This document shows, in pieces, positions 1 to 64,000 of a stretch of 64,000 nt of DNA. Source of the DNA: Escherichia phage vB_EcoM_ESCO10. A program made the position numbers and the translations under genes. The notes below the pieces were generated by a model. The model was not told the origin of the DNA and did no database searches. It saw only the letters and a program-made list of their open reading frames with translations. Location of the stretch: sequence record OM386655.1. One strand, given 5' to 3'. Numbering within the stretch: the first letter of the stretch is position 1; each line of letters opens with the position of its first letter.

Positions 1-1
1 A

Positions 2-958
2 TTTAACGAAAAGTTTAAAGAGTGGGGACCTGTACTTGAAGGATTAATGACTTGGGCCAAGAATGCTGAAGCCATGTTTAGTGAAGGAAATTGGCTAGGC
101 CTAGCTGAAGCTATTATTCGTGGTATGGTTAATCTTACTAAAAATATGGCACAACTTTTAATGCTTGGTATTTCTAAGTTGATTTCATCTATTTTAAGTA
201 AAATACCTGGTATGGGTGATTTAGCTGAAAATGTAGAGGCGTCCGCTTTAATGTCGTATCAACAAAATACAGGAGCCACTTTAGATGACGAAGACCAAAC
301 TAAAGTAGCCAAGTACCATGATAGACGTTCAGCAGAGGCTTTAGAAACAGCCGAGAAAATGAATAAGAAGTATAAAGATAAACCTGAGCTTATAAACCAG
401 GCAGAGAAATACGGTAATCTTACCAAAGAACAAGCTGACCAGTTACGTGCAGGTGGAATTGACACAAGCTTCCGCGACCTCCCTGAAGAAGAACGTTTGG
501 ACTATTTCAAGAAACGTGATAAAGCCCAGGCTGATATTATTCGTTTAACCCAAACCGCTGATAATATAATGAAGCCTGATTCTAAAGATATCGAAAACGC
601 TAAGGCATTTAAAGCGGATATCGAGAAACAATTAGCCGACCCTATTATGGCTAAAGGTGGAGCACCCAAAGACCTTAATATTCAGCAATTACTTGATAAG
701 ATGGATAAATCTTTAGAGAAATTTAATGATGCTGAAAAGCCTAAACCAGCTTCTGTAGCTGAAGCCCCTGAAACAGCTCAAGCTAAAAAGGTTGACGAGC
801 AAATGAGAGCAAAGGAAAATGCTAAATATAGTCAGCAAGCTCCAACTCAAATAAATCAGCAAACGAATATCAAGAAAACGAGTAAGACTAGTTATAATTT
901 ACCACCACAGTCTTCTACTCCTGCCCCTGGTATGCGTCAAGCTACTAAAGTTAATTAG
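2..958 (+). CDS. 29: 3' portion of baseplate hub / tail-length determinator gene (gp29-like), truncated by window start
   Basis: Reading frame open from nt 2 with no stop before the track Met at 47; lies immediately upstream of gp48/gp54 as in T4 order 29-48-54; Lys/Glu/Ala-rich C-terminus. Confidence 0.45.
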   Translation, partial: FNEKFKEWGPVLEGLMTWAKNAEAMFSEGNWLGLAEAIIRGMVNLTKNMAQLLMLGISKLISSILSKIPGMGDLAENVEASALMSYQQNTGATLDDEDQTKVAKYHDRRSAEALETAEKMNKKYKDKPELINQAEKYGNLTKEQADQLRAGGIDTSFRDLPEEERLDYFKKRDKAQADIIRLTQTADNIMKPDSKDIENAKAFKADIEKQLADPIMAKGGAPKDLNIQQLLDKMDKSLEKFNDAEKPKPASVAEAPETAQAKKVDEQMRAKENAKYSQQAPTQINQQTNIKKTSKTSYNLPPQSSTPAPGMRQATKVN

Positions 959-966
959 GATTGATA

Positions 967-2055
967 ATGAAAGTAAAAGAACTCGACTTTGATGTAGCCT
1001 CCTTATTTAAAGGAGGTTCAAAAACCTCCGCAGGTCAATCTAAAGCTAAACCGGCCCAAACTACGGTAACAGCCCAGTATCCAGCAGAGAGGGCTTCCGG
1101 TAATGATACTTCTACAGATATGGTACTAAACGATTTATATAAAAATGGTTTACTTTTTACAGCATATAATTTTAGCTCTCGTGTATCGCCCGATTTGCGT
1201 AATGACCGTTCGAGCCAAATGACTAAAAAGTTTTCAAAAGCCGCTAATAAACTTACCGGTAATACTGGTGGGTTCAGTGCAGTTAAAAACCTGTTTAGTA
1301 GCAACTCTAAAGGAGTAAAATTTGATAGCCAGGCTTTAGCCAACATTTTACTCCCACGTTCCAAGTCTGATGTTGATTCAGTCACCCATAAATTTAATGA
1401 TGTAGGCGAATCATTAATTACTAAAGGCGGTGGTACTGCTACAGGTATTTTGAGTAACGTTGCTAGTACTGCGGTATTTGGTGCATTGGAATCTGTAACT
1501 AATGGGGTAATGGCTGATTCAGGAGAACAGATATATACCACCGCTCGTAGTATGTACGCAGGACCTGATAACCGTACTAAAGTATTTACTTGGGAAATGA
1601 CCCCTAGAAATGCTCAGGACCTTATCCAGATTATCAAAATATACGAAATCTTTAATTATTATTCTTATGGCGAAACAGGCAACTCTGCCTTCGCGGGTGA
1701 ATTAAAAGAGAAGATTGACACATGGTACAGGTCTACATTTAAAAAAGAAGCTATTGATAACTTTGATGGTAAGCTATTAGGAGAAGGTATTACAAGTTTC
1801 CTTTCCAATGTTATTGTAGTAAGTAACCCGACCATTTGGTATATTCGAAACTTTGGCGATACAAGTTCATATGACGGGCGCGAAGATATTTTTGGACCGT
1901 GTCAAATCCAGAGTATACGATTTGACAAAACTCCTGATGGGCATTTTAATGGTTTGGCTATTGCTCCTAACTTACCATCTACATTTAGTTTAGAAGTTAC
2001 TTTCCGTGAAATCATTACTTTGAACCGTGGCTCACTTTATACGGAAGGATTCTAA
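967..2055 (+). CDS. 48: baseplate tail-tube junction protein gp48
   Basis: Track ORF 961..2055 begins with TTG; ATG at 967 gives MKVKELDFD.. ; size and position match T4 gp48 (364 aa); followed by gp54 with TAATG overlap. Confidence 0.75.
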   Translation: MKVKELDFDVASLFKGGSKTSAGQSKAKPAQTTVTAQYPAERASGNDTSTDMVLNDLYKNGLLFTAYNFSSRVSPDLRNDRSSQMTKKFSKAANKLTGNTGGFSAVKNLFSSNSKGVKFDSQALANILLPRSKSDVDSVTHKFNDVGESLITKGGGTATGILSNVASTAVFGALESVTNGVMADSGEQIYTTARSMYAGPDNRTKVFTWEMTPRNAQDLIQIIKIYEIFNYYSYGETGNSAFAGELKEKIDTWYRSTFKKEAIDNFDGKLLGEGITSFLSNVIVVSNPTIWYIRNFGDTSSYDGREDIFGPCQIQSIRFDKTPDGHFNGLAIAPNLPSTFSLEVTFREIITLNRGSLYTEGF

Positions 2056-3008
2056 TGTATACTTTACAAGAATTTCAGAATCAGGCAATTAATATTGACC
2101 TACAAAGGAATAACCTGTTTAGCGTAGTATTTGCTACAGTTCCTTCTTCTAAATCCCAAGCGCTCCTCGACCAGTTCGGTGGAGCTTTATTTAACAACAT
2201 CCCTTTAAATACAGATTTGCTGGGTATTACACAAGGAGAGTTGACTCAAGGTGTTACGACATTAGTGACAGCGGGCACTCAGAAGTTGATTCGTAAGTCA
2301 GGCATAAGTAAATATCTGATTGGTGCTATGTCATCCAGGGTTGTGCAGAGTTTACTAGGTGAGTTTGAAGTCGGGACTTATCTTATGGATTTTTTCAATA
2401 TGGCTTATCCCACTGCGGGACTTTTAGTCCATGCAGTTAAAATCCCGGATAACACGTTGAATTATGAAATGGACCTTAACCATAACTCTCCTAATATAAA
2501 AATCACTGGAAGAGAATATTCCCCATTAGTATTAAGCTTCCGTATGGATTCTGAAGCTGCTAACTACCGTGCTTTTAATGATTGGGTCAATAGTGTCCAA
2601 GACCCTATTACGCAGCTAAGAGCATTACCTGAAGATGTTGAAGCTGACATCCAAGTCAACCTTCATTCTCGTAACGGATTGCCACATACGGTAGTAATGC
2701 TTAACGGTTGCGTTCCCGTTAGTGTTTCATCACCGGAATTATCCTACGACGGTGATAACCAAATTGCTTCGTTTGATGTTACATTTGCTTATAGAAGTAT
2801 ACAGACAGGTGCAGTTGGTAAACAAGCTGCTTACGAATGGTTGGAAGATAAAGTCCTTAAAGGTGTAGCGGGTCTAAGTGAGAGTAACTCATTAAGTTCT
2901 TCTGTAGCTAAATTGAGTAGACTTTCAGGAGCAGCAAGTGGATTGACTGGATTGGTTAATACGTTTGGTGGACGTGCTATTAATAATGGAATATCAAGGT
3001 TGTTATAA
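2055..3008 (+). CDS. 54: baseplate tail-tube initiator gp54
   Basis: 317 aa, start overlaps gp48 stop (TAATG); size and synteny with T4 gp54; terminator hairpin follows. Confidence 0.7.
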   Translation: MYTLQEFQNQAINIDLQRNNLFSVVFATVPSSKSQALLDQFGGALFNNIPLNTDLLGITQGELTQGVTTLVTAGTQKLIRKSGISKYLIGAMSSRVVQSLLGEFEVGTYLMDFFNMAYPTAGLLVHAVKIPDNTLNYEMDLNHNSPNIKITGREYSPLVLSFRMDSEAANYRAFNDWVNSVQDPITQLRALPEDVEADIQVNLHSRNGLPHTVVMLNGCVPVSVSSPELSYDGDNQIASFDVTFAYRSIQTGAVGKQAAYEWLEDKVLKGVAGLSESNSLSSSVAKLSRLSGAASGLTGLVNTFGGRAINNGISRLL

Positions 3009-3015
3009 TAAAAAA

Positions 3016-3033
3016 GGAGAGCCTTGGCTCTCC
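3016..3033. terminator. stem-loop GGAGAGC-cttg-GCTCTCC between convergent gp54 (+) and minus-strand early genes; likely bidirectional terminator
   Basis: 7-bp perfect stem with tetraloop, followed by TTTA; sits 8 nt after gp54 stop and 9 nt before the stop of minus ORF 3042..3332. Confidence 0.5.
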
Positions 3034-3041
3034 TTTAGGGG

Positions 3042-3332
3042 TTACTTACGGAACGAGATAAAACCTGCTGCAGTCATTAAGGGTTGCTTTTTAACAAATA
3101 CAGTAACTGAAATAGGAGCTTCAGATTCAAGCTGACCTGTCACTACACCATTAAAGATGTTTTCGGTTTGCTCAGGTTGTGAAAAATTTTCAACCGGGCG
3201 TAAGTCGAACTGCTTGTCTTCACCGAAAACGCGACGTAATTCATTACCTACTGCACTGTCGAACTCTTCAGAAGCTGGGATAACGTTTTCAACTACCAGT
3301 TCTTGACCATTAAAACGGAATGTAGATTTCAT
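3042..3332 (-). CDS. hypothetical protein (96 aa)
   Basis: Track ORF; RBS GAGG 9 nt upstream of ATG; own early promoter at 3361..3390. Confidence 0.5.
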   Translation of the reverse strand: MKSTFRFNGQELVVENVIPASEEFDSAVGNELRRVFGEDKQFDLRPVENFSQPEQTENIFNGVVTGQLESEAPISVTVFVKKQPLMTAAGFISFRK

Positions 3333-3360
3333 ATTGTTCTCCTCATGTTTGTGTAAGGTA

Positions 3361-3390
3361 ATAGTACCACATCCTTGTGGTGTTGTAAAC
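3361..3390 (-). promoter_or_regulatory. early promoter (sigma70-type, -35 GTTTAC / -10 TACTAT)
   Basis: minus strand GTTTAC-N18-TACTAT upstream of ORF 3042..3332; overlaps stop of alt paralog. Confidence 0.5.
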
Positions 3391-5513
3391 TACATTTTGA
3401 ATTTAGTTGGTAAAGCGGAGATGTTCAAAGATGCTGCAAGGATTTCCATAGCTTCGTTGCTTTCAGAAATAGATTCACTAATCAAGAATTGGCTGAATCC
3501 ATCCATCAGGCGAACTTCGCCGGTTTCCATCAAATGGTCACCATCGTAAACAGATTCGCTGAGCTCTGAAGGAGGTGTTACGGTAGCTTCCATAAGGTAT
3601 TTGTGAGACACTCTATCATTCATGGCAAAAGCCGCTACTTTATCAACCTTCAACAATAATCCGCGCGGAAGGATAATTTCTGCTTCTTCGGCATATTCTG
3701 TAAGGTCGCCGGGAGCGATAACTTTAACTGCTTCAGCACCTCGAATAACCATACCAATTTCAGCAATTCTATCCGCAGGGCCTTCAGGTGCAATTGGATT
3801 ACCAAACTCGTCTTCTTCCCATTCTACCTCTTCGTCATCGACTTCACCCACATCAGATGAACTACCACTAGCCAATTTAAACAACTCATCAGCGGAGGAT
3901 AAAGAACCTTCACCACCAACAAAAACGGCTTGGTTGTCGAGGGCCATATAATTTTTACCGAATTCACCAAAGATGTTAGGCTTTAATGAGGCTGACACAA
4001 AGTTCTTAAAGTAAAATGTTTTGTTATCGATATTATGGCGCAGAATTTTGTATGGCAAATCCTGACCACGATACAAAATAGTACCCTTAGGAAGTTTAAT
4101 ACCCTTAGTAAATGCTGAGTCTAAATCCTTAATCAATTTAATAGCCGTTGTATTGTTTTCGGATTCAGGTTTACCTAAAAGGAATAAGTTCATAGGAGCA
4201 TATTCAGCTGCGCAATATTCAATAATAGCGTTGCTTTCGTCTTTGGTTAGGTCCTTAGGTTTAATGAGCTCACCTGAATAAGCATATGCATCACTAATAG
4301 AATCGTTAATTAGTTTATAAACGGCTTCCATAGCGAAAGCAATTCGAGAGGCCTTTTCTGAAGGGGAGCCTTTAAAACGAGCGCTCAAGTTATTAACAAT
4401 TTTCTTAATAATATCCAGACTATTGGTGGTATTGATTTGCGAAAGGCCGCTTAAAAGTCTATCGACTTCTGTATTAAAAAATGCCATATTTTTAGAGTAA
4501 ATTTCAAACCCTTGTTTATCTCTATTAGCATAATTTAGTTTAAATTTACTATCAGTCATTAAAGCGTGCGTGAGAGCAATGGTGTATCTAAAGTTGGCAA
4601 GGTCCTCGCTCTTAGATTTAAACTGAGAAGCCTGGCGCATTTTGGTAATAGCACCTTTTTTAAAGTTCTGGCTAATCTGTTCAATACCTTCATTCTCAGG
4701 GCCTTCGGCAGTGTGAACCGGTACAGAAGCTTCAAATTCGTTATATACCTGCAATTCTTTAGGGGACAAAGTTTCAGGCTCAGCAGTAGAATACTGTGCG
4801 GCTGCTGCCATACGACGGGAAATCTTAGTACGGGTAATGACAGCCTTATCAGTACGTTTCTCTTCAACCTTAGCGATACTTGCCGCCATAGCTTCGACCT
4901 TACTTACGGCTTGACCTGTTTTCTTAGAAACATAAACTTCACCAACTTTAGACTCGACCTTAGTATAAAGATCGGCATCAATTTCAGGCATACCTTTGAT
5001 ATCTTCGATATTAGAACCACGACGTACTAAAAGAACGTAGGTATGTTTTCCACTGAATTGGAACATATCATCAACAACTTTAAACTTACCACCAGTACGA
5101 GCCATTACTAAACGAGCCAATACACGTTGTACAGTAGGGCCCTTACCTTTCATTTTCTTAGTAGGGAAACGGAACAGAACTGCGTCCATTTTAAGTTTGT
5201 TTACTTGTTCATATACTGTATCGAAAATAGTATTCAATGCACCAAGTGGGTCAGAACCAAGTCCACCTTTGAGTTCAGCCGGGGCTCCTTTGCTTGACAA
5301 ACTCATTAGAATAACATGAACATATTTGTCACCCGGCTTAACCATTTTAACTGCGTCTCCTTGAGACGCATAAGATACCATACGAGCAACAAGGTTATCA
5401 TTACCTGGAGCTTGAATAGAGAAAATCTGTGGGATACCGGAACCTGGTTTAAGATTTGTTACTGGATAGTTTTTAGCGGAATCACTATCAAAAACTTCGT
5501 TTAAATTTTCCAT
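3390..5513 (-). CDS. alt: Alt-like ADP-ribosyltransferase, paralog 1 (707 aa)
   Basis: Size and position match T4 alt (between 54 and 30); R-S-E ADP-ribosyltransferase motifs (LYRGQ ... FVSASL ... EAEIILPRG); N-terminal ~230 aa closely similar to the adjacent paralog. Confidence 0.7.
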   Translation of the reverse strand: MENLNEVFDSDSAKNYPVTNLKPGSGIPQIFSIQAPGNDNLVARMVSYASQGDAVKMVKPGDKYVHVILMSLSSKGAPAELKGGLGSDPLGALNTIFDTVYEQVNKLKMDAVLFRFPTKKMKGKGPTVQRVLARLVMARTGGKFKVVDDMFQFSGKHTYVLLVRRGSNIEDIKGMPEIDADLYTKVESKVGEVYVSKKTGQAVSKVEAMAASIAKVEEKRTDKAVITRTKISRRMAAAAQYSTAEPETLSPKELQVYNEFEASVPVHTAEGPENEGIEQISQNFKKGAITKMRQASQFKSKSEDLANFRYTIALTHALMTDSKFKLNYANRDKQGFEIYSKNMAFFNTEVDRLLSGLSQINTTNSLDIIKKIVNNLSARFKGSPSEKASRIAFAMEAVYKLINDSISDAYAYSGELIKPKDLTKDESNAIIEYCAAEYAPMNLFLLGKPESENNTTAIKLIKDLDSAFTKGIKLPKGTILYRGQDLPYKILRHNIDNKTFYFKNFVSASLKPNIFGEFGKNYMALDNQAVFVGGEGSLSSADELFKLASGSSSDVGEVDDEEVEWEEDEFGNPIAPEGPADRIAEIGMVIRGAEAVKVIAPGDLTEYAEEAEIILPRGLLLKVDKVAAFAMNDRVSHKYLMEATVTPPSELSESVYDGDHLMETGEVRLMDGFSQFLISESISESNEAMEILAASLNISALPTKFKM

Positions 5514-5516
5514 TAT

Positions 5517-7601
5517 TTACCCTTGGATGAATTTTTCTGGGATGTCGTCAAAATCAATACATGAAGCCAAAAGAGGCAACACATCAAAACGTGTGGATTT
5601 TACAAATGAGTCAAAGGACACAGGACTTTCGGAAGTATCAAAATCATCTTGGTATACAGCCAATTCACCGGTTTCCATTAATACGTCACCATCATACACT
5701 ACAGATTCTTGAAGCTCATCTGTTGTCATAACTTCAGCTTGAATGAGCTTTGTATTACTAGATGTTGTCCCGTCATTATTAGAAGCATCAGTTATTTTAT
5801 TAACTTTGACCATCAATCCGCGCGGTAGAATAACTTCAGCTTCTGTTGCTATACCTAATTGGCCTGGATAAACAACATTAACTTTATGAGCACCGTCAAT
5901 AGCCCATCCTATTTGAACTTTAACGTATTCAGGATTTTCTCTATATGCTCTTATTTCGCTTGGGTTAATAGTTATTCCTTCTTCATTTTTATCAACTGTT
6001 AGTTCATTGCGAGCTTCTGGTTCTAAAAGACCCACGCCAGCGTGAGTAACACCAAAACGACCAAAAATAATAGGAGTCAGTGAAGTAGATACAAAATTTC
6101 TAAAATAGAACACTTTATTTTTAACTAGTGCTTCGTATATAGGAGCAGTCATACTTTGGGCACGATAAACTGTAATGCCTTCTGGTATACGGTCTCCATT
6201 TTCAAAAGCTGAATCCAGATTATTAACGGCAGATTCGATATCTTTTTCGCCCATAACCTCATAGTTCTGAGGATTATAACGTCCTAAAAGAAGGTTATTG
6301 ATATCACCATATCCGGAACCACAATATTCACGAATACCACGTTTTTGAGAAGGGGTATATTTATCTGCACTATGACCCAAAGTAATATCAACCATAATAC
6401 CGCCGCCCACACCAGCAAAACTATACACACGTTTTTTAATGAACTTGGTCTTGGCTGCTTTCCACTTGGACTCAGTCAATTCATTCCAGAGGTCATCAGG
6501 TTGCCCTTTACGGGTTTTGTTGTGCGTGGCCACCCACTCGCCTTTATATTCTTCGAAGACACTGTTAATAACCGAAGCATATTTTTCCAGAGCTTTAACA
6601 GATGTTAAAGGTTCATTTTTGATAGCCGTAAGGATTCTCTCTTTAATTTTCTCTTGGATTTCACCAATAGCATGAAGTGGGAACATTTTATATTCGTAAT
6701 GCAACTCTTCAGCAGTACCTTCAGCCACTATATTAACAACCTTATTTTTAGCCGCTGGAGAATTATTATTCGTAACCATTTCCTGCGCGTCAGGGATTAA
6801 TGGAGCTGTAGCCGGTTTATTAAAATCTGCTGAAGTAGCTTCATACTTCTTAAACAGTTCGCTTTCATTACGATAAGATTCTAACGATTGGCTTGCTGCA
6901 ATCGCTCGCCGCGAAATCTTAGTTTTGGTTATAACCATTTTATCAGTGCGACGTTCTTCAACTTTAGCAATACTGCCGGCAATAGCAGTTTCTTTAGTAA
7001 CCTGCACGCCTTCTTTTTTAGAAATATAAACTTCACCAACATCAGAATCTACCTTAGTATACAGTTCAGCATTAATTCCTGGCATACCTTTGATATCTTC
7101 GATATCAGCTTGTTTACGAACTACTAGGATATACGTGTGTTTACCTGTAAATTGGTACATGGCCGGAACTACTTTGAAGCGTCCGCCTGTTTTTTGAGTT
7201 ACTAAACGTTGGATAATTCTCTGGACAACAGGACCTTGACCTTTCATTTTCTTGGTAGGAAAACGGAACATAACAGCATCCATACGAAGCTTTTTAACTT
7301 GTTCGAATACTACGTCGAAAATGGTATTAATAGCATCAATAGGAGTAGGGCCTAAGCCGCCTTTAAGTTCAGCTGGTGAACCTTTAGCTGAAAGGCTCAT
7401 AAGGATGATGTGGGCGTATTTATCACCTAATTTAACCTGTTTAATAGCATCGCCTTCAGAGGCATAAGATACCATACGAGCAACCAATTGGGATTCGGCA
7501 TTACCGATCTTCCAAATCTGGGGCACTTTAAGTTTTGGGTTTAAGTTTACAGTAGGCAGGGTGCCTTCAGACTCAAACACTTCATTTAATTGTTCGGTCA
7601 T
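5517..7601 (-). CDS. alt: Alt-like ADP-ribosyltransferase, paralog 2 (694 aa)
   Basis: Same architecture as paralog 1 (VYRAQ ... FVSTSL ... EAEVILPRG); RBS GAGGAA 6 nt upstream of ATG; only 3 nt separate it from paralog 1. Confidence 0.7.
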   Translation of the reverse strand: MTEQLNEVFESEGTLPTVNLNPKLKVPQIWKIGNAESQLVARMVSYASEGDAIKQVKLGDKYAHIILMSLSAKGSPAELKGGLGPTPIDAINTIFDVVFEQVKKLRMDAVMFRFPTKKMKGQGPVVQRIIQRLVTQKTGGRFKVVPAMYQFTGKHTYILVVRKQADIEDIKGMPGINAELYTKVDSDVGEVYISKKEGVQVTKETAIAGSIAKVEERRTDKMVITKTKISRRAIAASQSLESYRNESELFKKYEATSADFNKPATAPLIPDAQEMVTNNNSPAAKNKVVNIVAEGTAEELHYEYKMFPLHAIGEIQEKIKERILTAIKNEPLTSVKALEKYASVINSVFEEYKGEWVATHNKTRKGQPDDLWNELTESKWKAAKTKFIKKRVYSFAGVGGGIMVDITLGHSADKYTPSQKRGIREYCGSGYGDINNLLLGRYNPQNYEVMGEKDIESAVNNLDSAFENGDRIPEGITVYRAQSMTAPIYEALVKNKVFYFRNFVSTSLTPIIFGRFGVTHAGVGLLEPEARNELTVDKNEEGITINPSEIRAYRENPEYVKVQIGWAIDGAHKVNVVYPGQLGIATEAEVILPRGLMVKVNKITDASNNDGTTSSNTKLIQAEVMTTDELQESVVYDGDVLMETGELAVYQDDFDTSESPVSFDSFVKSTRFDVLPLLASCIDFDDIPEKFIQG

Positions 7602-7636
7602 AATAATTCCTCTTTAATAACCGTATTTATGCCATT

Positions 7637-7654
7637 AAAGGCCCGAAGGCCTTT
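7637..7654 (-). terminator. UUCG-tetraloop hairpin AAAGGCC-uucg-GGCCUUU (minus-strand transcript)
   Basis: Perfect 7-bp stem; located between stop of ORF 7656..7838 and alt paralog 2 start. Confidence 0.4.
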
Positions 7655-7655
7655 A

Positions 7656-7838
7656 TTAAAGTACTAATAGCGTACGGTATACTTCAAACTTAGGGCCCTT
7701 TTCATACCGGTCAAAAGTATCTTTGAAATCAGCAAAAGTGATTTCATTATCAAATTCAAGGATAATTTGTGAACATGAAGTAGAAACATCTCCACCTTCT
7801 TTATATCCAATAACCACGGTTTCTAAATAAGCTTTCAT
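7656..7838 (-). CDS. hypothetical small protein (60 aa)
   Basis: Track ORF 7656..7904 trimmed to internal Met (MKAYLETV..) whose ATG lies 1 nt after ligase stop (TAATATG coupling); longer version would overlap ligase by 65 nt. Confidence 0.35.
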   Translation of the reverse strand: MKAYLETVVIGYKEGGDVSTSCSQIILEFDNEITFADFKDTFDRYEKGPKFEVYRTLLVL

Positions 7839-7839
7839 A

Positions 7840-9363
7840 TTATAACCCTGTCTGAGACCAATCACCAAATACGTCTTCAAACGTATCAGCTTCTGTTTTA
7901 TCAAATCGCCAACCTTTAATAATTGGGAGGAAAATACCTACAGTATCAGTACGTCCTTTAGAATGAACCCAACCATTGCATTCACAATCAGCAATACGTC
8001 CAATCAACTTACCTTCACGTGCTTGTTTCATAAGAAGTTCACGGTCTAAATCAGGACGATCTTCCAATGGAATCGACACCTTTTTACCTGATTTATCTTT
8101 CTTATGGGTGGTATCTTTAAAGCCAGAACCGCAGTCACTTGTAATTCGACGACAACGTGATACTAACTCGACACCACCAAGTTTGTTAGGGTCTTTAGAG
8201 TGTTCATAATAACCTACTACTTCTAAAGCGATATCGATTACTTCTTTGAACTTGATAAGATTCTTAGAACGGCGGTTTTCCCAGTAGGAGTCCATGTTCT
8301 TAAGGATAATACCTTCCAGACCTTGGTCGACGTATTTTTTATAAACGACTTTAGCTTCAGCCAAATTGTTAACCCATTGGTTTTCAATAGCTTCAACACG
8401 TGTTGTACCATGCAATACGACATTATGAGCAACCATAAGTTCTAAGGCAGTAAAGCGTAAATCATACTTATCGCCTTTAATTTTACCTTCGGAATACACT
8501 ACATCTAACGGAACGTAATCCCACGCCTGTAATACCATGCCAGCAGCTTCAGTAGCAGAAATAGTTCCTTGAAGAGCTTTGTTAGCCAAGCCGTTTGATG
8601 TAGAACGATCGGCGACGGTTTGGAATTCCTTTGCCTTACTTAATTCAGGGACTTCTTCATCAAACATGCTAAACAGGTCATTGGATGTTTTGGGTTCAAC
8701 CTTAGGGGTATGGTAAACTAATTCACCGTCAATCATAACACCATTAGGATGACGTTTACGAGCTTCTTCAGTCATCACCATTAATTCGGCTGCCAAAAGA
8801 TTAAGTCCTTGGTATTCATTACCACCACGGGTAAGGAATGTAACACCCGAATCACGTACTTCAGCAAAGCAACGAGCCCCATCAGCTTTTAATTGAGCAA
8901 ATGCAGGCCATTTAATATTTTTCTTAATCAGAGCTTCATCATAAGAACTAGCCAACATCTGAGGTTGTTCAGGGATTAAACCTTTCCAAACCTTGTTGGC
9001 AATAGAAATAGATGCACCACATTCAAGGTCACGCATCATTACACGACGTAATACCTCAACATCTTGTCCTTTGGCATCGGCAATAATTTGGGCAAGTTCT
9101 TCAATGGCCGCATTACCTGTAATCTTACGGGTGGCTAATGTGAACTCAGCGAAATCAAGAAGGTCTTCAAGTGTAATCATACCAAAGGATTGAGACGTAA
9201 ATCCAGGTTCTGGCCACTTTTTAATACCGTAGTTTAATCGGCGCGTATAAGCCATACGATAAACACGTTTAAGAAGCTCGTTGTCCTTTTCACGAGCAAT
9301 AATAGCTTCTTTAGCTTTGGTAGAATCGATAGCAGCAATTTCGTTCAAGATATCTAAAATCAT
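7840..9363 (-). CDS. 30: ATP-dependent DNA ligase (gp30)
   Basis: Adenylation motif KADGARCF; strong end-to-end similarity to recalled T4 ligase starting at MILDILNEIA (track Met at 9402 is upstream of the middle-promoter -10); RBS GAGGTGATT-ATG. Confidence 0.85.
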   Translation of the reverse strand: MILDILNEIAAIDSTKAKEAIIAREKDNELLKRVYRMAYTRRLNYGIKKWPEPGFTSQSFGMITLEDLLDFAEFTLATRKITGNAAIEELAQIIADAKGQDVEVLRRVMMRDLECGASISIANKVWKGLIPEQPQMLASSYDEALIKKNIKWPAFAQLKADGARCFAEVRDSGVTFLTRGGNEYQGLNLLAAELMVMTEEARKRHPNGVMIDGELVYHTPKVEPKTSNDLFSMFDEEVPELSKAKEFQTVADRSTSNGLANKALQGTISATEAAGMVLQAWDYVPLDVVYSEGKIKGDKYDLRFTALELMVAHNVVLHGTTRVEAIENQWVNNLAEAKVVYKKYVDQGLEGIILKNMDSYWENRRSKNLIKFKEVIDIALEVVGYYEHSKDPNKLGGVELVSRCRRITSDCGSGFKDTTHKKDKSGKKVSIPLEDRPDLDRELLMKQAREGKLIGRIADCECNGWVHSKGRTDTVGIFLPIIKGWRFDKTEADTFEDVFGDWSQTGL

Positions 9364-9373
9364 AATCACCTCA

Positions 9374-9652
9374 TTAGTCATGGATTCTATTATAAGCCAC
9401 ATCAGCCAAAAGCAAGTCTAATCTCTTATGATAAGAGAACACAAATCTCATTTGACCGTTGGATTTCATTTTAGACATAAAGTGGACATAGATAAATCCT
9501 TGCTCAACGCATTCACGCCAGACCGGATGGTCTTTAGCAGGGTTTACATCAAAAGAATAATCATGATTCACATGTCGAATAAACTGGTTTACATGACCGT
9601 AATCCATTGTAGTGGTAGGGCCACGGTCTGAAATTGTATGAACTACAAACAT
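9374..9652 (-). CDS. hypothetical protein (~92 aa)
   Basis: Track ORF 9374..9676 trimmed to Met 9 (MFVVH..), which follows the upstream stop by 1 nt (TAATATG). Confidence 0.4.
   Translation of the reverse strand: MFVVHTISDRGPTTTMDYGHVNQFIRHVNHDYSFDVNPAKDHPVWRECVEQGFIYVHFMSKMKSNGQMRFVFSYHKRLDLLLADVAYNRIHD
9388..9417 (-). promoter_or_regulatory. MotA-dependent middle promoter for gene 30
   Basis: minus strand cTTGCTTTt - 12 nt - TTATAAT, about 20 nt upstream of ligase ATG at 9363. Confidence 0.5.
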
Positions 9653-9653
9653 A

Positions 9654-10292
9654 TTAACCTCGAGCAACCCATTCAACGGCTGTATTATTACGAAGAGATT
9701 CGATAGCTGCTATATCGTCCCACGAATTAACCTTTACTGCTAAATTAGGTTTAAAGTCACGTTCACCACGGGCCAACCAATAAACTTGGATATCCATGAG
9801 AACATTAGATGCAGCATCACAGTGGTGAGCCAAATCATCAACATAAAACTTAATACGCTTACCATAAGTATTTTTAGCTCTTACGAACAGGTCTTCTTTT
9901 GATTCTGAATGGCCACACATCAGAATCTCCTTGAATGCGCCAGGGAACAAAGCATTCAAATTGAATTGTCTATTCAGCAGGGCATCAATTGAGTCGCCTA
10001 GCGCAGTCACGGCTACAAAATCGAAGTCTTTTTTGAGCTTGTTGATATGTTTTAGTGCGTCCATATAAGGAGACAGATAACGAATGAAATCTGACTGATT
10101 GTATTTCTCGATTAAACGAGCGCCTAATTCGTTGTCACAATTAAACAACTCACCTGGAGATAAGAAACGTTCGTCCTGAATCATATTCAAAATATGTTCT
10201 AAAGGCAGATTATATTTCTGTGCAAAATAAGGCAAGCCAGACTGCCAACTTAAACATACTCCATCGATATCTGTTAAGATAACTGGTTTCAT
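9654..10292 (-). CDS. HAD-superfamily phosphatase-like protein (212 aa)
   Basis: N-terminal DxDGV motif (ILTDIDGVCL) typical of HAD motif I; 4-nt overlap with upstream gene. Confidence 0.5.
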   Translation of the reverse strand: MKPVILTDIDGVCLSWQSGLPYFAQKYNLPLEHILNMIQDERFLSPGELFNCDNELGARLIEKYNQSDFIRYLSPYMDALKHINKLKKDFDFVAVTALGDSIDALLNRQFNLNALFPGAFKEILMCGHSESKEDLFVRAKNTYGKRIKFYVDDLAHHCDAASNVLMDIQVYWLARGERDFKPNLAVKVNSWDDIAAIESLRNNTAVEWVARG

Positions 10293-10756
10293 AATAAATC
10301 TCTCAATTTGTTTAGGATGTCGATAAACTCTTTTTCAGTTAGTATTGTATCACATTCTGTAAGGTGGCTTGCCATCGAATGCTTTAAAACTTTGCCTTTT
10401 GTAGCTTGTAATGCGTCGCGGAATCCTTTGTTTTGGAGCGCCGCTTCAAAATACGCATTTTCATACAACTCTTTCCATGCTGCAGAGTATCTTGAAAACG
10501 GAACTCCAAGCCAGAACAACGTGCCACGGTCCGCAGCTCTTGCATAAGCTCTTCCAGTTTGTTGGGCTGCAAGCCCGGACATCCTAAATATACGTCTTTG
10601 TTGTTCAACATTTTTCACCTTACACCCTTGGAGGAATCCTTCGAGTCCACCAAATTGGATACCGTCCATAACAAAAGGCCACTTAGCAAAGTTACTTAAT
10701 GCACATGATGGCCATGGGAAATTACTTCTAATTTCTAACTCAGACATCTTTAACAC
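10289..10756 (-). CDS. NADAR / YbiA-like N-glycosidase family protein (155 aa)
   Basis: Motif LSNFAKWPFVMDGIQF resembles the YbiA/NADAR signature FSNFAAWP..DG; track start is GTG, alternative ATG (MSELEIR) 9 nt downstream. Confidence 0.5.
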   Translation of the reverse strand: MLKMSELEIRSNFPWPSCALSNFAKWPFVMDGIQFGGLEGFLQGCKVKNVEQQRRIFRMSGLAAQQTGRAYARAADRGTLFWLGVPFSRYSAAWKELYENAYFEAALQNKGFRDALQATKGKVLKHSMASHLTECDTILTEKEFIDILNKLRDLL

Positions 10757-10952
10757 TTATAATATCGATATCACACCAATGGCCATAACCCGGTAGACGG
10801 TCTTCAACAGATAAACCGCTGACATATTTGAGCATCGTTGTTTTCATTATAACAGGTTCAATATCTTGACCGCCTGGGCGAACGTCTGTTACGCGATAAG
10901 TCACTTCGACCATTTCAGTACCTAACAATTTCTGAATCAGTTTCTTAAACAT
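10740..10952 (-). CDS. hypothetical protein (70 aa)
   Basis: Track ORF in compact minus-strand early block. Confidence 0.45.
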   Translation of the reverse strand: MFKKLIQKLLGTEMVEVTYRVTDVRPGGQDIEPVIMKTTMLKYVSGLSVEDRLPGYGHWCDIDIISVKDV

Positions 10953-10953
10953 A

Positions 10954-11148
10954 TTATCCTCGCTTTAAACATTTGATTACAGACAATTCTTGTCCCATGC
11001 GTACGTCTTCAGTTCCGTCAACCCACAGGACTGAATAGGCTTCTTTAATTACTTTACCGTTAATTTTAAAAGCAGGTAAAACCTTTGAAATCATTCCAGG
11101 AATACCTATGCCTTTTAACTGGACTGTTTGTGATAAAAATAGTTGCAT
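10954..11148 (-). CDS. hypothetical protein (64 aa)
   Basis: Track ORF, 1-nt spacing to neighbours. Confidence 0.4.
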   Translation of the reverse strand: MQLFLSQTVQLKGIGIPGMISKVLPAFKINGKVIKEAYSVLWVDGTEDVRMGQELSVIKCLKRG

Positions 11149-11435
11149 TAGAACCTCATCTGAAATCCGTGTGATTTAACATTACCACCATAGACATCAG
11201 AGGTATTGACTTCACGTGCAGCGCTAGGGTCAATGTTAATATCATGGTTGAGCTTAGTGATTGCTAGGGTATCACGACCATTGACGGTACGGAATTCTAC
11301 AGGGCATACCACATCAGCATAGGCCTTAATAGATTCACGAGTAGGCTGTTTGTCAGCAGGAACACCTTTACCGGCTTTAGAGAAAACAACTTCACAGAAA
11401 TTTTTACGAGTATCGAAATAAGTGGTCATAAACAT
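11148..11435 (-). CDS. hypothetical protein (95 aa)
   Basis: Track ORF; RBS GAGGA 6 nt upstream; UUCG hairpin just upstream of the RBS. Confidence 0.5.
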   Translation of the reverse strand: MFMTTYFDTRKNFCEVVFSKAGKGVPADKQPTRESIKAYADVVCPVEFRTVNGRDTLAITKLNHDINIDPSAAREVNTSDVYGGNVKSHGFQMRF

Positions 11436-11449
11436 AATATTTTCCTCAA

Positions 11450-11465
11450 GGAGGCCGAAGCCTCC
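11450..11465 (-). promoter_or_regulatory. UUCG-tetraloop hairpin GGAGGC-uucg-GCCUCC directly 5' of the RBS
   Basis: Perfect 6-bp stem; the same 21-mer aggaggccgaagcctccattta recurs at 49376. Confidence 0.45.
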
Positions 11466-11473
11466 ATTTAAGA

Positions 11474-11839
11474 TTAGATATCAAACTCGTTAAGAACTAC
11501 ATCAAAGATTGCTTCAAGATGTTCAGGTTTAGCTCGGTTACTCAGAATATGACGAATCCAAGTTTTAACTAAGAGTTTACGATTATCACCGTTCCAACAA
11601 GGATGAGTGCCTAAATCGCGTTCACGGAAATCATCATCTAGAGCGATTTTAAAGTTGGAACCTTCCTTAGTTATTGAAAGAGTGATACCGTTTTCAAATC
11701 GCATATAAACGTAGTTAGGAGTCATGCACTGCTCGATTTCACATACTGAACCGTTTTCATGTTTCCACAGGCAAATAACTTCAGAAGAACCAGCGATACC
11801 GTTAGAAACATATTTACGTTCGAAGTTGATGTAGTTCAT
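11474..11839 (-). CDS. hypothetical protein (121 aa)
   Basis: Track ORF; RBS AGGA upstream; promoter-like element with inverted repeat at 11873..11913. Confidence 0.5.
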   Translation of the reverse strand: MNYINFERKYVSNGIAGSSEVICLWKHENGSVCEIEQCMTPNYVYMRFENGITLSITKEGSNFKIALDDDFRERDLGTHPCWNGDNRKLLVKTWIRHILSNRAKPEHLEAIFDVVLNEFDI

Positions 11840-11872
11840 TTTATTATCCTTTGGTTTGATTTCGTATTATTT

Positions 11873-11913
11873 GGTACAGGTCTATAATAACACAACCTGT
11901 ACCAAAGTAAAAC
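11873..11913 (-). promoter_or_regulatory. early-type promoter (TTTTAC-N16-TATTAT) with -10 inside a 9-bp inverted repeat
   Basis: GGTACAGGT ... ACCTGTACC flanks the -10 element; upstream of ORF 11474..11839. Confidence 0.35.
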
Positions 11914-11915
11914 AT

Positions 11916-12248
11916 TTATTTCACAACATTCCAATTTTTCATATCAAGTTTACCAACTTTTTTCATCTGAGCAATCAGACGTTCGGCACGCTCACGAGCA
12001 GTAACATAATAGAATTCACCGATTTTGTTTTCTTCAATACGACCTGTAATTACAGTTTTCAGTTCATAAATCCAACCTGTAAAGAAGTTGTGAAGCTCGA
12101 TAGTAAAGGTGAAATCAGTACCCATACCTTCAGTGGTTTCAACTTCAATAATATCACCTTCAACCGCTGTCAGGACCCACATGGTTTCTTGATATTCACC
12201 GTTGAAACATTTAGCTTTAACAGATGCATTCAGGTTTACAGTTTTCAT
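11916..12248 (-). CDS. hypothetical protein (110 aa)
   Basis: Track ORF; RBS GGAG upstream; early promoter at 12290..12318. Confidence 0.5.
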   Translation of the reverse strand: MKTVNLNASVKAKCFNGEYQETMWVLTAVEGDIIEVETTEGMGTDFTFTIELHNFFTGWIYELKTVITGRIEENKIGEFYYVTARERAERLIAQMKKVGKLDMKNWNVVK

Positions 12249-12289
12249 TTTATTCTCCAGTTTGTTTTCGTATTTGTTGGTACAAGTCT

Positions 12290-12318
12290 ATAGTATCATG
12301 CCTACTGGAGAAGTAAAC
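12290..12318 (-). promoter_or_regulatory. early promoter GTTTAC-N17-TACTAT
   Basis: Consensus match on minus strand upstream of ORF 11916..12248. Confidence 0.5.
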
Positions 12319-12369
12319 ACTTTTTTAAAGATACAGAAACAAAAATGGGACTCCGAAGAGTCCCATAAC

Positions 12370-12531
12370 TTATGCCCGAGGCTTACCAAAACGAGAAGCA
12401 TCGTCGCGGATAACAGCACGAGCCCGACGCATAATCTTCTCAACTGTCTGATTGATACGTGAGTTAGACGCACGCTTGTAACCAGCGCGTTTAGAGGTTC
12501 CGTCAACTACTTTAACTTCTTTCTTAGCCAT
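12370..12531 (-). CDS. small basic protein (53 aa), not in ORF track
   Basis: ATG..TAA ORF MAKKEVKVVDGTSKRAGYKRASNSRINQTVEKIMRRARAVIRDDASRFGKPRA; more protein-like than the overlapping TTG-initiated track ORF 12288..12506. Confidence 0.35.
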   Translation of the reverse strand: MAKKEVKVVDGTSKRAGYKRASNSRINQTVEKIMRRARAVIRDDASRFGKPRA

Positions 12532-12826
12532 TATAAAATCTCTTTAAATGAAAATGCAGGACTTATTGGCATTGCCTGCGCAAGCCCTCGAAGGGAACAT
12601 AGGTTTTGGATATTTAACGACAGGATAACCATAAACCTCGTCATCATACCAACCACGACTTAGACAGATAACCTTTTTCTGACGCGTGATAGTACAAAAT
12701 ACATTCAAGAGGTACACCGTAAAACTGTCGGGGTCTTAAAACTATAATGATTCGCAAATCATTAATAAGACAGTTCGACGGCTCCTCGATTTTCTAGCCG
12801 CACTAAGGTAGCGAATCACCTAAAAC

Positions 12827-13075
12827 TTATTTAAGGGTAATAACAAAATGACGTACTGCTTTACGAGCTGCCGAAGCCAAAGGCTTAGCATATTTCAGTT
12901 CATCTTTTGCTTCCAGTTCAGAAGCCAAAGCTGCCTGGACCGGGTTCAGATGTTTGAAATAACGCAGGATTTCCAGTGCTTCGGCTTCAACATCAATAGA
13001 TGCGCCATAGTTTTCGTGACCGTTGTTCCAAGCGTTGCGTTGCAGTTCAAGAGCGTGATTCAGATGTTTGTTCAT
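12827..13075 (-). CDS. hypothetical protein (82 aa)
   Basis: Track ORF; the overlapping plus-strand ORF 12848..13249 is low-complexity and judged spurious. Confidence 0.45.
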   Translation of the reverse strand: MNKHLNHALELQRNAWNNGHENYGASIDVEAEALEILRYFKHLNPVQAALASELEAKDELKYAKPLASAARKAVRHFVITLK

Positions 13076-13218
13076 TTTAGTTTCTCAATTCGAGATAAAG
13101 ATTGGTGGACACGTTCTTCTGAATTTCACTTCCTTTCAGCAAGTCTCTCAGTTGTAGTCCACTGCTTAGAAGGTTGGTCATGTCCCTTTGGAGGTAGTTC
13201 TCCAACTCTTCATATTAT

Positions 13219-13226
13219 TATTTATA
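13219..13226 (-). promoter_or_regulatory. late-promoter-like TATAAATA box (minus strand)
   Basis: Exact T4 late -10 consensus on minus strand just downstream of gene 31; about 140 nt upstream of ORF 12827..13075. Confidence 0.3.
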
Positions 13227-13550
13227 TCACTTATAAAGACACGGAATAGCTTTATAATGACAAGTAACGAATTTCTGTTTAATTTCTTTAGGCTGTTTAA
13301 TACCTAATGCAACTAACGGATGAGGCACGTTAGCAATCTTACCGACAGGAAGTGGGGTCAAATCACCTACTTCACAAAAATCTTCAGGGACATCAGGTCC
13401 TACAGAATAAACTTCACAGAGTTCAGGGATTTCACCTTGATGAAGTTTGCCAATAACGATACCTGATGCAGTAGTTTCTTCATCACCAGCTTGTTTTGGT
13501 TCGGAAACGAGAATAATATATTCTCCGACCGCTTTAATAGGAAGTTCCAT
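13227..13550 (-). CDS. 31: co-chaperonin GroES analogue gp31
   Basis: 107 aa; near-complete match to recalled T4 gp31 (..AVGEYxILVSEP.QAGDEE ... [23 protein letters not shown]). Confidence 0.85.
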
Positions 13551-13581
13551 ATTTAATCCATGTTGTTTTGTTGATAAGATA

Positions 13582-13610
13582 ATAGTACCACATTATTCTT
13601 AAAGCATATT
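13582..13610 (-). promoter_or_regulatory. MotA-dependent middle promoter for gene 31
   Basis: minus strand ataTGCTTTAag - 12 nt - TACTAT, about 30 nt upstream of gp31 ATG. Confidence 0.5.
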
Positions 13611-13908
13611 ACATGACAAGCAGAGTTTCAGTCTGGAGCCCATTAACAGAAACCAGTTTATCGAAACGGAACGAGCGCCATTCGTTGAGCTTGGTATCAA
13701 ATACCCTGATATAGCTAACAGGTTCTTTACTAGCTTCTGGCCTAGGGGCCTGGATTTCTTTATAAGGGAGCAGGTCCAGGTCGCGAGTACAAGTCATATG
13801 ACGGACACTGCCATCTGTTTTTTCAAACAGAACTTCATGAAAGCCGACAGACAAGATAGTCTTGACTTTTTCACGAAGACGGATAGTTTCTTGTTCAGTT
13901 AAAATCAT
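13609..13908 (-). CDS. hypothetical protein (99 aa)
   Basis: Track ORF downstream of cd operon. Confidence 0.45.
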   Translation of the reverse strand: MILTEQETIRLREKVKTILSVGFHEVLFEKTDGSVRHMTCTRDLDLLPYKEIQAPRPEASKEPVSYIRVFDTKLNEWRSFRFDKLVSVNGLQTETLLVM

Positions 13909-13910
13909 AA

Positions 13911-14144
13911 TTATTCCAAGACAGTTTTAATAGTGGTTGCATTACGCTCTTTTAGAGCACTTAATAGGTTATTACAATTCTCAAGAATAGGCGCCGTTTT
14001 GTATTTAGAATAAACATCAACCCAATCTGATTTGTAATATGACTTCCATCGAGAGAAAAAGTACTTTTTGTATTCTACTGAAAAGGCTACTAAGCTTTCA
14101 CCTTTTGAGTTCAGACCTGATATTTTAACAAGACGAAATTTCAT
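13911..14144 (-). CDS. hypothetical protein (77 aa)
   Basis: Track ORF; start abuts cd stop. Confidence 0.45.
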   Translation of the reverse strand: MKFRLVKISGLNSKGESLVAFSVEYKKYFFSRWKSYYKSDWVDVYSKYKTAPILENCNNLLSALKERNATTIKTVLE

Positions 14145-14689
14145 TATTCACCACAATAGTTTTGAATTGATTCCCAGTTCAGAGAACGGAGGCCTGTACG
14201 GTTATACTGGATAACTTCAATCCCTGATTCACGGAGGATATCGTCCCATCCTTCAGGATTTCGGTCATAGAGTTCAGCATAAACCAATGTTTTAATTCCG
14301 GACTGCGCAATAGACTTAGCACAATCTGCACACGGAGATAATGTCACGTACATAGTAGCTCCGTCAATAGAACTTCCGGTACGAGCCGCAAACAAAATGG
14401 CGTTCAGTTCGGCGTGGATTTCATTTTTAGATGACCATGCGGCATGAGCCATACGATGTTCTTTAAGAAGAATTGATTTATGCGACATTCGTGCAGTGTC
14501 ATACACAACCCGAGTCCAGTCTTGTTCAACTGCATGGTCACAACAGTTCACACCACCGGAAGGCGAACCATTATATCCTGTAGAAATAATGCGGCCATTC
14601 TTTTCGATAACTGCACCCACTTTCCATGAACAACATTTTGATTCTTGAGAAATCAGATATGCAATCTGAAGGTATGTGCTTGCTCTCAT
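14144..14689 (-). CDS. cd: dCMP deaminase
   Basis: Zinc-binding deaminase motifs HAELNAI and PCADCAK; strong similarity to recalled T4 Cd (SQESKCCSWKVGAVIEKNGRIISTGYNG). Confidence 0.85.
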   Translation of the reverse strand: MRASTYLQIAYLISQESKCCSWKVGAVIEKNGRIISTGYNGSPSGGVNCCDHAVEQDWTRVVYDTARMSHKSILLKEHRMAHAAWSSKNEIHAELNAILFAARTGSSIDGATMYVTLSPCADCAKSIAQSGIKTLVYAELYDRNPEGWDDILRESGIEVIQYNRTGLRSLNWESIQNYCGE

Positions 14690-15057
14690 TACATCACCAC
14701 TAGATAAGCTGTGTTATTGGTTTCGACACGATATAAATCGGTACGAAGTTTAGTGATAGATTTCACACGTGAGGTTAATATACCATAACCGTCTGGGAAG
14801 CGTTTTTGTTTATCGAAAAATACTGCCGCTGGTATTCTATCACCAATTTCAACAGGAAGAACGGTAGCCAGAACAGCATCGTAAGTCGAAATATGAATAC
14901 TTTGGAAATCTTCACTCAGCTTAAAAAGGTCTTTGATATACTGAGCAGCATTTTCAGAGAGACCTCGATGGTCTCCGTCTTCATCAGATTGTAAGGCGGC
15001 ATTAACCGCTGATTTCAAATTAAACATTATAAACTCGCTGCGCTTCGACCAAACCAT
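14689..15057 (-). CDS. hypothetical protein (122 aa)
   Basis: Track ORF, 1-nt overlap with cd. Confidence 0.45.
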   Translation of the reverse strand: MVWSKRSEFIMFNLKSAVNAALQSDEDGDHRGLSENAAQYIKDLFKLSEDFQSIHISTYDAVLATVLPVEIGDRIPAAVFFDKQKRFPDGYGILTSRVKSITKLRTDLYRVETNNTAYLVVM

Positions 15058-15253
15058 CAGAACCGAGTTTCAACTGGGTAATTTGGTCGCCATCTTTAGG
15101 ATTAACGATAACTAATACCGTACGTGGAGATTCCTGGATTACACGCAGAGTGGCATCAGGAAAACGTACGGAAACCTTATTAATCAGGGCCTGAGCAAAT
15201 TCTTTAACTTTAACATGGAACTGCTCTACAGTAATAGGTTGTTCGCTCAGCAT
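15020..15253 (-). CDS. hypothetical protein (77 aa)
   Basis: Track ORF; overlaps downstream ORF by 38 nt so true start may be internal. Confidence 0.35.
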   Translation of the reverse strand: MLSEQPITVEQFHVKVKEFAQALINKVSVRFPDATLRVIQESPRTVLVIVNPKDGDQITQLKLGSDGLVEAQRVYNV

Positions 15254-15807
15254 CAGATAGTCTCCAACTTAAGTTGTCTTGTAGTGGTAGCTTGGGTAAC
15301 GTCGCCTTTAACGATATAACACACTTGTTGGAATGAATTAATCAAAAGCTCCTCGGCTTGTCGATCAGCTTGTTCCTTTGTGTTATGGCGAGAATGGACT
15401 TCAATCTTACCATTTTTAACTACAAGCACTTTCCAGTCGGCAGTAGTTTTTACAGGTTTAGGCTCATCGTTTTCAGGAATACTTACTGATGCCAATGGAC
15501 GTACCACTTCAATAAAGCATTCGAATTCATGGCCAAAAAAGCCTTCTGAATTAAAAAGAACACTATTTGAATCATCAGGATTACCTGTGATTTTACTCAG
15601 GTCAACAAACATCATCTCGTCATATACACGAATTCGGCTTACACGTTCGCGCCCATTATGATAATCAATTTCAACTTCAAACGGATTCATACCTACATAC
15701 TTGGCAAAAGCAGTATTAAGCCTGTAAGCACCGTTATTAGTGAATTTATTTTTATAATGCTCGCTTATAAATTTGTAAAACTTACGCTCTTCAAAGAACT
15801 TACCCAT
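15253..15807 (-). CDS. hypothetical protein (184 aa)
   Basis: Track ORF; RBS GAGG upstream; early promoter at 15827..15865. Confidence 0.5.
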   Translation of the reverse strand: MGKFFEERKFYKFISEHYKNKFTNNGAYRLNTAFAKYVGMNPFEVEIDYHNGRERVSRIRVYDEMMFVDLSKITGNPDDSNSVLFNSEGFFGHEFECFIEVVRPLASVSIPENDEPKPVKTTADWKVLVVKNGKIEVHSRHNTKEQADRQAEELLINSFQQVCYIVKGDVTQATTTRQLKLETI

Positions 15808-15826
15808 TTCGATTTCCTCATGTGTT

Positions 15827-15865
15827 GGTAGGACTACTATACCACAGTCCTACCATGGTGTAAAC
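15827..15865 (-). promoter_or_regulatory. early promoter GTTTAC-N18-TATAGT with -10 inside a 9-bp inverted repeat
   Basis: GGTAGGACT ... AGTCCTACC flanks the -10; upstream of ORF 15253..15807. Confidence 0.45.
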
Positions 15866-15867
15866 AC

Positions 15868-16146
15868 TTAAATTGCTTCGACAACTACCGTTTGTTTCTG
15901 GAAGTCCATTTTGCATGAAATAGCCAAAATATGGTCATCAATTTTAAATGGAACAATTGCAAATGCTGCGCCTGGCGTGAGTTGAACAGTGATTGCATCA
16001 ACTGCATCCGGGAACATGATTTCCAGAATAGCAGACAAACGACCATGCACTTTTAGTTCAGTCGACACGTCGACGCTTTCGTATAGATAATCGGATACGA
16101 TCTGACTAAAAACTACTTTAACAATTTCAGAATAGGTAGGAAACAT
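15868..16146 (-). CDS. hypothetical protein (92 aa)
   Basis: Track ORF; middle promoter at 16193..16222. Confidence 0.45.
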   Translation of the reverse strand: MFPTYSEIVKVVFSQIVSDYLYESVDVSTELKVHGRLSAILEIMFPDAVDAITVQLTPGAAFAIVPFKIDDHILAISCKMDFQKQTVVVEAI

Positions 16147-16192
16147 TTCTTTTCTCGCTCAGTTATTGGGGTTATTCAAAGGACCTAGACCC

Positions 16193-16222
16193 ATTATAAC
16201 ATAAAATTTTTTAAAGCATTAA
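16193..16222 (-). promoter_or_regulatory. MotA-dependent middle promoter
   Basis: minus strand taaTGCTTTAa - 13 nt - TATAAT upstream of ORF 15868..16146. Confidence 0.45.
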
Positions 16223-16434
16223 TGAACGGTATGCACCTTGACATTAACGATAAATCGGTCGACGACTTCAGTCAGCGGAACGAACTCAACGTAGTACTCG
16301 CCTTTGTAACGTTCGTTCAAATCGTTACGCAGTGCGGCCAGGTTATTGATAAGAGCAGGAGACATATTCTGCCCTACCAGTTTCTGAAGCTCTTTATAAG
16401 CTTCTTCTTCGATTTCATGGTGTTTGTTATACAT
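16219..16434 (-). CDS. hypothetical protein (~71 aa)
   Basis: Track ORF 16219..16509 trimmed to Met 26 (MYNKHHEIEEE..) which overlaps the upstream stop (ATGTATAA). Confidence 0.4.
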   Translation of the reverse strand: MYNKHHEIEEEAYKELQKLVGQNMSPALINNLAALRNDLNERYKGEYYVEFVPLTEVVDRFIVNVKVHTVH

Positions 16435-16623
16435 AATGTTCTTCCAAGAAGGCAAGGAGTTCCGGTGCGGATTTAAAAATACCACCATCCACCTTGTCTT
16501 CATTATCATAGTCCATTACATCCAGGCCAATACGTCCATCAGTTAAAGGCCATACGCCGAAGTAAAAGCATTTACGTTTTTCAATCTCTTCGATTGTACG
16601 AAAAATCTTTTCGATGTTATTCA

Positions 16624-16624
<1 letters not shown>
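16427..16624 (-). CDS. hypothetical protein (~65 aa)
   Basis: Track ORF 16427..16654 trimmed to Met 11 (MNNIEKIF..) which overlaps pseT stop (TAATG). Confidence 0.4.
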
Positions 16625-17824
<1,200 letters not shown>

Positions 17825-17828
<4 letters not shown>

Positions 17829-18307
17829 ACACCAAGCTCCTTATAAAGTTCTTCGCGACAGGTTTTAAGGATTTTACCAGTTTCATAAGCTGTGCTTTCA
17901 GAAACATCACCAAGTGCAGCGGCAGCTTGCATTTGACCATGGCGTTTAGCAGCATATTCAAAACTTTTTACTAGCTCACGAATACGTTCTTTTTCATTGT
18001 ATTCTCCAATAAATTCTGGATATTCCCAAACCGGGCGCATCATACGATACCACTGTTGGATGGTAATATAATTACTTCCATTCAAATTAATAATCTGTGA
18101 AGGCTCAATAGACCCTGGAGCATAAAAAGTTACCTGTCTTACTACATCAATACCGTCTACAATAGCCCAAGCAAAATCGAAAGTTGCCTTCTTTTCAATC
18201 GGCGTGCTTGCACAGGACCCTAGTTTAAGGAGCTTTTGTAATACAGGAGATTTAATACTTGAAATGTATTCAGGCTTAGCCACAAAACTGTTATCACGTA
18301 ATGTCAT
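17825..18307 (-). CDS. hypothetical protein (160 aa)
   Basis: Track ORF; RBS GAGGA upstream; early promoter at 18335..18369. Confidence 0.5.
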
Positions 18308-18334
18308 AATAATTTCCTCAATTTATAATCCGTA

Positions 18335-18369
18335 GGAGCATTATACTCTGCTCCCAAGAGTTTGTAAAC
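18335..18369 (-). promoter_or_regulatory. early promoter GTTTAC-N18-TATAAT with -10 inside inverted repeat
   Basis: GGAGCA ... TGCTCC flanks the -10; upstream of ORF 17825..18307. Confidence 0.45.
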
Positions 18370-18476
18370 TACTTTCCAAAAAGACCATGCATACACATGC
18401 TGAACACAATCCCAAAACAAAAGAATGCAGCGCCAAATCTAACAGCATCCCAACCACAAACACATGTCTCGATCAT
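18369..18476 (-). CDS. small Cys-rich hydrophobic peptide (35 aa), not in ORF track
   Basis: MIETCVCGWDAVRFGAAFFCFGIVFSMCMHGLFGK; ATG overlaps the o-spanin stop (ATGA). Confidence 0.3.
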   Translation of the reverse strand: MIETCVCGWDAVRFGAAFFCFGIVFSMCMHGLFGK

Positions 18477-18763
18477 TTACACTTCTCCTCTTTTAACCCA
18501 GAACGATAATAACATAACATAGATTTCTGGTCTTGTACATATCTTTTTACATCGTTTAACCAAATACGATGTTCTTGGGAGTCTTCGAACGGCATTCCAA
18601 CCCAAGCCTTACCATCGATTACCTTGACCTGCCACTTAACATTATGTTCGGCAATAGGTTGTGGCCATGAAGGGTGCAGTTGTTGCTTAGGCGCCACAGG
18701 AACATCCTGAGCACACCCGACTAACAAGCCAATAGATAACATTACCACAGCTGATTTAATCAT
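18473..18763 (-). CDS. outer-membrane spanin lipoprotein (o-spanin, Rz1-like)
   Basis: Signal peptide with lipobox LLVGC; 4-nt overlap with upstream i-spanin; located next to pseT where T4 encodes its spanins. Confidence 0.6.
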   Translation of the reverse strand: MIKSAVVMLSIGLLVGCAQDVPVAPKQQLHPSWPQPIAEHNVKWQVKVIDGKAWVGMPFEDSQEHRIWLNDVKRYVQDQKSMLCYYRSGLKEEKCK

Positions 18764-19113
18764 TCTGTGGTGCTCCTGAAGTCTTTGGCAAAGGAATCGA
18801 AGGAGTTGTTGATTTGTTTTTCGACCAGTCCTGGCTTACTTGCCACCACGTGCGCCTTCTTCGAATCTTTACGGAGCTTTTCATTTTCTACCTTAATTTT
18901 ATCCATTCGGGCGTTCATTTCAGTAGTACGGAATTCAATATCAGCGTATTGGCCGTGAAGGTCTTCTAAAGCTTCAGCGTTCTGTTTAGCTGTTTGCTGG
19001 ATTGTTTTCAGTTCTTCAGTTAGCGTATCAATACGGCTTGATTGATACGAAATAAGACTGTAAGCACCTACTACAATGGCTCCAGCTAAAAGGTAAATAC
19101 TTAATTTAGACAT
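18760..19113 (-). CDS. inner-membrane spanin (i-spanin, Rz-like)
   Basis: N-terminal transmembrane helix (LSIYLLAGAIVVGAYSLISY) followed by a predicted coiled-coil; paired with the lipoprotein. Confidence 0.6.
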   Translation of the reverse strand: MSKLSIYLLAGAIVVGAYSLISYQSSRIDTLTEELKTIQQTAKQNAEALEDLHGQYADIEFRTTEMNARMDKIKVENEKLRKDSKKAHVVASKPGLVEKQINNSFDSFAKDFRSTTE

Positions 19114-19601
19114 TTGTTAATAATCTCAATGATGTCATCACGTGACAGGGAGTTAATAAGAACAGTTTTAGGATTTTCACACTGGATTTTGTATGTTTCA
19201 AACATCACACACAATTCTTCAGAGGTATGGTAAGGACTTGAAATACCGAGGCGATTAGTTTTATCACCTAGTGGGTCGCAAATCAAATAGAAAGTGATGC
19301 CAGCGATTTTAACATTAGGTTGACTGATATTAATGAACACGTGGGCATCATATTTGGAAAGGTTATTCTGAAGGAATTCGACCATTGCATTAACAGCTTC
19401 AGGCATGGCCTCACGTTTCTCTTCAGTATAACGAGTAGAATATTCTTTTTGTTTAATTTTCTTTTTAGCATTACGAGCCATCGTAACACGAAGGTCGGTG
19501 AGGTAACCAACTGCACGAGAACCTTTGAAAACTTGGATACCGTCAGTTGAGTCACCATAAGCCTTAACAATCATTTCGTTAGTGATAAGTTGCATGTTCA
19601 T
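19101..19601 (-). CDS. hypothetical protein (166 aa); possibly Alc by position and size
   Basis: Occupies the slot between rnlA and the spanins where T4 has alc (167 aa); sequence not independently recognised. Confidence 0.4.
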   Translation of the reverse strand: MNMQLITNEMIVKAYGDSTDGIQVFKGSRAVGYLTDLRVTMARNAKKKIKQKEYSTRYTEEKREAMPEAVNAMVEFLQNNLSKYDAHVFINISQPNVKIAGITFYLICDPLGDKTNRLGISSPYHTSEELCVMFETYKIQCENPKTVLINSLSRDDIIEIINKCLN

Positions 19602-19629
19602 TTTGTTTTCTCCTCATTAGTTGATAGGC

Positions 19630-19660
19630 TTATACTAACACATCATGAGGAGATGTAAAC
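19630..19660 (-). promoter_or_regulatory. early promoter GTTTAC-N17-TAGTAT
   Basis: Upstream of ORF 19101..19601; -35 overlaps rnlA stop. Confidence 0.4.
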
Positions 19661-20808
19661 TACTCTATCACAATTTCTTTCAAATATTTTTCAGGGATTT
19701 GGGCCTTATGATTTTTCAAGAACACAGAGTTAATCTGGTCTACGACAGTGTCATAATTAATACCGCCTGCGTACGCCTGCATAAGAATAGAGAACAAGCC
19801 AGGGAAGTCTTTGAGGATTAACTGTCCGGTAACGGCATAGTCCTTACGGTCACGCCCCTTGAGCTGAGAATATGCCGCTTCTAACAAGGCTAAAGATTGT
19901 TCTAAGTAGTCTAAATGGATACGTTCAAACGCATTGATTTTCTCGATGGCAAATGAATCCGTACTGAACAAACCTCGGAGGTCATCAGTTCCACCAGCCA
20001 CTACAACTTCAAACAACCGTTCGTTATTGTTAATGGAATCCTTAGTATGATGCAGTGCGCTATACCAAGCAGTTTTGAGTTTAAAGAACGTGCCATCTTT
20101 AAGTACAAAGATAAAGCCTTCAATACCCTCTTGTTTACGGATATCGCCAACAAAATCGCCTTCAGAGAGTTCGTAGCTTTTAACCAAATGCTTACGCAGA
20201 GCGCCATCTTTAAACAGTTCAGCGTAAGGGATATACTCGCCTGTTTCGTTATTACGAACGTTCAGTAAGATAAGGTTTGTTTCTTGGTAAGCCAACACAA
20301 TACGGTTAGTAGGGGCGACGTACTCAAGGTTGCATGTATATCCTGCTTTAGTAATTTCTTCTAAACGGGCAGCGAAGGCCTCGTTTTCAGGGAGACGAAG
20401 GAAACGTAAAGAATCATGCACCATTGATGAATGGATAGAGCCTTTAGATTTAACAGAAAGATACTGCCGGTCCATGAAGGTAGAAATCAAGGAACCATCT
20501 TCCTTAGCCATAACCAAGTCAATATTTTCCGGCGATAAATCCAGACCAATGGTCATAGGGTTTTCATCTAGATTAAAGAACTTTTGCATAGGACGAGCCG
20601 CAATACGTACGGGACCACTCTCGTCCATTTCAAACATAATGCCTCGGCACTCTAGTGCGCCGTCTTCCAACCAATCACTGTACGATGCATAGTTATAACT
20701 AAAGATGCGATAGTTGACTCCTAGCGCACTCTGGAAGTCTTTAAAGAAGAACTTAGATTTAGTCGAGTTTTTAACCAGGGCCATTAAGTTATCATATAAT
20801 TCAATCAT
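19660..20808 (-). CDS. rnlA: RNA ligase 1
   Basis: 382 aa; strong similarity to recalled T4 gp63 (RIFSYNYASYSDWL ... ALECRGIMFEMD ... FVAPTNRIVLAYQE). Confidence 0.8.
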   Translation of the reverse strand: MIELYDNLMALVKNSTKSKFFFKDFQSALGVNYRIFSYNYASYSDWLEDGALECRGIMFEMDESGPVRIAARPMQKFFNLDENPMTIGLDLSPENIDLVMAKEDGSLISTFMDRQYLSVKSKGSIHSSMVHDSLRFLRLPENEAFAARLEEITKAGYTCNLEYVAPTNRIVLAYQETNLILLNVRNNETGEYIPYAELFKDGALRKHLVKSYELSEGDFVGDIRKQEGIEGFIFVLKDGTFFKLKTAWYSALHHTKDSINNNERLFEVVVAGGTDDLRGLFSTDSFAIEKINAFERIHLDYLEQSLALLEAAYSQLKGRDRKDYAVTGQLILKDFPGLFSILMQAYAGGINYDTVVDQINSVFLKNHKAQIPEKYLKEIVIE

Positions 20809-21218
20809 TGCTTTATCCTATGTTGGGTATTCCAAGGTGGATTAAATTTCTTTATGAACATTGGCTCTTCAAGAGACATGGTCTCAACTGACATAGTTCC
20901 AAGTTCGTTAGTCATTGACAGATTAAAGCACTGCCGTGCATAGAACTCTACCTTTTTACCTGCCATTAATGCTTCATGAATCAGAATGGACTTAGTCGAA
21001 TCTGACGTTTGGTCCTTACGATTAATAGCGGTTCGGTAGTAGTTGATGCGCTTACGAAGATTTTTAGTCTTCCCGACGTAGACTAGTATATCATCAACCG
21101 CTATAGCATATATGACATTTTGTTTATTTGGTACTGTGAGTGGAGCTATGGTGGCGTCATCTTGGAGTTCTAGGGTGACGTACTTGATAAAGCTAAATTC
21201 GTCTGCGATTTCTTTCAT
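20805..21218 (-). CDS. denA: endonuclease II (GIY-YIG family)
   Basis: Internal Met MKEIADEFSFIKY.. matches recalled T4 DenA (VIYAIA..YVGKTKNLRKRINYYR); the track N-terminal extension reads through the hairpin at 21227..21240. Confidence 0.8.
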   Translation of the reverse strand: MKEIADEFSFIKYVTLELQDDATIAPLTVPNKQNVIYAIAVDDILVYVGKTKNLRKRINYYRTAINRKDQTSDSTKSILIHEALMAGKKVEFYARQCFNLSMTNELGTMSVETMSLEEPMFIKKFNPPWNTQHRIKQ

Positions 21219-21226
21219 AGCAATAA

Positions 21227-21240
21227 GGGGCCGAAGCCCC
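21227..21240 (-). promoter_or_regulatory. UUCG-tetraloop hairpin GGGGC-uucg-GCCCC between nrdB and denA
   Basis: Perfect 5-bp GC stem in the 27-nt intergenic gap. Confidence 0.4.
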
Positions 21241-21245
21241 ATTCC

Positions 21246-22424
21246 TTAAAAATATTTCTTGTATGATGCCATTACTTTTTCATCGACATCATTATCAATT
21301 TGTGCTACTAAGTAAGAACTGATTTCCACTTCCTGAGGAGCTGCCTGTACTGCATCAGAGTTCAGGTATTCGCGAATCCAAGGGTAAGGATGTCGAGTAG
21401 GGGCATCAGTAATTGGACACGGTAATCCACACTGCTTCATACGCGAAACAGTCAAGTAATCGACAAAAGCACCCATGTTCTGGGTATTTAATCCTGGGCA
21501 GGTACCATCTTTGAATAGGTGAGCGGCCCATTCTTTTTCTTGTCGGTTAACTTCCATGAAAATATCAACTGCTTCTTGTTCACATTCTTGAGCAATTTTA
21601 ACCCATTCATCGCCATCTGTACCAAGTTGAAGTTGACGAATAATGTACTGAGTACCTTTAAGGTGGAGCTGCTCATCGCGTGCAATGAACTTCATAATCT
21701 TGGCATTACCTTCCATGATTTCCATGTTCTTATGGAAGTTAAAGGTGCATGCGAAAGATACGTAAAAACGAATAGCTTCCAAGGCGTTGATTACGTGCAG
21801 GCAGAGGTAAAGAGAACGCATTAGTTCACGTTTCCAATACATCTCATGCTCTATGGCATCTTCATTATCATCTTCGTCTGCGTTAATTTCTTTTTGGTAC
21901 TCAATATCAGCTTTAGCATTCTGCCAATATCTAGTTTTCTTTAAAACATCGTCATAATAACGACCAATAGATTCAGCACGTTTCATGATGGCGTCATCTA
22001 ACAGAATTTCATCAAATACCTTAGATGGGTCTGTATAGAGGTTACGCATGATATGGGTATACGAACGGGAGTGAATAGTTTCACTAAAGGTCCATGTTGC
22101 CACCCAAGTATCAAGGCTAGGGTCTGAAATCAAGGCCTGAAGTGCTGCAGAAGGAGCACGTCCCTGGATACTATCCAGAAGTGATTGATACTTCAGGTTA
22201 TTGGTAAAAATATTTTGCTGGAATTGTGGAAGCTTATTAAATTGAGCAGCATCCATCATCAAGTTAACTTCTTCTGGGCGCCAGAAAAAACTCAACTGCT
22301 TTTCACAAAGCTCTTCGAATACTTTATGACGTTGGATATCATAACGAGCAATACCCAATCCTGAACCAAAGAACATCGGTTCGACTAAAACATCAACTGG
22401 GGTGGTATTAAAAACTGTAGACAT
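21246..22424 (-). CDS. nrdB: ribonucleotide reductase small subunit, uninterrupted
   Basis: Strong similarity to recalled T4 NrdB starting at MSTVFNT; track start at 22454 adds 10 residues; no intron. Confidence 0.85.
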   Translation of the reverse strand: MSTVFNTTPVDVLVEPMFFGSGLGIARYDIQRHKVFEELCEKQLSFFWRPEEVNLMMDAAQFNKLPQFQQNIFTNNLKYQSLLDSIQGRAPSAALQALISDPSLDTWVATWTFSETIHSRSYTHIMRNLYTDPSKVFDEILLDDAIMKRAESIGRYYDDVLKKTRYWQNAKADIEYQKEINADEDDNEDAIEHEMYWKRELMRSLYLCLHVINALEAIRFYVSFACTFNFHKNMEIMEGNAKIMKFIARDEQLHLKGTQYIIRQLQLGTDGDEWVKIAQECEQEAVDIFMEVNRQEKEWAAHLFKDGTCPGLNTQNMGAFVDYLTVSRMKQCGLPCPITDAPTRHPYPWIREYLNSDAVQAAPQEVEISSYLVAQIDNDVDEKVMASYKKYF

Positions 22425-22461
22425 ATTATTCTCATTTGTTGGTGACTCATCCATGAGTCAA

Positions 22462-22487
22462 TTATAATCAGATTTTCTTAAAGCTTA
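22462..22487 (-). promoter_or_regulatory. possible middle promoter for nrdB (TATAAT with degenerate MotA box AGCTTTA)
   Basis: TATAAT about 35 nt upstream of nrdB ATG; MotA-box-like element 12 nt further upstream inside the nrdA 3' end. Confidence 0.3.
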
Positions 22488-24733
22488 CAAGCTGCACAAT
22501 CATCGGCTTTAGGAGTTTCGATTTCGTAATCGTCAGTACCAGAGCCATCACGGGTATTATGATAATAGAGATTTTTTCCGCCATAATACCAGAAGTACAT
22601 CAAGTCGTCAAGCATTACTGACATAGGAACTTTTCCTTTTGGAAAAATCTGTGGGTCGTAATATGTATTAGCTGACGCAGATTGGCATACCCATTTCAAC
22701 ATAATCGCTACCTGAGTCAGATAAGGTTTATTACCTTTCTTAGCCAGGGTCCAAGCGTAATCATACAATCCTTGGTTATGTTCTACATTAGGAACTACCT
22801 GACGGAAGTTACCTTCTTTAGATTCTTTAATACTTACTGGGCCGCGCGGAGGTTCGATACCGTTGGTAGAGTTTGAAACCTGGCTGCTTGACTCACATGG
22901 CATGAGTGCTGATAATGTGCTATTACGGATGCCATGTGCAGATAAGTCTTCCCGCAACTGCGACCAGTCACAAACGTATTTTGGAGCTGCGATTTGGTCA
23001 ATCTTTTTATTGTACCAGTCGATAGGAAGCTCGCCTCGAGACCATTTAGTGTCTGAATAATACTCGCAAGGTCCTTTTTCTTTGGCGAGCTTGATTGATG
23101 CTCGGATAAGGCCATACTGTAATCTCTCAAATAATTCATGGGTTAAATCATTAGCATCTTCATAAGAAGCAAAGTTGCTTGCCAACCAAGCGGCATAGTT
23201 CGTAACACCGACACCCAGGTTACGGCGCTTCTTAGCCTTCAGAGCTTCAGGAACAGGATAGCTTTGATAATCTAATAGGTTATCCAGCGCTCGCACTTGT
23301 ACTTCAGCGAGTTCGTTAATCTTGTCTTGGTCTTGCCACTCAAAGTTATCCAATACGAATGCAGACAGAGTACATAACCCAATTTCAGCTTCAGGGCTAT
23401 TTACGTCATTAGTCGGGATCGCAATTTCACAACACAAGTTGCTCTGACGGATAGGAGCACGTTCACGAATAAATGGGGTGAAGTTGTTAGTGTTATCTAC
23501 GAACTGAGGATAAATTCGAGCTGTGCCTGAACGTTCAGTCATGAACAATTCGAAGAGGTCGCGTGCTTTAATACGTTTCTTACGAATACTAGGGTCTTTT
23601 TCAGCCGCTTCATACAATTCGCGGAAACGGTCTTGGTCTTCAAAATAAGAATAATAAAGCTCACCACTCATTTCGTGAGGACTAAACAGTGTGATGTAAT
23701 CATTTTTACCGAAACGTTCCATCATAAGGTCGTTCAACTGGATTCCGTAGTCCATATGACGAATACGGTTCTCATCAACGCCTTTGTTGTTTTTCAGAAC
23801 GAGCAGATTTTCAACTTCCAAATGCCAAATAGGATAATAAGCAGTAGCAGCGCCGCCACGGATTCCACCTTGTGAACATGATTTAACTGCAGTCTGGAAA
23901 TGCTTCCAGAATGGAATAACACCGGTATGTTTGACTTCACCCATACCAATACGAGAACCTTCAGCACGAATCATACCAACGTTGATACCAATACCTGCAC
24001 GTTTAGAAATATATTCGATTATTGAGTTAGCAGTTTTATTAATTGATTTCAGCGAGTCACCGGCTTCAATAACAACGCAAGAACTAAACTGTCGGGTCGG
24101 AGTACGAGCACCTGCCATAATAGGAGTAGGCAATGAAATCTGACGGGTGCTAACAGCATCATAAAAACGAATAATATGCGCTAAACGATTACCCGGTTCT
24201 TCTTGGTGAAGAGCCATACCAATACACATGATAGCGAACTGAGGAGTTTCGTAGATTTTACCTGTGGTCTTATCTTTAACCAAGTATTTCTCTTTCAGCT
24301 GCATCGCTCCAGCATAGGTCAATTCGAAATCACGCTCATGCTTAATATGCGATTCTAAAAAAGTAATCTCTTCTGCAGAATATCGAGACAACAATTCAGG
24401 GTCATATTTGCCTTCGTTAACACAGTAGGAAATATGGTCAATAAAACTACGAGGTTCAAACTGACCGTAAACTTCTTTACGCAGAGCAAACATCAATTCC
24501 TTTGCAGCTACATACTGGTAATCAGGTTCTTCAACCGAAATAAGGTTGGCTGCAACTTTAACAGTCAGATTCTGTATATCTTTGGTGGTCATACCATCAC
24601 GAAGATGTAGTTTAATTTCTTCGTATAATTCGTAGGGATCGATTTGGGTTCCTTCACAACCCCAAGTCAAAACTTTAATAATTTTTTGTGAGTCAAAATC
24701 TTGGGATACACCACTACTCTTTTGTACTTGCAT
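22478..24733 (-). CDS. nrdA: ribonucleotide reductase large subunit
   Basis: 751 aa; N-terminal ATP-cone region and class I RNR active-site segments; T4 NrdA is 754 aa. Confidence 0.85.
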   Translation of the reverse strand: MQVQKSSGVSQDFDSQKIIKVLTWGCEGTQIDPYELYEEIKLHLRDGMTTKDIQNLTVKVAANLISVEEPDYQYVAAKELMFALRKEVYGQFEPRSFIDHISYCVNEGKYDPELLSRYSAEEITFLESHIKHERDFELTYAGAMQLKEKYLVKDKTTGKIYETPQFAIMCIGMALHQEEPGNRLAHIIRFYDAVSTRQISLPTPIMAGARTPTRQFSSCVVIEAGDSLKSINKTANSIIEYISKRAGIGINVGMIRAEGSRIGMGEVKHTGVIPFWKHFQTAVKSCSQGGIRGGAATAYYPIWHLEVENLLVLKNNKGVDENRIRHMDYGIQLNDLMMERFGKNDYITLFSPHEMSGELYYSYFEDQDRFRELYEAAEKDPSIRKKRIKARDLFELFMTERSGTARIYPQFVDNTNNFTPFIRERAPIRQSNLCCEIAIPTNDVNSPEAEIGLCTLSAFVLDNFEWQDQDKINELAEVQVRALDNLLDYQSYPVPEALKAKKRRNLGVGVTNYAAWLASNFASYEDANDLTHELFERLQYGLIRASIKLAKEKGPCEYYSDTKWSRGELPIDWYNKKIDQIAAPKYVCDWSQLREDLSAHGIRNSTLSALMPCESSSQVSNSTNGIEPPRGPVSIKESKEGNFRQVVPNVEHNQGLYDYAWTLAKKGNKPYLTQVAIMLKWVCQSASANTYYDPQIFPKGKVPMSVMLDDLMYFWYYGGKNLYYHNTRDGSGTDDYEIETPKADDCAACKL

Positions 24734-24751
24734 AATTTCCTCAATATGTTA

Positions 24752-24792
24752 GGTTCTATATCTATAATAACATAGAACCTGTTAAGCATGGA
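24752..24792 (-). promoter_or_regulatory. MotA-dependent middle promoter for nrdA, -10 inside 8-bp inverted repeat
   Basis: minus strand caTGCTTAAc - 12 nt - TATTAT; GGTTCTAT ... ATAGAACC flanks the -10. Confidence 0.45.
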
Positions 24793-25154
24793 CTGATATT
24801 TATAGGTCTTCTAATGAGAACGTATCTTTGAAAAGTTTGTTAACAACCAAGGCTATCACATCACCGTGGCAATCCTTAGGTTTGCAGGTACATGCTATTC
24901 GCATACCTCTAAGGGTTTCGAGGTGTTCTCTTTTAATTTCACCTGATTTTATTTTAGCAATAAAGTATTCTTTAAAATTTCTGATGTTTTCCTCGCGGGT
25001 ACCATCTTTAAATGGATTACCCCACATGGTTCCACGCTGGATGTTGACATCAAAATCTTCTTTATACTTGTTAACAACTCTACAGACTCTCATTATAGCA
25101 CCAAATTCAGTCCAACCATAATAATCAAAAATAAGATACCTACGATTTGAATTT

Positions 25155-26832
<1,678 letters not shown>

Positions 26833-26841
26833 TATATTTCC

Positions 26842-27084
26842 TCAAACAGACTTTTTCACAATTTTCCAATCGGCTTTGAACTGGTCAACATCAGAGTGGT
26901 GAATCCAGAAACCAGATGAGCTACCATCTTCATAAAGAGGACAACCATCACACTCATCTTTCCAACCCATTGCACACAAAGTTTCTTCTGCTTTTTCCAG
27001 AGCTTCTGGATTATTACCTTGGATTGTGAAGTACCATTTGCCTTTAACTTCTGAATCTTTGATTGATTCACGTTTTAATTTCAT
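26842..27084 (-). CDS. hypothetical protein (80 aa)
   Basis: Track ORF; RBS GAGGAG upstream; promoter at 27107..27140. Confidence 0.5.
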   Translation of the reverse strand: MKLKRESIKDSEVKGKWYFTIQGNNPEALEKAEETLCAMGWKDECDGCPLYEDGSSSGFWIHHSDVDQFKADWKIVKKSV

Positions 27085-27106
27085 TTTATTCTCCTCAAGT
27101 TGATAA

Positions 27107-27140
27107 GGCTATAGTATCACTACCATAGCCTGTTGTAAAC
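27107..27140 (-). promoter_or_regulatory. early promoter GTTTAC-N18-TACTAT, -10 inside inverted repeat
   Basis: AGGCTAT ... ATAGCCT flanks the -10; upstream of ORF 26842..27084. Confidence 0.45.
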
Positions 27141-27142
27141 AT

Positions 27143-27370
27143 TTATTTTTGAATTAAGCCCATATAAAATTCAGCATCTTCAGCATGCATACCATCACAA
27201 TACTCGTCAGCCATAAAACGAGTCAGGTCTTCAAGAGGACCTTGGATTTCAATTTGGATACTAAAGAATTGAGTATCTTTGATGTAAGCCATACTCAAAG
27301 AAGGATAACGATTACGGATAACTTCGTAAGTGTATTCAAAATCGACGATATCAATATTAACTTTAGCCAT
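27143..27370 (-). CDS. hypothetical protein (75 aa)
   Basis: Track ORF 27143..27460 trimmed to MAKVNIDIV.. with RBS GAGGAAAA; the N-terminal 30 residues of the track ORF are translation of the promoter. Confidence 0.5.
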
Positions 27371-27398
27371 TTTATTTTCCTCATGTTTTGATATGTCT

Positions 27399-27427
27399 AT
27401 AGTATCATGTTTAAAGGGGTTGTAAAC
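27399..27427 (-). promoter_or_regulatory. early promoter GTTTAC-N17-TACTAT
   Basis: Upstream of ORF 27143..27370. Confidence 0.5.
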
Positions 27428-27431
27428 TACT

Positions 27432-27701
27432 TTATGAAATTTTATCAAGCCATTTGCCAAGTTTAATCATTTCTTTGGTGGCCTTTTCCATACTTCTGAA
27501 CTTAACTAATAAAGGATAAGTATCTACACCCATAACTAAAGTGGTTACAAGACTATGCTCACCTACAAGCCATAGAGAATACGTTTGAATATCAAGTCCG
27601 TAATTTCGGTCTTTATGGACACGTACACCCATCACTTCAAACTGTTCGCTGGCTTTTTCTACTGCATCCAGGAAATCATCTTTAGTCATATTAAATTCCA
27701 A
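27432..27701 (-). CDS. hypothetical protein (89 aa)
   Basis: Track ORF. Confidence 0.45.
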
Positions 27702-28056
27702 AGGTAGCTTTAATCAGGGCAATGACTTCAGCAGCATTTTTGTGATTAACCTGCACATGAATGGTTTGGGTGTCAACAACAGGAGCATCTTCATCAACTT
27801 CTAGGAAGTGTCGGAATTCACCTTCAGCGAGTTCAAAGTACTCATCAGCATCATCCATACTATCCAAGATGGTACCATCTTTCATTTCAACTTTTTCGAC
27901 AAAATAATTGCCATCAATAAAGCACATATCCAGGACTTTGAAGGAACTGCCATGCTGTTCCATCAGCTTGACCATGCGCGAATTATCATCCGGACAGTCG
28001 GCGATGAAACGTTTTTTAGCAGCAGGGTCTAATACGTAAGTTTTACCAGTTTCCAT
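27691..28056 (-). CDS. hypothetical protein (121 aa)
   Basis: Track ORF; RBS GAGGAAAT upstream; promoter at 28085..28113. Confidence 0.5.
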   Translation of the reverse strand: METGKTYVLDPAAKKRFIADCPDDNSRMVKLMEQHGSSFKVLDMCFIDGNYFVEKVEMKDGTILDSMDDADEYFELAEGEFRHFLEVDEDAPVVDTQTIHVQVNHKNAAEVIALIKATFGI

Positions 28057-28084
28057 TTTTATTTCCTCATGTTTTGATATGTCT

Positions 28085-28113
28085 ATAGTATCATGTTCCT
28101 AGAGGATGTAAAC
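28085..28113 (-). promoter_or_regulatory. early promoter GTTTAC-N17-TACTAT
   Basis: Upstream of ORF 27691..28056. Confidence 0.5.
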
Positions 28114-28165
28114 CATTAAATGCCAAAAAGGGAAGACCGAAGTCTTCCCATTATAAATCAATAAC

Positions 28166-29077
28166 TTATAGACCAGCTAACAGGTCGTCCAGACCATCGT
28201 CATCAGAAGGACTTACTGACGGCTCAGGAGTAGTGGAACGAGTTGGTGTAGATGGTTTGGAGTCATATGCATCAAGGTCTGCACTGAATGCGTCCAGGTC
28301 ATCACCAATCTTATCAGCGGCTGCAGAAGCTTTAGCGGCAGCACCACCAAGAGCAGCTGTACCAACAACTTTCTTAAACTTGGCTTCGTTAGTTTCAAAG
28401 GATTTGAATTCGAGCAGTTTAGAAAGGTCGTGCATTTCTTCCATCAATTTAGCTTGATAAGCTTCGTCATTGATGTTAGGAATTTCGGACTGGTTCATGA
28501 ACTTGGAATCGTCATAGTTCTTGAAGTCGCCAACTTTCTTAGATTTCAGTACGAAGTTCGCACCATCAAACGGACAAGTGGCATCAATTGGTGTTTCACC
28601 AATATCAGTGTCAACTTCAACCATCTGGTTGATTTTATCCATGATTTTCTGACCGAAACGGAATTTAAACACTTTACCTTCATTAGCAGGCACTGCACTA
28701 TCCTTAATAACAAGGATGTTAGCCCAGAAGGAAGTTTTACGTTTCATCAGTTTGTATTCAGCGTTATTAGTATTAAAGCTGTCGTTCTGGTTCATGTATT
28801 TACATACAGGACATGAATCGAAATCACCGTGAGTAGACGTACAGTTCTCAATGTACCATTGACCATTTTTCTTGAAGCCGTGGTTAACGAGCTTAACGAA
28901 TGGAGATGGGTTTTCTTCGTTTTTCGAAGGAAGGAAACGAATTACCGCAGTACCAACGCCGTTGTCATCTTTCAATTTCCATTCAGCTTTATCGTCGGAA
29001 GAGAAAGAAGAGCCACCTTTCATAGCGGACAGTTGAGCAGCCAGTTGGGCAGGGTCTTTACGTTTAAACATTGACAT
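28166..29077 (-). CDS. 32: single-stranded DNA-binding protein gp32
   Basis: Strong similarity to recalled T4 gp32 from MFKRK onward (Zn-binding CPVCKY, acidic C-terminus); two in-frame ATGs at 29077 and 29071; track start 29119 lies in the untranslated leader. Confidence 0.85.
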
Positions 29078-29135
29078 ATTATTTACCTTAGCAGATTTTA
29101 GCAGTTGTATTTTATACACAGTTTTTAACAGATTG
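29078..29135 (-). promoter_or_regulatory. gene 32 mRNA leader (candidate autoregulatory translational operator)
   Basis: AU-rich unstructured leader with repeated CTGCTAA(A) elements upstream of SD AAGG; T4 gp32 represses its own translation via its leader. Confidence 0.4.
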
Positions 29136-29139
29136 AGTT

Positions 29140-29171
29140 AGTATATTAACACATTTAATATGAAGCATTAA
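29140..29171 (-). promoter_or_regulatory. MotA-dependent middle promoter for gene 32
   Basis: minus strand taaTGCTTCAt - 12 nt - TAATAT; overlaps gp59 stop. Confidence 0.45.
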
Positions 29172-29821
29172 AACTTACAGGATTTGATAGTTTCAATGAA
29201 CAATTTACGAGCTTCTAAATTATCGATTATAAGAATTTTCTTATAAGCATTTAATTTAGTTGAATACTTAGACCAAACCAGGTCGTTGGTCTGTTCATCA
29301 TGTTTATTTATTATGTCCATAAATGAATCAAGCAAAATAAACGTTTCGAACGAAATAACATTCGATTGAAGGAGCTTAAAAATATAGCTCGAGTTAACTT
29401 TTTTATTATAATCAAAAATTTCAGAAAGCGCTTGAACTTCCACTTTCTTACTGAAATAATAGATGTTTTTGATATCATCCTCAAAAACTTGTTTTATTCT
29501 TTTAAGCCTACCGATATATTCTCGGTAAAAGACTAAGGCGTCAGCATCACTGATGTCACCAATCCATGCGTCTTGGTTAGCCACCAAGTTACTCATGAAG
29601 ATAAGAGCAAGCTCTTTCAAAGTGTATTTATCACTCAATTTCTCAAAGAAATATTTGTCACGACGTTTTTGGTAAGCCGTATCAGAGATTCGCATGACCC
29701 AGTTATATTTTATAACGTCGTATTTGGCATTGAAGTGATGTTTGAGCATTAAGTATAATGAATATACGCTCTTACCATTCACCATACGATTATTGTTTGG
29801 TGGCATGCGAATCTTAATCAT
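29168..29821 (-). CDS. 59: helicase loader gp59
   Basis: 217 aa; strong similarity to recalled T4 gp59 (GKSVY.LYLM.K ... YDVIKYNW.MR.SD.AYQKRRDKYFF). Confidence 0.85.
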   Translation of the reverse strand: MIKIRMPPNNNRMVNGKSVYSLYLMLKHHFNAKYDVIKYNWVMRISDTAYQKRRDKYFFEKLSDKYTLKELALIFMSNLVANQDAWIGDISDADALVFYREYIGRLKRIKQVFEDDIKNIYYFSKKVEVQALSEIFDYNKKVNSSYIFKLLQSNVISFETFILLDSFMDIINKHDEQTNDLVWSKYSTKLNAYKKILIIDNLEARKLFIETIKSCKF

Positions 29822-30120
29822 AACAAGAAATCCAGGGTATTAGTTTTTTGCGTTCGGGCCATTGAAGGACGAAGCAAGTTATCATCAATGGCTTCGTTCA
29901 TAATTTTATCAATAATTCCTGCAGGCAAATATCGAGCAAAGTTACCTTCAGGGATGCTGTTCTCTTCCAACCATGCAGTAGCCGCTTCGAGATAGCTACA
30001 TCCTTCAGCCTCAACAAAGGCCTCAATATCGAGACCATTTTGTTGCTTGTTCACCAATACATGGACTGGTTCGGAAGCGGTATTAACCGCTCCATCAAAA
30101 TCATTCAAAGATTGTGTCAT
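29818..30120 (-). CDS. 33: late-transcription co-activator gp33
   Basis: 100 aa; C-terminus ..NLLRPS...TLDFLL resembles T4 gp33; position between 59 and dsbA. Confidence 0.65.
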   Translation of the reverse strand: MTQSLNDFDGAVNTASEPVHVLVNKQQNGLDIEAFVEAEGCSYLEAATAWLEENSIPEGNFARYLPAGIIDKIMNEAIDDNLLRPSMARTQKTNTLDFLL

Positions 30121-30370
30121 ACAGTTCTACCACTTCAGTTTTCTCATCTTCGAAACGTTCACGAGTACCTTTATGATACAGGGAGAACAGTTGATTAAAC
30201 ATTTTACCGTCGACACCAAGTTCGGTCTTAGCACGGTCTTTGATATCTTTAATTTCGTCACCGTATGCTTCCATTTTTAATTTAGTATCGGAAGCAGTTT
30301 TAATCAACTGGGCCAGGGTATTACCATGTTCTTCTTGATTGAATTCAACTTTCACTTTTTCTTTAGCCAT
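30101..30370 (-). CDS. dsbA: dsDNA-binding protein DsbA (89 aa)
   Basis: Track ORF starts with GTG; ATG at 30370 (MAKEKVKVEF..) gives 89 aa equal to T4 DsbA; SD GGTGA upstream; position between rnh and 33. Confidence 0.6.
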   Translation of the reverse strand: MAKEKVKVEFNQEEHGNTLAQLIKTASDTKLKMEAYGDEIKDIKDRAKTELGVDGKMFNQLFSLYHKGTRERFEDEKTEVVELYDTIFE

Positions 30371-30380
30371 TATATTCACC

Positions 30381-31328
30381 TTAATAGAAATCAGCTACTG
30401 TAGCGGTTAGTTTAGACAAACCTGATTTAACGAAATAAGGATAAACTTTAGATTTCGAAGGTTTGATGTAGTTATTATATCTTTCAGTAATTAAAGCAAC
30501 AATATCATCTGGGATAAAGTCCATATCAATTAAGATTTGGTTTTCACAGAAACGTTCATATTGTTCTTCAGTAAGAAGTGTTTTAATTATATCATGGTCG
30601 TAATAATTCAGAGCAATTGCTTCAAGTTCTTTAGCACGAGTACTTGGAGTACGTTCGCCTTCAACCATGGTCAACCAATAATCACCGCGAACTTTAATAC
30701 TTGCGACGTTATCCTTGCGGTCGCCTTTAACAACTTTAGTTACACAATCAAGCAACGAGTCACCGGATTTTGTTTTGACGAATTTTTTCTGCATTGGGGA
30801 CCATTGTTTTACCCCAGGGAATTTATGAAGTTGGGTAAAGTCACCGTCAGAAGAACCAATCATTATAGGGTGGCCTAAAGCAGTGAGGATTCGAGTCAAA
30901 ACAGCAATATGGTCATCAGCCTCGATTGTATCGATATTCATAACAATATAAGGCATGTTTTGTTCTAGTTCATCCACAATAATATGCATTGCAGTAAATA
31001 GACCTTCCCAATCAAATGGCGATTCATCACGTGCCTTAGCACGGTTTTTCTTATAATAAGAAGAATAACGACGTCGCCAATACCCTGATTTAGAGTTATC
31101 AACGCAAACGATTAATTGGTTGTAACCTTGTTTTTTAAAGTCTTTAATATTTTTCTTAATTGAGTTCAGCACGAGGTGCCGAAGCATTGCTGTGGTTACT
31201 TTAGGAAATCCAGCGTTTTCACCGAATTCTTGGAAGGCCGCAGCCATAATGATTTGGCTAAAGTCTAACAATAAAAATCCGTCTTTTTGTCGTTCTTCTT
31301 CAGGAAGTAAAAAATCTAAATCGTTCAT
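30381..31328 (-). CDS. rnh: RNase H / 5'-3' exonuclease (FEN-1 family)
   Basis: Strong similarity to recalled T4 RNase H (GYWRR.YS.YYKKNR.KAR ... EADDHIAVL ... SSDGDFTQLHK); start taken as MNDLDF.. since the track first ATG lies inside the promoter -10. Confidence 0.85.
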   Translation of the reverse strand: MNDLDFLLPEEERQKDGFLLLDFSQIIMAAAFQEFGENAGFPKVTTAMLRHLVLNSIKKNIKDFKKQGYNQLIVCVDNSKSGYWRRRYSSYYKKNRAKARDESPFDWEGLFTAMHIIVDELEQNMPYIVMNIDTIEADDHIAVLTRILTALGHPIMIGSSDGDFTQLHKFPGVKQWSPMQKKFVKTKSGDSLLDCVTKVVKGDRKDNVASIKVRGDYWLTMVEGERTPSTRAKELEAIALNYYDHDIIKTLLTEEQYERFCENQILIDMDFIPDDIVALITERYNNYIKPSKSKVYPYFVKSGLSKLTATVADFY

Positions 31329-31358
31329 ATGAACCTCTGTCCAATTAGTGTAGGAGTT

Positions 31359-31388
31359 CATTATATCATGGCCCTAGAAGAAGTAAAC
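31359..31388 (-). promoter_or_regulatory. early promoter GTTTAC-N18-TATAAT for rnh
   Basis: Consensus elements on minus strand immediately upstream of rnh; back-to-back with the gp34 late promoter. Confidence 0.5.
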
Positions 31389-31395
31389 ACTTTGC

Positions 31396-31403
31396 TATAA
31401 ATA
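31396..31403 (+). promoter_or_regulatory. late promoter TATAAATA for gene 34
   Basis: Exact T4 late -10 consensus 33 nt upstream of gp34 ATG. Confidence 0.6.
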
Positions 31404-31435
31404 GTTCTATACCCTGAAAACGAAAAGGAAATAAA

Positions 31436-34400
31436 ATGGCTGATATTTTAAAACCTGCATTCCGTGCTACATCCGGACTCGATGCTGCGGGCGAGAAAGT
31501 TATCAATGTTGCCAAAGCCGATTACAATGTACTAGATGATGGCGTCAACGTTGAATTCTTTATAGATGAGAACACCATCCAAGCGTACGACGAGACGCGC
31601 GGATATAAGAAAGGGTTTGCAGTAATCCATGACCAACGTATTTGGGTTGCTCAACGTGATATTGATGCCCCTGCTGGAACTTTTGTACCTGGTTATTGGA
31701 CTGCCACTCGTACCGACCCTAAATGGATTACTGTGGCATCTCCTACACGCCAGTTGGCTTCCGGTGAATATATTGCAGTAGATTCAGCTGCAAGCTTTAC
31801 TACATTTACGTTACCTCCGAATCCTACAGACGGGGATACCGTTGTAATTAAGGATATCGGCGGGCGAGTAGGTTATAATGAAATAAAGGTCCAATCTAGT
31901 TCTGCTCCGGGCGGTGGTAATCAGAAAATTGTACGTTTCGGTAACCAGTTCACTGAAACTCTGATTACTAAACCTTTTTCTTATAACATGATTATCTTTG
32001 CCAACCGTTTATGGCATTTCTGGGAAGCCGGTAACGAAGAACGCGGTGTTCGTGTAGAACCTAACACGGCCCAGTTCCAGGCCCAAGCAGGTGATAATGT
32101 TTTACGTCGTTATACTTCAGGCGCAGTAATTAAATTTACTCTTCCTAAGTATGCTAACCAAGGTGATATGATTAAAACCGTTGATATCGATGGCCTTGGA
32201 AGTAAGTTCCATTTAATCGTTGAAACATTCGATGCTTCGTCTGCTTTAGGTAAACAAGGTCAGCATAGTATGGAATTCCGTACCTCTGGTGATGGATTCT
32301 TCGTTTATAACTCTACAGAAAAATTATGGTATGTTTGGGATGGTGACCGTCAAACTCGACTGCGTGTTATTCGTGATGACGTAGAACTATTGGCTAACGA
32401 AAGTATTATTGTTTTTGGTCCTAATAACACGACTCCTCAGACAATTAATATTACATTACCTACCGGTGTTGCCCAAGGTGATACGGTTAAAATTGCTCTG
32501 AACTATCTTCGTAAAGCGCAGACGGTAAATATTAAAGCTGCTGTAGGAGATAAGATTGCTTCTTCTGTTCAATTGCTTCAGTTCCCTAAACGTTCAGAAT
32601 ATCCGCCTGATACTGAATGGGTGTTAAATGATGTACTAACCTTCAATGGTAATTTGAGCTATACCCCGGTTATTGAACTGAGTTATATAGAAGACAACAC
32701 TACAGGTGGAAAATATTGGGTTGTTGCTCAGAACGTTCCTACTGTAGAGCGTGTAGATTCTAAGGACGATTTAACTCGTGCTCGTCTTGGTGTTATTGCT
32801 CTGGCAAGCCAGACTCAAGCTAACGTTGACCATGAAAATAACCCTGAAAAAGAATTGGCTATTACTCCGCAGACTTTGGCTAACCGTGTAGCGACTGAAT
32901 CACGTCGTGGTATTGCTCGTATTGCTACAACTGCTCAAGTAAATCAGAACACCGGATTTGCATTCCAGGATGATTTGATTATTTCTCCTAAGAAATTAAA
33001 CGAACGTACTGCTACTGAAACTCGTCGTGGTGTCGCTGAAATTGCTACGCAACAGGAAACTGATGCTGGTGTTGATGATACAACCATTATCACTCCTAAG
33101 AAGCTACAGACGCGCCAGGGAACTGAAGACCTCTCAGGTATAGTAAAATATGTATCTACTGTAGGAACCACTCCTGCCGATACTAGAGAAAACGTAGGTA
33201 CTAACGTTTATAATAAGAACACAACTACGTTGGTTATTTCTCCTAAAGCTTTAGACCAATATAAAGCTGACCAAAATAACCAAGGTGCCGTATATCTTGC
33301 TACGCAAGCGGAAACCGATGCAGGTGCTACTAATCCGGGATTTAGTAACTCAGTTGTTACTCCTGAAACATTAGGTGCTCGTCGTTCTACTGATACTAAT
33401 CATGGTTTGATTGAAATTGCTACGCAAGTTGAAGTCAACGCCGGAACTGATTATACACGTGCGGTAACGCCTAAGACGTTAAATGATAGGAAAGCTACTG
33501 AAGCTTTAAGTGGTATAGCAGAGATTGCTACTCAGGTAGAATTTGATGCTGGTACTGATGATACTCGTATTTCAACTCCGTTGAAAATTAAAACAAGATT
33601 TAATAATACTGCTAGAACTTCTGTCTCAGCAGCCAGTGGTTTGATTGAATCAGGAACCTTATGGAACCATTATACACTAGATATCAGTGAAGCAAGTAAT
33701 ACCCAACGTGGTACAGCTCGTCTGGCTACACAAACCGAAGTTAACGTTGGTACTGATGACAAAACCATCATTACTCCTCTTAAACTTCAAGCTAAAAAGG
33801 CTACTGAATCCTCTGAAGGTATCGTTAAAATCGCTACGCGAGCAGAGACTATTACCGGAACGAGTATTATTACTGCTGTATCTCCAGGTAGTTTAAAATG
33901 GATTGTACAGTCTGAGCCGACTTGGGCAGCAACCACGACGACCCGCGGCTTTGCTAAGATGTCTGAAGGCGCAATTACTTTTGTTGGTAATGCAACTGCA
34001 GGTTCTACTCAGGCTCTTGACTTGTACGAGAAAAATAGCTATGCTATCTCTCCGTATGAGTTAAACAAAACCCTTGGTAACTTCCTGCCACGTCTGGCTA
34101 AAGCGGTAGACTCTGATAAACTGGACAACCTGGATAGCACGCAGTTTATTCGTCGTGACGTAGCCCAGGATATTAACGCTGCTATGACATTTAAACAGCC
34201 TGTAAGAATTGAAAGTACTTTAACCGTTACAGGTGTGGTTAATTTGAGTGGTTCTATTACTTCAAATAATACTACATTAACCGGTTCTACTACAATCAAT
34301 AGCAATTCTACAGTAGGTGCTCTGAATTACATTGAGTTTACTTCAGAATCTCAAGGTTCCGGTACTTGGAACTCCCAACATGATAGTAATGTTAAAGCTC

Positions 34401-35311
34401 CTGTATTTTTAAATATAACTACTCCGGCAGGCTCATCTAGATATGTTCCTTTAATTAAGCAACGTTATAAAGATGGGACATTTACCTTTGGTACATTGAT
34501 AAATGAACCCACCTCAAATGATGAAGGTGCTTTTATTCTTCACTATATAGATGCGATAAAAACCCAGCGCAAATGGACCTTTAGACGGAATGGTGATTTA
34601 GAAATAACTACAGGTAATTTCGTTCTTGGTGATGGGTCTGCTATAATTAACGGCGGTCTTAGTGTTACTAAAGCTTCAGGTATCACAACCACTGGGCTAG
34701 TTGCTAATAGTGAATCCAGATTCGAAGGCGCTGTTACTATTAACAACTTCCTTACGGTAAGCAACAAAACCACACTTAACAACGGCTTAGCTGTTCAGAA
34801 ATATGCAAGGGTTGCAGGAGATAAGACTTCTGATATCTATAGTAGAAAACCTACAATGGATACCGCAGGTTTTTGGTCTGTTGACATTAATGATTCAACC
34901 ACATATAACCAATTCCCAGGTTATTTCAAAATGGTTGAAAAGACCAACGAAGTAACAGGTTTGCCTTATCTGGTTCGTGGTGAAGAAGTTAAGTCTCCAG
35001 GTACTTTGACTCAGTTTGGTAACACTCTGAACTCACTTTACCAGGATTGGATTACCTATCCAAACACTGCAGACGGAAGCACCACTCGTTGGACCCGTAC
35101 CTGGCAGCAAAATAAAAATGCTTGGTCTGGATTTGTTCAGGTATTTGATGGCGGTAACCCACCTCAACCATCTGATATCGGTGCATTGCCTTCTGATAAC
35201 GCATCGATGAGTAACTTGACTATTCGTGACTGGTTAAGAATCGGAAACGTTCGTATAGTTCCAGACCCAGTAACTCGTTCAGTTAAATTTGAATGGATCG
35301 ATACACCATAA
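31436..35311 (+). CDS. 34: long tail fibre proximal subunit gp34
   Basis: 1291 aa (T4 gp34 is 1289 aa); repetitive Thr/Gly/Asn/Val-rich beta-structure; first gene of the 34-35-36-37-38 block. Confidence 0.8.
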   Translation: MADILKPAFRATSGLDAAGEKVINVAKADYNVLDDGVNVEFFIDENTIQAYDETRGYKKGFAVIHDQRIWVAQRDIDAPAGTFVPGYWTATRTDPKWITVASPTRQLASGEYIAVDSAASFTTFTLPPNPTDGDTVVIKDIGGRVGYNEIKVQSSSAPGGGNQKIVRFGNQFTETLITKPFSYNMIIFANRLWHFWEAGNEERGVRVEPNTAQFQAQAGDNVLRRYTSGAVIKFTLPKYANQGDMIKTVDIDGLGSKFHLIVETFDASSALGKQGQHSMEFRTSGDGFFVYNSTEKLWYVWDGDRQTRLRVIRDDVELLANESIIVFGPNNTTPQTINITLPTGVAQGDTVKIALNYLRKAQTVNIKAAVGDKIASSVQLLQFPKRSEYPPDTEWVLNDVLTFNGNLSYTPVIELSYIEDNTTGGKYWVVAQNVPTVERVDSKDDLTRARLGVIALASQTQANVDHENNPEKELAITPQTLANRVATESRRGIARIATTAQVNQNTGFAFQDDLIISPKKLNERTATETRRGVAEIATQQETDAGVDDTTIITPKKLQTRQGTEDLSGIVKYVSTVGTTPADTRENVGTNVYNKNTTTLVISPKALDQYKADQNNQGAVYLATQAETDAGATNPGFSNSVVTPETLGARRSTDTNHGLIEIATQVEVNAGTDYTRAVTPKTLNDRKATEALSGIAEIATQVEFDAGTDDTRISTPLKIKTRFNNTARTSVSAASGLIESGTLWNHYTLDISEASNTQRGTARLATQTEVNVGTDDKTIITPLKLQAKKATESSEGIVKIATRAETITGTSIITAVSPGSLKWIVQSEPTWAATTTTRGFAKMSEGAITFVGNATAGSTQALDLYEKNSYAISPYELNKTLGNFLPRLAKAVDSDKLDNLDSTQFIRRDVAQDINAAMTFKQPVRIESTLTVTGVVNLSGSITSNNTTLTGSTTINSNSTVGALNYIEFTSESQGSGTWNSQHDSNVKAPVFLNITTPAGSSRYVPLIKQRYKDGTFTFGTLINEPTSNDEGAFILHYIDAIKTQRKWTFRRNGDLEITTGNFVLGDGSAIINGGLSVTKASGITTTGLVANSESRFEGAVTINNFLTVSNKTTLNNGLAVQKYARVAGDKTSDIYSRKPTMDTAGFWSVDINDSTTYNQFPGYFKMVEKTNEVTGLPYLVRGEEVKSPGTLTQFGNTLNSLYQDWITYPNTADGSTTRWTRTWQQNKNAWSGFVQVFDGGNPPQPSDIGALPSDNASMSNLTIRDWLRIGNVRIVPDPVTRSVKFEWIDTP

Positions 35312-35319
35312 GAGGTAAT

Positions 35320-36447
35320 ATGGAAAGATTTATGGCTGAATTTGGACAAAACTATGTTCAAATTCCTGTATTATCTGAAAATAACGCCGTTCGATATAAA
35401 CTTAGTATAGCAGGGAGCTGTACTAAGTCTACCGTAAAGGCTTATGTTAAATTTCAAGATGAGGTCTTCGGACCTCAAAACTTTTTACCAGGGCTTAATC
35501 TTGTTGAAATAGACCCTGTAACTAACACAATAACGGCCTCTAAGAATTACCAGCTTACAAGTTCCCATGATACTATATCTCAAGCCTTTATAACATATGT
35601 GAACTCTATTCCGGCCAACAGAATAGTTTGCTTAATTTCCTCCGGAAGGCTATTTGCTTCACAGACATTAATAGATTGGTTTAAGGCTGCTGGAAGTACG
35701 GTATTTCCGGATAAATGGCTTATTGATAAAGTAGAACCAAGTTATTCGGCTTTTTATGTTTCGGGTCGAAATGCTATAGTAAAAGAGCATGTGCTTTATA
35801 ACGATGGCATTTTGGTTGAAGATGTATCAACCCCTTTAGAAATGGTTTATGACACTATTAATGATGTAGGAGCCACAGGATTCCCACTTCGTATTATAGA
35901 AGATGAAACCGAATACTTTAGTAGCGGAAGCCAAGAAATTAAACGTTTCCCTACTTCAGAGACCATAACTCCTATGGCAAATTATAATATGAAACCTGGT
36001 GATTGGTTTTATATTAAATTCCAAAGTAATTATGATGCTGCATTGAAGGCTGAAGGAACAACCCAAGTTTCAGTTAGGTTCTTTAATGGGCTTTCATTAA
36101 TCCAGTCCACTGATATGGATATTCCTGTGGGCGCCGGTTCTCCTCCAGCAGGAGCATGGATGAGTTTTGAGCGTTATATTCAAGCCCCAGCAAATTCTGA
36201 CGGATTCACAGTTTATGCTCGTAAAACGGTAAATGTGGGTATTGGCGGTCTTAGAAATATATCATTCGGTGAAATATCCTCGCAAGAACCTCAACCTAAA
36301 GATGCTGAAATCGGTGTGAATGGTATGCGTATGAACTTTGGTACAGAAACACTTAACTTGGCTCCTGATTTGATTTCTCAGTTGAATGATAAAGCTAGTG
36401 GTTATGCAGGCAAGGTATTTGCTGCAGAGTTTAAAGAAAAATATTAG
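35320..36447 (+). CDS. 35: long tail fibre hinge protein gp35
   Basis: Track ORF 35293..36447 overlaps gp34 3' end; ATG at 35320 follows RBS AAGAGG and gives MERFMAEF.. (375 aa; T4 gp35 is 372 aa). Confidence 0.65.
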   Translation: MERFMAEFGQNYVQIPVLSENNAVRYKLSIAGSCTKSTVKAYVKFQDEVFGPQNFLPGLNLVEIDPVTNTITASKNYQLTSSHDTISQAFITYVNSIPANRIVCLISSGRLFASQTLIDWFKAAGSTVFPDKWLIDKVEPSYSAFYVSGRNAIVKEHVLYNDGILVEDVSTPLEMVYDTINDVGATGFPLRIIEDETEYFSSGSQEIKRFPTSETITPMANYNMKPGDWFYIKFQSNYDAALKAEGTTQVSVRFFNGLSLIQSTDMDIPVGAGSPPAGAWMSFERYIQAPANSDGFTVYARKTVNVGIGGLRNISFGEISSQEPQPKDAEIGVNGMRMNFGTETLNLAPDLISQLNDKASGYAGKVFAAEFKEKY

Positions 36448-36462
36448 GAACCTTCGGGTTCC
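36447..36462 (+). terminator. intrinsic terminator GGAACC-ttcg-GGTTCC plus T-run after gene 35
   Basis: Perfect 6-bp stem, UUCG loop, followed by TTTTTCGTTTC; overlaps gp35 stop. Confidence 0.6.
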
Positions 36463-36474
36463 TTTTTCGTTTCT

Positions 36475-36482
36475 ATAAATAC
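36475..36482 (+). promoter_or_regulatory. late promoter TATAAATA for genes 36-37-38
   Basis: Exact late consensus 23 nt upstream of gp36 ATG; no separate late box found before 37 or 38. Confidence 0.6.
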
Positions 36483-36504
36483 TCTTATTAATAAGGGGAA
36501 CACT

Positions 36505-37164
36505 ATGGCTGATTTAAAATTAGGCTCTACAGCAGGTGGTTCAGTTCTTTGGCACCAAGGTAACTTTCCATTAACTCCTGTAAGCAACGACGTTTATTAT
36601 AAAACGTATAAGATTTATTCTGAATTCAATAAACCTAAAGCCGCGGATAATGATTTCGTTTCTAAAGCTAGCGGTGGTAATTATTTAAGCGTTGTTGGAT
36701 TTGATAAAGATTTACAGTTTAAAGACACCGATGGGTATTGGGTTAAATTAGGACGTAAAGTAAACAACTCTCCGATGTCGGCTGCATATTCTTTCTCTTT
36801 TAGAATGAGTAAAGGAATGGGTCTTGAGACATCTGATGGTACTCCATTTGTTATTTTCGACCCCAGTACAGTGGTCGGCGCAAACCGTCTTACTGTTATG
36901 GGCGATATTTTAGGTCGTCATCTTAAAGATGAATCTGGGAGAGTATTTTCACCGGGTAATACCCCTACTAAAGCTCAGGTAGGTTTAAGTGACGTAGACA
37001 ACGCAAAACAGGTTCAAATAAATAATACTAGCTTACAGACAATGGCTGGTGTTTTGTCTGCACCAAATTTTATATCTAGGAACCCAGGTACATTGAACGA
37101 ACACGTTCCTCGTATTGACCAGGTTGTTCTTAGAGGCACATACGAAGATTTTGGATATTATTAA
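36505..37164 (+). CDS. 36: long tail fibre distal connector gp36
   Basis: 219 aa (T4 gp36 is 221 aa); synteny. Confidence 0.7.
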   Translation: MADLKLGSTAGGSVLWHQGNFPLTPVSNDVYYKTYKIYSEFNKPKAADNDFVSKASGGNYLSVVGFDKDLQFKDTDGYWVKLGRKVNNSPMSAAYSFSFRMSKGMGLETSDGTPFVIFDPSTVVGANRLTVMGDILGRHLKDESGRVFSPGNTPTKAQVGLSDVDNAKQVQINNTSLQTMAGVLSAPNFISRNPGTLNEHVPRIDQVVLRGTYEDFGYY

Positions 37165-37172
37165 GAGGCAAT

Positions 37173-40100
37173 ATGGCTACTTTAAAAGCGATACAATTTA
37201 AAAGAAGTAAGACAGCTGGTGCCAAGCCTACTGTAGACCAGTTGGTTGAAGGTGAACTGGCTATTAACTTACGCGACCGTACGATTTATACAAAAACCGA
37301 CCAGAATCAGATTATTGACCTTGGCTTTGCTAAAGGTGGACAGGTTGATGGTGATATTCTCCAGAACGGCACATTTAACCTCAATGGTAATATGTTCGTT
37401 TACGCTGGTAAGTATATTGAATTCCTGCCTAAAACTGCGGGTAATGGCGCCTGGGCAAACCAACATTTAACTAAAGCTCCTATCTTTGCAGATTTAAGTT
37501 CAACTGCCTCAGTATCAGAATATCATCCTCTGATTAAGCAACGTTATAAAGACGGTACTTTTTCTGCTGGTACATTAGTAAGCGAAGGCTCATTTAGAGT
37601 TCATTATATTGATTCTACAGCTCCAGACAATTCTAAACACTGGGTCTTTAATCGAAATGGTAATTTCATCGTAGATTCTGGTAGTATTGAAGTTCGTACC
37701 GGTAATATTTCTGCTTCAGGCAATATTAACTCTGCTAATGGTATTATCACTGGTCCTGAAATTGTTACTAAAAATATTAATTTCAGTACAAAACCATTTA
37801 TAGCTAATGCCAACATTGGATATGATTGGGTTTCTTTACCTACTTGGGTTTATAACCCACCGGCTGATGGTTCTGATAATACTACTAACGGTTTAAACTA
37901 TTTGCGTAAATTGCGTGCATCAAGTGCATCAAGTATTTTCCATGAAATTGCTGATTGTCGAAAAGGCAAGCCACAAGAAATTTCCTGGTGGACCGGTGTA
38001 GGTCCGGCATCTTTCCAATGGGCGTTTGATACCTCTGGGCGTATTACCGCAGGTAAATCTATTTCAGTAGGTCTTCCTGATAACGGGGCAAATGGGCGTT
38101 ATCCTTTAGATTCAGCTATTTCTATTGGTATTGCCATCGGTGATAACGATACAGGTATTAAATGGGTCCGTGACGGTGTTTACGACCTGATGGCCAATGG
38201 TATTTCATCTGCTACTATTTTGAATAACGGTATTAATAGTACTAAAAAATTGATGGTTGGTTATAGCCGAGATTCAGGTTCTACTTGGGATTTCCCGAAT
38301 AATAACCAAGCAATGTTTACTGCGCGTACTGATGTTGATGGCAATAATAACGGCGATGGTCAGACTCATATCGGTTATAGCAGCAATGCTAAAATGTATC
38401 ACTATTTCCGTGGCGCGGGTCGTATGTCCGTTAGTATGGCCGAAGGGCTTATTGTTGAACCAGGAATTTTAGATATTAAAACCGGTTCCAATAGCGTTGC
38501 TATTAGAGCGGACGGAACAATTAACTCCACCCAGCGTATTTCTATGCGTACGGGCTTGTTTTTAAATGGTGATGATAATACTAATGCTTTATCGTTTAAA
38601 GCGCCTTCTGGTGTTGATGGTACTAAAACTATCAATTGGGACGCGGGTATTCGTAACGGTCAAAACAAAAACACTGTAACACTTAAAGCTTGGGGTAATT
38701 CATTTAATGCAGGCGGCGGTAACAGAGAAACTGTATTTGAAGTATCGGATTCACAAGGTTATTATTTTTATGCCCAGCGTACCAATCCGGCCGTTGCCGG
38801 AGGTATAGGACCTGTCAACTTTAAGTTTAACGGAACTATTGAAACAGGTCATATCATAGGCCTTGGTGATATTACTGCTTCCGGTACAGGTTCTTTTGGT
38901 GGCAATGTTACCATGACTAATGGCCTGTTTGTCCAAGGTGGTTCTTCTATTACCGGCCAAGTTAAAATCGGTGGAACAGCTGATGCATTAAGAATTTGGA
39001 ATGCTGAATATGGCGCTATTTTCCGTCGTTCCGAAGATAAGCTTTATATTATTCCAACTCCGCAGAATGCTGGAGAATCAGGTGGTATTTCTAATTTACG
39101 TCCGTTCTACATTACATTAAGTACTGGTCAAGTTTCTATGGACCATGTAGTAGATATCGGCGGTGGTAGATTTAAAGTAGATACAACTGGTACTACGGCT
39201 GGCCAACGTATTACAGTTAATGCAGCAAGCGATGCTGTTGTATTAAATGCCCCTAATCAAGAATCATCCAACTTTATCCAGGGTCGTAAAGCCAATGTTA
39301 CTAAATGGTATCTTGGTATTGGCGATGGTGGTAACGTTGTTCGTATGCACAACTATACATATGCGCACGGTATTGCGTTGAATGCTGATACTGTTGATAT
39401 AACCAAGGCGCTTAAAATTGGTTCCGATATTCGTATTGGTCTTGATGGCAATATTACAGGCAGCACTGCATTAGAAAACTTTAAAAACCTGAACACCACT
39501 TTAAACCGTAAAGTTAATGTCGGAACTTGGTCGGGTGGTGCGGCTGCGGGTTGGTATAAATTTGCTACTGTAACTATGCCTCAAAGTGTGGCTACTGCCC
39601 AATTTAAAATTACTGGCGGTAACGGATATAATGTCAATTCATCGGAACAAGCCACAATTACTGAAATAGTTCTTAGAACTGGTAATAACAACCCTAAGGG
39701 TATTAATGCCACCTTATGGGCGCGCACAGGTAATGGATTTACTAATATAGCAACAATTAATACCTCCGGCGATGACTATGATGTTTACCTATACGTTGGA
39801 ACTTACGCGGACAAACTTATAGTCGAATATGATTATACAGCAAACACCCGTTATATTTCGGTAGTCGGTCTTAATGATGTGAATCAAACCCCAGTCGCGG
39901 AATTACCTACTGGTCACCAGCGCGGACAAGTGTATATGATGTATTCTGATGCTCAGATACCTTATCCGGTGGGTGCTCCGATTCCATGGCCGAGCGATTC
40001 AGTTCCAGCCGGATTTGCTTTAATGGAAGGTCAAACCTTTGATACCGGAGCTTATCCTAAACTAGCTGCAGCTTATCCGTCGGGTACTATTCCGGATATG

Positions 40101-40721
40101 CGTGGACAGACTATTAAAGGTAAACCAAGTGGTCGTGCAGTGTTGAGTGCAGAAGCTGATGGTATTAAGTCTCACAACCATGGCGGCTCTGTTGCGAGTA
40201 CTGATTTAGGTACTAAAAACACCTCATCATTTGATTATGGTACTAAAAACACCTCATCATTTGATTATGGTACTAAAACCAGCAACACAACAGGTAACCA
40301 TAACCATAGCGTTAGTGGCAATACTGGCGCAGCAGGTAATCATCAGCACTCACAGACAGGTCCAAGAGGTCCTAATAATCAACCAACAGGAATATTTCCT
40401 AATGGAGCTACTCAAATTAGTGGAACCCAGGTTGTTTCTTTTGGCATAAGCAACGGTGTTGTGCCTGGTGTAAACCAATATATTGCAAAGTCATCGACAG
40501 AAGGTAACCATACACACTCTTGGTCTGGAACTACAAATACCACCGGTAACCATGCCCACACCGTTGGTATCGGTGCTCATAGTCATTCGGTCGGTATTGG
40601 TGCTCATAGTCATTCGGTTGCAATCGGGTCCCACGGTCATGGTCTTACCATAAATAGTACAGGTAATACAGAAAACACGGTTAAAAACATTGCTTTTAAC
40701 TATATCGTTCGCTTAGCATAA
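37173..40721 (+). CDS. 37: long tail fibre distal subunit gp37 (receptor-binding tip)
   Basis: 1182 aa; Gly/Thr/Asn-rich beta-structure; C-terminal His-x-His repeats (GNHNHS, GNHQHS, GAHSHS) as in the T4 gp37 needle domain; RBS AGAGG. Confidence 0.8.
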   Translation: MATLKAIQFKRSKTAGAKPTVDQLVEGELAINLRDRTIYTKTDQNQIIDLGFAKGGQVDGDILQNGTFNLNGNMFVYAGKYIEFLPKTAGNGAWANQHLTKAPIFADLSSTASVSEYHPLIKQRYKDGTFSAGTLVSEGSFRVHYIDSTAPDNSKHWVFNRNGNFIVDSGSIEVRTGNISASGNINSANGIITGPEIVTKNINFSTKPFIANANIGYDWVSLPTWVYNPPADGSDNTTNGLNYLRKLRASSASSIFHEIADCRKGKPQEISWWTGVGPASFQWAFDTSGRITAGKSISVGLPDNGANGRYPLDSAISIGIAIGDNDTGIKWVRDGVYDLMANGISSATILNNGINSTKKLMVGYSRDSGSTWDFPNNNQAMFTARTDVDGNNNGDGQTHIGYSSNAKMYHYFRGAGRMSVSMAEGLIVEPGILDIKTGSNSVAIRADGTINSTQRISMRTGLFLNGDDNTNALSFKAPSGVDGTKTINWDAGIRNGQNKNTVTLKAWGNSFNAGGGNRETVFEVSDSQGYYFYAQRTNPAVAGGIGPVNFKFNGTIETGHIIGLGDITASGTGSFGGNVTMTNGLFVQGGSSITGQVKIGGTADALRIWNAEYGAIFRRSEDKLYIIPTPQNAGESGGISNLRPFYITLSTGQVSMDHVVDIGGGRFKVDTTGTTAGQRITVNAASDAVVLNAPNQESSNFIQGRKANVTKWYLGIGDGGNVVRMHNYTYAHGIALNADTVDITKALKIGSDIRIGLDGNITGSTALENFKNLNTTLNRKVNVGTWSGGAAAGWYKFATVTMPQSVATAQFKITGGNGYNVNSSEQATITEIVLRTGNNNPKGINATLWARTGNGFTNIATINTSGDDYDVYLYVGTYADKLIVEYDYTANTRYISVVGLNDVNQTPVAELPTGHQRGQVYMMYSDAQIPYPVGAPIPWPSDSVPAGFALMEGQTFDTGAYPKLAAAYPSGTIPDMRGQTIKGKPSGRAVLSAEADGIKSHNHGGSVASTDLGTKNTSSFDYGTKNTSSFDYGTKTSNTTGNHNHSVSGNTGAAGNHQHSQTGPRGPNNQPTGIFPNGATQISGTQVVSFGISNGVVPGVNQYIAKSSTEGNHTHSWSGTTNTTGNHAHTVGIGAHSHSVGIGAHSHSVAIGSHGHGLTINSTGNTENTVKNIAFNYIVRLA
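40209..40279 (+). repeat. 30-nt perfect tandem direct repeat (2.4 copies) inside gp37 C-terminal region
   Basis: ggtactaaaaacacctcatcatttgattat x2 then a partial copy; encodes GTKNTSSFDY GTKNTSSFDY GTK. Confidence 0.8.
40553..40633 (+). repeat. three degenerate 27-nt tandem repeats encoding V/AGIGxHxHx units in gp37 tip
   Basis: gttggtatcggtgctcatagtcattcg / gtcggtattggtgctcatagtcattcg / gttgcaatcgggtcccacggtcatggt. Confidence 0.75.
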
Positions 40722-40751
40722 GGAGAGGGGCTTCGGCCCCTTCTAAATATG
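40722..40751 (+). promoter_or_regulatory. gene 38 translation-initiation region: SD GGAG separated from AUG by a UUCG hairpin (split RBS)
   Basis: GGAG at 40722, hairpin GGGGC-ttcg-GCCCC at 40727..40740, ATG at 40749; linear SD-AUG spacing about 23 nt. Confidence 0.55.
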
Positions 40752-41291
40752 AAAATCTATCATTTTTATTTCGATACAAAAGAATTTTACAAAGAAGAAA
40801 ATTACAAACCGGTTAAAGGTCTTGGTCTTCCTGCTCATTCAACAATTAAAAAACCTTTAGAACCTAAAGAAGGATACGCAGTTGTATTTGATGAACGTAC
40901 CCAAGACTGGATTTATGAAGAAGACCATCGAGGCAAACGTGCATGGACTTTTAATAAAGAAGAAATTTTTATAAGTGACATTGGAAGTCCGGTTGGTATA
41001 ACTTTTGATGAGCCGGGCGAATTTGATATATGGACAGATGATGGCTGGAAAGAAGATGAAACATATAAACGAGTAATGATTCGCAATCAAAAAATCGAGG
41101 GGTTTTATAAAGAATTCCAGGTATTAAGTAATATGGTTGAAGCCTCAGTCGCCGATAAGAAAGAAAAATTCTATCACCAGAATCTTAAACGTTTCTTTGC
41201 TCTTTTAGAAAAACATGAACACTTGGGTGGTGAATTCCCGGCTTGGCCAGAAAAAGATAAAAAGCCTTGGTATAAGTGCTTTTTCAAATAA
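40749..41291 (+). CDS. 38: tail-fibre assembly chaperone gp38 (T4-type)
   Basis: 180 aa; very high similarity to recalled T4 gp38 (MKIYH.YFDTKEFYKEENYKPVKGLGLPAHSTIKKPLEPKEGYAVVFDERTQDWIYEEDHRGKRAWTFNKEEIF...). Confidence 0.9.
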   Translation: MKIYHFYFDTKEFYKEENYKPVKGLGLPAHSTIKKPLEPKEGYAVVFDERTQDWIYEEDHRGKRAWTFNKEEIFISDIGSPVGITFDEPGEFDIWTDDGWKEDETYKRVMIRNQKIEGFYKEFQVLSNMVEASVADKKEKFYHQNLKRFFALLEKHEHLGGEFPAWPEKDKKPWYKCFFK

Positions 41292-41303
41292 TACTTCTAT
41301 ATT

Positions 41304-41311
41304 ATAAATAT
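41304..41311 (+). promoter_or_regulatory. late promoter TATAAATA for holin gene t
   Basis: Exact late consensus 18 nt upstream of t ATG. Confidence 0.6.
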
Positions 41312-41328
41312 CTTTAAAGGAGAAAAGT

Positions 41329-41982
41329 ATGGAACCAAAAGTAGGATTTTCATTAACAGACCTACTTTTTGGACTTCTTGATAGAATTTTTAAAGATACT
41401 ACTTCCGGGAAAGTAGTTTTTTCCCGGGTCCTAGTCGTAATATTATTGTTCTTTATGACATTGATTTGGTATAAAGGCGAGTATATTCTAAACTTTTACA
41501 AAGAGACAACTTATGCCTCTTATACTGAAATGATTAGACAAGACCAGGACAATAGATTTAAAATTGCGGCTATCGAGCAGCTCCGAATAGTGCATTCTTC
41601 TTCAGGCGCAGACTTCACAGCAATATATTCTTTTAGGCCGACCAACATGAATTATTTTGTGGATATGGTAGCTTATGAGGGTAAATTACCAGAAACGGTA
41701 GACGCAAAAAATACGGGAGGGTTTCCGATTGACAAAACGTCAGTAGAGTATATGGCGGGAGTTAACGGGAACTATTTTGAATCATCTACTGAATCAGTGT
41801 TTCTCCCTACAAAAGAGAAAACTTATTTCACTTATATGTTTTCGTGCCCGTTTTTTAATTTGGATAACATCTATGCCGGTTCGATATCATTATACTGGTA
41901 TGACATCAAACCGGATTTAGGATTTCCTAGACTTTCGTCTATGTGTGGTCAGGCCGGGAGGACATTAGGTCGAACTCGTTAA
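41329..41982 (+). CDS. t: holin T
   Basis: 217 aa; similarity to recalled T4 holin (..DLLFG.LDR.FKD...GKV..SRV.VVILLF.M...WY ... YSCP.FNLDNIYAG); single N-terminal TM segment. Confidence 0.85.
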   Translation: MEPKVGFSLTDLLFGLLDRIFKDTTSGKVVFSRVLVVILLFFMTLIWYKGEYILNFYKETTYASYTEMIRQDQDNRFKIAAIEQLRIVHSSSGADFTAIYSFRPTNMNYFVDMVAYEGKLPETVDAKNTGGFPIDKTSVEYMAGVNGNYFESSTESVFLPTKEKTYFTYMFSCPFFNLDNIYAGSISLYWYDIKPDLGFPRLSSMCGQAGRTLGRTR

Positions 41983-42254
41983 AAATTGGAGGTATACATC
42001 ATTAGATAACGGTGTATATCTTCATACCCTTCATTAAATTGCTCAATAAGAGTATCACGTTCATCTTCAGTTAAAGACTTAAAGAGTTTATTAAAAGATA
42101 GACCATTAAGTTCCTTTCCTTGTTCATTACGAATACCTAGCTCGTTCAAAAAGGCAATAAACTCATCACGACGTTGCATGATGTCTTCACAATCCGTTTT
42201 AATTAAAATAGAAACAATAGTAGCAATTTCAGAAACGATTTCAATTTTAGTCAT
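41979..42254 (-). CDS. asiA: anti-sigma70 factor AsiA
   Basis: 91 aa; similarity to recalled T4 AsiA (..IVSEIATIVSILIK...FIAFLNE ... EQFNEGYE..HRYLMMYT); converges on t. Confidence 0.8.
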   Translation of the reverse strand: MTKIEIVSEIATIVSILIKTDCEDIMQRRDEFIAFLNELGIRNEQGKELNGLSFNKLFKSLTEDERDTLIEQFNEGYEDIHRYLMMYTSNF

Positions 42255-42312
42255 TTTAATTTACTCAAGTATTCAATAGGACGTTCATTTATTCAGTAAG
42301 AATATTGTAACA

Positions 42313-42477
42313 CTATTCTTCTAGGTTGTACACATGATTTTTCATCCGTACAACATATTCCTGATATATCTCTTCTACTGGTTCCTGGAACTTAAAATCA
42401 GCTCCCAGGAATTCCTCAAAGCACTCCTGCTCACGTGTACGTTGACCTGATACAGTGTTCTCTAAGTTATGACTCAT
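42313..42477 (-). CDS. small acidic protein (54 aa)
   Basis: Track ORF 42313..42564 trimmed to internal Met MSHNLENTVSGQ..; upstream part is better explained by the overlapping basic-peptide ORF. Confidence 0.3.
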   Translation of the reverse strand: MSHNLENTVSGQRTREQECFEEFLGADFKFQEPVEEIYQEYVVRMKNHVYNLEE

Positions 42478-42586
42478 AGCCTTTACCCTTATGTTTCTGT
42501 TTACGAGTTGACTCTTTAAAGTTTTTCTTCTTGTCCTTATGGACAGAAGCCTTATTGAAATCATGCTTAGCTACTAGATTATTCAT
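42467..42586 (-). CDS. small Lys-rich basic peptide (39 aa), not in ORF track
   Basis: MNNLVAKHDFNKASVHKDKKKNFKESTRKQKHKGKGYES; ATG 2 nt after upstream stop; stop overlaps next start. Confidence 0.25.
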   Translation of the reverse strand: MNNLVAKHDFNKASVHKDKKKNFKESTRKQKHKGKGYES

Positions 42587-42776
42587 AATGTGCAATTACC
42601 TCTCTTAAACATCCACCTGTAAGACTGAAACGCTTGGCTACCCCACACTCAATGATATGTTCTGAAAGCATATTCACATCAGTATAACCCAGCTCGACGA
42701 TGAAGTATTTTATAGTTTCCTTATCACGAGAATTTAAACTACTGAAATACTCTGATTTTGAATTAAGAGTCTTCAT
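42579..42776 (-). CDS. hypothetical protein (65 aa)
   Basis: Track ORF in asiA-motA interval (T4 has arn and motA.1 here). Confidence 0.4.
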   Translation of the reverse strand: MKTLNSKSEYFSSLNSRDKETIKYFIVELGYTDVNMLSEHIIECGVAKRFSLTGGCLREVIAHYE

Positions 42777-43038
42777 GTAATTTCCTTAATTGATATTCTA
42801 AAGAGCTAATAATTTCTTTATTAGTTGCGATATACATATCACGTAGGAATGGCTTAAGGCCTTCCATATTCCCATGAATGGTCTTAGAACTAATATTCTT
42901 TATATATTCATGGTCTAAAGCGTCCCATGCCGGTTGGTTGACATAAGTACCCCAGTTATCTTCCATCATAGCATTCAGACGCTTGATATGATTAATGTGG
43001 GCTTCAATAGCATCAATCTGGATTTGTTTAAGGTTCAT
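42763..43038 (-). CDS. hypothetical protein (91 aa)
   Basis: Track ORF. Confidence 0.4.
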   Translation of the reverse strand: MNLKQIQIDAIEAHINHIKRLNAMMEDNWGTYVNQPAWDALDHEYIKNISSKTIHGNMEGLKPFLRDMYIATNKEIISSLEYQLRKLHEDS

Positions 43039-43508
43039 TAGTAAAGGTCCTCTGAATAAAGTTCGTCTTCGCGCCCGCCACGTTCAATACGTACCTGGCC
43101 TGCATAAGTAGCAATAATCATGGCTTCTTTACGGGTCCAATAATTGCTGTATTGGTCGATAAATCCTTGGTCATCACCACATACCTGACATGAAACAACT
43201 CTGTCTTCAACTGCATCTAATACAGCAGCCATGTCTTTAGAATAATGACGAGCACCCGGAATAATGAGTGTTCCACCTTCCTTTAATTTAAAACGGTTCG
43301 CTGCTGAAACAATACGTCGTTGGAATTTCTGGTCATTACACCAGTACCCAAGTTCCCAACAGATTTCAGGAACTTCATCCAGGACATCTTGTTCTGTATA
43401 TTCACCACCATAAGAAGCTAATTTAGCAGCCAGACTTTCAGGAGTCTCGCGTGACAGAGCTTTATCTAACAGAGCCAAACGTTCTTCAAATGTTTTCATT
43501 TGAACCAT
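43038..43508 (-). CDS. hypothetical protein (156 aa)
   Basis: Track ORF; 1-nt overlap with downstream gene. Confidence 0.45.
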
Positions 43509-43825
43509 CCTTTAACACGTTGCCAGAGGCTTTTCTGTTGAGCTTTATTAGCACCAATTGAGCGGATAACCGGTTGTGATTCCTGGTATTCTTTGTAGTC
43601 TGCCTGATACACTTCATAAGCAATAGGAACAAAGGAGCTGATGGCAGCCATAAAGTTCTTACGAATTCCCATAGAAGCTTCAGAACCACCACGGATGATT
43701 AAGTATTTACCCGCTTTAATCTTAACAATAGTGCCGAGATAAGCGCCATGGTACCAAATGTCCCAACCTTCTTGAGTAGGTTCTGCACAACGACGAAGTT
43801 CATTAACAATATTCAGCTTGTTCAT
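43496..43825 (-). CDS. hypothetical protein (109 aa)
   Basis: Track ORF. Confidence 0.45.
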
Positions 43826-43843
43826 AATAATTTCCTCAGTCAG

Positions 43844-44476
43844 TTAAATTGCATTAGTTACGGTTTTGATAACTTCAGATGATACGTTTTGGAAGTCAAT
43901 ATAAGTATTCTTACCACCAGTCTTAATCTTAACATCAAGGTTCAAGGAAGTAAACACTTGTTTTTCTTTATCAGACATATTATAACCGAAGATGCGCATC
44001 ATTCCATCACGACGAACTTCGATTTGACGAATACCTGCAGTACGTTTTGCGAATCGAACTTCAAGATTACTACGGTTTTCAGCGATTTCACGAATCTCAA
44101 TACGTTCTTCTAACAAAGCTTTGACTTCATCAGCCAGAGTAATCATTTCTGGAGTAACACCACGTGAACTACGTGTTTTACGTTTTTCCAGCATCTCTGG
44201 AGCATTTTCAGAAGCGAACAAATCGGCAGCTTTTTGAACTAGGTCCATTGCTTCACCTGTAGCCACTAAACCGTCACCAGATTTTTCGATAAAACCTTTC
44301 TTAATCAATACACCAATGTTAGAGTTAACTACCGCGGCACTAAATTGCTCACTCAGGGCTTCACGGACTTCGCCTGAAGTGATGAAGTTGTGCTTGATGA
44401 TATGTACTAAGATCGAAGCAGTTTTTTCATTCAGGACGTCTTCAGAAGCTTTGATGATATAAGTAATTTTAGACAT
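43844..44476 (-). CDS. motA: middle-transcription activator MotA
   Basis: Internal Met MSKITYIIKASEDVLNEKTA.. matches recalled T4 MotA (211 aa); RBS GGAG; the track N-terminal 32 residues are promoter read-through. Confidence 0.85.
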   Translation of the reverse strand: MSKITYIIKASEDVLNEKTASILVHIIKHNFITSGEVREALSEQFSAAVVNSNIGVLIKKGFIEKSGDGLVATGEAMDLVQKAADLFASENAPEMLEKRKTRSSRGVTPEMITLADEVKALLEERIEIREIAENRSNLEVRFAKRTAGIRQIEVRRDGMMRIFGYNMSDKEKQVFTSLNLDVKIKTGGKNTYIDFQNVSSEVIKTVTNAI

Positions 44477-44510
44477 TTTAATCTCCGATAACCATTTATT
44501 TGATAGGTCT

Positions 44511-44539
44511 ATAGTATCATGTTTAAAGCATAAGTAAAC
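44511..44539 (-). promoter_or_regulatory. early promoter GTTTAC-N17-TACTAT for motA with an embedded MotA box (TGCTTTA) in the spacer
   Basis: minus strand GTTTACttaTGCTTTAaacatgaTACTAT. Confidence 0.5.
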
Positions 44540-44562
44540 ACTTTTTTGCACTAAACCCAAAA

Positions 44563-44580
44563 AGGAACCCAAAGGTTCCT
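44563..44580 (-). terminator. intrinsic terminator AGGAACC-uuug-GGUUCCU plus U-run
   Basis: Perfect 7-bp stem followed on minus strand by TTTTTGGGTTT; directly after the stop of small ORF 44580..44684. Confidence 0.55.
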
Positions 44581-44684
44581 TAGTTTTTGAAGTGGGCTGC
44601 TATTAAACCTATAGCTAGACCTGTCGCTAGGCCTAGAATAACGGCAAAGATGCAGAGTAACAAGAACTCTACTCCGAAGCTCAT
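44580..44684 (-). CDS. small membrane peptide (34 aa), not in ORF track
   Basis: MSFGVEFLLLCIFAVILGLATGLAIGLIAAHFKN; ATG overlaps gp52 stop (ATGA); followed by terminator. Confidence 0.4.
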   Translation of the reverse strand: MSFGVEFLLLCIFAVILGLATGLAIGLIAAHFKN

Positions 44685-46060
44685 AGAGCCTCCAAATCTT
44701 TAACGTACTCGGTCACTACATCAGTAGTTTTCCAGTATTGGTGCTCTTCTTTCTTAGCCTTGGCTTCCAAAGCCAGTTTCTTAGCTTCGTCAGATGTGAT
44801 GTGGAAAATATTCATTGCTACGAGTTTATCAGCGTATTCACCGTAGACTTTATTACTAGCCAATTCCTCAGTTAAAACTTTGCGAGTTTTACCTTGGATA
44901 ACTACTACACCATCAATAACATCTTTAATGAATGTGGCTTTAGCCAGTGCCAGTTTAAATGCTTGTTCGGTTTCGACGATTTTACCGTCAATACGTTTTT
45001 GAACAAAGGTCTTACGGACCTCAACGAAATCACGAATCAGTTCAACAGCATCTTCGTAAACCTTGAGCTTACCTTTCTCATTAATAACTGTCAAGTTTTG
45101 TGAACGACGTTCGATTAACCCGAAGTCCTTCATAATTTTTTCGTGCTTCTTATTTTCTTCAGTAGGTAATTCATATTCTTTACGAATTTTTACCTTGAAG
45201 CCGAAACCATTCTCATCGCAGTCGTCATCATACGTGATATACCCTTTGTCTTCCAGAGGGTCCAGTACTTTGGCCACGTATGTTTCACGGTCGTATTTGT
45301 ATGGGATTTCTGTGATATGCATTTGGGTTCGGGATGTGAACTTATACGTACCACGTAGTTCATAACTTCCAGGTTCAATCTCAATCACGTCTCCGCGGAA
45401 TTCCGGGTAAGCCACTTTAGGCTTAGTTACTCGTTTTTCTTGGAGAACCTGCAATACAGCTTTCTTAACAGAATCAAAACTATGAGGAAGAATATTAGTT
45501 GCATAACCAGTTGCAATACCGGAAATACCATTAAGAAGAACAGTAGGAATAATAGGCAGATAAAAAGCCGGTGGCTTATGTTCGACGTCCGCATGAACCG
45601 GTGCATATTCTGTATCCTTATAAACCTTTGCGAAATTAGTTCCAATACGAGCAAAAATATAACGAGAGGCAGCCGCTTTTTGAACTAAACGAGAGCCGAA
45701 GTTACCTTGTCCATCTAACAAAGGGAAGTTATTGTTCCACGTGTTGGCCATCAAAGCCCCGGCTTCCTGGGCAGAGCCTTCACCGTGGTGGTATCCAAGA
45801 TCAGCTACACCACCCGCAATAGAAGCAAGTTTGTGGAATTTTTCTTTATTACCACGAGCCATATCAAGACAACGAGCAACTACAAATCGTTGTACAGGTT
45901 TAAAGCCGTCAATCATATTTGGAATGGCCCGGTTTTCGACAGTATACATTGCATAAGCCAACGCTTCATTGTCGATAATGCTTTTTAAGTCACGTCGAGT
46001 AAAAGCATCGTCGTAAACATCTAAAGCTTGTTTAAAAAGAGTATCAATTACATCAGCCAT
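44681..46060 (-). CDS. 52: DNA topoisomerase II medium subunit gp52
   Basis: 459 aa; type IIA topoisomerase A-subunit-like N-terminal region with catalytic-Tyr neighbourhood; T4 gp52 is 442 aa. Confidence 0.8.
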   Translation of the reverse strand: MADVIDTLFKQALDVYDDAFTRRDLKSIIDNEALAYAMYTVENRAIPNMIDGFKPVQRFVVARCLDMARGNKEKFHKLASIAGGVADLGYHHGEGSAQEAGALMANTWNNNFPLLDGQGNFGSRLVQKAAASRYIFARIGTNFAKVYKDTEYAPVHADVEHKPPAFYLPIIPTVLLNGISGIATGYATNILPHSFDSVKKAVLQVLQEKRVTKPKVAYPEFRGDVIEIEPGSYELRGTYKFTSRTQMHITEIPYKYDRETYVAKVLDPLEDKGYITYDDDCDENGFGFKVKIRKEYELPTEENKKHEKIMKDFGLIERRSQNLTVINEKGKLKVYEDAVELIRDFVEVRKTFVQKRIDGKIVETEQAFKLALAKATFIKDVIDGVVVIQGKTRKVLTEELASNKVYGEYADKLVAMNIFHITSDEAKKLALEAKAKKEEHQYWKTTDVVTEYVKDLEAL

Positions 46061-46064
46061 AATT

Positions 46065-46205
46065 TTACCATACTAGTGAATGAATAGCCATAATAACATC
46101 GGAAATAAAAAGCACAACTTGGATAAGTCCGAACATTACTCCATAATACAGTGCTACTAACAAAGCAGCAAGGGCTAACGAGTAGCCCAAGATTTGTTTA
46201 ATCAT
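46065..46205 (-). CDS. small hydrophobic membrane peptide (46 aa), not in ORF track
   Basis: MIKQILGYSLALAALLVALYYGVMFGLIQVVLFISDVIMAIHSLVW; ends 5 nt before gp52 ATG; ATGA overlap with upstream peptide gene. Confidence 0.4.
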   Translation of the reverse strand: MIKQILGYSLALAALLVALYYGVMFGLIQVVLFISDVIMAIHSLVW

Positions 46206-46366
46206 TTATTAACCACTGATTCTAGAAATTTGACTAAGGCATCCAGTACAAACCATGTGCAAATAAATCCTGTAAAAAAATCACCCGGGACCCATACACC
46301 TGTAGCAAAAAGAGTCACAGCAACGATAACAGCTACGAGCCAGATAAAAGTAAAAACTGTTTGCAT
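46202..46366 (-). CDS. small hydrophobic membrane peptide (54 aa), not in ORF track
   Basis: MQTVFTFIWLVAVIVAVTLFATGVWVPGDFFTGFICTWFVLDALVKFLESVVNK; RBS GAGGA upstream. Confidence 0.4.
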   Translation of the reverse strand: MQTVFTFIWLVAVIVAVTLFATGVWVPGDFFTGFICTWFVLDALVKFLESVVNK

Positions 46367-46378
46367 ATTTTCCTCACA

Positions 46379-46394
46379 GGCGTCCGAAGACGCC
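46379..46394 (-). promoter_or_regulatory. UUCG-tetraloop hairpin GGCGUC-uucg-GACGCC just 5' of an RBS
   Basis: Perfect 6-bp stem upstream of RBS of ORF 46202..46366. Confidence 0.4.
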
Positions 46395-46446
46395 GGTAAT
46401 TTTAAGATTATTACGATGCCATTGCATCACATGTTCGTTATAGAAA

Positions 46447-46620
46447 TTACTCATATATACCACACATTTTGCATAAACGTTCAAAACATATATATCCGCC
46501 ACCAAAACACATCGCGACAGCGACTTTATCATTAAATGGCGCACCAAAGGCCATAAAGGCTCCAGCCATTGTGAATAAAGCTAAAACAAATATATAACCT
46601 GTTACAAGTAGATGTTTCAT
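46447..46620 (-). CDS. small membrane protein with Cys-rich C-terminus (57 aa), not in ORF track
   Basis: [57 protein letters not shown]; ATG overlaps ndd stop (TAATG). Confidence 0.4.
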
Positions 46621-47069
46621 TAGTATGCCTGCAGAATGAATTTAAAGTTATCAGCCAGGATTCGGTTCATTTCTTCCAGGGTCTGGAGGTCTGAACTATG
46701 ATTACGAGTGAAAGCCATTGCAATTTGGCCTTTACCAAAACCTGTAGTCAGAGGTTTCATTTTAGAAGCAGGTACATAAAGAACTTCATACAGGACACTG
46801 TTAGTTTTCATGGTACGGTTGGCTTGAGAACGAGCTGAACGAATATTCTTAAGAACACCATCCAGACCTTGTCCTGAGCGCTGGTTACCTACATAGAAGC
46901 GAGCAGCTACGATACGGTTTTCACCAACACCTTTAACAAAGAAATAGAAGCCTGGTTGGGCTGCTGTTTCTTTAGAAGGCCTGCCAATTTTGTATTCGCC
47001 GTTCATAACGTAAGCAACGGTAGTAGCACCAGCAGTCAGAACATTTTTGCGAGTCATATAAGTAGTCAT
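46620..47069 (-). CDS. ndd: nucleoid disruption protein Ndd
   Basis: 149 aa; strong similarity to recalled T4 Ndd ([10 protein letters not shown] ... [24 protein letters not shown] ... [19 protein letters not shown]). Confidence 0.85.
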
Positions 47070-47113
47070 ATCAATTTCCTCAGTAAATGATTTATTATCC
47101 AGTCAACGAGAAC

Positions 47114-47143
47114 CATTATAACATGATTCTCGAGGTTGTAAAC
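47114..47143 (-). promoter_or_regulatory. early promoter GTTTAC-N16-TATAAT for ndd
   Basis: Upstream of ndd RBS GAGGA. Confidence 0.5.
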
Positions 47144-47484
47144 TATTTTTGTAGCTGTTCTAAAATAAATCCAGACGTATAAAATGAAGCATTATAAACC
47201 TTATTAAGAGGGTTCAAAGCACGTCCGTAGGTATCACGCAATTCTTTGATAACATTTTCATAGCTTACATAGTAAGCATTGCGATAGTCTGGGTCCAGGC
47301 TCATACGGAATTTAATGAATCGATAGAAGCCTGTTTCAGGGTCTTGAATGAAAACAAAATCAGAACTCATCACAGGTTTTAGTTGTAACCCTGGAATCTG
47401 CCCTTGATTACATAACGATGCGTCTTGAAGGCTGAGTTGTTTAAAGAACATCACCTTAGAGTTACCAAAAAAGACTTTAGACAT
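47143..47484 (-). CDS. hypothetical protein (113 aa)
   Basis: Track ORF. Confidence 0.45.
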   Translation of the reverse strand: MSKVFFGNSKVMFFKQLSLQDASLCNQGQIPGLQLKPVMSSDFVFIQDPETGFYRFIKFRMSLDPDYRNAYYVSYENVIKELRDTYGRALNPLNKVYNASFYTSGFILEQLQK

Positions 47485-47498
47485 GATATTTTCCTCAA

Positions 47499-47744
47499 TT
47501 ATTCAGGGTCTACAGCGCCATCCCATGGGTCAACTTCTTCAGATGATTCCATAAGTTCATCGACTGTAAAGCACTCGGTATTATTTTCAATAGCAAAACG
47601 TTTTTGATAAAAAGGATAATCCAAACAATTTTCAGTACGTACAGGACGTTCACTAGAATCCATCAGAGGAGAAATACGAATCAGCTGCTGACCGTTACTA
47701 AGAACAAATTTCTCACCAACTTCAACGTCTTTAAAAAGTTTCAT
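47499..47744 (-). CDS. hypothetical protein (81 aa)
   Basis: Track ORF 47499..47792 trimmed to MKLFKDVEVGEK.. with RBS GAGG; the longer form would overlap the upstream peptide gene. Confidence 0.45.
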   Translation of the reverse strand: MKLFKDVEVGEKFVLSNGQQLIRISPLMDSSERPVRTENCLDYPFYQKRFAIENNTECFTVDELMESSEEVDPWDGAVDPE

Positions 47745-47754
47745 AATGTTATCC

Positions 47755-47871
47755 TCAGAAGAAATAGTTAAAATATACACGTACATGGTCAATCATAAAA
47801 GCGATTGGGAAAATGCATAATACCATAAACAGAATAAACATGTTCCAAATTGCTTTAAGTAACTTTTTCAT
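47755..47871 (-). CDS. small membrane peptide (38 aa), not in ORF track
   Basis: MKKLLKAIWNMFILFMVLCIFPIAFMIDHVRVYFNYFF; RBS GGAG 7 nt upstream; promoter at 47898..47926. Confidence 0.4.
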   Translation of the reverse strand: MKKLLKAIWNMFILFMVLCIFPIAFMIDHVRVYFNYFF

Positions 47872-47897
47872 AATCATCTCCATTAGTTGATAGGTCT

Positions 47898-47926
47898 ATA
47901 GTATCATGTCTAATAGAGATGTAAAC
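47898..47926 (-). promoter_or_regulatory. early promoter GTTTAC-N17-TACTAT
   Basis: Upstream of ORF 47755..47871. Confidence 0.5.
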
Positions 47927-48016
47927 TATTTTATGCAAGTTTTAACAACAATAAACTGAAGCATACACAAATAATTGGAATACACAACATCCAGATAAGG
48001 CACCACATTTTGCTAC

Positions 48017-48283
48017 TCAAAATATCACCTCTTTGATTTCAATCAATCCATCAGACAATGCAGTGCGGAGGTCATAAAGAATATCTATACCATCAATATT
48101 GTCCAGCTTACCATCAATAAGCTTTTTTAAATCACGCTTTGAGGCAACTAGTGGGCGAAGAAATTTACAATCAGAAAGAGATAACTCTGTAGTAACATCA
48201 TCACCATCACCTGACGCATCATACATAGCGGCAACAACCATACCTGTAACTTTGTGTTTGGCGTAGTATAATTTAATATCCAT
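48017..48283 (-). CDS. hypothetical protein (88 aa)
   Basis: Track ORF 48017..48322 trimmed to MDIKLYYAKHKV.. with RBS GAGGA; the track N-terminus is promoter read-through. Confidence 0.45.
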   Translation of the reverse strand: MDIKLYYAKHKVTGMVVAAMYDASGDGDDVTTELSLSDCKFLRPLVASKRDLKKLIDGKLDNIDGIDILYDLRTALSDGLIEIKEVIF

Positions 48284-48312
48284 TTTGTTTTCCTCTCGTA
48301 GTTGATAGGAAG

Positions 48313-48342
48313 ATAGTAACACCGTCCTTGGTGTATGTAAAC
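48313..48342 (-). promoter_or_regulatory. early promoter GTTTAC-N18-TACTAT
   Basis: Upstream of ORF 48017..48283. Confidence 0.45.
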
Positions 48343-48357
48343 TGATTTATGAAAAAA

Positions 48358-48978
48358 TTATAAGGCGAGATACCAGCCATTGTAATTGCTCTTACGGACT
48401 AGCTTTTTGATGGATTCTCTGTCACCAGAGAACTTAGGAGTGAACAGGACATCGCCTGTCTCATTTACTGAAGTGTCGAATATGATTATACAATCCGCAA
48501 CTTTATGATTCAAGAGCGGTCCCAGGTTAATCCCTGTTCCATAAGGGAAGTCACCGGAGTATCCTGTAGTACAGGAAATCCACTTAGAATCAGATTGGTG
48601 GGTCTTAACCTCTACACGTAGTCCACAATACATAGGATGGGCTAAAACATCCCAGGCATAGGTGTAAGGGTCATCATGGTCTTCCAGGCCACTGTTGACG
48701 TATCCATTCAACCAATCAGCAACCATGTACTCGGCGTACGTTGCGATGACACACCGAGTCAATACCTCTTTCTTATCTTGGGACGGGTCTTGACTTAAGG
48801 AATACAATACTGTATCCTTAATCTTAACCTTCATTTCGCCTGTCAAATCAGATGTCTTCAGGGTAAATGTCGGCATCTTCGACAGTCGAACTAGTCCCGG
48901 ATTTGACGGATTCATAATCACCACCAATATACAATTCTTCGACGTGAACATTACCAAAATAGATACGAGAGTTTTCAC
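48358..48978 (-). CDS. hypothetical protein (track 206 aa; true start probably internal, about 158-172 aa); possible denB by position
   Basis: Track ORF overlaps upstream ORF by 131 nt; internal Mets at 48876 or 48834 remove most of the overlap; lies in the ndd-rIIB interval where T4 has denB. Confidence 0.35.
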   Translation of the reverse strand: MKTLVSILVMFTSKNCILVVIMNPSNPGLVRLSKMPTFTLKTSDLTGEMKVKIKDTVLYSLSQDPSQDKKEVLTRCVIATYAEYMVADWLNGYVNSGLEDHDDPYTYAWDVLAHPMYCGLRVEVKTHQSDSKWISCTTGYSGDFPYGTGINLGPLLNHKVADCIIIFDTSVNETGDVLFTPKFSGDRESIKKLVRKSNYNGWYLAL

Positions 48979-49165
48979 TCAATTTACTGTGGTCTAATTT
49001 TTTAAGGTTTTCAACTGAATCGAAAATCACATCTGTTGCAAAAAGATGGCCTGTAGCTTTATCAGATGTGATTACATCTACGCAATAAACCTTATCGACC
49101 ACATGATTACCTTGGAGATAACTATCTTTGATATCTTCGTCGCCGACGTTCATGTAATTAATCAT
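48848..49165 (-). CDS. hypothetical protein (105 aa)
   Basis: Track ORF 48848..49177 starts at GTG; ATG at 49165 (MINYMNVGDED..) has SD GGTGAG and follows the upstream stop by 1 nt. Confidence 0.4.
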   Translation of the reverse strand: MINYMNVGDEDIKDSYLQGNHVVDKVYCVDVITSDKATGHLFATDVIFDSVENLKKLDHSKLSENSRIYFGNVHVEELYIGGDYESVKSGTSSTVEDADIYPEDI

Positions 49166-49166
49166 T

Positions 49167-49364
49167 TTACTCACCAAAATAAGAAATACGAACCTCTAAA
49201 CAATGAGCGTATGCACCCATCGCATCCAGTTGTGCAATCAGTAACCCTTGTTGACGGATATCAAGAGTTTCAAAAACACCACCTTTAATAAACTCTTCAA
49301 GAGCATTAATTTTCAGGGCCAATTGGTCATATTCTTCGATTACACGTGCTTGAAAACCTAACAT
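49167..49364 (-). CDS. hypothetical protein (65 aa)
   Basis: Track ORF; RBS GAGGAA; UUCG hairpin just upstream. Confidence 0.45.
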   Translation of the reverse strand: MLGFQARVIEEYDQLALKINALEEFIKGGVFETLDIRQQGLLIAQLDAMGAYAHCLEVRISYFGE

Positions 49365-49376
49365 AATTCCTCATTA

Positions 49377-49392
49377 GGAGGCCGAAGCCTCC
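49377..49392 (-). promoter_or_regulatory. UUCG-tetraloop hairpin GGAGGC-uucg-GCCUCC directly 5' of the RBS (second copy)
   Basis: Identical 21-mer to the element at 11449; sits between rIIB stop and ORF 49167..49364. Confidence 0.45.
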
Positions 49393-49402
49393 ATTTATTG
49401 AT

Positions 49403-50437
49403 TTAGTATTTGTATTCGTTTGCGAACTGTTCAGTGACGTCTTCCAGAACTTCATAATAACATACACGCATTTTAGCATCACCGTAATCAACTGGGATAC
49501 TAACGACATCACGTGGGTTAACTTTACACGAAACTACTTTACAGCTTGAGCTACCAAAGTGGCCGATATAACTACGAGAGCAAACGTGTAGACCACTTGA
49601 ACAAGTTACTTCGTCGTCATCATTAACACGCGAACGAGGCATTTTAACTGGCTTACCTGGTGAGTTATCAAACGTACCAGTGCGACAGTCGGTGTAATCA
49701 GCGTTAACAACTTTCCATGTGATAAATTGGCCGTCTTCAGTGATTTTGATATCGTTCGCTACAAGGAAGTCGAACAGACGTTGCACAGCTTTTTCACTCG
49801 GGTTTTCTAACAGGTTCTCAAGGAACGGCAGGTAGAATTCGAAGTCTTCGCCGTTTTCCATTGAAGCAATAATACGGTCAATAAGACCGGAACGGAGTTC
49901 GATACCTTGATAGACTAGGCGACCGCCTTCAATACGAACGTTACCTTTAACGAAAGCCTTAACAGCTTCTTTAATAGAAATCAGTTTAATCGCATCATCG
50001 AAACGGGATTCTTTAAGAGCCTGTACAATGGTATCAAAATGTTTGTTCTTATTAGTGGTATTCCATACTGTACGTCCTTCAGTGATGGATACGAATTTAG
50101 TGCTTGCATTCCAAATAATTTCAGGACGCGAGCCACCAATGGTAACTTCAACCGGAACTACACGAGGCTCATTAGGAACTGTTACGGTAATATTTCCGGT
50201 AATAACCACTTTTGATGGTTCATTTAAAGGTACAGTAGGCGCTTTTTTAAGAGACTCTGCCATAGAATTAGCTACTTTAGAAAGATTAAATTCTTTATCG
50301 TTTTTAATGACCCTACGAATGGTATCAACCGAAACACTATACCACTCAGCCAGTTCTTGTTGAGTATAATTACCTGAAGCATACAGAGAAACAATTTGTT
50401 TTTGTTCGTATTCAGAGACACATTTAATATTATACAT
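49403..50437 (-). CDS. rIIB: rIIB membrane-associated rapid-lysis protein
   Basis: 344 aa immediately downstream of rIIA as in T4; T4 rIIB is 312 aa. Confidence 0.7.
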   Translation of the reverse strand: MYNIKCVSEYEQKQIVSLYASGNYTQQELAEWYSVSVDTIRRVIKNDKEFNLSKVANSMAESLKKAPTVPLNEPSKVVITGNITVTVPNEPRVVPVEVTIGGSRPEIIWNASTKFVSITEGRTVWNTTNKNKHFDTIVQALKESRFDDAIKLISIKEAVKAFVKGNVRIEGGRLVYQGIELRSGLIDRIIASMENGEDFEFYLPFLENLLENPSEKAVQRLFDFLVANDIKITEDGQFITWKVVNADYTDCRTGTFDNSPGKPVKMPRSRVNDDDEVTCSSGLHVCSRSYIGHFGSSSCKVVSCKVNPRDVVSIPVDYGDAKMRVCYYEVLEDVTEQFANEYKY

Positions 50438-50450
50438 AATATTTCCTAAG

Positions 50451-52661
50451 TTAAGCCGCTTCCACGGCTTTCATGAATTTAACGATTTGAGCTACAGAAG
50501 CCTCGGTAATGGATGTTCCACGACGATACATATAGTCTGAAACTAAATGGTAATCAGATTCAAACTGTACAGTCATTTTATCATTGTTGTTTGAAGCATT
50601 ATTGGTTAACGTATTGAACGTATTGTTACAGATTCTTTTGATAATAGAAAGTTTGTCATCAGTGATATACCCATGGAAATTCATATAACGGAATATATCA
50701 TAGAAATTACTCAGACGAGTATACGCTTCAGACACCGGCTTATCGCTGAAATACTTAGTCATAAACCCAAGCTCAGGGAACTTAGCAATTATTTCAAGAT
50801 AATACCGGGCGCGGGTATTGCTACCGATATAATCATCAATATCTACAGCATCTAATGCTTCAGCATAAGCTTCTAATGTGGCTTCCATTAGGCATTCGCA
50901 CTGGCCTAACTTTTTAATCTTTTTGGCAATCTGAGGACGAATGATATGGAATTCGGTAATACCTAACAAATTAGCCATACGAGTCATTGTAGTGGTGTTG
51001 ATATCAAAGTTACCATAAGCTTCATCCATTCCTAGGATATCAGAACGTCTACCGAACAACACATAACCTGAAATCTCTTCAGCTTCAGCCGCAGTCAAAT
51101 ACATTGTTTCTTGTTGCCAGCGACCGTCTTTAATGAACCAACGATATGCACTTGGTGTTTTAGGACGAGGTTCAGATGAACGAACTGTAACCGGAATCCA
51201 CGGCTTAACAATCTTATTCAGTTCCGAGACTTTATAAAAATGAATTGTGTCACCCTTAAAAAGAGCTTTAACTTTTTCAAGTTGCTGCATTTGCAGCATT
51301 GAATTCGGGTCAACAAAAATAAGGTCCGTTCCGTATTTAGGAATATTGTGCTCTTTAACAATTTTCTTGGCTTTGACAGAATTATCCATTGCTAGCGCCC
51401 ATAGACCTCGAACCAGAGGCACACGTCCCTTTTCGTCATCATAAACAACATGGATTTCTTTATTATTAATGCCTAATAAGCCGCTAAGTCCTGCCACGGA
51501 AGAAGTATTACCACTCGACTTAATTCGTTTCAAACGAGGGTCCGAAATAACTTCGTAAACTACACCTAAATTAACAAGGTCGTTTTGAAGCGTATAACGT
51601 TGGTACAATTTCTCGTATGTTAATTTTTCAGTTGTGAACTGTTTAGTAACACCTCTTTTAGAAAGGTATTCACGAGCACTATAACCGAGGTTAGCAAGGT
51701 CGCGATAAACATGACGCGGATTATCAGATTCCACCCATTCTTTTGTATCATTTTTAAAGACTACTGCATCTAGGGCTTCAATGCGGGTTGCAATATTTTC
51801 CATAGTACGCTTATCAAGCGACAACGCTTCACGAGATGGAGCAATATCTAATGAACCCATAGGGAACTTAATATAAACTACATCATGACGGGTACGCATC
51901 CATGTGCCTTTAATATAGGCAGAATCTAATGGATAAACAATACCGCCATAAACAGCATAAAGTCCTGAACGTTCAAAATCACCGTAGCCTGTATCAGTTA
52001 CTGAATGGTAGTCTTCGAACTCAGGGAAATAATTAACTTCGACACCATCGACATCACCTAGTCCAATGAAAGGACGCATGATATAACGAATTTCAGTTTC
52101 AAACTTACGGAAATCTTCTTCGTCAACAGGAACAGTGATTTCAATACCTGTTTTATCGCCAGGTTGCATCGGTTCGACAAAAGTAGGTTTAATCTGTGGG
52201 CCATCACCATCCATATAAGCTACATAACCACGAACTTCACCATTATGCCATGATGTAATGTTAAACGTTTCTGTATAACTAAATGGAGATTTCGAACCAA
52301 GTCCAAAGCCGCCAATAAAATCGTTAGAAGCCGTTTTGGATGAAGCGAAATAAGAGTTATACAAACCTGTTTCATTTTCATCACCACGAATCTGGAAATC
52401 ACTCATGCCTGGGCCGAAGTCTCGACATACGAAACGTGGGTCAAGCTTACCAGGAACCTGTACTTTCCAACGTTCTTTATTACCATTCAGAATATGGGCA
52501 TCAATCATGTTGGTGATTAGTTCACGAACTACAGCACGTACCTTATTACTATAAAGGTCTGATGACAAAATTTTAAAGACCTTAGGAGAAGCCTGGATAG
52601 TAAAGCCTGTAGACTTAGAGCCGTTACCGATGATTTGTTCTTTTTCAGTTTCAATAATCAT
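50451..52661 (-). CDS. rIIA: rIIA protein
   Basis: 736 aa; N-terminus closely matches recalled T4 rIIA (MII.TEKE.I.GNGSKS..F.I.ASPKVFKILSSDLY.NK.RAVVRELITNMIDAH). Confidence 0.85.
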   Translation of the reverse strand: MIIETEKEQIIGNGSKSTGFTIQASPKVFKILSSDLYSNKVRAVVRELITNMIDAHILNGNKERWKVQVPGKLDPRFVCRDFGPGMSDFQIRGDENETGLYNSYFASSKTASNDFIGGFGLGSKSPFSYTETFNITSWHNGEVRGYVAYMDGDGPQIKPTFVEPMQPGDKTGIEITVPVDEEDFRKFETEIRYIMRPFIGLGDVDGVEVNYFPEFEDYHSVTDTGYGDFERSGLYAVYGGIVYPLDSAYIKGTWMRTRHDVVYIKFPMGSLDIAPSREALSLDKRTMENIATRIEALDAVVFKNDTKEWVESDNPRHVYRDLANLGYSAREYLSKRGVTKQFTTEKLTYEKLYQRYTLQNDLVNLGVVYEVISDPRLKRIKSSGNTSSVAGLSGLLGINNKEIHVVYDDEKGRVPLVRGLWALAMDNSVKAKKIVKEHNIPKYGTDLIFVDPNSMLQMQQLEKVKALFKGDTIHFYKVSELNKIVKPWIPVTVRSSEPRPKTPSAYRWFIKDGRWQQETMYLTAAEAEEISGYVLFGRRSDILGMDEAYGNFDINTTTMTRMANLLGITEFHIIRPQIAKKIKKLGQCECLMEATLEAYAEALDAVDIDDYIGSNTRARYYLEIIAKFPELGFMTKYFSDKPVSEAYTRLSNFYDIFRYMNFHGYITDDKLSIIKRICNNTFNTLTNNASNNNDKMTVQFESDYHLVSDYMYRRGTSITEASVAQIVKFMKAVEAA

Positions 52662-52668
52662 ATTTTTC

Positions 52669-52872
52669 TCAATTCAGGTTACGTTTAAAAATATCTGCTA
52701 CTTCAAGGAGCTCATCCTTAGTAGCGATGTCGTTGAGTATTTTATACCGTATTTCCTTAAAGCGTTCTTTAAAATCTTCAGCCGCATTGATATCAAAAAA
52801 TCTCTGAATTAGCCGGAATTCTTTGTGGACCGCTTTATCAAACAAATCAATATTGACTTTAAAGTTTGTCAT
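52669..52872 (-). CDS. hypothetical protein (67 aa)
   Basis: Track ORF directly upstream of rIIA. Confidence 0.45.
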   Translation of the reverse strand: MTNFKVNIDLFDKAVHKEFRLIQRFFDINAAEDFKERFKEIRYKILNDIATKDELLEVADIFKRNLN

Positions 52873-53182
52873 TTTTAACTACCTCATGTTGAACATATTC
52901 TCTGGTAGAACCTAGTTCAGCCAGAATTCTTCTCATAGAACCCATTGTGCTTTTGTGCTCTCTATGGCGATACATTATCTCTAAAACCTTTTCCTGGACA
53001 ACACGAGAGAGCGCCTGGTTATCTTTAATCTTTAAGGCAATAGATTTTACAGCCTTGAGATATTCGAGTCCCTTGCCGCTTGTAATCACTATTCCTTCAT
53101 CTCTACAATTGCTAATTGCAGTCTCCATAAAAGACAAGGCCAAGTTGTCGGTATTCACTATACTATTATCTTGCATAATCAT
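52859..53182 (-). CDS. hypothetical protein (107 aa)
   Basis: Track ORF; RBS GAGG; promoter at 53201..53230. Confidence 0.45.
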   Translation of the reverse strand: MIMQDNSIVNTDNLALSFMETAISNCRDEGIVITSGKGLEYLKAVKSIALKIKDNQALSRVVQEKVLEIMYRHREHKSTMGSMRRILAELGSTREYVQHEVVKNDKL

Positions 53183-53200
53183 ATTATCACCTCTTAGAGA

Positions 53201-53230
53201 ATCATATCACACTTTTAATCTGGTGTAAAC
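53201..53230 (-). promoter_or_regulatory. early promoter GTTTAC-N18-TATGAT
   Basis: Upstream of ORF 52859..53182; -35 overlaps the U-run of the preceding terminator. Confidence 0.4.
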
Positions 53231-53237
53231 CCTAAAA

Positions 53238-53253
53238 AGGGCCTTGCGGCCCT
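53238..53253 (-). terminator. GNRA-tetraloop terminator AGGGCC-gcaa-GGCCCU plus U-run
   Basis: Perfect 6-bp stem followed on minus strand by TTTTTAGGGTTT; directly after stop of ORF 53257..53409. Confidence 0.5.
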
Positions 53254-53256
53254 TGC

Positions 53257-53409
53257 TTATTCGATTTTGTAGACTTGTCCGTAAACTTGATAAAATTCGC
53301 CTTCCCAGGTTTCTACCATAATGGTCACATACTCTGCGAACAAAGGTCTCTTCTCGGCCCAGAGGTATCCAAATTCACCGGTGGCTAATGTTATCCAGTA
53401 CTTTCTCAT
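53257..53409 (-). CDS. small protein (50 aa), not in ORF track
   Basis: MRKYWITLATGEFGYLWAEKRPLFAEYVTIMVETWEGEFYQVYGQVYKIE; strong SD AGGAG 5 nt upstream; downstream of gp39. Confidence 0.45.
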   Translation of the reverse strand: MRKYWITLATGEFGYLWAEKRPLFAEYVTIMVETWEGEFYQVYGQVYKIE

Positions 53410-53451
53410 AAAGTCTCCTTTTATACGGTACTCATGTACCGTACGTATTTA

Positions 53452-55269
53452 TTACGACATCCAAGCCTTACGAAGCTGTGGGTCATTTCCAAGGAGCATT
53501 TCGAACTGGTCTTTCCAATCTTCAGGTAATTGGACCACATCAAATTTAGGGTCTTGAATCATTCGGCGGTATTCAGCCTTCTCAAGAGAACCGAGACCTT
53601 TGATATAACGAATAGAATGTTTAGGCAACTTATCCTTAGCTTCATTATAAGACGGAACATCATAGAACCATTCCTGTTCTTTACCAACCTGTGCAATAAT
53701 TACCGGAGTTTTACAGAAACGAATTCGTCCCTGTTCAAACAATTCAGGCCATTGACTAAAGAAGGCTAATAACGAAGGATAAATCGAACCTGTACCATCC
53801 ACATCGGCGTCAGTCATGATAGCGATATTACGATAGTTGGTTTTATTTGCAGGTTCGCCAATAATTAATCCTGTGATTGCACAGATATCAAATAGTTCCT
53901 TGTTCTTCATGATATCAGCAGCAGTCATACCCCAGGTATTCATAACCTTACCGCGTAACGGATAACCGCCTTGGAGGTCTTTATTACGAACCTCAATGAA
54001 AGGGCCCATTGCAGAATCACCTTCGGTTAAGAACAGAGTCGTATCAGCATCTTTGCTGTACATATTGGCTTTAATATGCTTATGGACCTTAGCTTTCGAA
54101 GCTTTCTTAGCAGCTTTAGTTTCGGCTGCCTTTTCAGCTGCTAATTTACGTGCTAAAGCAGCTTCGATAATAGGCATAATCAGCCCATCAACTTTAAGAA
54201 TAGCTTGAGCAATTTTCTTAGCATCAATTTGGATATGATTACGAATCTCTCCAAATGGAGAGGTCAAACGTTCTTTAGTCTGTGAATCAAAACGCATATT
54301 GCTCATATCACGAATGAACATAACCATAGTAAGGCATTCTTTAACACGGGCCTTGGTTACTTCGATTCCACGATATTTCTTTTTAATACCTGGCAGAAGG
54401 TGCTCACAAATATCATCGAATACACATTCAACATGGTGGCCGCCATTCTTGGTATGAATATTGTTTACATACGTCAATTGACGGAACCCGTCCGGAGAAG
54501 GAGTAAATGCCATCGAAACATTATCAGTTTCCTGGATTACAAAGTCTTCACCAAATTGCTTAGCATACTTTTTAAAGTTACCATCTACTTTTTTACCGTT
54601 AAAAGTAAATTGGATATCCGGATAAATTACGGCCAGTGTTTGAAGTCGGTCTAATGTAATATCCAGATAAATTTGGGACAGACTATTTTCTTCAAAATGA
54701 TTAAAGTCTGGGGTGAATATAACTGAAGTACCTTTACCTTTAGATTTCTTGGTAGACCAACCTTTGTTTTCCATTCCATTGGAACAGTTAACTGTAATCT
54801 CATTCTCGCCATCAGAGGTGATGCCTGTGAACAAAACAGAGAAGATATTAGTTAAACTACTACCGACGCCATTCATGCCACCTGTCTTACGCTCTGCGTC
54901 ATCTCCAAAGTTACCACCTGCCTTTGGAATAGTCCATGCAGCTACAGGGCCCGGAATTTGTTCACCGTTTTGATCGGTAACCATTGCTTGCGGAATACCA
55001 CGGCCATTATCAGAAACTGAAACCTGGTTATTCTTAATTTGGACATCAATTTTATTTGCGAATTTAAAATTGGTACGAATAGCTTCATCCACAGAGTTAT
55101 CGATGATTTCGTCAATCAGTTTTACCAGGCCAGGAACATAGTTCACCTGCGTAAAATTACCGAACAGGAATCGCCCATGAGCTTCATTAGCACTTGAACC
55201 GATATACATCCCACTACGTTTTTTGATATGTTCAATGTCGGACAGTACTTTAATTTCATTCTTAATCAT
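53452..55269 (-). CDS. 39: DNA topoisomerase II large (ATPase) subunit, intact gp39 (605 aa, no gene 60 split)
   Basis: GHKL ATPase and TOPRIM-like segments in one continuous ORF; RBS GAGGAAATAAC-ATG. Confidence 0.8.
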   Translation of the reverse strand: MIKNEIKVLSDIEHIKKRSGMYIGSSANEAHGRFLFGNFTQVNYVPGLVKLIDEIIDNSVDEAIRTNFKFANKIDVQIKNNQVSVSDNGRGIPQAMVTDQNGEQIPGPVAAWTIPKAGGNFGDDAERKTGGMNGVGSSLTNIFSVLFTGITSDGENEITVNCSNGMENKGWSTKKSKGKGTSVIFTPDFNHFEENSLSQIYLDITLDRLQTLAVIYPDIQFTFNGKKVDGNFKKYAKQFGEDFVIQETDNVSMAFTPSPDGFRQLTYVNNIHTKNGGHHVECVFDDICEHLLPGIKKKYRGIEVTKARVKECLTMVMFIRDMSNMRFDSQTKERLTSPFGEIRNHIQIDAKKIAQAILKVDGLIMPIIEAALARKLAAEKAAETKAAKKASKAKVHKHIKANMYSKDADTTLFLTEGDSAMGPFIEVRNKDLQGGYPLRGKVMNTWGMTAADIMKNKELFDICAITGLIIGEPANKTNYRNIAIMTDADVDGTGSIYPSLLAFFSQWPELFEQGRIRFCKTPVIIAQVGKEQEWFYDVPSYNEAKDKLPKHSIRYIKGLGSLEKAEYRRMIQDPKFDVVQLPEDWKDQFEMLLGNDPQLRKAWMS

Positions 55270-55293
55270 GTTATTTCCTCATGTAGTAGGAGA

Positions 55294-55322
55294 ATATTAT
55301 CCCATTTAAATTAAAGCATAAA
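55294..55322 (-). promoter_or_regulatory. MotA-dependent middle promoter for gene 39
   Basis: minus strand taTGCTTTAa - 12 nt - TAATAT about 25 nt upstream of gp39 ATG. Confidence 0.45.
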
Positions 55323-55337
55323 AGGGCCGAAGCCCTT
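55322..55337 (-). promoter_or_regulatory. UUCG-tetraloop hairpin AAGGGC-uucg-GCCCUU
   Basis: Perfect 6-bp stem at the stop of the lipoprotein gene, upstream of the gp39 promoter. Confidence 0.4.
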
Positions 55338-55596
55338 ATTCAAATCGAATGGTGGAGTTTTTGAACAGCAAACCAGAACAAACAGTACCTTTAACAGTTT
55401 TACCGGTAGGTCCGACAGCTTTAAAGCCTGTACGTTGGAAATCATCTTCAGAACATCCAAACAAGCTATAACCAGTGATTTGAACTTGTTCAAAACCATT
55501 GGCATTCAAAACCTTAGTAGCATTATCGGCGTCAGTGCACCCGACCAGCGAAACAGCAAGAACCAGTGCAGCAATAGTACGATTTACGTATTTCAT
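55336..55596 (-). CDS. predicted lipoprotein (86 aa)
   Basis: Signal peptide with lipobox LVGC (MKYVNRTIAALVLAVSLVGCTD); two further Cys in the mature part. Confidence 0.55.
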   Translation of the reverse strand: MKYVNRTIAALVLAVSLVGCTDADNATKVLNANGFEQVQITGYSLFGCSEDDFQRTGFKAVGPTGKTVKGTVCSGLLFKNSTIRFE

Positions 55597-55602
55597 ATTT
55601 TC

Positions 55603-55776
55603 TCACTTAAGCAGGTCATAGAACCCGCCGTTAACATGTTTAGGAGCCGAGACTAACCGAACAGCCAGCCGATGGCAATCAGGACAAACATCAGTATCTC
55701 TTTCAGAGATTTTCTTGATTTTCTCGTATTCTTTCGCACAGTCTTCAGATTGGCATTTGTAATCATAAAGTGGCAT
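55603..55776 (-). CDS. zinc-ribbon protein, FmdB-like (57 aa), not in ORF track
   Basis: MPLYDYKCQSEDCAKEYEKIKKISERDTDVCPDCHRLAV.. with CxxxC ... CxxC spacing; SD AAGGA upstream; stop 6 nt before lipoprotein ATG. Confidence 0.45.
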   Translation of the reverse strand: MPLYDYKCQSEDCAKEYEKIKKISERDTDVCPDCHRLAVRLVSAPKHVNGGFYDLLK

Positions 55777-55782
55777 TCTAAA

Positions 55783-56172
55783 TTATTCCTTAAAGTGAGC
55801 TTTCAACATCTGGAAAACTGACCAGGCTTCTTCATTATTACTAATGGTGATTTTAGTCAACGGGAATGCAGTGATTTCTGGAGCTTCAGTTTCTTCATCG
55901 TCAGGTACACCGTCTTCATCAATAGCATATTCGGTAAAGAATTTTCTCTCTGTTGGATGAATGAACAAATCTCTAGTTTCGCAGTCCCATAATAAGGCTT
56001 GGCAGACTATGCCTTTATTAATAGATGCAGCTCTAAAAGCCCCAGCCTCATCAATCCATTTAGCCACCATAGCATAATAAACGGGTTTCATAGAAGAAAA
56101 TTCATTCATAGAAGCCTGGTCTTTAAACTGGTACCATTTACCAAATTCAAATTTAGATTCTTTATTAAGCAT
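55783..56172 (-). CDS. hypothetical protein (129 aa)
   Basis: Track ORF 55783..56265 trimmed to MLNKESKFEF.. with perfect SD GGAGG; overlaps upstream stop (ATGCTTAA). Confidence 0.45.
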   Translation of the reverse strand: MLNKESKFEFGKWYQFKDQASMNEFSSMKPVYYAMVAKWIDEAGAFRAASINKGIVCQALLWDCETRDLFIHPTERKFFTEYAIDEDGVPDDEETEAPEITAFPLTKITISNNEEAWSVFQMLKAHFKE

Positions 56173-56383
56173 TATAGGTCTCCTTCCAGAAGTCGGTGCC
56201 TTCAGCAGTGATTTCACGGAACACACCGTAAATAGGATTTTTATCATCTTGATTTTCGTATACATAAATCGATGATAAGTGAGAAAAAGTATCAGAGTGT
56301 TCCTTTTGGACCACGATTAAATCAGGGTTGAACAGAACGTCTTCAAATTCTTCACGGGTCAAGTTCACGGTAACTTTAGCCAT
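56165..56383 (-). CDS. hypothetical protein (72 aa)
   Basis: Track ORF 56165..56431 trimmed to MAKVTVNLTREEF.. with RBS GAGGA; track N-terminus is promoter read-through. Confidence 0.45.
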   Translation of the reverse strand: MAKVTVNLTREEFEDVLFNPDLIVVQKEHSDTFSHLSSIYVYENQDDKNPIYGVFREITAEGTDFWKETYNA

Positions 56384-56412
56384 TTTATTTTCCTCATCTA
56401 CACTTGTTTTTT

Positions 56413-56451
56413 GATAGGGTAATCTTATCACTACCCTATATTGTTGTACAC
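56413..56451 (-). promoter_or_regulatory. early-type promoter (GTGTAC-N18-TAAGAT) with -10 inside inverted repeat
   Basis: AGGGTA ... TACCCT flanks the -10; upstream of ORF 56165..56383. Confidence 0.3.
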
Positions 56452-56464
56452 TACTTTTTAAACT

Positions 56465-57031
56465 TTATGCACGATGAATATTGGCATACTCGACGATAAA
56501 GCTTTCAGGAACCACCTTAAAGGTTCCTATGAATACGATGTTATAGAGCTTAACACCTTCTTCAACCCACTGGTCAGTGATGTACCCAGACATGCTAGTG
56601 GTTTCATAAGTACCAAACTCTTCATCAATATATTCAAATGGTTTAGGTGAAACGAAAAAGACGCCTTGACCTAATTTCCATTTAAAATCAACACCAACAT
56701 GAGACTGGTCAATGGTTTCAACTTCTTGAGCCGGCACGCCACGGATATCATTGCTTTCGCACACATATCCATCATGAGATTCAACTTCTTCAACTACAGG
56801 AGCGACATATCCGGTAAATTCAGTTGATTCCAGGAATTTAGCACGCACATAAGCGAATTGGGTTTCCGTCTGGCCATTTTTAGGAATGATGCGTACTTTT
56901 ACTTCAGAGTTTTCAGGGCAGACACCTTCTTTAAGTTGAATACTAACAACTTCAACTAAACGGCCTGCAGCTTTTGAACGAGATTGTTTGGATACGCGAA
57001 CGATACCACCGATATTGGAAATAGAAATCAT
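56465..57031 (-). CDS. hypothetical protein (188 aa), paralog family member
   Basis: C-terminal block GYITDQWVEEGVKLYNIVFIGTFKVVPESFIV shared with the adjacent 247-aa protein. Confidence 0.5.
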   Translation of the reverse strand: MISISNIGGIVRVSKQSRSKAAGRLVEVVSIQLKEGVCPENSEVKVRIIPKNGQTETQFAYVRAKFLESTEFTGYVAPVVEEVESHDGYVCESNDIRGVPAQEVETIDQSHVGVDFKWKLGQGVFFVSPKPFEYIDEEFGTYETTSMSGYITDQWVEEGVKLYNIVFIGTFKVVPESFIVEYANIHRA

Positions 57032-57067
57032 AATTTTTCTCTCTTGGTTAAAGGTTTATTCTCCATG

Positions 57068-57102
57068 AGAGCCATTATAACATGGCTCTCGATAAAGTAA
57101 AC
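57068..57102 (-). promoter_or_regulatory. early promoter GTTTAC-N17-TATAAT, -10 inside inverted repeat
   Basis: GAGCCAT ... ATGGCTC flanks the -10; upstream of ORF 56465..57031. Confidence 0.5.
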
Positions 57103-57104
57103 TA

Positions 57105-57848
57105 TTAGTTCAAAACATTCACAACTGCACTACGAGGTACTACACTAAAATCACCAGCATGGACAACATTCAGAAGCTCAACGCCATCTTCAATCCATTG
57201 GTCTGTTACCCACCCACAGATAGGATTATCAAAAGGACGACGGACGCTTACTGGCTTACACAACAAATCGGACGGGTCTTGTTCGACTTCGACTTCACGG
57301 AAAAGGCCGAATTCAGCTTCATAGATAACAATTTTCTCTACTTTGTTATTATCTAACCGGCGACCGTAGATGACGTAAGATTTAGCAAACCAGTCGCTTT
57401 TGGTAAATTTTTCAACAACAAATGCACCTTCGCCGAAAACCTCGGACAAGGTTTTATAGCCAGAAACCAAGGCCTTAGTTTTAACTGCAGGTTCGACTAA
57501 TTGATAGGTTTTGTTAGTTTCGATAGTCATAATAGGTTCCTTAATTTCCAGTGGTTTAACAGGGCCTACATAAGTGCTTACAACATCAAAATCGATAAGC
57601 TGATTAGGAACTAAACGAATAAAGGCAGCCATTTCTCGTTGCGACAATCGAATAGTATGGATTTCGGGTCCGCCACATTCTTGAACTGTTACAGATTTAA
57701 TATTATCAAGCTCATCAGGCCCAATAGAAAGAATACGAAATTCATTGCCTTTAGTCATCTTTTTAAGGATATCATAAGCTTGGTTGTAGAGCTTAAGTTC
57801 AGCGTACGGGGTAACGATGTATTTGGCATTCGGATCGAAAGTGTTCAT
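57105..57848 (-). CDS. hypothetical protein (247 aa), paralog family member
   Basis: C-terminal block CGWVTDQWIEDGVELLNVVHAGDFSVVPRSAVV shared with the adjacent 188-aa protein. Confidence 0.5.
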   Translation of the reverse strand: MNTFDPNAKYIVTPYAELKLYNQAYDILKKMTKGNEFRILSIGPDELDNIKSVTVQECGGPEIHTIRLSQREMAAFIRLVPNQLIDFDVVSTYVGPVKPLEIKEPIMTIETNKTYQLVEPAVKTKALVSGYKTLSEVFGEGAFVVEKFTKSDWFAKSYVIYGRRLDNNKVEKIVIYEAEFGLFREVEVEQDPSDLLCKPVSVRRPFDNPICGWVTDQWIEDGVELLNVVHAGDFSVVPRSAVVNVLN

Positions 57849-58354
57849 AATTTTCTCATTTCAATAAAATCTACGAGTTCAGCATGGGATTTGCGGAACA
57901 TTACTTGGTGGTCACCAATGACAACCTCATCTTCAGGAATTTCGTAAACAGCAAGATAGAATCCTTTAGAAGATAATTCTTCGCGTTCTTCACGAGTGAA
58001 CCACCGCATCATATCATACTCGCTGGCAAAAGCAAAATGGTAGAGGTTAACAAACCAGCTAGGGATATAGTTATCTACATCTTTATAATCTTCATGTTTG
58101 AATTTGGTTTTAATTACTGCGTTAGAATTTCTAACCAACAGCTCGTCTTGACTAGGTAGCGGAATGTTTTTATTATTAGTATGATGGTGTCTAAAATTAG
58201 GTCTGTCGAACCCCACTTCTAATAACCATCCTTCACTCCATTCATCAAATGAGCCTCTATACGGTGTTAATTGGCGACATTGTTGGCGGGTGATTGCGAT
58301 AACATCGCCGTTATCTAAGATACTGAACGATGACTCGACTCGATAAATTTTCAT
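57845..58354 (-). CDS. hypothetical protein (169 aa)
   Basis: Track ORF; ATGA overlap with downstream gene; RBS GAGGAG; promoter at 58381..58409. Confidence 0.5.
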   Translation of the reverse strand: MKIYRVESSFSILDNGDVIAITRQQCRQLTPYRGSFDEWSEGWLLEVGFDRPNFRHHHTNNKNIPLPSQDELLVRNSNAVIKTKFKHEDYKDVDNYIPSWFVNLYHFAFASEYDMMRWFTREEREELSSKGFYLAVYEIPEDEVVIGDHQVMFRKSHAELVDFIEMRKL

Positions 58355-58380
58355 TTTGTTCTCCTCATGTTGATAGGGCT

Positions 58381-58409
58381 ATAGTATCATATCATGAGGA
58401 GAAGTAAAC
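58381..58409 (-). promoter_or_regulatory. early promoter GTTTAC-N17-TACTAT
   Basis: Upstream of ORF 57845..58354. Confidence 0.5.
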
Positions 58410-58413
58410 ACTT

Positions 58414-59088
58414 TTATCGATTTTTTACACTCAAAGGGTCTGGATTCTCAGGGACATCTTCCAGGCTTAAAGCGTATCGTTGGGCGTATTTAAGCATCAA
58501 GATATCCTTAGCACAGTCATGGATAGAGTCGTGAGCTACGAATCCTTTCAATGTCCCAAACGGCAGCGGACACATGCTTAATCCACGAGTCAACGAATAC
58601 GCTTCAATAGCAGTACGGATATCGCGTTGGTTCCAGAATTTAACAGGTTCTAACTTAGAGGTATCGATTTCATTCTCAGGAACACCTTCAGAACGGTATG
58701 CATCACGGATTAAGTCGACCAAGATTGGAAAATCAAAGGACATTCCACGACACCACATCTGGGATTTCCATTGGTCTACTTCGTTTTTGCGACAGTATTC
58801 TAAGAAGTTACCAAGCCCAATAGAAGTAGACACATCAATTTCAGACGGGGCTAGGTTTTTACGTGCTTCAGGCCCTTGCTCTTTCCACCATTGGAGGGTG
58901 CTTTTAGAGAACAGACGTTTATCGCGCTGAGAAGCAAGGTCAAATTTAATACGAAGGCCACGTTGAGTAAGCTCTTCAAATGATTCTACTATTTCCGGAT
59001 TAGGGTCATAAGCAATTACAGCTAGGTCAATAACAGCTGCATTCTGGGTAGTGGCAAAGGTTTCAAAGTCAATAATTATATCTTTCAT
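58414..59088 (-). CDS. dexA: exonuclease A (DnaQ-like 3'-5' exonuclease)
   Basis: 224 aa; N-terminal IIIDFETF exo-I-like motif; position between dda and gene 39 as in T4. Confidence 0.6.
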   Translation of the reverse strand: MKDIIIDFETFATTQNAAVIDLAVIAYDPNPEIVESFEELTQRGLRIKFDLASQRDKRLFSKSTLQWWKEQGPEARKNLAPSEIDVSTSIGLGNFLEYCRKNEVDQWKSQMWCRGMSFDFPILVDLIRDAYRSEGVPENEIDTSKLEPVKFWNQRDIRTAIEAYSLTRGLSMCPLPFGTLKGFVAHDSIHDCAKDILMLKYAQRYALSLEDVPENPDPLSVKNR

Positions 59089-59324
59089 TTAATGTACCTC
59101 ATAAGGTCCCGGATTTGGCCAACGGTGTAGTCTTCAATATAAACCGAAGAGATATTGTCGTCCATCAGATTTTGCACTGCAATAAAATCACTTTCAATCT
59201 CTTTAAGTGAATGCAAGACCTTATGAGCCTTACCACGGATATTTGTATCGTCCGGGTTGACCTTAATGATATATTCTGTTTCAAATTTCAACTTATAAAA
59301 CTGGTCTTTAGTTACTTTAATCAT
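59085..59324 (-). CDS. hypothetical protein (~79 aa)
   Basis: Track ORF 59085..59375 trimmed to MIKVTKDQ.. just after dda stop; ATGA overlap with dexA. Confidence 0.4.
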   Translation of the reverse strand: MIKVTKDQFYKLKFETEYIIKVNPDDTNIRGKAHKVLHSLKEIESDFIAVQNLMDDNISSVYIEDYTVGQIRDLMRYIK

Positions 59325-59331
59325 ATTTTCC

Positions 59332-60663
59332 TCAAACGTAATAGGCATCAGTACGAGCACGAGTAATACTAACATAAGCTAGCTGTGAAGCTAAATTAGC
59401 ATCAGCCATGTGCATACATGGGGTATAGATGAAACTATTCTGGACTGTGAGCCCCTGTGATTTATGAACAGTGCTCACCGGAAGAGCTCGAACCTTAGTA
59501 AACATTCTCTTGGCTTTCCAGAAATCAGCCCACTTAGGTTTCTTACCGGACCCACGCATAGCCTTATACTCAGTAGCAACCTTGGCCAAGAAATAATGGA
59601 ACTTCTCAACTGAAGCCTCATCAATAACCTTGATATGCTCTACGTAATACTCGTCATCTTCATCAATAGATTCAACCTGGAGGTCCCAGTAATTAACCAT
59701 TTGGCGAGTGCCTACATCCTTAGCAGACAAGAACATTGAGGTATGGTTCACATCTAGAATACGAACCAACTGCCCGTTATTAAAAATGGTTTCAGAGAAT
59801 TTCTTACCATCGTATTCAAGTTCCTTCATAAAAGGCTCTTGCATCACAAGGATTTCGCCCTTGATATAAGGGTCTTCGGTTTCGTAAAGCTTTTTACGGA
59901 TAATGCTATTAAGCTTTTCAACCGATTTATTTGTATAAGCAAACATCCTGTTCTCAAACAGTGCATCTGCATCTTTTACGATGGAAAAATAATTCATCAT
60001 AAAATCTTTTAAAGCGGTTTGGGATTTAAAACCATGAACACCATGGCCTTCGAATATGCAATCTCTAAACCAGCCGCCATTACGGATTTCAGTAGCAACC
60101 TCAATGATAGGAGCATTACTACGCATCACTTCAGTCAGATGTAGCTGTTTAATTTTAGGATGTGTAAAGAATGGAGACAACTGAGGGCTTCCATCACTTC
60201 CGGGTTCTACAGGTTGTAACTGTGCTCGGTCACCAATTCCCAGTACAGTGCACCATGGTGGAACCGAAGCTTCAATAATCTTAAACAACTTACCGTCAAT
60301 CATTGAGCCTTCATCAACAACTAGCACATTACATTTGCTCATGTCCGGAGCTTCGCGTTGTTCGAAGATATCCTGGTCTTCGTATGTAGTCGGGTTAATC
60401 TTTAAGATTCGATGAATTGTCGATGCTTCTTGGCCTGCAAGTTTAGACAATACCTTTTTGGCTGCGTGTGTAGGTGCAGTCAAAATAACTCCGAGTTCAC
60501 CATTCTTGACCAAGTGGTCAAGAATAAATTTAGTAAGGGTTGTTTTACCTGTACCGGCAGGGCCATTCAATGTAATCCATTCGCCCTTACGTCGTTTAAT
60601 AGCTTCAATGATTTCTTTAAAGGCAGTCCGTTGTCCGATATTCAAGTCTTCAAATGTAATCAT
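59332..60663 (-). CDS. dda: Dda DNA helicase (SF1B)
   Basis: 443 aa; Walker A GPAGTGKTT; strong similarity to recalled T4 Dda across the whole length. Confidence 0.85.
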   Translation of the reverse strand: MITFEDLNIGQRTAFKEIIEAIKRRKGEWITLNGPAGTGKTTLTKFILDHLVKNGELGVILTAPTHAAKKVLSKLAGQEASTIHRILKINPTTYEDQDIFEQREAPDMSKCNVLVVDEGSMIDGKLFKIIEASVPPWCTVLGIGDRAQLQPVEPGSDGSPQLSPFFTHPKIKQLHLTEVMRSNAPIIEVATEIRNGGWFRDCIFEGHGVHGFKSQTALKDFMMNYFSIVKDADALFENRMFAYTNKSVEKLNSIIRKKLYETEDPYIKGEILVMQEPFMKELEYDGKKFSETIFNNGQLVRILDVNHTSMFLSAKDVGTRQMVNYWDLQVESIDEDDEYYVEHIKVIDEASVEKFHYFLAKVATEYKAMRGSGKKPKWADFWKAKRMFTKVRALPVSTVHKSQGLTVQNSFIYTPCMHMADANLASQLAYVSITRARTDAYYV

Positions 60664-60959
60664 GCCAATTTTACTCGCTTAACATATAAAGTGTCTAAAA
60701 TCAATTTTAATTCTCTGGCTCGTTCTTTGGTAGGAAAAACTGTTTTAGTTTCCCACTTGTCGAACCACCATTTTCTAGGCGTGCACACTGTTTCAAGGCG
60801 TCCAAGCCGAAGATATCTTTTTGTTGTGATTCCGTAAGCCTCTAGAGCGGTGTCGGCTCCTATCTTTGTTGAATACAAAGTCACTTCACCGGCTTCTTCT
60901 AATGGAATTTCATACCCGTCCTTATCTTTATGGACCAATACGTATGCATAGTACATCAC
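60660..60959 (-). CDS. hypothetical protein (99 aa)
   Basis: Track ORF; ATGA overlap with dda. Confidence 0.45.
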   Translation of the reverse strand: MMYYAYVLVHKDKDGYEIPLEEAGEVTLYSTKIGADTALEAYGITTKRYLRLGRLETVCTPRKWWFDKWETKTVFPTKERARELKLILDTLYVKRVKLA

Positions 60960-60960
60960 G

Positions 60961-61704
60961 TTAACCTCTAATCAATGAGAAAATTGAAGCATTCAATGGA
61001 AGACCTTTTTTCAACTTCAATTTGTCAATAAAAGAAAGGTGTTCTAAACGCTCCAGACCTTGAATAATTTTATCATACATATCGTAACGCGTTTCTGCTT
61101 CAGACAATTTAAACTTGGCACGCCAATCAGGCCCACCAATTAAAGATTTAAGCCCTTTTTCCATTATACCAATCGAAGCGTTAGAACCATGGATACGAGC
61201 TTTAACTGCGATAACAGAAGGAGTTTTATCGGTAGCTCCTGATTTAATAAGTTCCTTAAGACGATTTTCACGTTTCTTAAGACCTTTTTGGGTAGCTTTG
61301 ATATTTTTAATGATTTTACGAATTTTATAATAATTATCAGGAGTAACTTTAAAACTATTTGGCATTTTAGAACCGCCTGAAATACGACCTGCTAAACGGG
61401 TCTGAGCACGTTTCAATTCATCAAGAGATAAATCAGCCCGTAAGCCGTTATACTTAACTTTAACCGGGATTACATTACCCTCGACATATCCTAGGCCGTT
61501 ATTGAATCGTTCGAATGATACTTTATCCTGGGTTGAGTCCTCATCAAATCTCTCGCCGGAATAGGCACAGAATTCCTGTCTCAAAAGATTAGCGATATAC
61601 TTGCTAGTCAGATTGAAATCCTTACCTCGGCGCTTAGCAGAAGTTTTAGTGTGCTCACGGCGTTTGTAAACTTTTAACGCAAACTCTTCTTTTGATAAGT
61701 TCAT
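60961..61704 (-). CDS. hypothetical protein (247 aa); Srd-like by position
   Basis: Track ORF between the Mod genes and dda where T4 has srd; basic, Lys/Arg-rich. Confidence 0.45.
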   Translation of the reverse strand: MNLSKEEFALKVYKRREHTKTSAKRRGKDFNLTSKYIANLLRQEFCAYSGERFDEDSTQDKVSFERFNNGLGYVEGNVIPVKVKYNGLRADLSLDELKRAQTRLAGRISGGSKMPNSFKVTPDNYYKIRKIIKNIKATQKGLKKRENRLKELIKSGATDKTPSVIAVKARIHGSNASIGIMEKGLKSLIGGPDWRAKFKLSEAETRYDMYDKIIQGLERLEHLSFIDKLKLKKGLPLNASIFSLIRG

Positions 61705-61744
61705 GATATTTTTCTCATCTTACGGACGATTAGCTAATAGGTCT

Positions 61745-61773
61745 ATAGTATCACGTTACTCTATAAAGTAAAT
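61745..61773 (-). promoter_or_regulatory. early promoter ATTTAC-N17-TACTAT
   Basis: Upstream of ORF 60961..61704. Confidence 0.45.
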
Positions 61774-61780
61774 ACTTTTT

Positions 61781-61805
61781 TGCTTTAAATTTTCAATGGT
61801 ATAAT
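61781..61805 (+). promoter_or_regulatory. plus-strand MotA-box middle-promoter consensus (TGCTTTA-N12-TATAAT), antisense to the Mod gene
   Basis: Exact MotA box and exact TATAAT at canonical spacing, but on the strand opposite to all neighbouring genes; no plus-strand ORF downstream. Confidence 0.3.
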
Positions 61806-61842
61806 GAATCAAGGACTTTGCCTTTCAATTAAACCGGGTAGT

Positions 61843-62457
61843 TCAGTAAGAAAGAACGGAAAGATTCCAGATGGTGTAATTATTCCATTTAGGATTTCTC
61901 TCAATAGAGTCTACGCGCAGCGTAGTTCCCGCAGGGAACATCATCTCATCTTCATCATTTATTAATTGCAAGTTTGCTACACGGGTAGATTCAGGAAATG
62001 CGCCTGGGAACTCTTCAGGGGGCGCAGCACATAACATTTTAAAGATTTCTTCCTGATAATTGTACACAAATGGTGCATCATTAATACAAAAGATGTTAAA
62101 TGTTCCATAGAAGTTATAAGATGCAAAATTCCTTGCCACGTTGAAGTCTTTAGAGAAGCTCATCACGCGGTCGAATTCAATTACCGCACCTACACACATT
62201 GTGGACTCTAGATACTTCATAGTCTTTTTAGATATGCCGCGATAGAGCTTATCGGGCACTACAGAAGACAGGTTCTTACGAATAATTTTGTTCAGAGTTT
62301 CCTGGATACAATCCGGTTTATTTTCCATGCACTGCCAGAGTGTGCTCTGTTCTAAATCAGAATACACCTCATCAATTTCTATCTGAGTATTCTCACGGAA
62401 ATCATCGCATTTGACATTGTTGATAAATTCTGCTAATTTATGGCTTGGGTATAACAT
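61843..62457 (-). CDS. Mod-type ADP-ribosyltransferase (ModA-like by position, 204 aa)
   Basis: R-S-E ART motifs (LYRGIS ... SFSKD ... DEDEMMF); paralogous to the upstream gene; T4 ModA is 200 aa. Confidence 0.6.
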   Translation of the reverse strand: MLYPSHKLAEFINNVKCDDFRENTQIEIDEVYSDLEQSTLWQCMENKPDCIQETLNKIIRKNLSSVVPDKLYRGISKKTMKYLESTMCVGAVIEFDRVMSFSKDFNVARNFASYNFYGTFNIFCINDAPFVYNYQEEIFKMLCAAPPEEFPGAFPESTRVANLQLINDEDEMMFPAGTTLRVDSIERNPKWNNYTIWNLSVLSY

Positions 62458-62482
62458 ATTATTCTCCTCAGTTGATAGAAAG

Positions 62483-62512
62483 ATAGTAACATAAGCTTCC
62501 TTGCTTGTAAAC
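62483..62512 (-). promoter_or_regulatory. early promoter GTTTAC-N18-TACTAT
   Basis: Upstream of ORF 61843..62457; -35 overlaps upstream gene stop. Confidence 0.45.
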
Positions 62513-63084
62513 TAAAAATCTAACATTTTTAAATGGATTGTTTTGTATTCTATTTCAAGTGGGTCTCTTTTGATAGTTTCTATTTCAACAATCTCGAATC
62601 GTGATAGGCTAGAGACCATGAACTCACATTCAGTTTCGACCATATCATAGAGGTCCACACGAGTTTCGTTGATTCCATTGTCTTCTACGTTCCCTGCAAG
62701 AACCAAGTCAATAGCATGGTTGTAGTAGTCAAAAATGAATGGCGCGTTCCTGAGACTTAAAATGGTCTTGGTTCCATATTCCCAAGCGCCTGCGAACTGA
62801 CGAGCTTGCGAGTATTGTGTACTAAAAGAAGTAACACGACCAGGAGACCATTGGCACCCTACTGTAAGAAATCTTAACTGTCTGAGCTCTTCTGGGGTAA
62901 TCCCACGATACAACTCTACAGGAACAGCAGAAGTCATATGCTTACGAACCAGCTTGTCTAGGTCATAATGGAAATTAGGGTCTTCTTTAGAATTCAGACA
63001 TTTCTCTAAAAGGGCTTGTTCAGGTTTTGAGAATTTAGAATTGATTCGGTCTTGATAAAGGCACATTTCTTGTTCGATGTTCAT
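62512..63084 (-). CDS. Mod-type ADP-ribosyltransferase (ModB-like by position, 190 aa)
   Basis: R-S-E ART motifs (LYRGIT ... SFSTQ ... ECEFMV); SD GGAGG upstream. Confidence 0.6.
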   Translation of the reverse strand: MNIEQEMCLYQDRINSKFSKPEQALLEKCLNSKEDPNFHYDLDKLVRKHMTSAVPVELYRGITPEELRQLRFLTVGCQWSPGRVTSFSTQYSQARQFAGAWEYGTKTILSLRNAPFIFDYYNHAIDLVLAGNVEDNGINETRVDLYDMVETECEFMVSSLSRFEIVEIETIKRDPLEIEYKTIHLKMLDF

Positions 63085-63108
63085 ATGACCTCCAGTGATT
63101 TAGAGGTC

Positions 63109-63137
63109 ATTATAACATGAAGGGAGGAGGTGTAAAC
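63109..63137 (-). promoter_or_regulatory. early promoter GTTTAC-N17-TATAAT
   Basis: Upstream of ORF 62512..63084. Confidence 0.5.
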
Positions 63138-63382
63138 TACTTAAACACCCCAAGTGGGACGCCAAACACTGCAATGTCAGCAGCTTGGCCTATTAAGGAT
63201 TGGGTATATGAAGTATAAGAGCTTTTTGTTTGATGAGAGCTTTTTATTTCAGGCATCTTGGTCCCAATCTTAGGAGCTTTTGCCTGAATATTTTTTTGCT
63301 CGATTTCCTTACGAGCTTGTTTACGGTCGATATCCAACGCTGATGTAGGTATATTCGTTAGCCAATTCATTATTTTACCCAA
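63137..63382 (-). CDS. hypothetical protein (81 aa)
   Basis: Track ORF. Confidence 0.4.
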   Translation of the reverse strand: MGKIMNWLTNIPTSALDIDRKQARKEIEQKNIQAKAPKIGTKMPEIKSSHQTKSSYTSYTQSLIGQAADIAVFGVPLGVFK

Positions 63383-63558
63383 GGTGCCCAGGGTGGAGGG
63401 TCTTGATAGTAAGAAGCTAGGTCGCTCAGGACCTCTTTAGGCAACTTAAAGCCGTGCTTCTGTATAATCATATCAAGTTCATTAACAAGGTCAATAGGCG
63501 GCTCCTGAGTTGTTTCGGGCTCAGGGTCCGGGATGACAAACATATCAAATAAATCCAT
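63370..63558 (-). CDS. hypothetical protein (62 aa)
   Basis: Track ORF; Pro/Glu/Asp-rich; 1-nt overlap with upstream gene. Confidence 0.4.
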   Translation of the reverse strand: MDLFDMFVIPDPEPETTQEPPIDLVNELDMIIQKHGFKLPKEVLSDLASYYQDPPPWAPWVK

Positions 63559-63953
63559 TAGTAACCACCGATAGGACCATAGCCATACATACGAGCCCGT
63601 AGCTTAGCATCATGAATAGCTTCTTCAGTAGGGGTAAAGCGTAAACCTATATCAAAGTGTTTCCAAATCTGACATTCTACTTCCGTAAGGTCTTCGATGG
63701 TAGAAATTAAATACGTACGGCCTTTAAGTCGTTCATTGGACATTCTATCAGTATCTTTATAGAAAATATCCATTGTTCCTTCGGCATACGGGTCCGCCGG
63801 ATAACGATATCCTTTGATATGCAACGCTTGAGACACACTAAAAGGACACCCATCAGCAACATCAACGTTTTGGTTATGTCGCGTTTTCATCATAACATTT
63901 TCAGGAAGCTTAATATCTTTTAAGCGCGTTTCTAACTGGGTGATAGAATTCAT
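63558..63953 (-). CDS. hypothetical protein (131 aa)
   Basis: Track ORF. Confidence 0.45.
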   Translation of the reverse strand: MNSITQLETRLKDIKLPENVMMKTRHNQNVDVADGCPFSVSQALHIKGYRYPADPYAEGTMDIFYKDTDRMSNERLKGRTYLISTIEDLTEVECQIWKHFDIGLRFTPTEEAIHDAKLRARMYGYGPIGGY

Positions 63954-64000
63954 ACCGCTGTCAACAAAGATAAGACTGGCCGTAGCATCATAACGGCGTG
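63950..64000 (-). CDS. 3' end of an upstream minus-strand gene, truncated by window end
   Basis: Open frame from window end to a TGA that overlaps the next ATG (ATGA). Confidence 0.25.
   Translation of the reverse strand, partial: HAVMMLRPVLSLLTAV

Follow-up and report, generated by a model that had tools for sequence, protein, structure and literature searches.

Results

Two small genes upstream of gene 39 in Escherichia phage vB_EcoM_ESCO10 are almost certainly the orthologs of T4 39.2 and 39.1, an identity that is already known and has long been annotated. Taken jointly, the two gene identities, their independence from each other, a GroEL-directed role of the 39.2 product and the lipoprotein status of the 39.1 product form a likely reading of the locus. 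The window—i.e., the whole 64,000-nucleotide stretch of sequence record OM386655.1 that was analysed—has little significance in itself, since both genes are annotated T4 orthologs and one of them has a published function. The initial annotation of this DNA missed both the identity as 39.2/39.1 and the published function of Gp39.2.

A compact T4-like gene cluster ahead of gene 39

The window derives from a T4-like Dhakavirus and shares 93% nucleotide identity across the region with Escherichia phage VR5, a member of the same genus. In transcription order, the VR5 annotation reads motB, cef, goF, 'similar to T4 gp39.2', 'similar to T4 gp39.1' and gene 39; the gene order annotated in T4 is the same, and Pfam and PHROG agree on Cef, GoF, MotB and gp39 as neighbours in the window. 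The minus strand carries both ORFs, as well as all features described below, and the coordinates (55336-55776), lengths (57 and 86 aa) and position upstream of gene 39 that had been proposed for them are borne out. Gene 39.2, the nwgI ortholog (55603-55776), encodes a 57-aa FmdB-family zinc-ribbon protein and ends in TGA, and gene 39.1 (55336-55596) encodes an 86-aa predicted prolipoprotein (phrog_902, E = 1e-34). The 6-nt gap reported between them is the spacer GAAAAT (55597-55602), which separates the TGA of 39.2 from the ATG of 39.1. The zinc-ribbon gene was indeed missing from the ORF track: at 57 aa, it falls below the default cut-off of 60 aa.

Directly upstream of 39.2 lies the goF (comC-alpha) ortholog (55783-56172; phrog_622, E = 1.5e-18; VR5 and T4 annotation), whose start was picked by VR5 homology together with a GGAGA Shine-Dalgarno sequence and whose stop is 6 nt ahead of the 39.2 ATG. 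The downstream landmark is gene 39 (53452-55269), which starts 66 nt past 39.1 and encodes the 605-aa large subunit of DNA topoisomerase II (phrog_543, E = 1.4e-280; Pfam GyrB, HATPase and Toprim) as an unsplit gene, with gp39 and gp60 fused. Compared with resequenced T4, 39.2 carries 21 nucleotide differences, which fall on codon positions 1/2/3 in the ratio 2/0/19 and cause a single amino-acid change, and the substitutions in 39.1 are spread 21/8/46 over the same positions. By tblastn, 960 phage records contain the zinc ribbon and 1069 the lipoprotein. This third-position bias, along with the many phage homologs, argues that both ORFs are real rather than products of chance.

The arrangement of the cluster is tight, with cef and goF overlapping and gaps of 6 nt each between goF and 39.2 and between 39.2 and 39.1. 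A promoter scan returned an early-promoter-like site upstream of motB (TTTACT-16-TATAAT with a TG extension, 57074-57101; 10/12 matches) and no further minus-strand promoter-like site between it and 39.1. This marks the site as the candidate start of a motB-cef-goF-39.2-39.1 unit, apparently with 39.2 and 39.1 as its final cistrons. The end of this early unit may be marked by an intrinsic-terminator-like hairpin that was picked up by a terminator scan at 55322-55337 (AAGGGC-TTCG-GCCCTT, then TTTTAT) and that overlaps the 39.1 stop codon; folding of a 56-nt stretch gave -12.6 kcal/mol with z = -1.64 against shuffles, a value that is weak alone, and the hairpin is also kept in T4. Reading on from there, the sequence contains a MotA-box-like ATGCTTTA (55312-55319), a 12-nt spacer and TAATAT (55294-55299). 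This arrangement resembles the T4 middle-promoter consensus and looks like a MotA-dependent promoter, so that 55294-55319 is the probable middle promoter of gene 39; the sigma-70 scan did not detect it, as expected for a promoter without a -35 element.

The 39.2 product is an FmdB-type zinc ribbon

The 39.2 product (MPLYDYKCQSEDCAKEYEKIKKISERDTDVCPDCHRLAVRLVSAPKHVNGGFYDLLK) has cysteines at positions 8, 13, 31 and 34. The corresponding zinc-ligand codons are found at 55753-55755 (C8), 55738-55740 (C13), 55684-55686 (C31) and 55675-55677 (C34). Of the cysteine pattern given in the initial annotation, the zinc ribbon as such and the CxxC of the second knuckle stand, whereas the first knuckle is C-x4-C and not CxxxC. 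The proposed FmdB assignment, for which a profile search had been suggested as a check, holds up: PF09723 (Zn_ribbon_8) matched with 43.7 bits (curated cut-off 34.4; E = 2.7e-11) and TIGR02605 (CxxC_CxxC_SSSS) with 45.8 bits (cut-off 31.3). In keeping with the family, the ribbon begins at the initiator methionine (MPLYDYKC8), so that the protein shares the N-terminal MPxYxYxC start, and its two cysteine knuckles are set 17 residues apart. It differs from the family in its first knuckle, C-x4-C in place of CxxC, and in having no Ser-rich tail. According to the TIGRFAM description, a degenerate Ser-rich C-terminal tail is common in FmdB members; it is optional for membership. Instead, the protein ends in the tail SAPKHVNGGFYDLLK, which is kept among the T4-like orthologs. 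A sequence search of 39.2 against solved structures gave no match.

The protein is identical to resequenced T4 Gp39.2 (NwgI) at 56/57 residues (98.2%). It fills the same slot, with goF and 39.1 as neighbours, and shares the ribbon core and tail, differing from the T4 protein in a glutamate at residue 11, where T4 has lysine, and in the absence of the terminal glycine. This high identity, together with the order goF-39.2-(39.1)-39, places it in the T4 orthologous group. Further afield, the orthologs of RB69, Krischvirus and Jiaodavirus retain a SAP...YD..K tail, and the zinc knuckles vary among orthologs between CxxC, Cx4C and possibly CxxH, the latter in Krischvirus.

To our knowledge, the phage protein is the only member of the FmdB family for which a cellular function has been established. 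Its original description as a modulator of GroEL/GroES is reportedly that of Ang and Georgopoulos (2012, Genetics 190:989). In its passages on T4, an essay by Georgopoulos presents the 58-aa product of 39.2 as a subtle GroES/GroEL modulator (PMC5153855) that pushes GroEL to an open conformation able to bind host and phage co-chaperonins, a point on which the corresponding passage of an independent citing article agrees (PMC4396842). The same passages state that T4 with 39.2 deleted is blocked for growth on specific groEL mutant hosts (PMC5153855; PMC4396842). We read Gp39.2 as a zinc ribbon of the FmdB type that is located in the cytoplasm and whose tail SAP..NGGFYDLLK is conserved. In T4, it shifts GroEL to an open state that takes GroES or the phage co-chaperonin and thereby aids growth where the host GroEL is marginal. 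A T4-like GroEL activity is expected of the ESCO10 protein from its orthology and 98% identity, and we consider a GroEL role of the 39.2 product very probable.

Databases suggest a different function. The PHROG and RefSeq product name of Gp39.2 reads 'FmdB-like transcriptional regulator', and the protein does fall in the family named after FmdB, which would make it a DNA-binding transcriptional regulator. This label, however, is a name transfer from one putative regulator; Pfam finds a zinc ribbon in the 57 aa and detects no DNA-binding domain, and the T4 genetics and biochemistry, as described in the passages cited (PMC5153855; PMC4396842), tie the protein to GroEL. A role as DNA-binding regulator is hardly credible on this evidence, and the label masks the GroEL-modulating role that experiments support for Gp39.2.

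The 39.1 product is very likely a lipoprotein

The 86-aa product of 39.1 (MKYVNRTIAALVLAVSLVGCTDADNATKVLNANGFEQVQITGYSLFGCSEDDFQRTGFKAVGPTGKTVKGTVCSGLLFKNSTIRFE) opens with a basic n-region (MKYVNR, with K2 and R6), followed by a hydrophobic core with a mean Kyte-Doolittle value of 2.46 and the lipobox L17-V18-G19-C20 (55537-55548; Cys20 codon TGC at 55537-55539), with threonine at +2 and aspartate at +3. The canonical lipobox ascribed to this protein is therefore confirmed as LVGC with Cys20 by a pattern test; the rule, PROSITE-style and of the PS51257 type, combines a basic n-region, a hydrophobic h-region, the motif [LVI][ASTVI][GAS]C and a cysteine within residues 15-35, all of which 39.1 displays. 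The predicted signal peptide comprises 19 residues, leaving a mature domain of 67 residues that begins at Cys20. The strict lipobox pattern is present in 55 of the 63 close homologs (90% clustering) and in 114/148 distant ones (best remote representatives), and the homologs that fail it mostly carry near-lipoboxes or N-terminal hydrophobic anchors without a cysteine. Across homologs, the +2 residue is nearly always threonine and is then usually followed by aspartate.

In the family alignment, C48 is invariant and C73 is conserved in at least 90%, which suggests a periplasmic C48-C73 disulfide. The AF2 model (pLDDT 75.5) packs a helix (residues 23-32) on a four-stranded sheet. Taken together, we regard it as very likely that the 39.1 product is a lipoprotein. 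Its export would proceed through Sec, with a lipid attached at Cys20 and the signal peptide removed by signal peptidase II. In E. coli, threonine at the +2 position leads to sorting to the outer membrane. By this rule only, gp39.1 should be sorted there as well; it would sit at the inner leaflet of the outer membrane, with its 67-residue alpha+beta domain in the periplasm.

Over its full 86 aa, the protein is 74% identical to resequenced T4 gp39.1, with which it shares signal peptide, lipobox, three cysteines and locus, and it is 96.5% identical to the VR5 protein. It differs from the T4 RefSeq entry, which has no signal peptide and so hides the lipoprotein nature of gp39.1 in the reference annotation. 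Searches for more distant kin yielded little. In PHROG, phrog_902 was the sole match, a family of unknown function; Pfam gave no family match for 39.1 and, for 26 family members, lipid-attachment-site and other noise only. The NCBIfam matches were confined to the signal peptides of lipoproteins such as MepS and LptM and scored weakly, far under the cut-offs. No relative was found by a sequence search against solved structures, a search of a viral structure (fold) library returned its own family members only, PADLOC gave zero matches, and a literature search returned no paper mentioning T4 gp39.1.

An o-spanin (Rz1-like) identity was rejected. The neighbours of 39.1 are 39.2 and gene 39 and not an i-spanin gene, and its mature part has one proline in 67 residues and is predicted to be folded, whereas that of an o-spanin is short, Pro-rich and unstructured.

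Genes 39.2 and 39.1 occur independently

The initial annotation presented the zinc ribbon and the lipoprotein as coupled. Read as a translationally and functionally coupled two-gene module for exclusion or receptor masking, the pair can point to its 6-nt gap and to a Shine-Dalgarno-like sequence that overlaps the 39.2 stop codon—a weak GUGAG at the junction, from which we infer that translation of 39.1 may be coupled to that of 39.2. It can also point to the conserved adjacency of the two genes, which is retained in Tequatrovirus and Dhakavirus, and in Jiaodavirus with a tiny ORF in between, both genes being kept. Other genomes, however, carry one gene without the other adjoining. In RB69, 39.2 lies upstream of gene 39, and the slot of 39.1 holds an unrelated 140-aa gene without a signal peptide; in Krischvirus, 39.2 is followed by a tiny ORF and then gene 39, with no 39.1; and in Slopekvirus Miro, the lipoprotein gene is found in a different genome region.

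Beyond T4-like phages, the lipoprotein was found without a nearby zinc ribbon in phages of Vibrio, Burkholderia, Stenotrophomonas and Serratia, and also in several temperate elements. Within ~2.5 kb of the lipoprotein gene in four non-T4-like phages, phmmer (E up to 10) found no zinc-ribbon ORF, and in seven metagenomic or genomic contexts no neighbour was flagged as PF09723. The numbers of Escherichia phage records are likewise unequal, with 610 for 39.2 and 421 for 39.1. The compartments differ, too: GroEL, the target of Gp39.2, is cytoplasmic, whereas gp39.1 is predicted to be exported. This separate distribution and the different compartments leave a functional coupling unsupported, and the claim was not upheld. 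Nor is the 6-nt gap specific to the pair, since tight spacing or overlap is general in the operon, with cef/goF and goF/39.2 spaced equally tightly. A functional module of the two genes is very improbable. Rather, 39.2 and 39.1 would each be a non-essential accessory gene of the early class in a T4-like Dhakavirus, independent of the other and adjacent to it through the compactness of the operon.

What role gp39.1 might play in the envelope

The gp39.1 family is among the more widespread phage lipoprotein families lacking an assigned function. Besides the 1069 phage records from tblastn, a profile search gathered 2297 clusters at 50% identity, and the family spans virulent as well as temperate phages from many Gram-negative genera. 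Members occur in T4-like phages of Escherichia, Klebsiella, Enterobacter, Serratia, Yersinia and Cronobacter, and also in Vibrio, Burkholderia and Stenotrophomonas phages and in Ackermannviridae; a more distant homolog resides in an Acinetobacter integrative element. Identity of the mature domain is 40-75% across phages of E. coli, Klebsiella, Vibrio, Burkholderia and Stenotrophomonas. In temperate elements, the homologs lie a few genes from integrases, one homolog sits in a lambdoid nin-like region, and others are found among early accessory genes, in part in stretches rich in anti-defence functions. Some relatives have a transmembrane anchor in place of the lipid. No conserved partner gene for the lipoprotein emerged from 11 non-T4-type contexts.

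A domain strongly conserved across phages with unrelated receptors, and anchored by a transmembrane segment in some relatives, argues with low confidence for a conserved target in the envelope or periplasm. We envisage that gp39.1 would bind a component of this kind and so protect the infected or lysogenic cell, much as in exclusion or in resistance to lysis from without, and that it would not plug one specific receptor. A protective envelope role of this kind is a guess, and should be taken as tentative. Equally tentative is the broader proposal that the family consists of membrane-tethered periplasmic domains serving a new form of envelope takeover or a broad superinfection exclusion unrelated to Llp, Cor, Imm and Spackle.

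A known precedent would be an outer-membrane lipoprotein of the Llp/Cor type that, from the periplasm, plugs the receptor used by the phage itself, thereby blocking superinfection and shielding progeny from receptor in cell debris. Indeed, gp39.1 is small, early-expressed as judged from the promoter scan, and equipped with an outer-membrane-type lipobox. Like it, Llp of T5 and Cor of T1, phi80 and N15, exclusion proteins that block FhuA, are small phage lipoproteins of similar length, made as precursors of 75-77 aa with cysteines in the mature part. The location of homologs a few genes from integrases is, moreover, a position typical of lysogenic-conversion genes, and phrog_1119, 'Cor superinfection exclusion protein', was matched by 4/26 family members (best E = 2.1e-5). 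Yet when the family profile was aligned with hhalign, it matched T1 Cor over residues 1-25 and T5 Llp over residues 1-22 only. Kinship to either protein was accordingly rejected, both alignments covering the signal peptide alone, and the signal peptide would be the simplest explanation of the four phrog_1119 matches as well.

The genomic neighbourhood differs from that of llp and cor, too, as 39.1 adjoins a topoisomerase gene and not the gene of a receptor-binding protein. Furthermore, the mature domain is conserved across hosts that cannot share one receptor, with the family spanning phages that use many, and the transmembrane anchors of some relatives would keep these at the inner membrane. 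Even the T-even carriers of 39.1 differ in this respect, T4 and T2 using different receptors. An Llp/Cor-type function of gp39.1 is unlikely on these grounds.

Alternatively, gp39.1 could inhibit or regulate a cell-wall or lysis enzyme from within the periplasm and so alter the timing of lysis or the resistance to lysis from without. Possible models are T4 Spackle, a small protein of the periplasm that inhibits the tail lysozyme, and a PepSY/YpeB-like protein that regulates a lytic transglycosylase. Together with Imm, Spackle resembles gp39.1 in being an early, non-essential, envelope-located product of the same phage type, but PHROG and the viral fold search found no homology of gp39.1 to either. 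We regard such an enzyme-directed role as rather doubtful. As a member of so widespread a family without an assigned function, gp39.1 would be worth examining in envelope and exclusion assays.

The T4 reference record and a knock-down screen

The T4 reference genome differs from resequenced T4 in this region. A 171-nt stretch of NC_000866 (5570-5740) recurs with 100% identity only in M89919, X06220, AF158101 and NC_000866 itself, while at least ten independent T4 resequencing records share another version, all of them 93% identical to the RefSeq stretch. T4 GT7 encodes an intact 58-aa 39.2 product and an intact 86-aa 39.1 product with the lipobox LIGC; RefSeq lists 39.2 as 45 aa and 39.1 as a 65-aa fragment without a signal peptide. 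The RefSeq annotation of both genes is wrong, since a cluster of sequence errors truncates them. We also considered that 39.2 and 39.1 might be pseudogenes in T4, as the frameshifts and the missing lipobox cysteine in NC_000866 would imply, and rejected this, the aberrant stretch being limited to Sanger-era records.

In a CRISPRi-ART screen of T4 under laboratory infection, the supplementary scores list both 39.2 and 39.1 as 'Not Fit' (PMC11879866), and neither gene is mentioned in the main texts of the CRISPRi-ART and HIDEN-SEQ studies. The scores fit accessory genes and hold no functional clue. The guides against 39.1 were based on RefSeq and address a false internal start, in a stretch that differs from real T4. 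The error in the reference record has thus had two consequences: gp39.1 is catalogued as a signal-less 65-aa 'singleton', and guides of a genome-wide screen were misplaced.

Errors in the T4 reference record at 39.2 and 39.1

Comparison of the T4 reference genome (NC_000866) with the resequenced T4 strain GT7 revealed about 12 differences clustered at positions 5570-5740 of the former, two of them frameshifts, and this cluster represents sequence errors in the reference record. The NC_000866 version of the stretch was common only to Sanger-era T4 records, and one alternative version was common to all resequenced T4 genomes. In NC_000866, the error cluster cuts 39.2 to 45 aa and leaves 39.1 without signal peptide and lipobox; both genes read intact in the counterpart region of T4 GT7 (422-861). 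The RefSeq start of 39.1, located within the erroneous stretch, is false. According to supplement files 8, 15 and 25 of the CRISPRi-ART study (PMC11879866), the guides for T4 39.1 were placed at this very start (T4 coordinates 5565-5615), and the resulting 'Not Fit' call is therefore weak evidence. The gene table of the same supplement enters 39.1 as a PHROG singleton.

Variation in 39.2 and the adjoining 39.1 slot

Among the Gp39.2 orthologs compared, the zinc knuckles differ: Krischvirus GoldenSnicker (2501-2674) has its first cysteine pair replaced by C-E-E-H, possibly a CxxH knuckle, and the Jiaodavirus protein (2236-2412) carries CxxC followed by Cx4C. Their C-terminal tail (AP...YD..K) is invariant, a hint that it is the functional surface. 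At the goF-39.2 junction of the window (55777-55782), a 4-nt insertion relative to T4 (TAGA) sets the 39.2 Shine-Dalgarno sequence (AAGGA) farther back, ~11-12 nt upstream of the ATG, as against ~8 nt in T4.

The position that separates 39.2 from gene 39 behaves like a small hyperplastic site. In RB69 it holds ORF005 (5547-5969; 140 aa), an unrelated gene without a signal peptide, and in Krischvirus a 36-aa ORF. Acb2/Tad1-hairpin, Tad2-like and Gad2 anti-defence genes share early regions with distant gp39.1 homologs in metagenome contig Ga0642624_02621 (2042-2299 and 8293-8478) and in L018 (5417-6394).

Neighbouring genes in the window

Upstream, MotB (56465-57031, minus strand; 188 aa), whose residues 145-181 match phrog_2333, and the next ORF, at the motB.1 position (57105-57848, minus strand; 247 aa), have similar C-terminal segments (GYITDQWVEEGVKLYNIVFIGTFKVVPESFIV and GWVTDQWIEDGVELLNVVHAGDFSVVPRSAVV, respectively), a likeness suggestive of a duplicated domain. 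Gene 39 (53452-55269, minus strand) is a single 605-aa ORF spanning T4 gp39 and gp60; unlike in T4, there is neither a mobA/60.1 insertion nor the translational bypass of gene 60.

Follow-up and report, generated by a model that had tools for sequence, protein, structure and literature searches.

The two adjacent minus-strand reading frames described here encode, with hardly any room for doubt, MotB (188 aa) and MotB.1 (247 aa) of a T4-like phage, and the same high confidence holds for the homology of the C-terminal block that they share. From our point of view, the pair as a whole is very probably explained by one common C-terminal domain (CTD) in motB.1 and motB, derived from an old duplication and domain exchange, which would act as an acidic contact module next to heads that would do the binding. 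The shared CTD and the different heads of the two proteins have already been published, in 2021 and 2025, and both proteins are labelled by Pfam. Patterson-West et al. (2021; Viruses 13:84, PMC7827196) reported a conserved CTD common to T4 MotB and MotB.1, whose N-terminal domains (NTDs) are different, suggested that one of the two genes arose by duplication of the other, and sorted 102 homologues into four categories by their NTD. T4 MotB is an abundant protein that is toxic on overexpression, doubles the burst size and relieves part of the H-NS regulon from repression; it binds modified and unmodified DNA tightly and without sequence specificity, and co-purifies with H-NS and StpA only when DNA is present (PMC6070864, PMC7827196). 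Compaction of the nucleoid by T4 MotB has been proposed in later work. Deletion of T4 MotB.1 had no phenotype under laboratory conditions (PMC12152347).

The window, i.e., the whole 64-kb stretch of DNA that was analysed, is part of a T4-like coliphage genome. Its segment 55300-59100 shares 91% DNA identity with the phages vB_EcoM-VR5 and NC-G and 86-87% with IME08-type Dhakavirus phages, and the minus-strand gene order from dda to gene 39 is the same as in T4 and IME08:

59332-60663, minus strand: dda, the first of the early-region series, followed by a small ORF
58414-59088, minus strand: dexA, after the small ORF
57845-58354, minus strand: motB.2-like gene, directly upstream of the 247-aa ORF
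57105-57848, minus strand: motB.1 orthologue of 247 aa, an extended variant, assigned by its ORF, phrog_2333 and gene position
56465-57031, minus strand: motB orthologue of 188 aa, assigned by PF17613, phrog_1671 and gene position
56165-56431, minus strand: cef, an ORF of 88 aa with a GTG start, next after motB
55783-56265, minus strand: GoF-like gene, an ORF of 160 aa, next after cef
following the GoF-like gene, minus strand: the zinc-ribbon 39.2 gene, 39.1 and the gene 39 topoisomerase subunit, in this order

The coordinates stated for the motB.1 and motB ORFs proved exact. The stop codon of the motB.2-like gene, which lies upstream, and the ATG of motB.1 overlap (ATGA).

The 188-aa protein matches the whole profile of PF17613 (motB, modifier of transcription; E 4.1e-65, 219 bits, curated cut-off 25) and, with residues 4-188, phrog_1671 (E 1.3e-71). 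It combines a KOW-like N-terminal domain, a linker and a MotB-type CTD in one protein, which is the layout of T4 MotB (PF17613), and as in T4 its gene sits between motB.1 and cef in the early region from dda to gene 39. The 247-aa protein matches phrog_2333 (E 7.8e-74), occupies the motB.1 position of T4, IME08 and NC-G, and is 46.7% identical to T4 MotB.1 over its residues 103-247 (the sum of two tblastn pieces). Likewise as in T4 MotB.1 (phrog_2333; categories 2-4 of PMC7827196), an LSm-like/GoF-like barrel is followed by a MotB-type CTD, encoded immediately upstream of motB. For the comparisons below, 114 MotB homologues were collected, as well as at least 120 MotB.1 homologues among the matches listed, and subsets of both were aligned. 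AlphaFold2 models computed with the family alignments reached a mean pLDDT of 72.7 for MotB, with two barrels and a disordered linker between them, and of 68.2 for MotB.1. The parts of the two proteins can be delimited as follows:

57603-57848, minus strand: MotB.1 residues 1-82, D1, an extra N-terminal domain that is absent from T4 MotB.1
57531-57602, minus strand: MotB.1 residues 83-106, linker with the conserved linear motif LIDFDVVSTYVGPVKPLEIKE
57279-57530, minus strand: MotB.1 residues 107-190, D2, the LSm-like/GoF-like barrel, which starts at the invariant M107
57108-57266, minus strand: MotB.1 residues 195-247, shared C-terminal module with the core motif GWVTDQWIEDGVELLNVVHAGDFSVVPRS at 57129-57215
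56822-57031, minus strand: MotB residues 1-70, KOW-like barrel of five modelled strands (pLDDT 67-89)
56696-56821, minus strand: MotB residues 71-112, disordered acidic linker (pLDDT <50, net charge -9, poor conservation)
56468-56695, minus strand: MotB residues 113-188, shared C-terminal module with the core motif GYITDQWVEEGVKLYNIVFIGTFKVVPES at 56501-56587

The assignment of the MotB head to the KOW type is taken from PMC7827196. This head is basic (net charge +5, pI 9.9; family median +6 and pI 10.1). T4 MotB has 162 aa, and the window protein exceeds it by 26 residues, most of which form an insertion of the disordered acidic linker without counterpart in 65% of the homologues.

That the two proteins share about 35 C-terminal residues had been proposed from the letters of the DNA, and the similarity proved highly significant. 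BLASTP aligns MotB residues 147-184 with MotB.1 residues 210-247 at 19 identities and 27 positives in 38 positions with no gaps (E 3e-11 with composition-based statistics) and returns no significant alignment elsewhere between the two proteins. A comparison of the family profiles extends the match to 51 columns (E 3.5e-16), pairing MotB.1 195-245 with MotB 119-182, with a 13-residue insertion in MotB relative to MotB.1 in the first hairpin of the module. Owing to this longer hairpin, the module measures about 65-75 residues in MotB and about 53 in MotB.1. The consensus put forward by the sequence-only reading fits GYITDQWVEEGVKLYNIVFIGTFKVVPES and GWVTDQWIEDGVELLNVVHAGDFSVVPRS as it was written. 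One could object that a pairwise alignment of only 38 residues might reflect chance or composition in proteins that are otherwise unrelated. Against this speak not only both E-values, but also PF17613 itself, which scores residues 208-242 of the 247-aa protein at 34.4 bits, above its cut-off of 25, along profile positions 119-153 of 162 (the core of the CTD), as well as the core motif, which varies hardly or not at all among about 110 homologues from the two families. We regard an explanation by chance as practically negligible.

Homology established, the question arises how the two blocks came to be alike and stayed so. The adjacent position and common orientation of motB.1 and motB would lend themselves to recent gene conversion or recombination between neighbours, which could have kept the blocks alike in place of a common protein function, and relatives do carry exchanged CTD types and deletion fusions, such as the 43-aa protein P0254 described below. 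Within the present genome, however, the two coding segments are only 54% identical at the DNA level, agree at 11 of 38 third codon positions, which is near random, and have no shared run longer than 7 nt; moreover, each CTD scores higher on the profile of its own family than on that of the other. Such figures are those of an old similarity kept at the protein level and not of a recent conversion, which we consider very improbable. They point to an old duplication that would have been maintained by its protein sequence. When the 64-kb window was searched in six-frame translation with a profile of the module, exactly two copies were found, in MotB and MotB.1, and no further ones.

In this search a third copy also failed to appear that had been suspected within MotB, where GYVCESNDIRGVP (residues 88-100, window 56732-56770) had been read as a weaker internal repeat of the motif. 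The module HMM does not detect this stretch. In an ungapped BLOSUM62 comparison with the motif it scores 16, compared with 59 for the true pair, and 18% of shuffled versions of the N-terminal part reach this value as well. Furthermore, residues 85-95, which make up most of it, fall into a gap in 65% of the homologues, and the stretch has a pLDDT <50. As such, the resemblance is to be taken as a chance similarity in the disordered linker. The idea that the stretch might be a degenerate form of the MotB.1 linker motif was likewise dropped, as the linker-motif HMM gave only a hit at E 7.7, which lay elsewhere in MotB (FTGYVAPVVEE).

An SH3-like small barrel consists of five antiparallel strands, the last two of which are separated by a short 3-10 helix, while strand 4 follows strand 3 without one; in an OB-fold a helix is placed between strands 3 and 4. 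In the predicted model of MotB the module (pLDDT 77-93) comprises five strands (123-136, 140-157, 160-167, 170-175 and 179-182 by DSSP) and a short helix (HHH) between the fourth and the fifth. The predicted module of MotB.1 (pLDDT 60-77) has the same order, with strands at 199-202, 210-220, 223-230, 233-238 and 242-244 and again a short helix (HH) between the last two. Since a helix is absent between strands 3 and 4 and present between strands 4 and 5, the order is that of an SH3-like barrel in both proteins, and the fold predicted for the module is a small SH3-like barrel of five strands and not an OB-fold. The MotB CTD has been assigned to the OB-fold as a cold-shock DNA-binding domain (PMC7827196); in our models neither the helix between strands 3 and 4 nor a similarity to OB or cold-shock proteins was found. 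Searches of the PDB by sequence with both full proteins and the module profile retrieved no relatives. Likewise, the module has no detectable sequence relationship to the SH3-like small barrels of the Tudor, chromo, PWWP, KOW and Sm/LSm types, and, in contrast to these known barrels, its TDQW-E-[DE]-G motif is specific to the MotB/MotB.1 family of phages.

The charge of the module bears on its possible role. It is acidic in MotB (net charge -5, pI 4.6), in MotB.1 (net charge -4, pI 4.4) and in both families at large (median net charge -3 to -4, pI 4.4-4.9). Since the module is acidic and the MotB head basic, we infer that the head would be the main DNA-binding surface and that the module would rather be a common protein-contact or self-association domain, a tentative reading to which we give somewhat less than an even chance. 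An anchoring role of the kind suggested in the sequence-only reading is a putative one, with which the acidic charge is compatible. If the modelled fold is correct, an acidic SH3-like module would shift the likely DNA-binding surface of MotB from the CTD to the basic KOW-like head. It has to be weighed against this that the module might itself bind nucleic acids in both proteins, as an OB/cold-shock-like domain of the kind proposed in 2021, with the heads modulating specificity or partners. Such a role sits less well with the predicted strand order and the negative charge, and we consider it rather doubtful.

For the shared domain as a whole, the following course of events is in our view very probable. 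The CTD came to be in both proteins when, long ago in T4-like phages, a duplication and an exchange of domains took place, and selection at the protein level maintains it as a shared domain. Disordered linkers tether it to different small-barrel heads, a basic KOW-like one in MotB and an LSm-like one in MotB.1, the latter standing, in the phage of the window, behind the D1 domain and the conserved linear motif. On the more tentative reading of its role given above, the heads would supply nucleic-acid binding, with the basic MotB head as the candidate for the main DNA surface. One could further speculate that the acidic SH3/Tudor-like module serves docking or self-association, so that the DNA-binding KOW head of MotB and its LSm-like counterpart in MotB.1, which may bind RNA, would meet on the nucleoid, either at one and the same partner or with each other, and that the linker motif is a third exchangeable contact. 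The common partner could in this case be a host nucleoid or transcription protein. We offer this docking scenario as a conjecture that is, as it stands, rather unlikely.

The two heads belong to different families, KOW-like in MotB and LSm-like/GoF-like in MotB.1, which bears out the earlier impression of unrelated N-terminal halves. The LSm-like fold of the MotB.1 head was described by Kim et al. (2025; PMC12152347). In our model, D2 is well defined (residues 107-188, pLDDT 84-88) and consists of five strands, between which a helix is inserted. It is linked to the family of the neighbouring GoF-like gene by phrog_622, which is matched by the whole 247-aa protein at residues 107-192 (E 1.3e-5) and by D2 alone (E 2.7e-4). 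A HMMER search with the D2 profile did not detect the GoF-like neighbour; the basis of the link is phrog_622 together with published work.

Compared with T4 MotB.1, the window protein has about 106 extra N-terminal residues, which consist of D1 and the conserved linker motif. The model of D1 (about residues 13-80, pLDDT 55-72) is composed of a helix, three strands and a helix. No Pfam or PHROG family matched D1, and by tblastn it was found in only 9 phage records (NC-G, VR5, MX01, IME341, ABTNLsp5 and IME540). A class of MotB.1 proteins of 180 aa has only the first few residues and the linker in this region, a pattern that an in-frame gain or loss of D1 would produce. The similar order of secondary structures suggested that D1 could be a diverged duplicate of D2; this idea is unsupported, with no BLASTP match, an hhalign E of 0.07-0.1 at a probability <1%, and cross-HMM hits that are out of register. 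The linker that follows D1 has a pLDDT <50 at residues 83-94 and 101-106, and its motif LIDFDVVSTYVGPVKPLEIKE is near-invariant in the MotB.1 alignment at D86, D88, Y93, K98, P99 and L100. The same motif is found in other family members, where it separates the CTD from a head of the KOW or LSm-like type; it thus acts like a third mobile element and may be a short contact motif.

Beyond the window, the module profile was compared with 1.84 billion representative proteins, which gave 35 hits at E <=0.001, of which about 25 clusters are genuine. These carriers are 43-251 aa long and the module is always C-terminal. The clusters that bear names belong to T4-like phages of Escherichia and Klebsiella, and the long contigs with the module (165-185 kb) are likewise all T4-like phages. 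In a structural search of viral models, T4-like phages of Yersinia and Serratia also showed the two-barrel layout. With domain HMMs built in this analysis, the following architectures were assigned:

a KOW head and a MotB-type CTD
a KOW head and a CTD of the MotB.1 type or of an intermediate one, the linker motif often lying in between
the linker motif, an LSm-like head and a CTD
the linker motif, two LSm-like heads and a CTD
D1, the linker motif, an LSm-like head and a CTD (the MotB.1 of the window)
a different head, the linker motif and a CTD
short deletion products

The varied combinations of head, linker motif and CTD therefore make the family a set of mosaics, in keeping with the modular family of a common C-terminal domain and variable heads that had been surmised from the two sequences. 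The MotB/MotB.1 family is a small, closed mosaic set, found here only in T4-like phages. In the smallest carrier, P0254 (43 aa), the first 14 residues of MotB.2 (MKIYRVESSFSILD, cf. window 57845-58354) are fused to the 28 C-terminal residues of the MotB.1 module, which suggests a deletion between motB.2 and motB.1. This protein is reminiscent of a 29-aa peptide of RB69 reported in 2021 (PMC7827196).

Among the remaining hits are tail-fibre-like repeat proteins of 600-860 aa (P0253, P0255, P0256 and P0258-P0261) with 4-7 tandem repeats of the type GYATEQWVExKGYLTxHQSL. Over 20-25 residues these repeats are similar to G-[YW]-[IV]-TDQW-[VI]-E-[DE]-G, and their summed scores amount to E 4e-6 to 3e-4. 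The short motif matches, but the barrel does not, and we judged this a resemblance at the level of the motif and did not count these proteins as homologues of the module.

The comparison with T4 further brought to light a peculiarity of the reference sequence. In NC_000866.4 (= AF158101.6), the annotated MotB.1 of 119 aa ends with GWVTDQWIGRWR inside the module, and what remains of the module, EDGVELLNVVHAGEYSVVPRSAVVAILN, is encoded thereafter in a different frame. On alignment, the reference has one G more, reading GGATTGGAAGATGG compared with GGATT-GAAGATGG in resequenced T4, JoYop and the window (T4 NC_000866.4 about 4150-4300, minus strand; compare window 57108-57215). A 68-nt probe spanning the site matches 151 phage records, and of these the two copies of the reference are the only ones with the extra G; it is absent from 13 other T4 records, and resequenced T4 (MT984581.1) encodes an intact MotB.1 of 143 aa. 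Because of this single nucleotide in the reference record, the 119-aa protein lacks strands 3-5 of the module, whereas the protein of resequenced T4 is complete. Kim et al. (2025) reported a MotB.1 of 13.8 kDa, cited NC_000866.4 for the T4 sequences and stated that genes were synthesised and plasmids built commercially (PMC12152347). This size fits the 119-aa form, truncated within the module. As the protein used in these experiments would then be cut inside the module, the published negative results for MotB.1 may not apply to the natural 143-aa protein. By-products of this kind are of modest practical use for work on T4 early proteins.

The gap of 73 nt between motB.1 and motB contains two further elements:

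57074-57101, minus strand: promoter-like site, TTTACT, a 16-nt spacer and TG-n-TATAAT
57067-57090, minus strand: 8-bp inverted repeat GAGAGCCA/TGGCTCTC, which encloses the -10 hexamer in its loop

The promoter-like site, a match to the consensus only, agrees with it at 10 of 12 positions, has in addition the TG of an extended -10 element, and is conserved in T4 and JoYop. At the place of the inverted repeat, T4 has GGGACCA/TGGTCCC, and the pairing of the hairpin is therefore kept with different bases; the predicted RNA folding energies are -20.4 kcal/mol for the window and -19.4 kcal/mol for T4.

Lastly, several start codons deserve mention. A Shine-Dalgarno-like AAGGA lies 7 nt upstream of the invariant Met107 of MotB.1 (window 57528-57545, minus strand), and Met107 corresponds to the annotated start of the MotB.1 proteins of 141-143 aa in other phages. 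Judged by these signals, the 247-aa ORF could also give rise to a shorter isoform of the T4-like kind. The program-made ORFs of the GoF-like gene and cef overlap by about 100 nt, and the family matches begin only at residue 37 of the former and residue 19 of the latter. The true starts are therefore probably internal ATGs, namely M32 for the GoF-like protein (about 129 aa) and M17 for cef (72 aa).

Follow-up and report, generated by a model that had tools for sequence, protein, structure and literature searches.

Between the srd and modA genes of Escherichia phage vB_EcoM_ESCO10 (OM386655.1), a sequence with the form of a T4 middle promoter lies on the strand opposite to the genes and points back into modA. 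This raises the question of whether the sequence is a promoter at all and, if it is, what a middle promoter aimed at the 3' end of an early gene would do. The window, that is the whole stretch of 64,000 nt that was analysed, belongs to a Dhakavirus, a JS98/VR5-like T4-type phage. Over 2 kb it shares 91% identity with JS98, and its srd/modA intergenic region is 98% identical to that of vB_EcoM-VR5. The minus strand carries all of the local genes, in the order dda, dda.1, srd, modA, modB and an mrh-like gene. The Mod proteins have different substrates, RNA polymerase for ModA and translation factors for ModB. Inside the srd/modA intergenic region, positions 61778-61806 of the plus strand read tttTGCTTTA-aattttcaatgg-TATAAT-g. 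The features concerned are as follows.

61778..61787, plus strand: MotA box tttTGCTTTA, with its core TGCTTTA at 61781-61787, an A/T-rich 5' flank and its centre at about -30 from the predicted start.
61788..61799, plus strand: 12-nt spacer aattttcaatgg, which in relatives is variable in sequence and always 12-13 nt in length.
61800..61805, plus strand: sigma-70 -10 hexamer TATAAT, with a conserved G next to it at 61806.
61811..61813, plus strand: predicted transcription start, placed by promoter geometry 6-8 nt past the -10.
61812..62457, plus strand: predicted non-coding antisense transcript across modA, which may extend into modB.
60961..61704, minus strand: srd (PHROG 1400, E 1e-89).
61745..61773, minus strand: early (sigma-70) promoter of srd, with the -35 ATTTAC/TTTACT at 61773-61767, the extended -10 TGaTACTAT with its hexamer at 61750-61745, and 16-nt spacing.
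61843..62457, minus strand: modA, RNA polymerase alpha ADP-ribosyltransferase and presumed target (PHROG 832 'RNA polymerase ADP-ribosylase', E 3e-44).
62512..63084, minus strand: modB, the paralogue that lies upstream of modA in their shared early transcription unit and may be a further target if the antisense RNA runs on.
63136-63109, minus strand: early promoter of modB, TTTACA-16-TATAAT, from a sigma-70 consensus scan.
43844..44572, minus strand: motA (Pfam MotA_activ, E 5e-39, and MotCF, E 1e-12; annotated as MotA in relatives).
41979..42254, minus strand: asiA, the co-activator required for sigma appropriation (Pfam AsiA, E 2e-22).

The T4 middle-promoter consensus, as given in PMC2988021 and PMC1524935, is (a/t)(a/t)(a/t)TGCTT(t/c)a, 11-13 bp and TAtaAT. 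The window element has all of these parts, with a MotA box, a near-perfect -10 and 12-nt spacing. No plus-strand promoter was found at the element by the sigma-70 consensus scan, the sequence at -35 being TTTGCT with no -35 hexamer. Both MotA and AsiA, the machinery that reads middle promoters, are encoded in the window according to the Pfam matches; the real start of motA is probably the ATG at 44476. In having its box at about -30, a spacer of 11-13 bp, an excellent -10 and an encoded MotA and AsiA, the element is like the MotA/AsiA middle promoters of T4 such as PuvsX and PrIIB2. The difference is in what lies downstream. Known T4 middle promoters serve downstream genes or, at oriF and oriG, a replication primer, whereas the window element is directed at the 3' end of an early gene carried by the other strand, with no ORF for it to express. 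The modA stop codon is 38 nt from the antisense -10, and the predicted start at about 61812 is 31 nt outside that stop, reading into modA.

The sequence-only reading had placed TGCTTTA - 12 nt - TATAAT at 61781-61805 of the plus strand, and these coordinates were reproduced. It had also described a canonical MotA-type element in antisense orientation, between two minus-strand genes, pointing at the modA 3' end and lacking an ORF to express, and this anatomy is fully upheld. Inspection of the ORFs likewise bore out that there is no usable plus-strand ORF downstream. A 53-aa plus-strand ORF at 61804-61965 was considered as the gene served by the promoter and rejected; its ATG overlaps the -10, so that it would start upstream of the predicted transcription start, and its frame varies from 9 to 53 codons in relatives. 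A minus-strand sigma-70 promoter overlapping the site (TTGAAA-16-CATTAT, 61828-61801) was also rejected, being a weak match whose -35 is not kept in T4.

The exact pattern TGCTTTA-N12-TATAAT has two matches in the 64-kb window, the element itself and one at 30498-30474 on the minus strand, in the gene-sense direction. In 100 shuffles that preserved dinucleotides there was no match at all, and for the looser TGCTT-N14-TATAAT the shuffle mean was 0.08. Base composition alone gives an expectation per strand of 0.005 matches for a 12-nt spacer and 0.015 for spacers of 11-13 nt. A chance figure of about 0.1 had been proposed previously; the odds are indeed low, and against the computed values that figure is conservative. 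Relaxed MotA-type patterns strongly favour the gene-sense minus strand of the window, at 12 vs 2 and 7 vs 1, and the element is the only good plus-strand match to them. A local chance match is ruled out by the shuffles together with the conservation of the element in relatives.

In T4 (AF158101, 11866-11890) the sequence TGCTTTAAA-N8-GGTATAATGAATC is identical to that in the window, while the flanking intergenic DNA is only about 72% identical. Comparison of the mod-srd junctions was extended to 12 further genera. The antisense arrangement is present in nine genera of the Tevenvirinae: Tequatro-, Dhaka-, Gapriver-, Mosig-, Karam-, Jiaoda-, Winkler-, Gelderland- and Kanagawavirus. RB69, a Mosigvirus, also has the element, the Mosigvirus spacer being 13 nt, and the Acinetobacter phage Acj61 has a degenerate version of it. 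In this comparison of genera the element was absent from the Krischvirus and Muldoonvirus junctions.

A search of IMG/VR with an alignment of Srd gave 51 loci, which were scanned with an element pattern that allowed nGCTnnn and TAnAnT. The element is present in 41 of these, and despite the permissive pattern every one of the 41 has a T/CGCTT box and a TATAAT with G as the next base. In the orthologues the spacer measures 12-13 nt and its sequence drifts, even inside one genus, while the boxes stay fixed. Within Dhakavirus the 8-nt core of the spacer, from TGCTTTAAA to the GG/AG preceding TATAAT, is TTTTCAAT, TTTTCGAC or TTTTCAAC. Srd itself is just 30-50% identical between the compared lineages, and the intergenic DNA is otherwise rearranged or unalignable. 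Invariant boxes at a fixed spacing around a free spacer are a promoter signature and not what an RNA structure or a coding remnant would leave. The comparative evidence strongly supports the reading of this sequence as a promoter.

The conserved sequence could instead be a signal in the RNA or DNA of the sense strand, acting in processing, stability or translation from the modA 3' UTR or the srd leader. Conservation does reach about 10 nt past the -10 (CCTTGAWWC in the sense direction), which ordinary middle promoters do not require, and in some genera the element falls within the srd leader. Against this, conservation falls into two blocks that coincide exactly with a MotA box and a perfect TATAAT, 12-13 nt apart, with a free spacer in which no hairpin or covarying pairs were found, and Rfam gave no match to the element on either strand. 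In addition, where the element and the srd promoter are back-to-back the element lies upstream of that promoter, so that a sense copy would be present in read-through RNA only. The RB49-like group, reported to lack MotA (PMC1524935), keeps both genes without the element. A sense-strand signal is therefore considered improbable.

Immediately past the -10, at 61806-61816 and in the orthologues, the initial transcribed sequence G(A/G)(A/T)T(T)C(A/T)(A/G)(A)GG is kept across genera, better than the promoter spacer is. Promoter function offers no obvious explanation for the conservation of these 10 or so nucleotides.

The element is tied to the mod gene. Of the 51 loci, 46 have a gene for a mod-like ADP-ribosyltransferase ahead of srd, and the element is found in 41 of these 46, with the antisense -10 positioned 4-47 nt past the mod stop in 39 cases; the remaining two distances are frame-walking artefacts. 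All five loci without mod beside srd, where a gp56-like gene is found instead, are without the element. Its relation to the early promoter of srd, on the other hand, is variable, with 23 loci back-to-back, 15 face-to-face and three without an early-type promoter match. In the window the arrangement is back-to-back; the srd early promoter, whose orthologues in T4, by alignment and a scan, are the -35/-10 signals given in record X98695, is 9 bp beyond the MotA box, and the two start sites are about 74 bp apart. The face-to-face loci are those of Karam-, Winkler- and Gelderlandvirus and their relatives, in which the -10 hexamers are 14-18 bp apart, and Jiaodavirus, in which this distance is 45 bp. 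A face-to-face arrangement makes the element part of the srd leader. An ORF of 62-63 aa has been inserted in three back-to-back loci, and it places the element 204-207 nt from the srd promoter and still 29 nt from the mod stop. The element therefore stays with the mod stop codon, oriented into mod, rather than with the srd promoter.

The inserted ORF was found in L059, L060 and L077 (IMG/VR, ~1227-1418), which represent one lineage, and it lies between the antisense and srd promoters. Its ribosome-binding site comes directly after the complement of the MotA box.

These arrangements bear on whether the site acts through occupancy of the DNA alone. A complex of MotA, AsiA and polymerase could be a roadblock or competitor that blocks modB-modA read-through into srd-dda, occludes the srd early promoter, or both. 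In the 15 face-to-face loci, with their -10 hexamers 14-18 bp apart, simultaneous binding of both polymerases would be impossible. The back-to-back type puts the MotA box at about -44 relative to the start of srd transcription, a position at which early promoters make UP-like contacts. The lack of a conserved RNA feature in the Rfam and folding analyses also fits with an effect at the level of DNA. However, the relation to the srd promoter varies through back-to-back, face-to-face, 45 bp in Jiaodavirus and 204-207 bp with the ORF, and it is the orientation to mod and the closeness to its stop that are conserved, neither of which is explained by occupancy. A pure roadblock needs neither a perfect -10 nor a conserved start region. 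This explanation is unlikely, if attractive for the face-to-face genera. The simpler proposal that the element is a UP-element or other upstream part of the srd early promoter is ruled out because 15 loci have the element on the downstream side of that promoter and three have it at a distance of 204-207 nt.

It is probable, judging from the comparison of these genomes, that the element is a genuine MotA/AsiA-dependent (sigma-appropriation) middle promoter, maintained by selection just downstream of modA, which fires back towards that gene and curtails expression of modA and modB. The distribution of MotA is largely in keeping with a middle promoter. In three Krischvirus (RB49-like) loci mod and srd are kept with only the early promoter, and the element is missing; RB49 is reported to be without motA and without middle promoters (PMC1524935). 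Counts of tblastn records for Escherichia phages, at 601 with Srd and 549 with MotA, agree with a link to MotA. Acinetobacter phages, from which the element is mostly absent, are frequent among the Srd tblastn matches and not among the MotA matches. The correlation between the element and MotA is imperfect, the exception being the Muldoon-like loci. Two of these keep mod and srd, separated by a 33-nt gap, without the element, and these phages probably have MotA; by record counts, 16 Serratia phage records are matched by both Srd and MotA.

One trace of the site was found in the earlier literature. In the HMM scan of Nolan et al. 2006 (PMC1524935, Additional file 4), RB69 has an entry 'Pm:12081' on the plus strand with the remark '1 bp ins' and a score of 7.9, which falls between srd (11249-11995) and modA (12149-12751). 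This is the orthologous element, with its 13-nt spacer. The entry is an HMM line in a supplementary table, and that line does not note the antisense orientation, the conservation or the link to modA; nor is Pm:12081 discussed in those portions of the PMC1524935 text that were matched by term search. The GenBank records of T4, JS98, VR5, RB69 and DalCa have no annotation on the antisense strand at the site. A literature search on T4 antisense transcription and start-site mapping returned no report of it, and for no phage did it turn up a transcript, a start site or MotA dependence at this position, an earlier mention being possible in Miller 2003, Mosig 1998, Tiemann 1999/2004, Stoskiene 2007 or Brister 2008.

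The T4 ortholog bears on a further possibility, that the match is inherited and functionless, being inactive in vivo through its context or through modified cytosines. Some good matches to the middle-promoter consensus are said by Stoskiene et al. in 2007 to yield no transcript. Table 1 of Hinton 2010 (PMC2988021) has about 58 experimentally identified T4 middle promoters and nothing near 11.89 kb, the nearest being Pdda.1 (11138) and P56/69 (16813), although T4 has been searched for MotA boxes. The same review describes candidates that look good but have GATT boxes and show no activity on T4 DNA. The site studied here, however, has the canonical GCTT and not GATT, and the neutral persistence of at least 13 exact positions would be very unlikely while the spacer between them drifts. 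A silent match therefore has only a slim chance of being correct, about the same as a sense-strand signal.

No discrete RNA was recognised in the predicted product of the promoter. A conserved intrinsic terminator was not found on the antisense strand in the window, T4 or RB69. Terminator-like hairpins do occur about 400-500 nt from the predicted start, at non-orthologous positions, and RB69 has none. The two that were observed are weak and lie inside modA on the antisense strand, at 62302-62316 of the window (plus strand) and at 1793-1829 of the T4 locus L005 (plus strand). The end of such an untranslated RNA would probably be set by Rho or by collision. There was no Rfam match at the element or in the antisense region on either strand, and no unusual folding was found over +1..+60/100/160 in 13 representatives, where the MFE z-scores were about 0. 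Neither result points to a structured small RNA.

A folding signal is present further inside modA. It covers 45 nt that follow the codons for the catalytic ExE motif, at a distance of about 100-140 nt from the antisense start, and these fold more stably than shuffles with synonymous codons in 8 of 11 element-bearing representatives, the fraction of shuffles at or below the observed energy being 0.004-0.048 in those eight. The signal is absent in T4 and in the Winkler-, Gelderlandvirus and Krischvirus representatives. In the window this part of the modA 3' coding region, at about 61917-61945 (plus strand), has the adjacent hairpins CTACGC-GCA-GCGTAG and TTCCC-GCA-GGGAA. One double-synonymous compensatory change distinguishes Dhaka- from Mosigvirus, in which the first of these reads CTACAC..GTGTAG. 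These hairpins could aid kissing between sense and antisense RNA or could serve the sense mRNA, and they are treated as unexplained.

The sequence of events that this arrangement suggests would begin with the accumulation of MotA and AsiA at about 1-3 min post infection. RNA polymerase would then start near 61812 on the plus strand and make an RNA that is not translated and is complementary to the modA 3' end and probably to more of modA-modB. Head-on collision with early sense transcription, the formation of a sense-antisense duplex, or both, would cut the synthesis of toxic ADP-ribosyltransferase, with pairing of the two RNAs followed by degradation or a translational block. Synthesis of ModA is reportedly very toxic to E. 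coli, and ModA modification of the polymerase alpha subunit disfavours UP-dependent early promoters (Hinton 2010, PMC2988021). As ModA itself helps to shift polymerase from early promoters, firing of the antisense promoter would act as negative feedback on ModA. Deletion of modA in T4 is reported to leave the shut-off of early transcription unchanged (Hinton 2010, PMC2988021), and the benefit of fine control of modA is therefore unclear. The mechanism of early-gene shut-off is still described as unresolved in the same review, and this after decades in which T4 transcription has been catalogued. Firing in vivo, dependence on MotA and shut-off of Mod at the early-to-middle transition are inferred, and the regulatory consequence is considered plausible. 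A broader proposal is that all MotA-encoding T-even-type phages have in common a stage-specific cis-antisense circuit, in which the middle machinery, helped in its takeover by the ADP-ribosylation of RNA polymerase alpha by ModA, fires the antisense promoter into modA and turns off the toxic mod genes. This is advanced tentatively, as something that may well not extend so far.

Promoters that fire back on an early regulatory gene have a counterpart in phage lambda. The OOP RNA of lambda is a cis-antisense RNA to the 3' end of cII, short and discrete, with its own intrinsic terminator and a host-type promoter. The likeness is in a promoter just past an early regulatory gene that reads back to lower its expression, which in the present case is a prediction. 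Unlike OOP, the window element has no conserved terminator, its promoter is predicted to be activator-dependent, and there is no sequence relationship between the two. Dependence on an activator would tie the antisense promoter to the developmental stage. Antisense RNA has a precedent in T4 itself at a different locus, in the antisense transcription of gene 32 (Belin et al. 1987, as cited in PMC2988021 and PMC3014915).

Middle promoters without a gene are used in T4 at the replication origins oriF and oriG, where PuvsY and P34i are MotA-dependent and make an RNA with a non-coding job (PMC2988021, PMC3016281). By analogy the element might be an origin-type promoter in which an R-loop primes leading-strand synthesis, perhaps as part of the T4 oriA region. 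The origin promoters require a downstream DNA-unwinding element and coincide with mapped origins, whereas downstream of the window element G+C is average and oriA is several kb off. Over +1..+60/100/200 the G+C is 0.40/0.37/0.42, against a window mean of 0.39, which as a crude proxy for unwinding indicates no such element; these values for the 60-200 bp downstream of the antisense start (0.37-0.42) are at the 27th-48th percentile. In the review oriA is drawn near soc, where the listed MotA promoter, P56/69 at 16813, is some 5 kb away from the T4 element at 11.89 kb. Nor would an origin be expected to keep so strictly to the mod stop and to be lost wherever mod is absent. A replication origin was rejected on the lack of an AT-rich unwinding region and the placing of oriA elsewhere in the review, and as an explanation for the element it is very improbable, more so than any of the others discussed.

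A circuit shared by all MotA-encoding T-even-type phages, if real, would be without an earlier example as a conserved antisense regulator in the T4 early-to-middle switch, and would have gone unnoticed in the lytic phage that has been studied most. A conserved middle promoter without a gene, aimed into modA, would provide a concrete and testable shut-off mechanism for at least one early unit. For T4 specialists the interest would be in a standard middle promoter put to an unusual antisense use that is conserved. The intergenic position of the site allows clean point mutations, and testing in T4 would be cheap. Comparative genomics is still able to reveal regulatory elements in T4, and pipelines that retain only those promoters upstream of ORFs on the same strand overlook antisense promoters of this kind.

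The genes on either side of the element differ in their affinities. The window Srd is 98% identical to that of VR5 (L037) and 86-88% identical to those of the JS98-group loci (L038-L042), while for ModA the mosaic affinity is the opposite, with 78% identity to VR5 and 98-99% identity to the JS98 group. A recombination junction is therefore located within or adjoining the srd-modA intergenic region.

Srd has no match in Pfam. Its N-terminal part, residues ~7-112, matches not only the Srd family but also the PHROG families annotated as HNH endonuclease, endonuclease and endonuclease VII (phrog_3322, 3118 and 1035; E 7e-17 to 3e-6). Just 5' of the srd ribosome-binding site there is a 13-nt motif, CGTCCGTAAGA(T/C)G, at 61717-61729 (plus strand catcttacggacg; minus strand CGTCCGTAAGATG). 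It can form a 4-bp hairpin with a CGUAA loop and is invariant in the srd leaders of T4 and the Dhaka-, Gapriver- and Mosigviruses. In Jiaodavirus JD18 this motif is located within the antisense promoter, in its spacer. The motif may serve srd as a signal for translation or for RNA stability.
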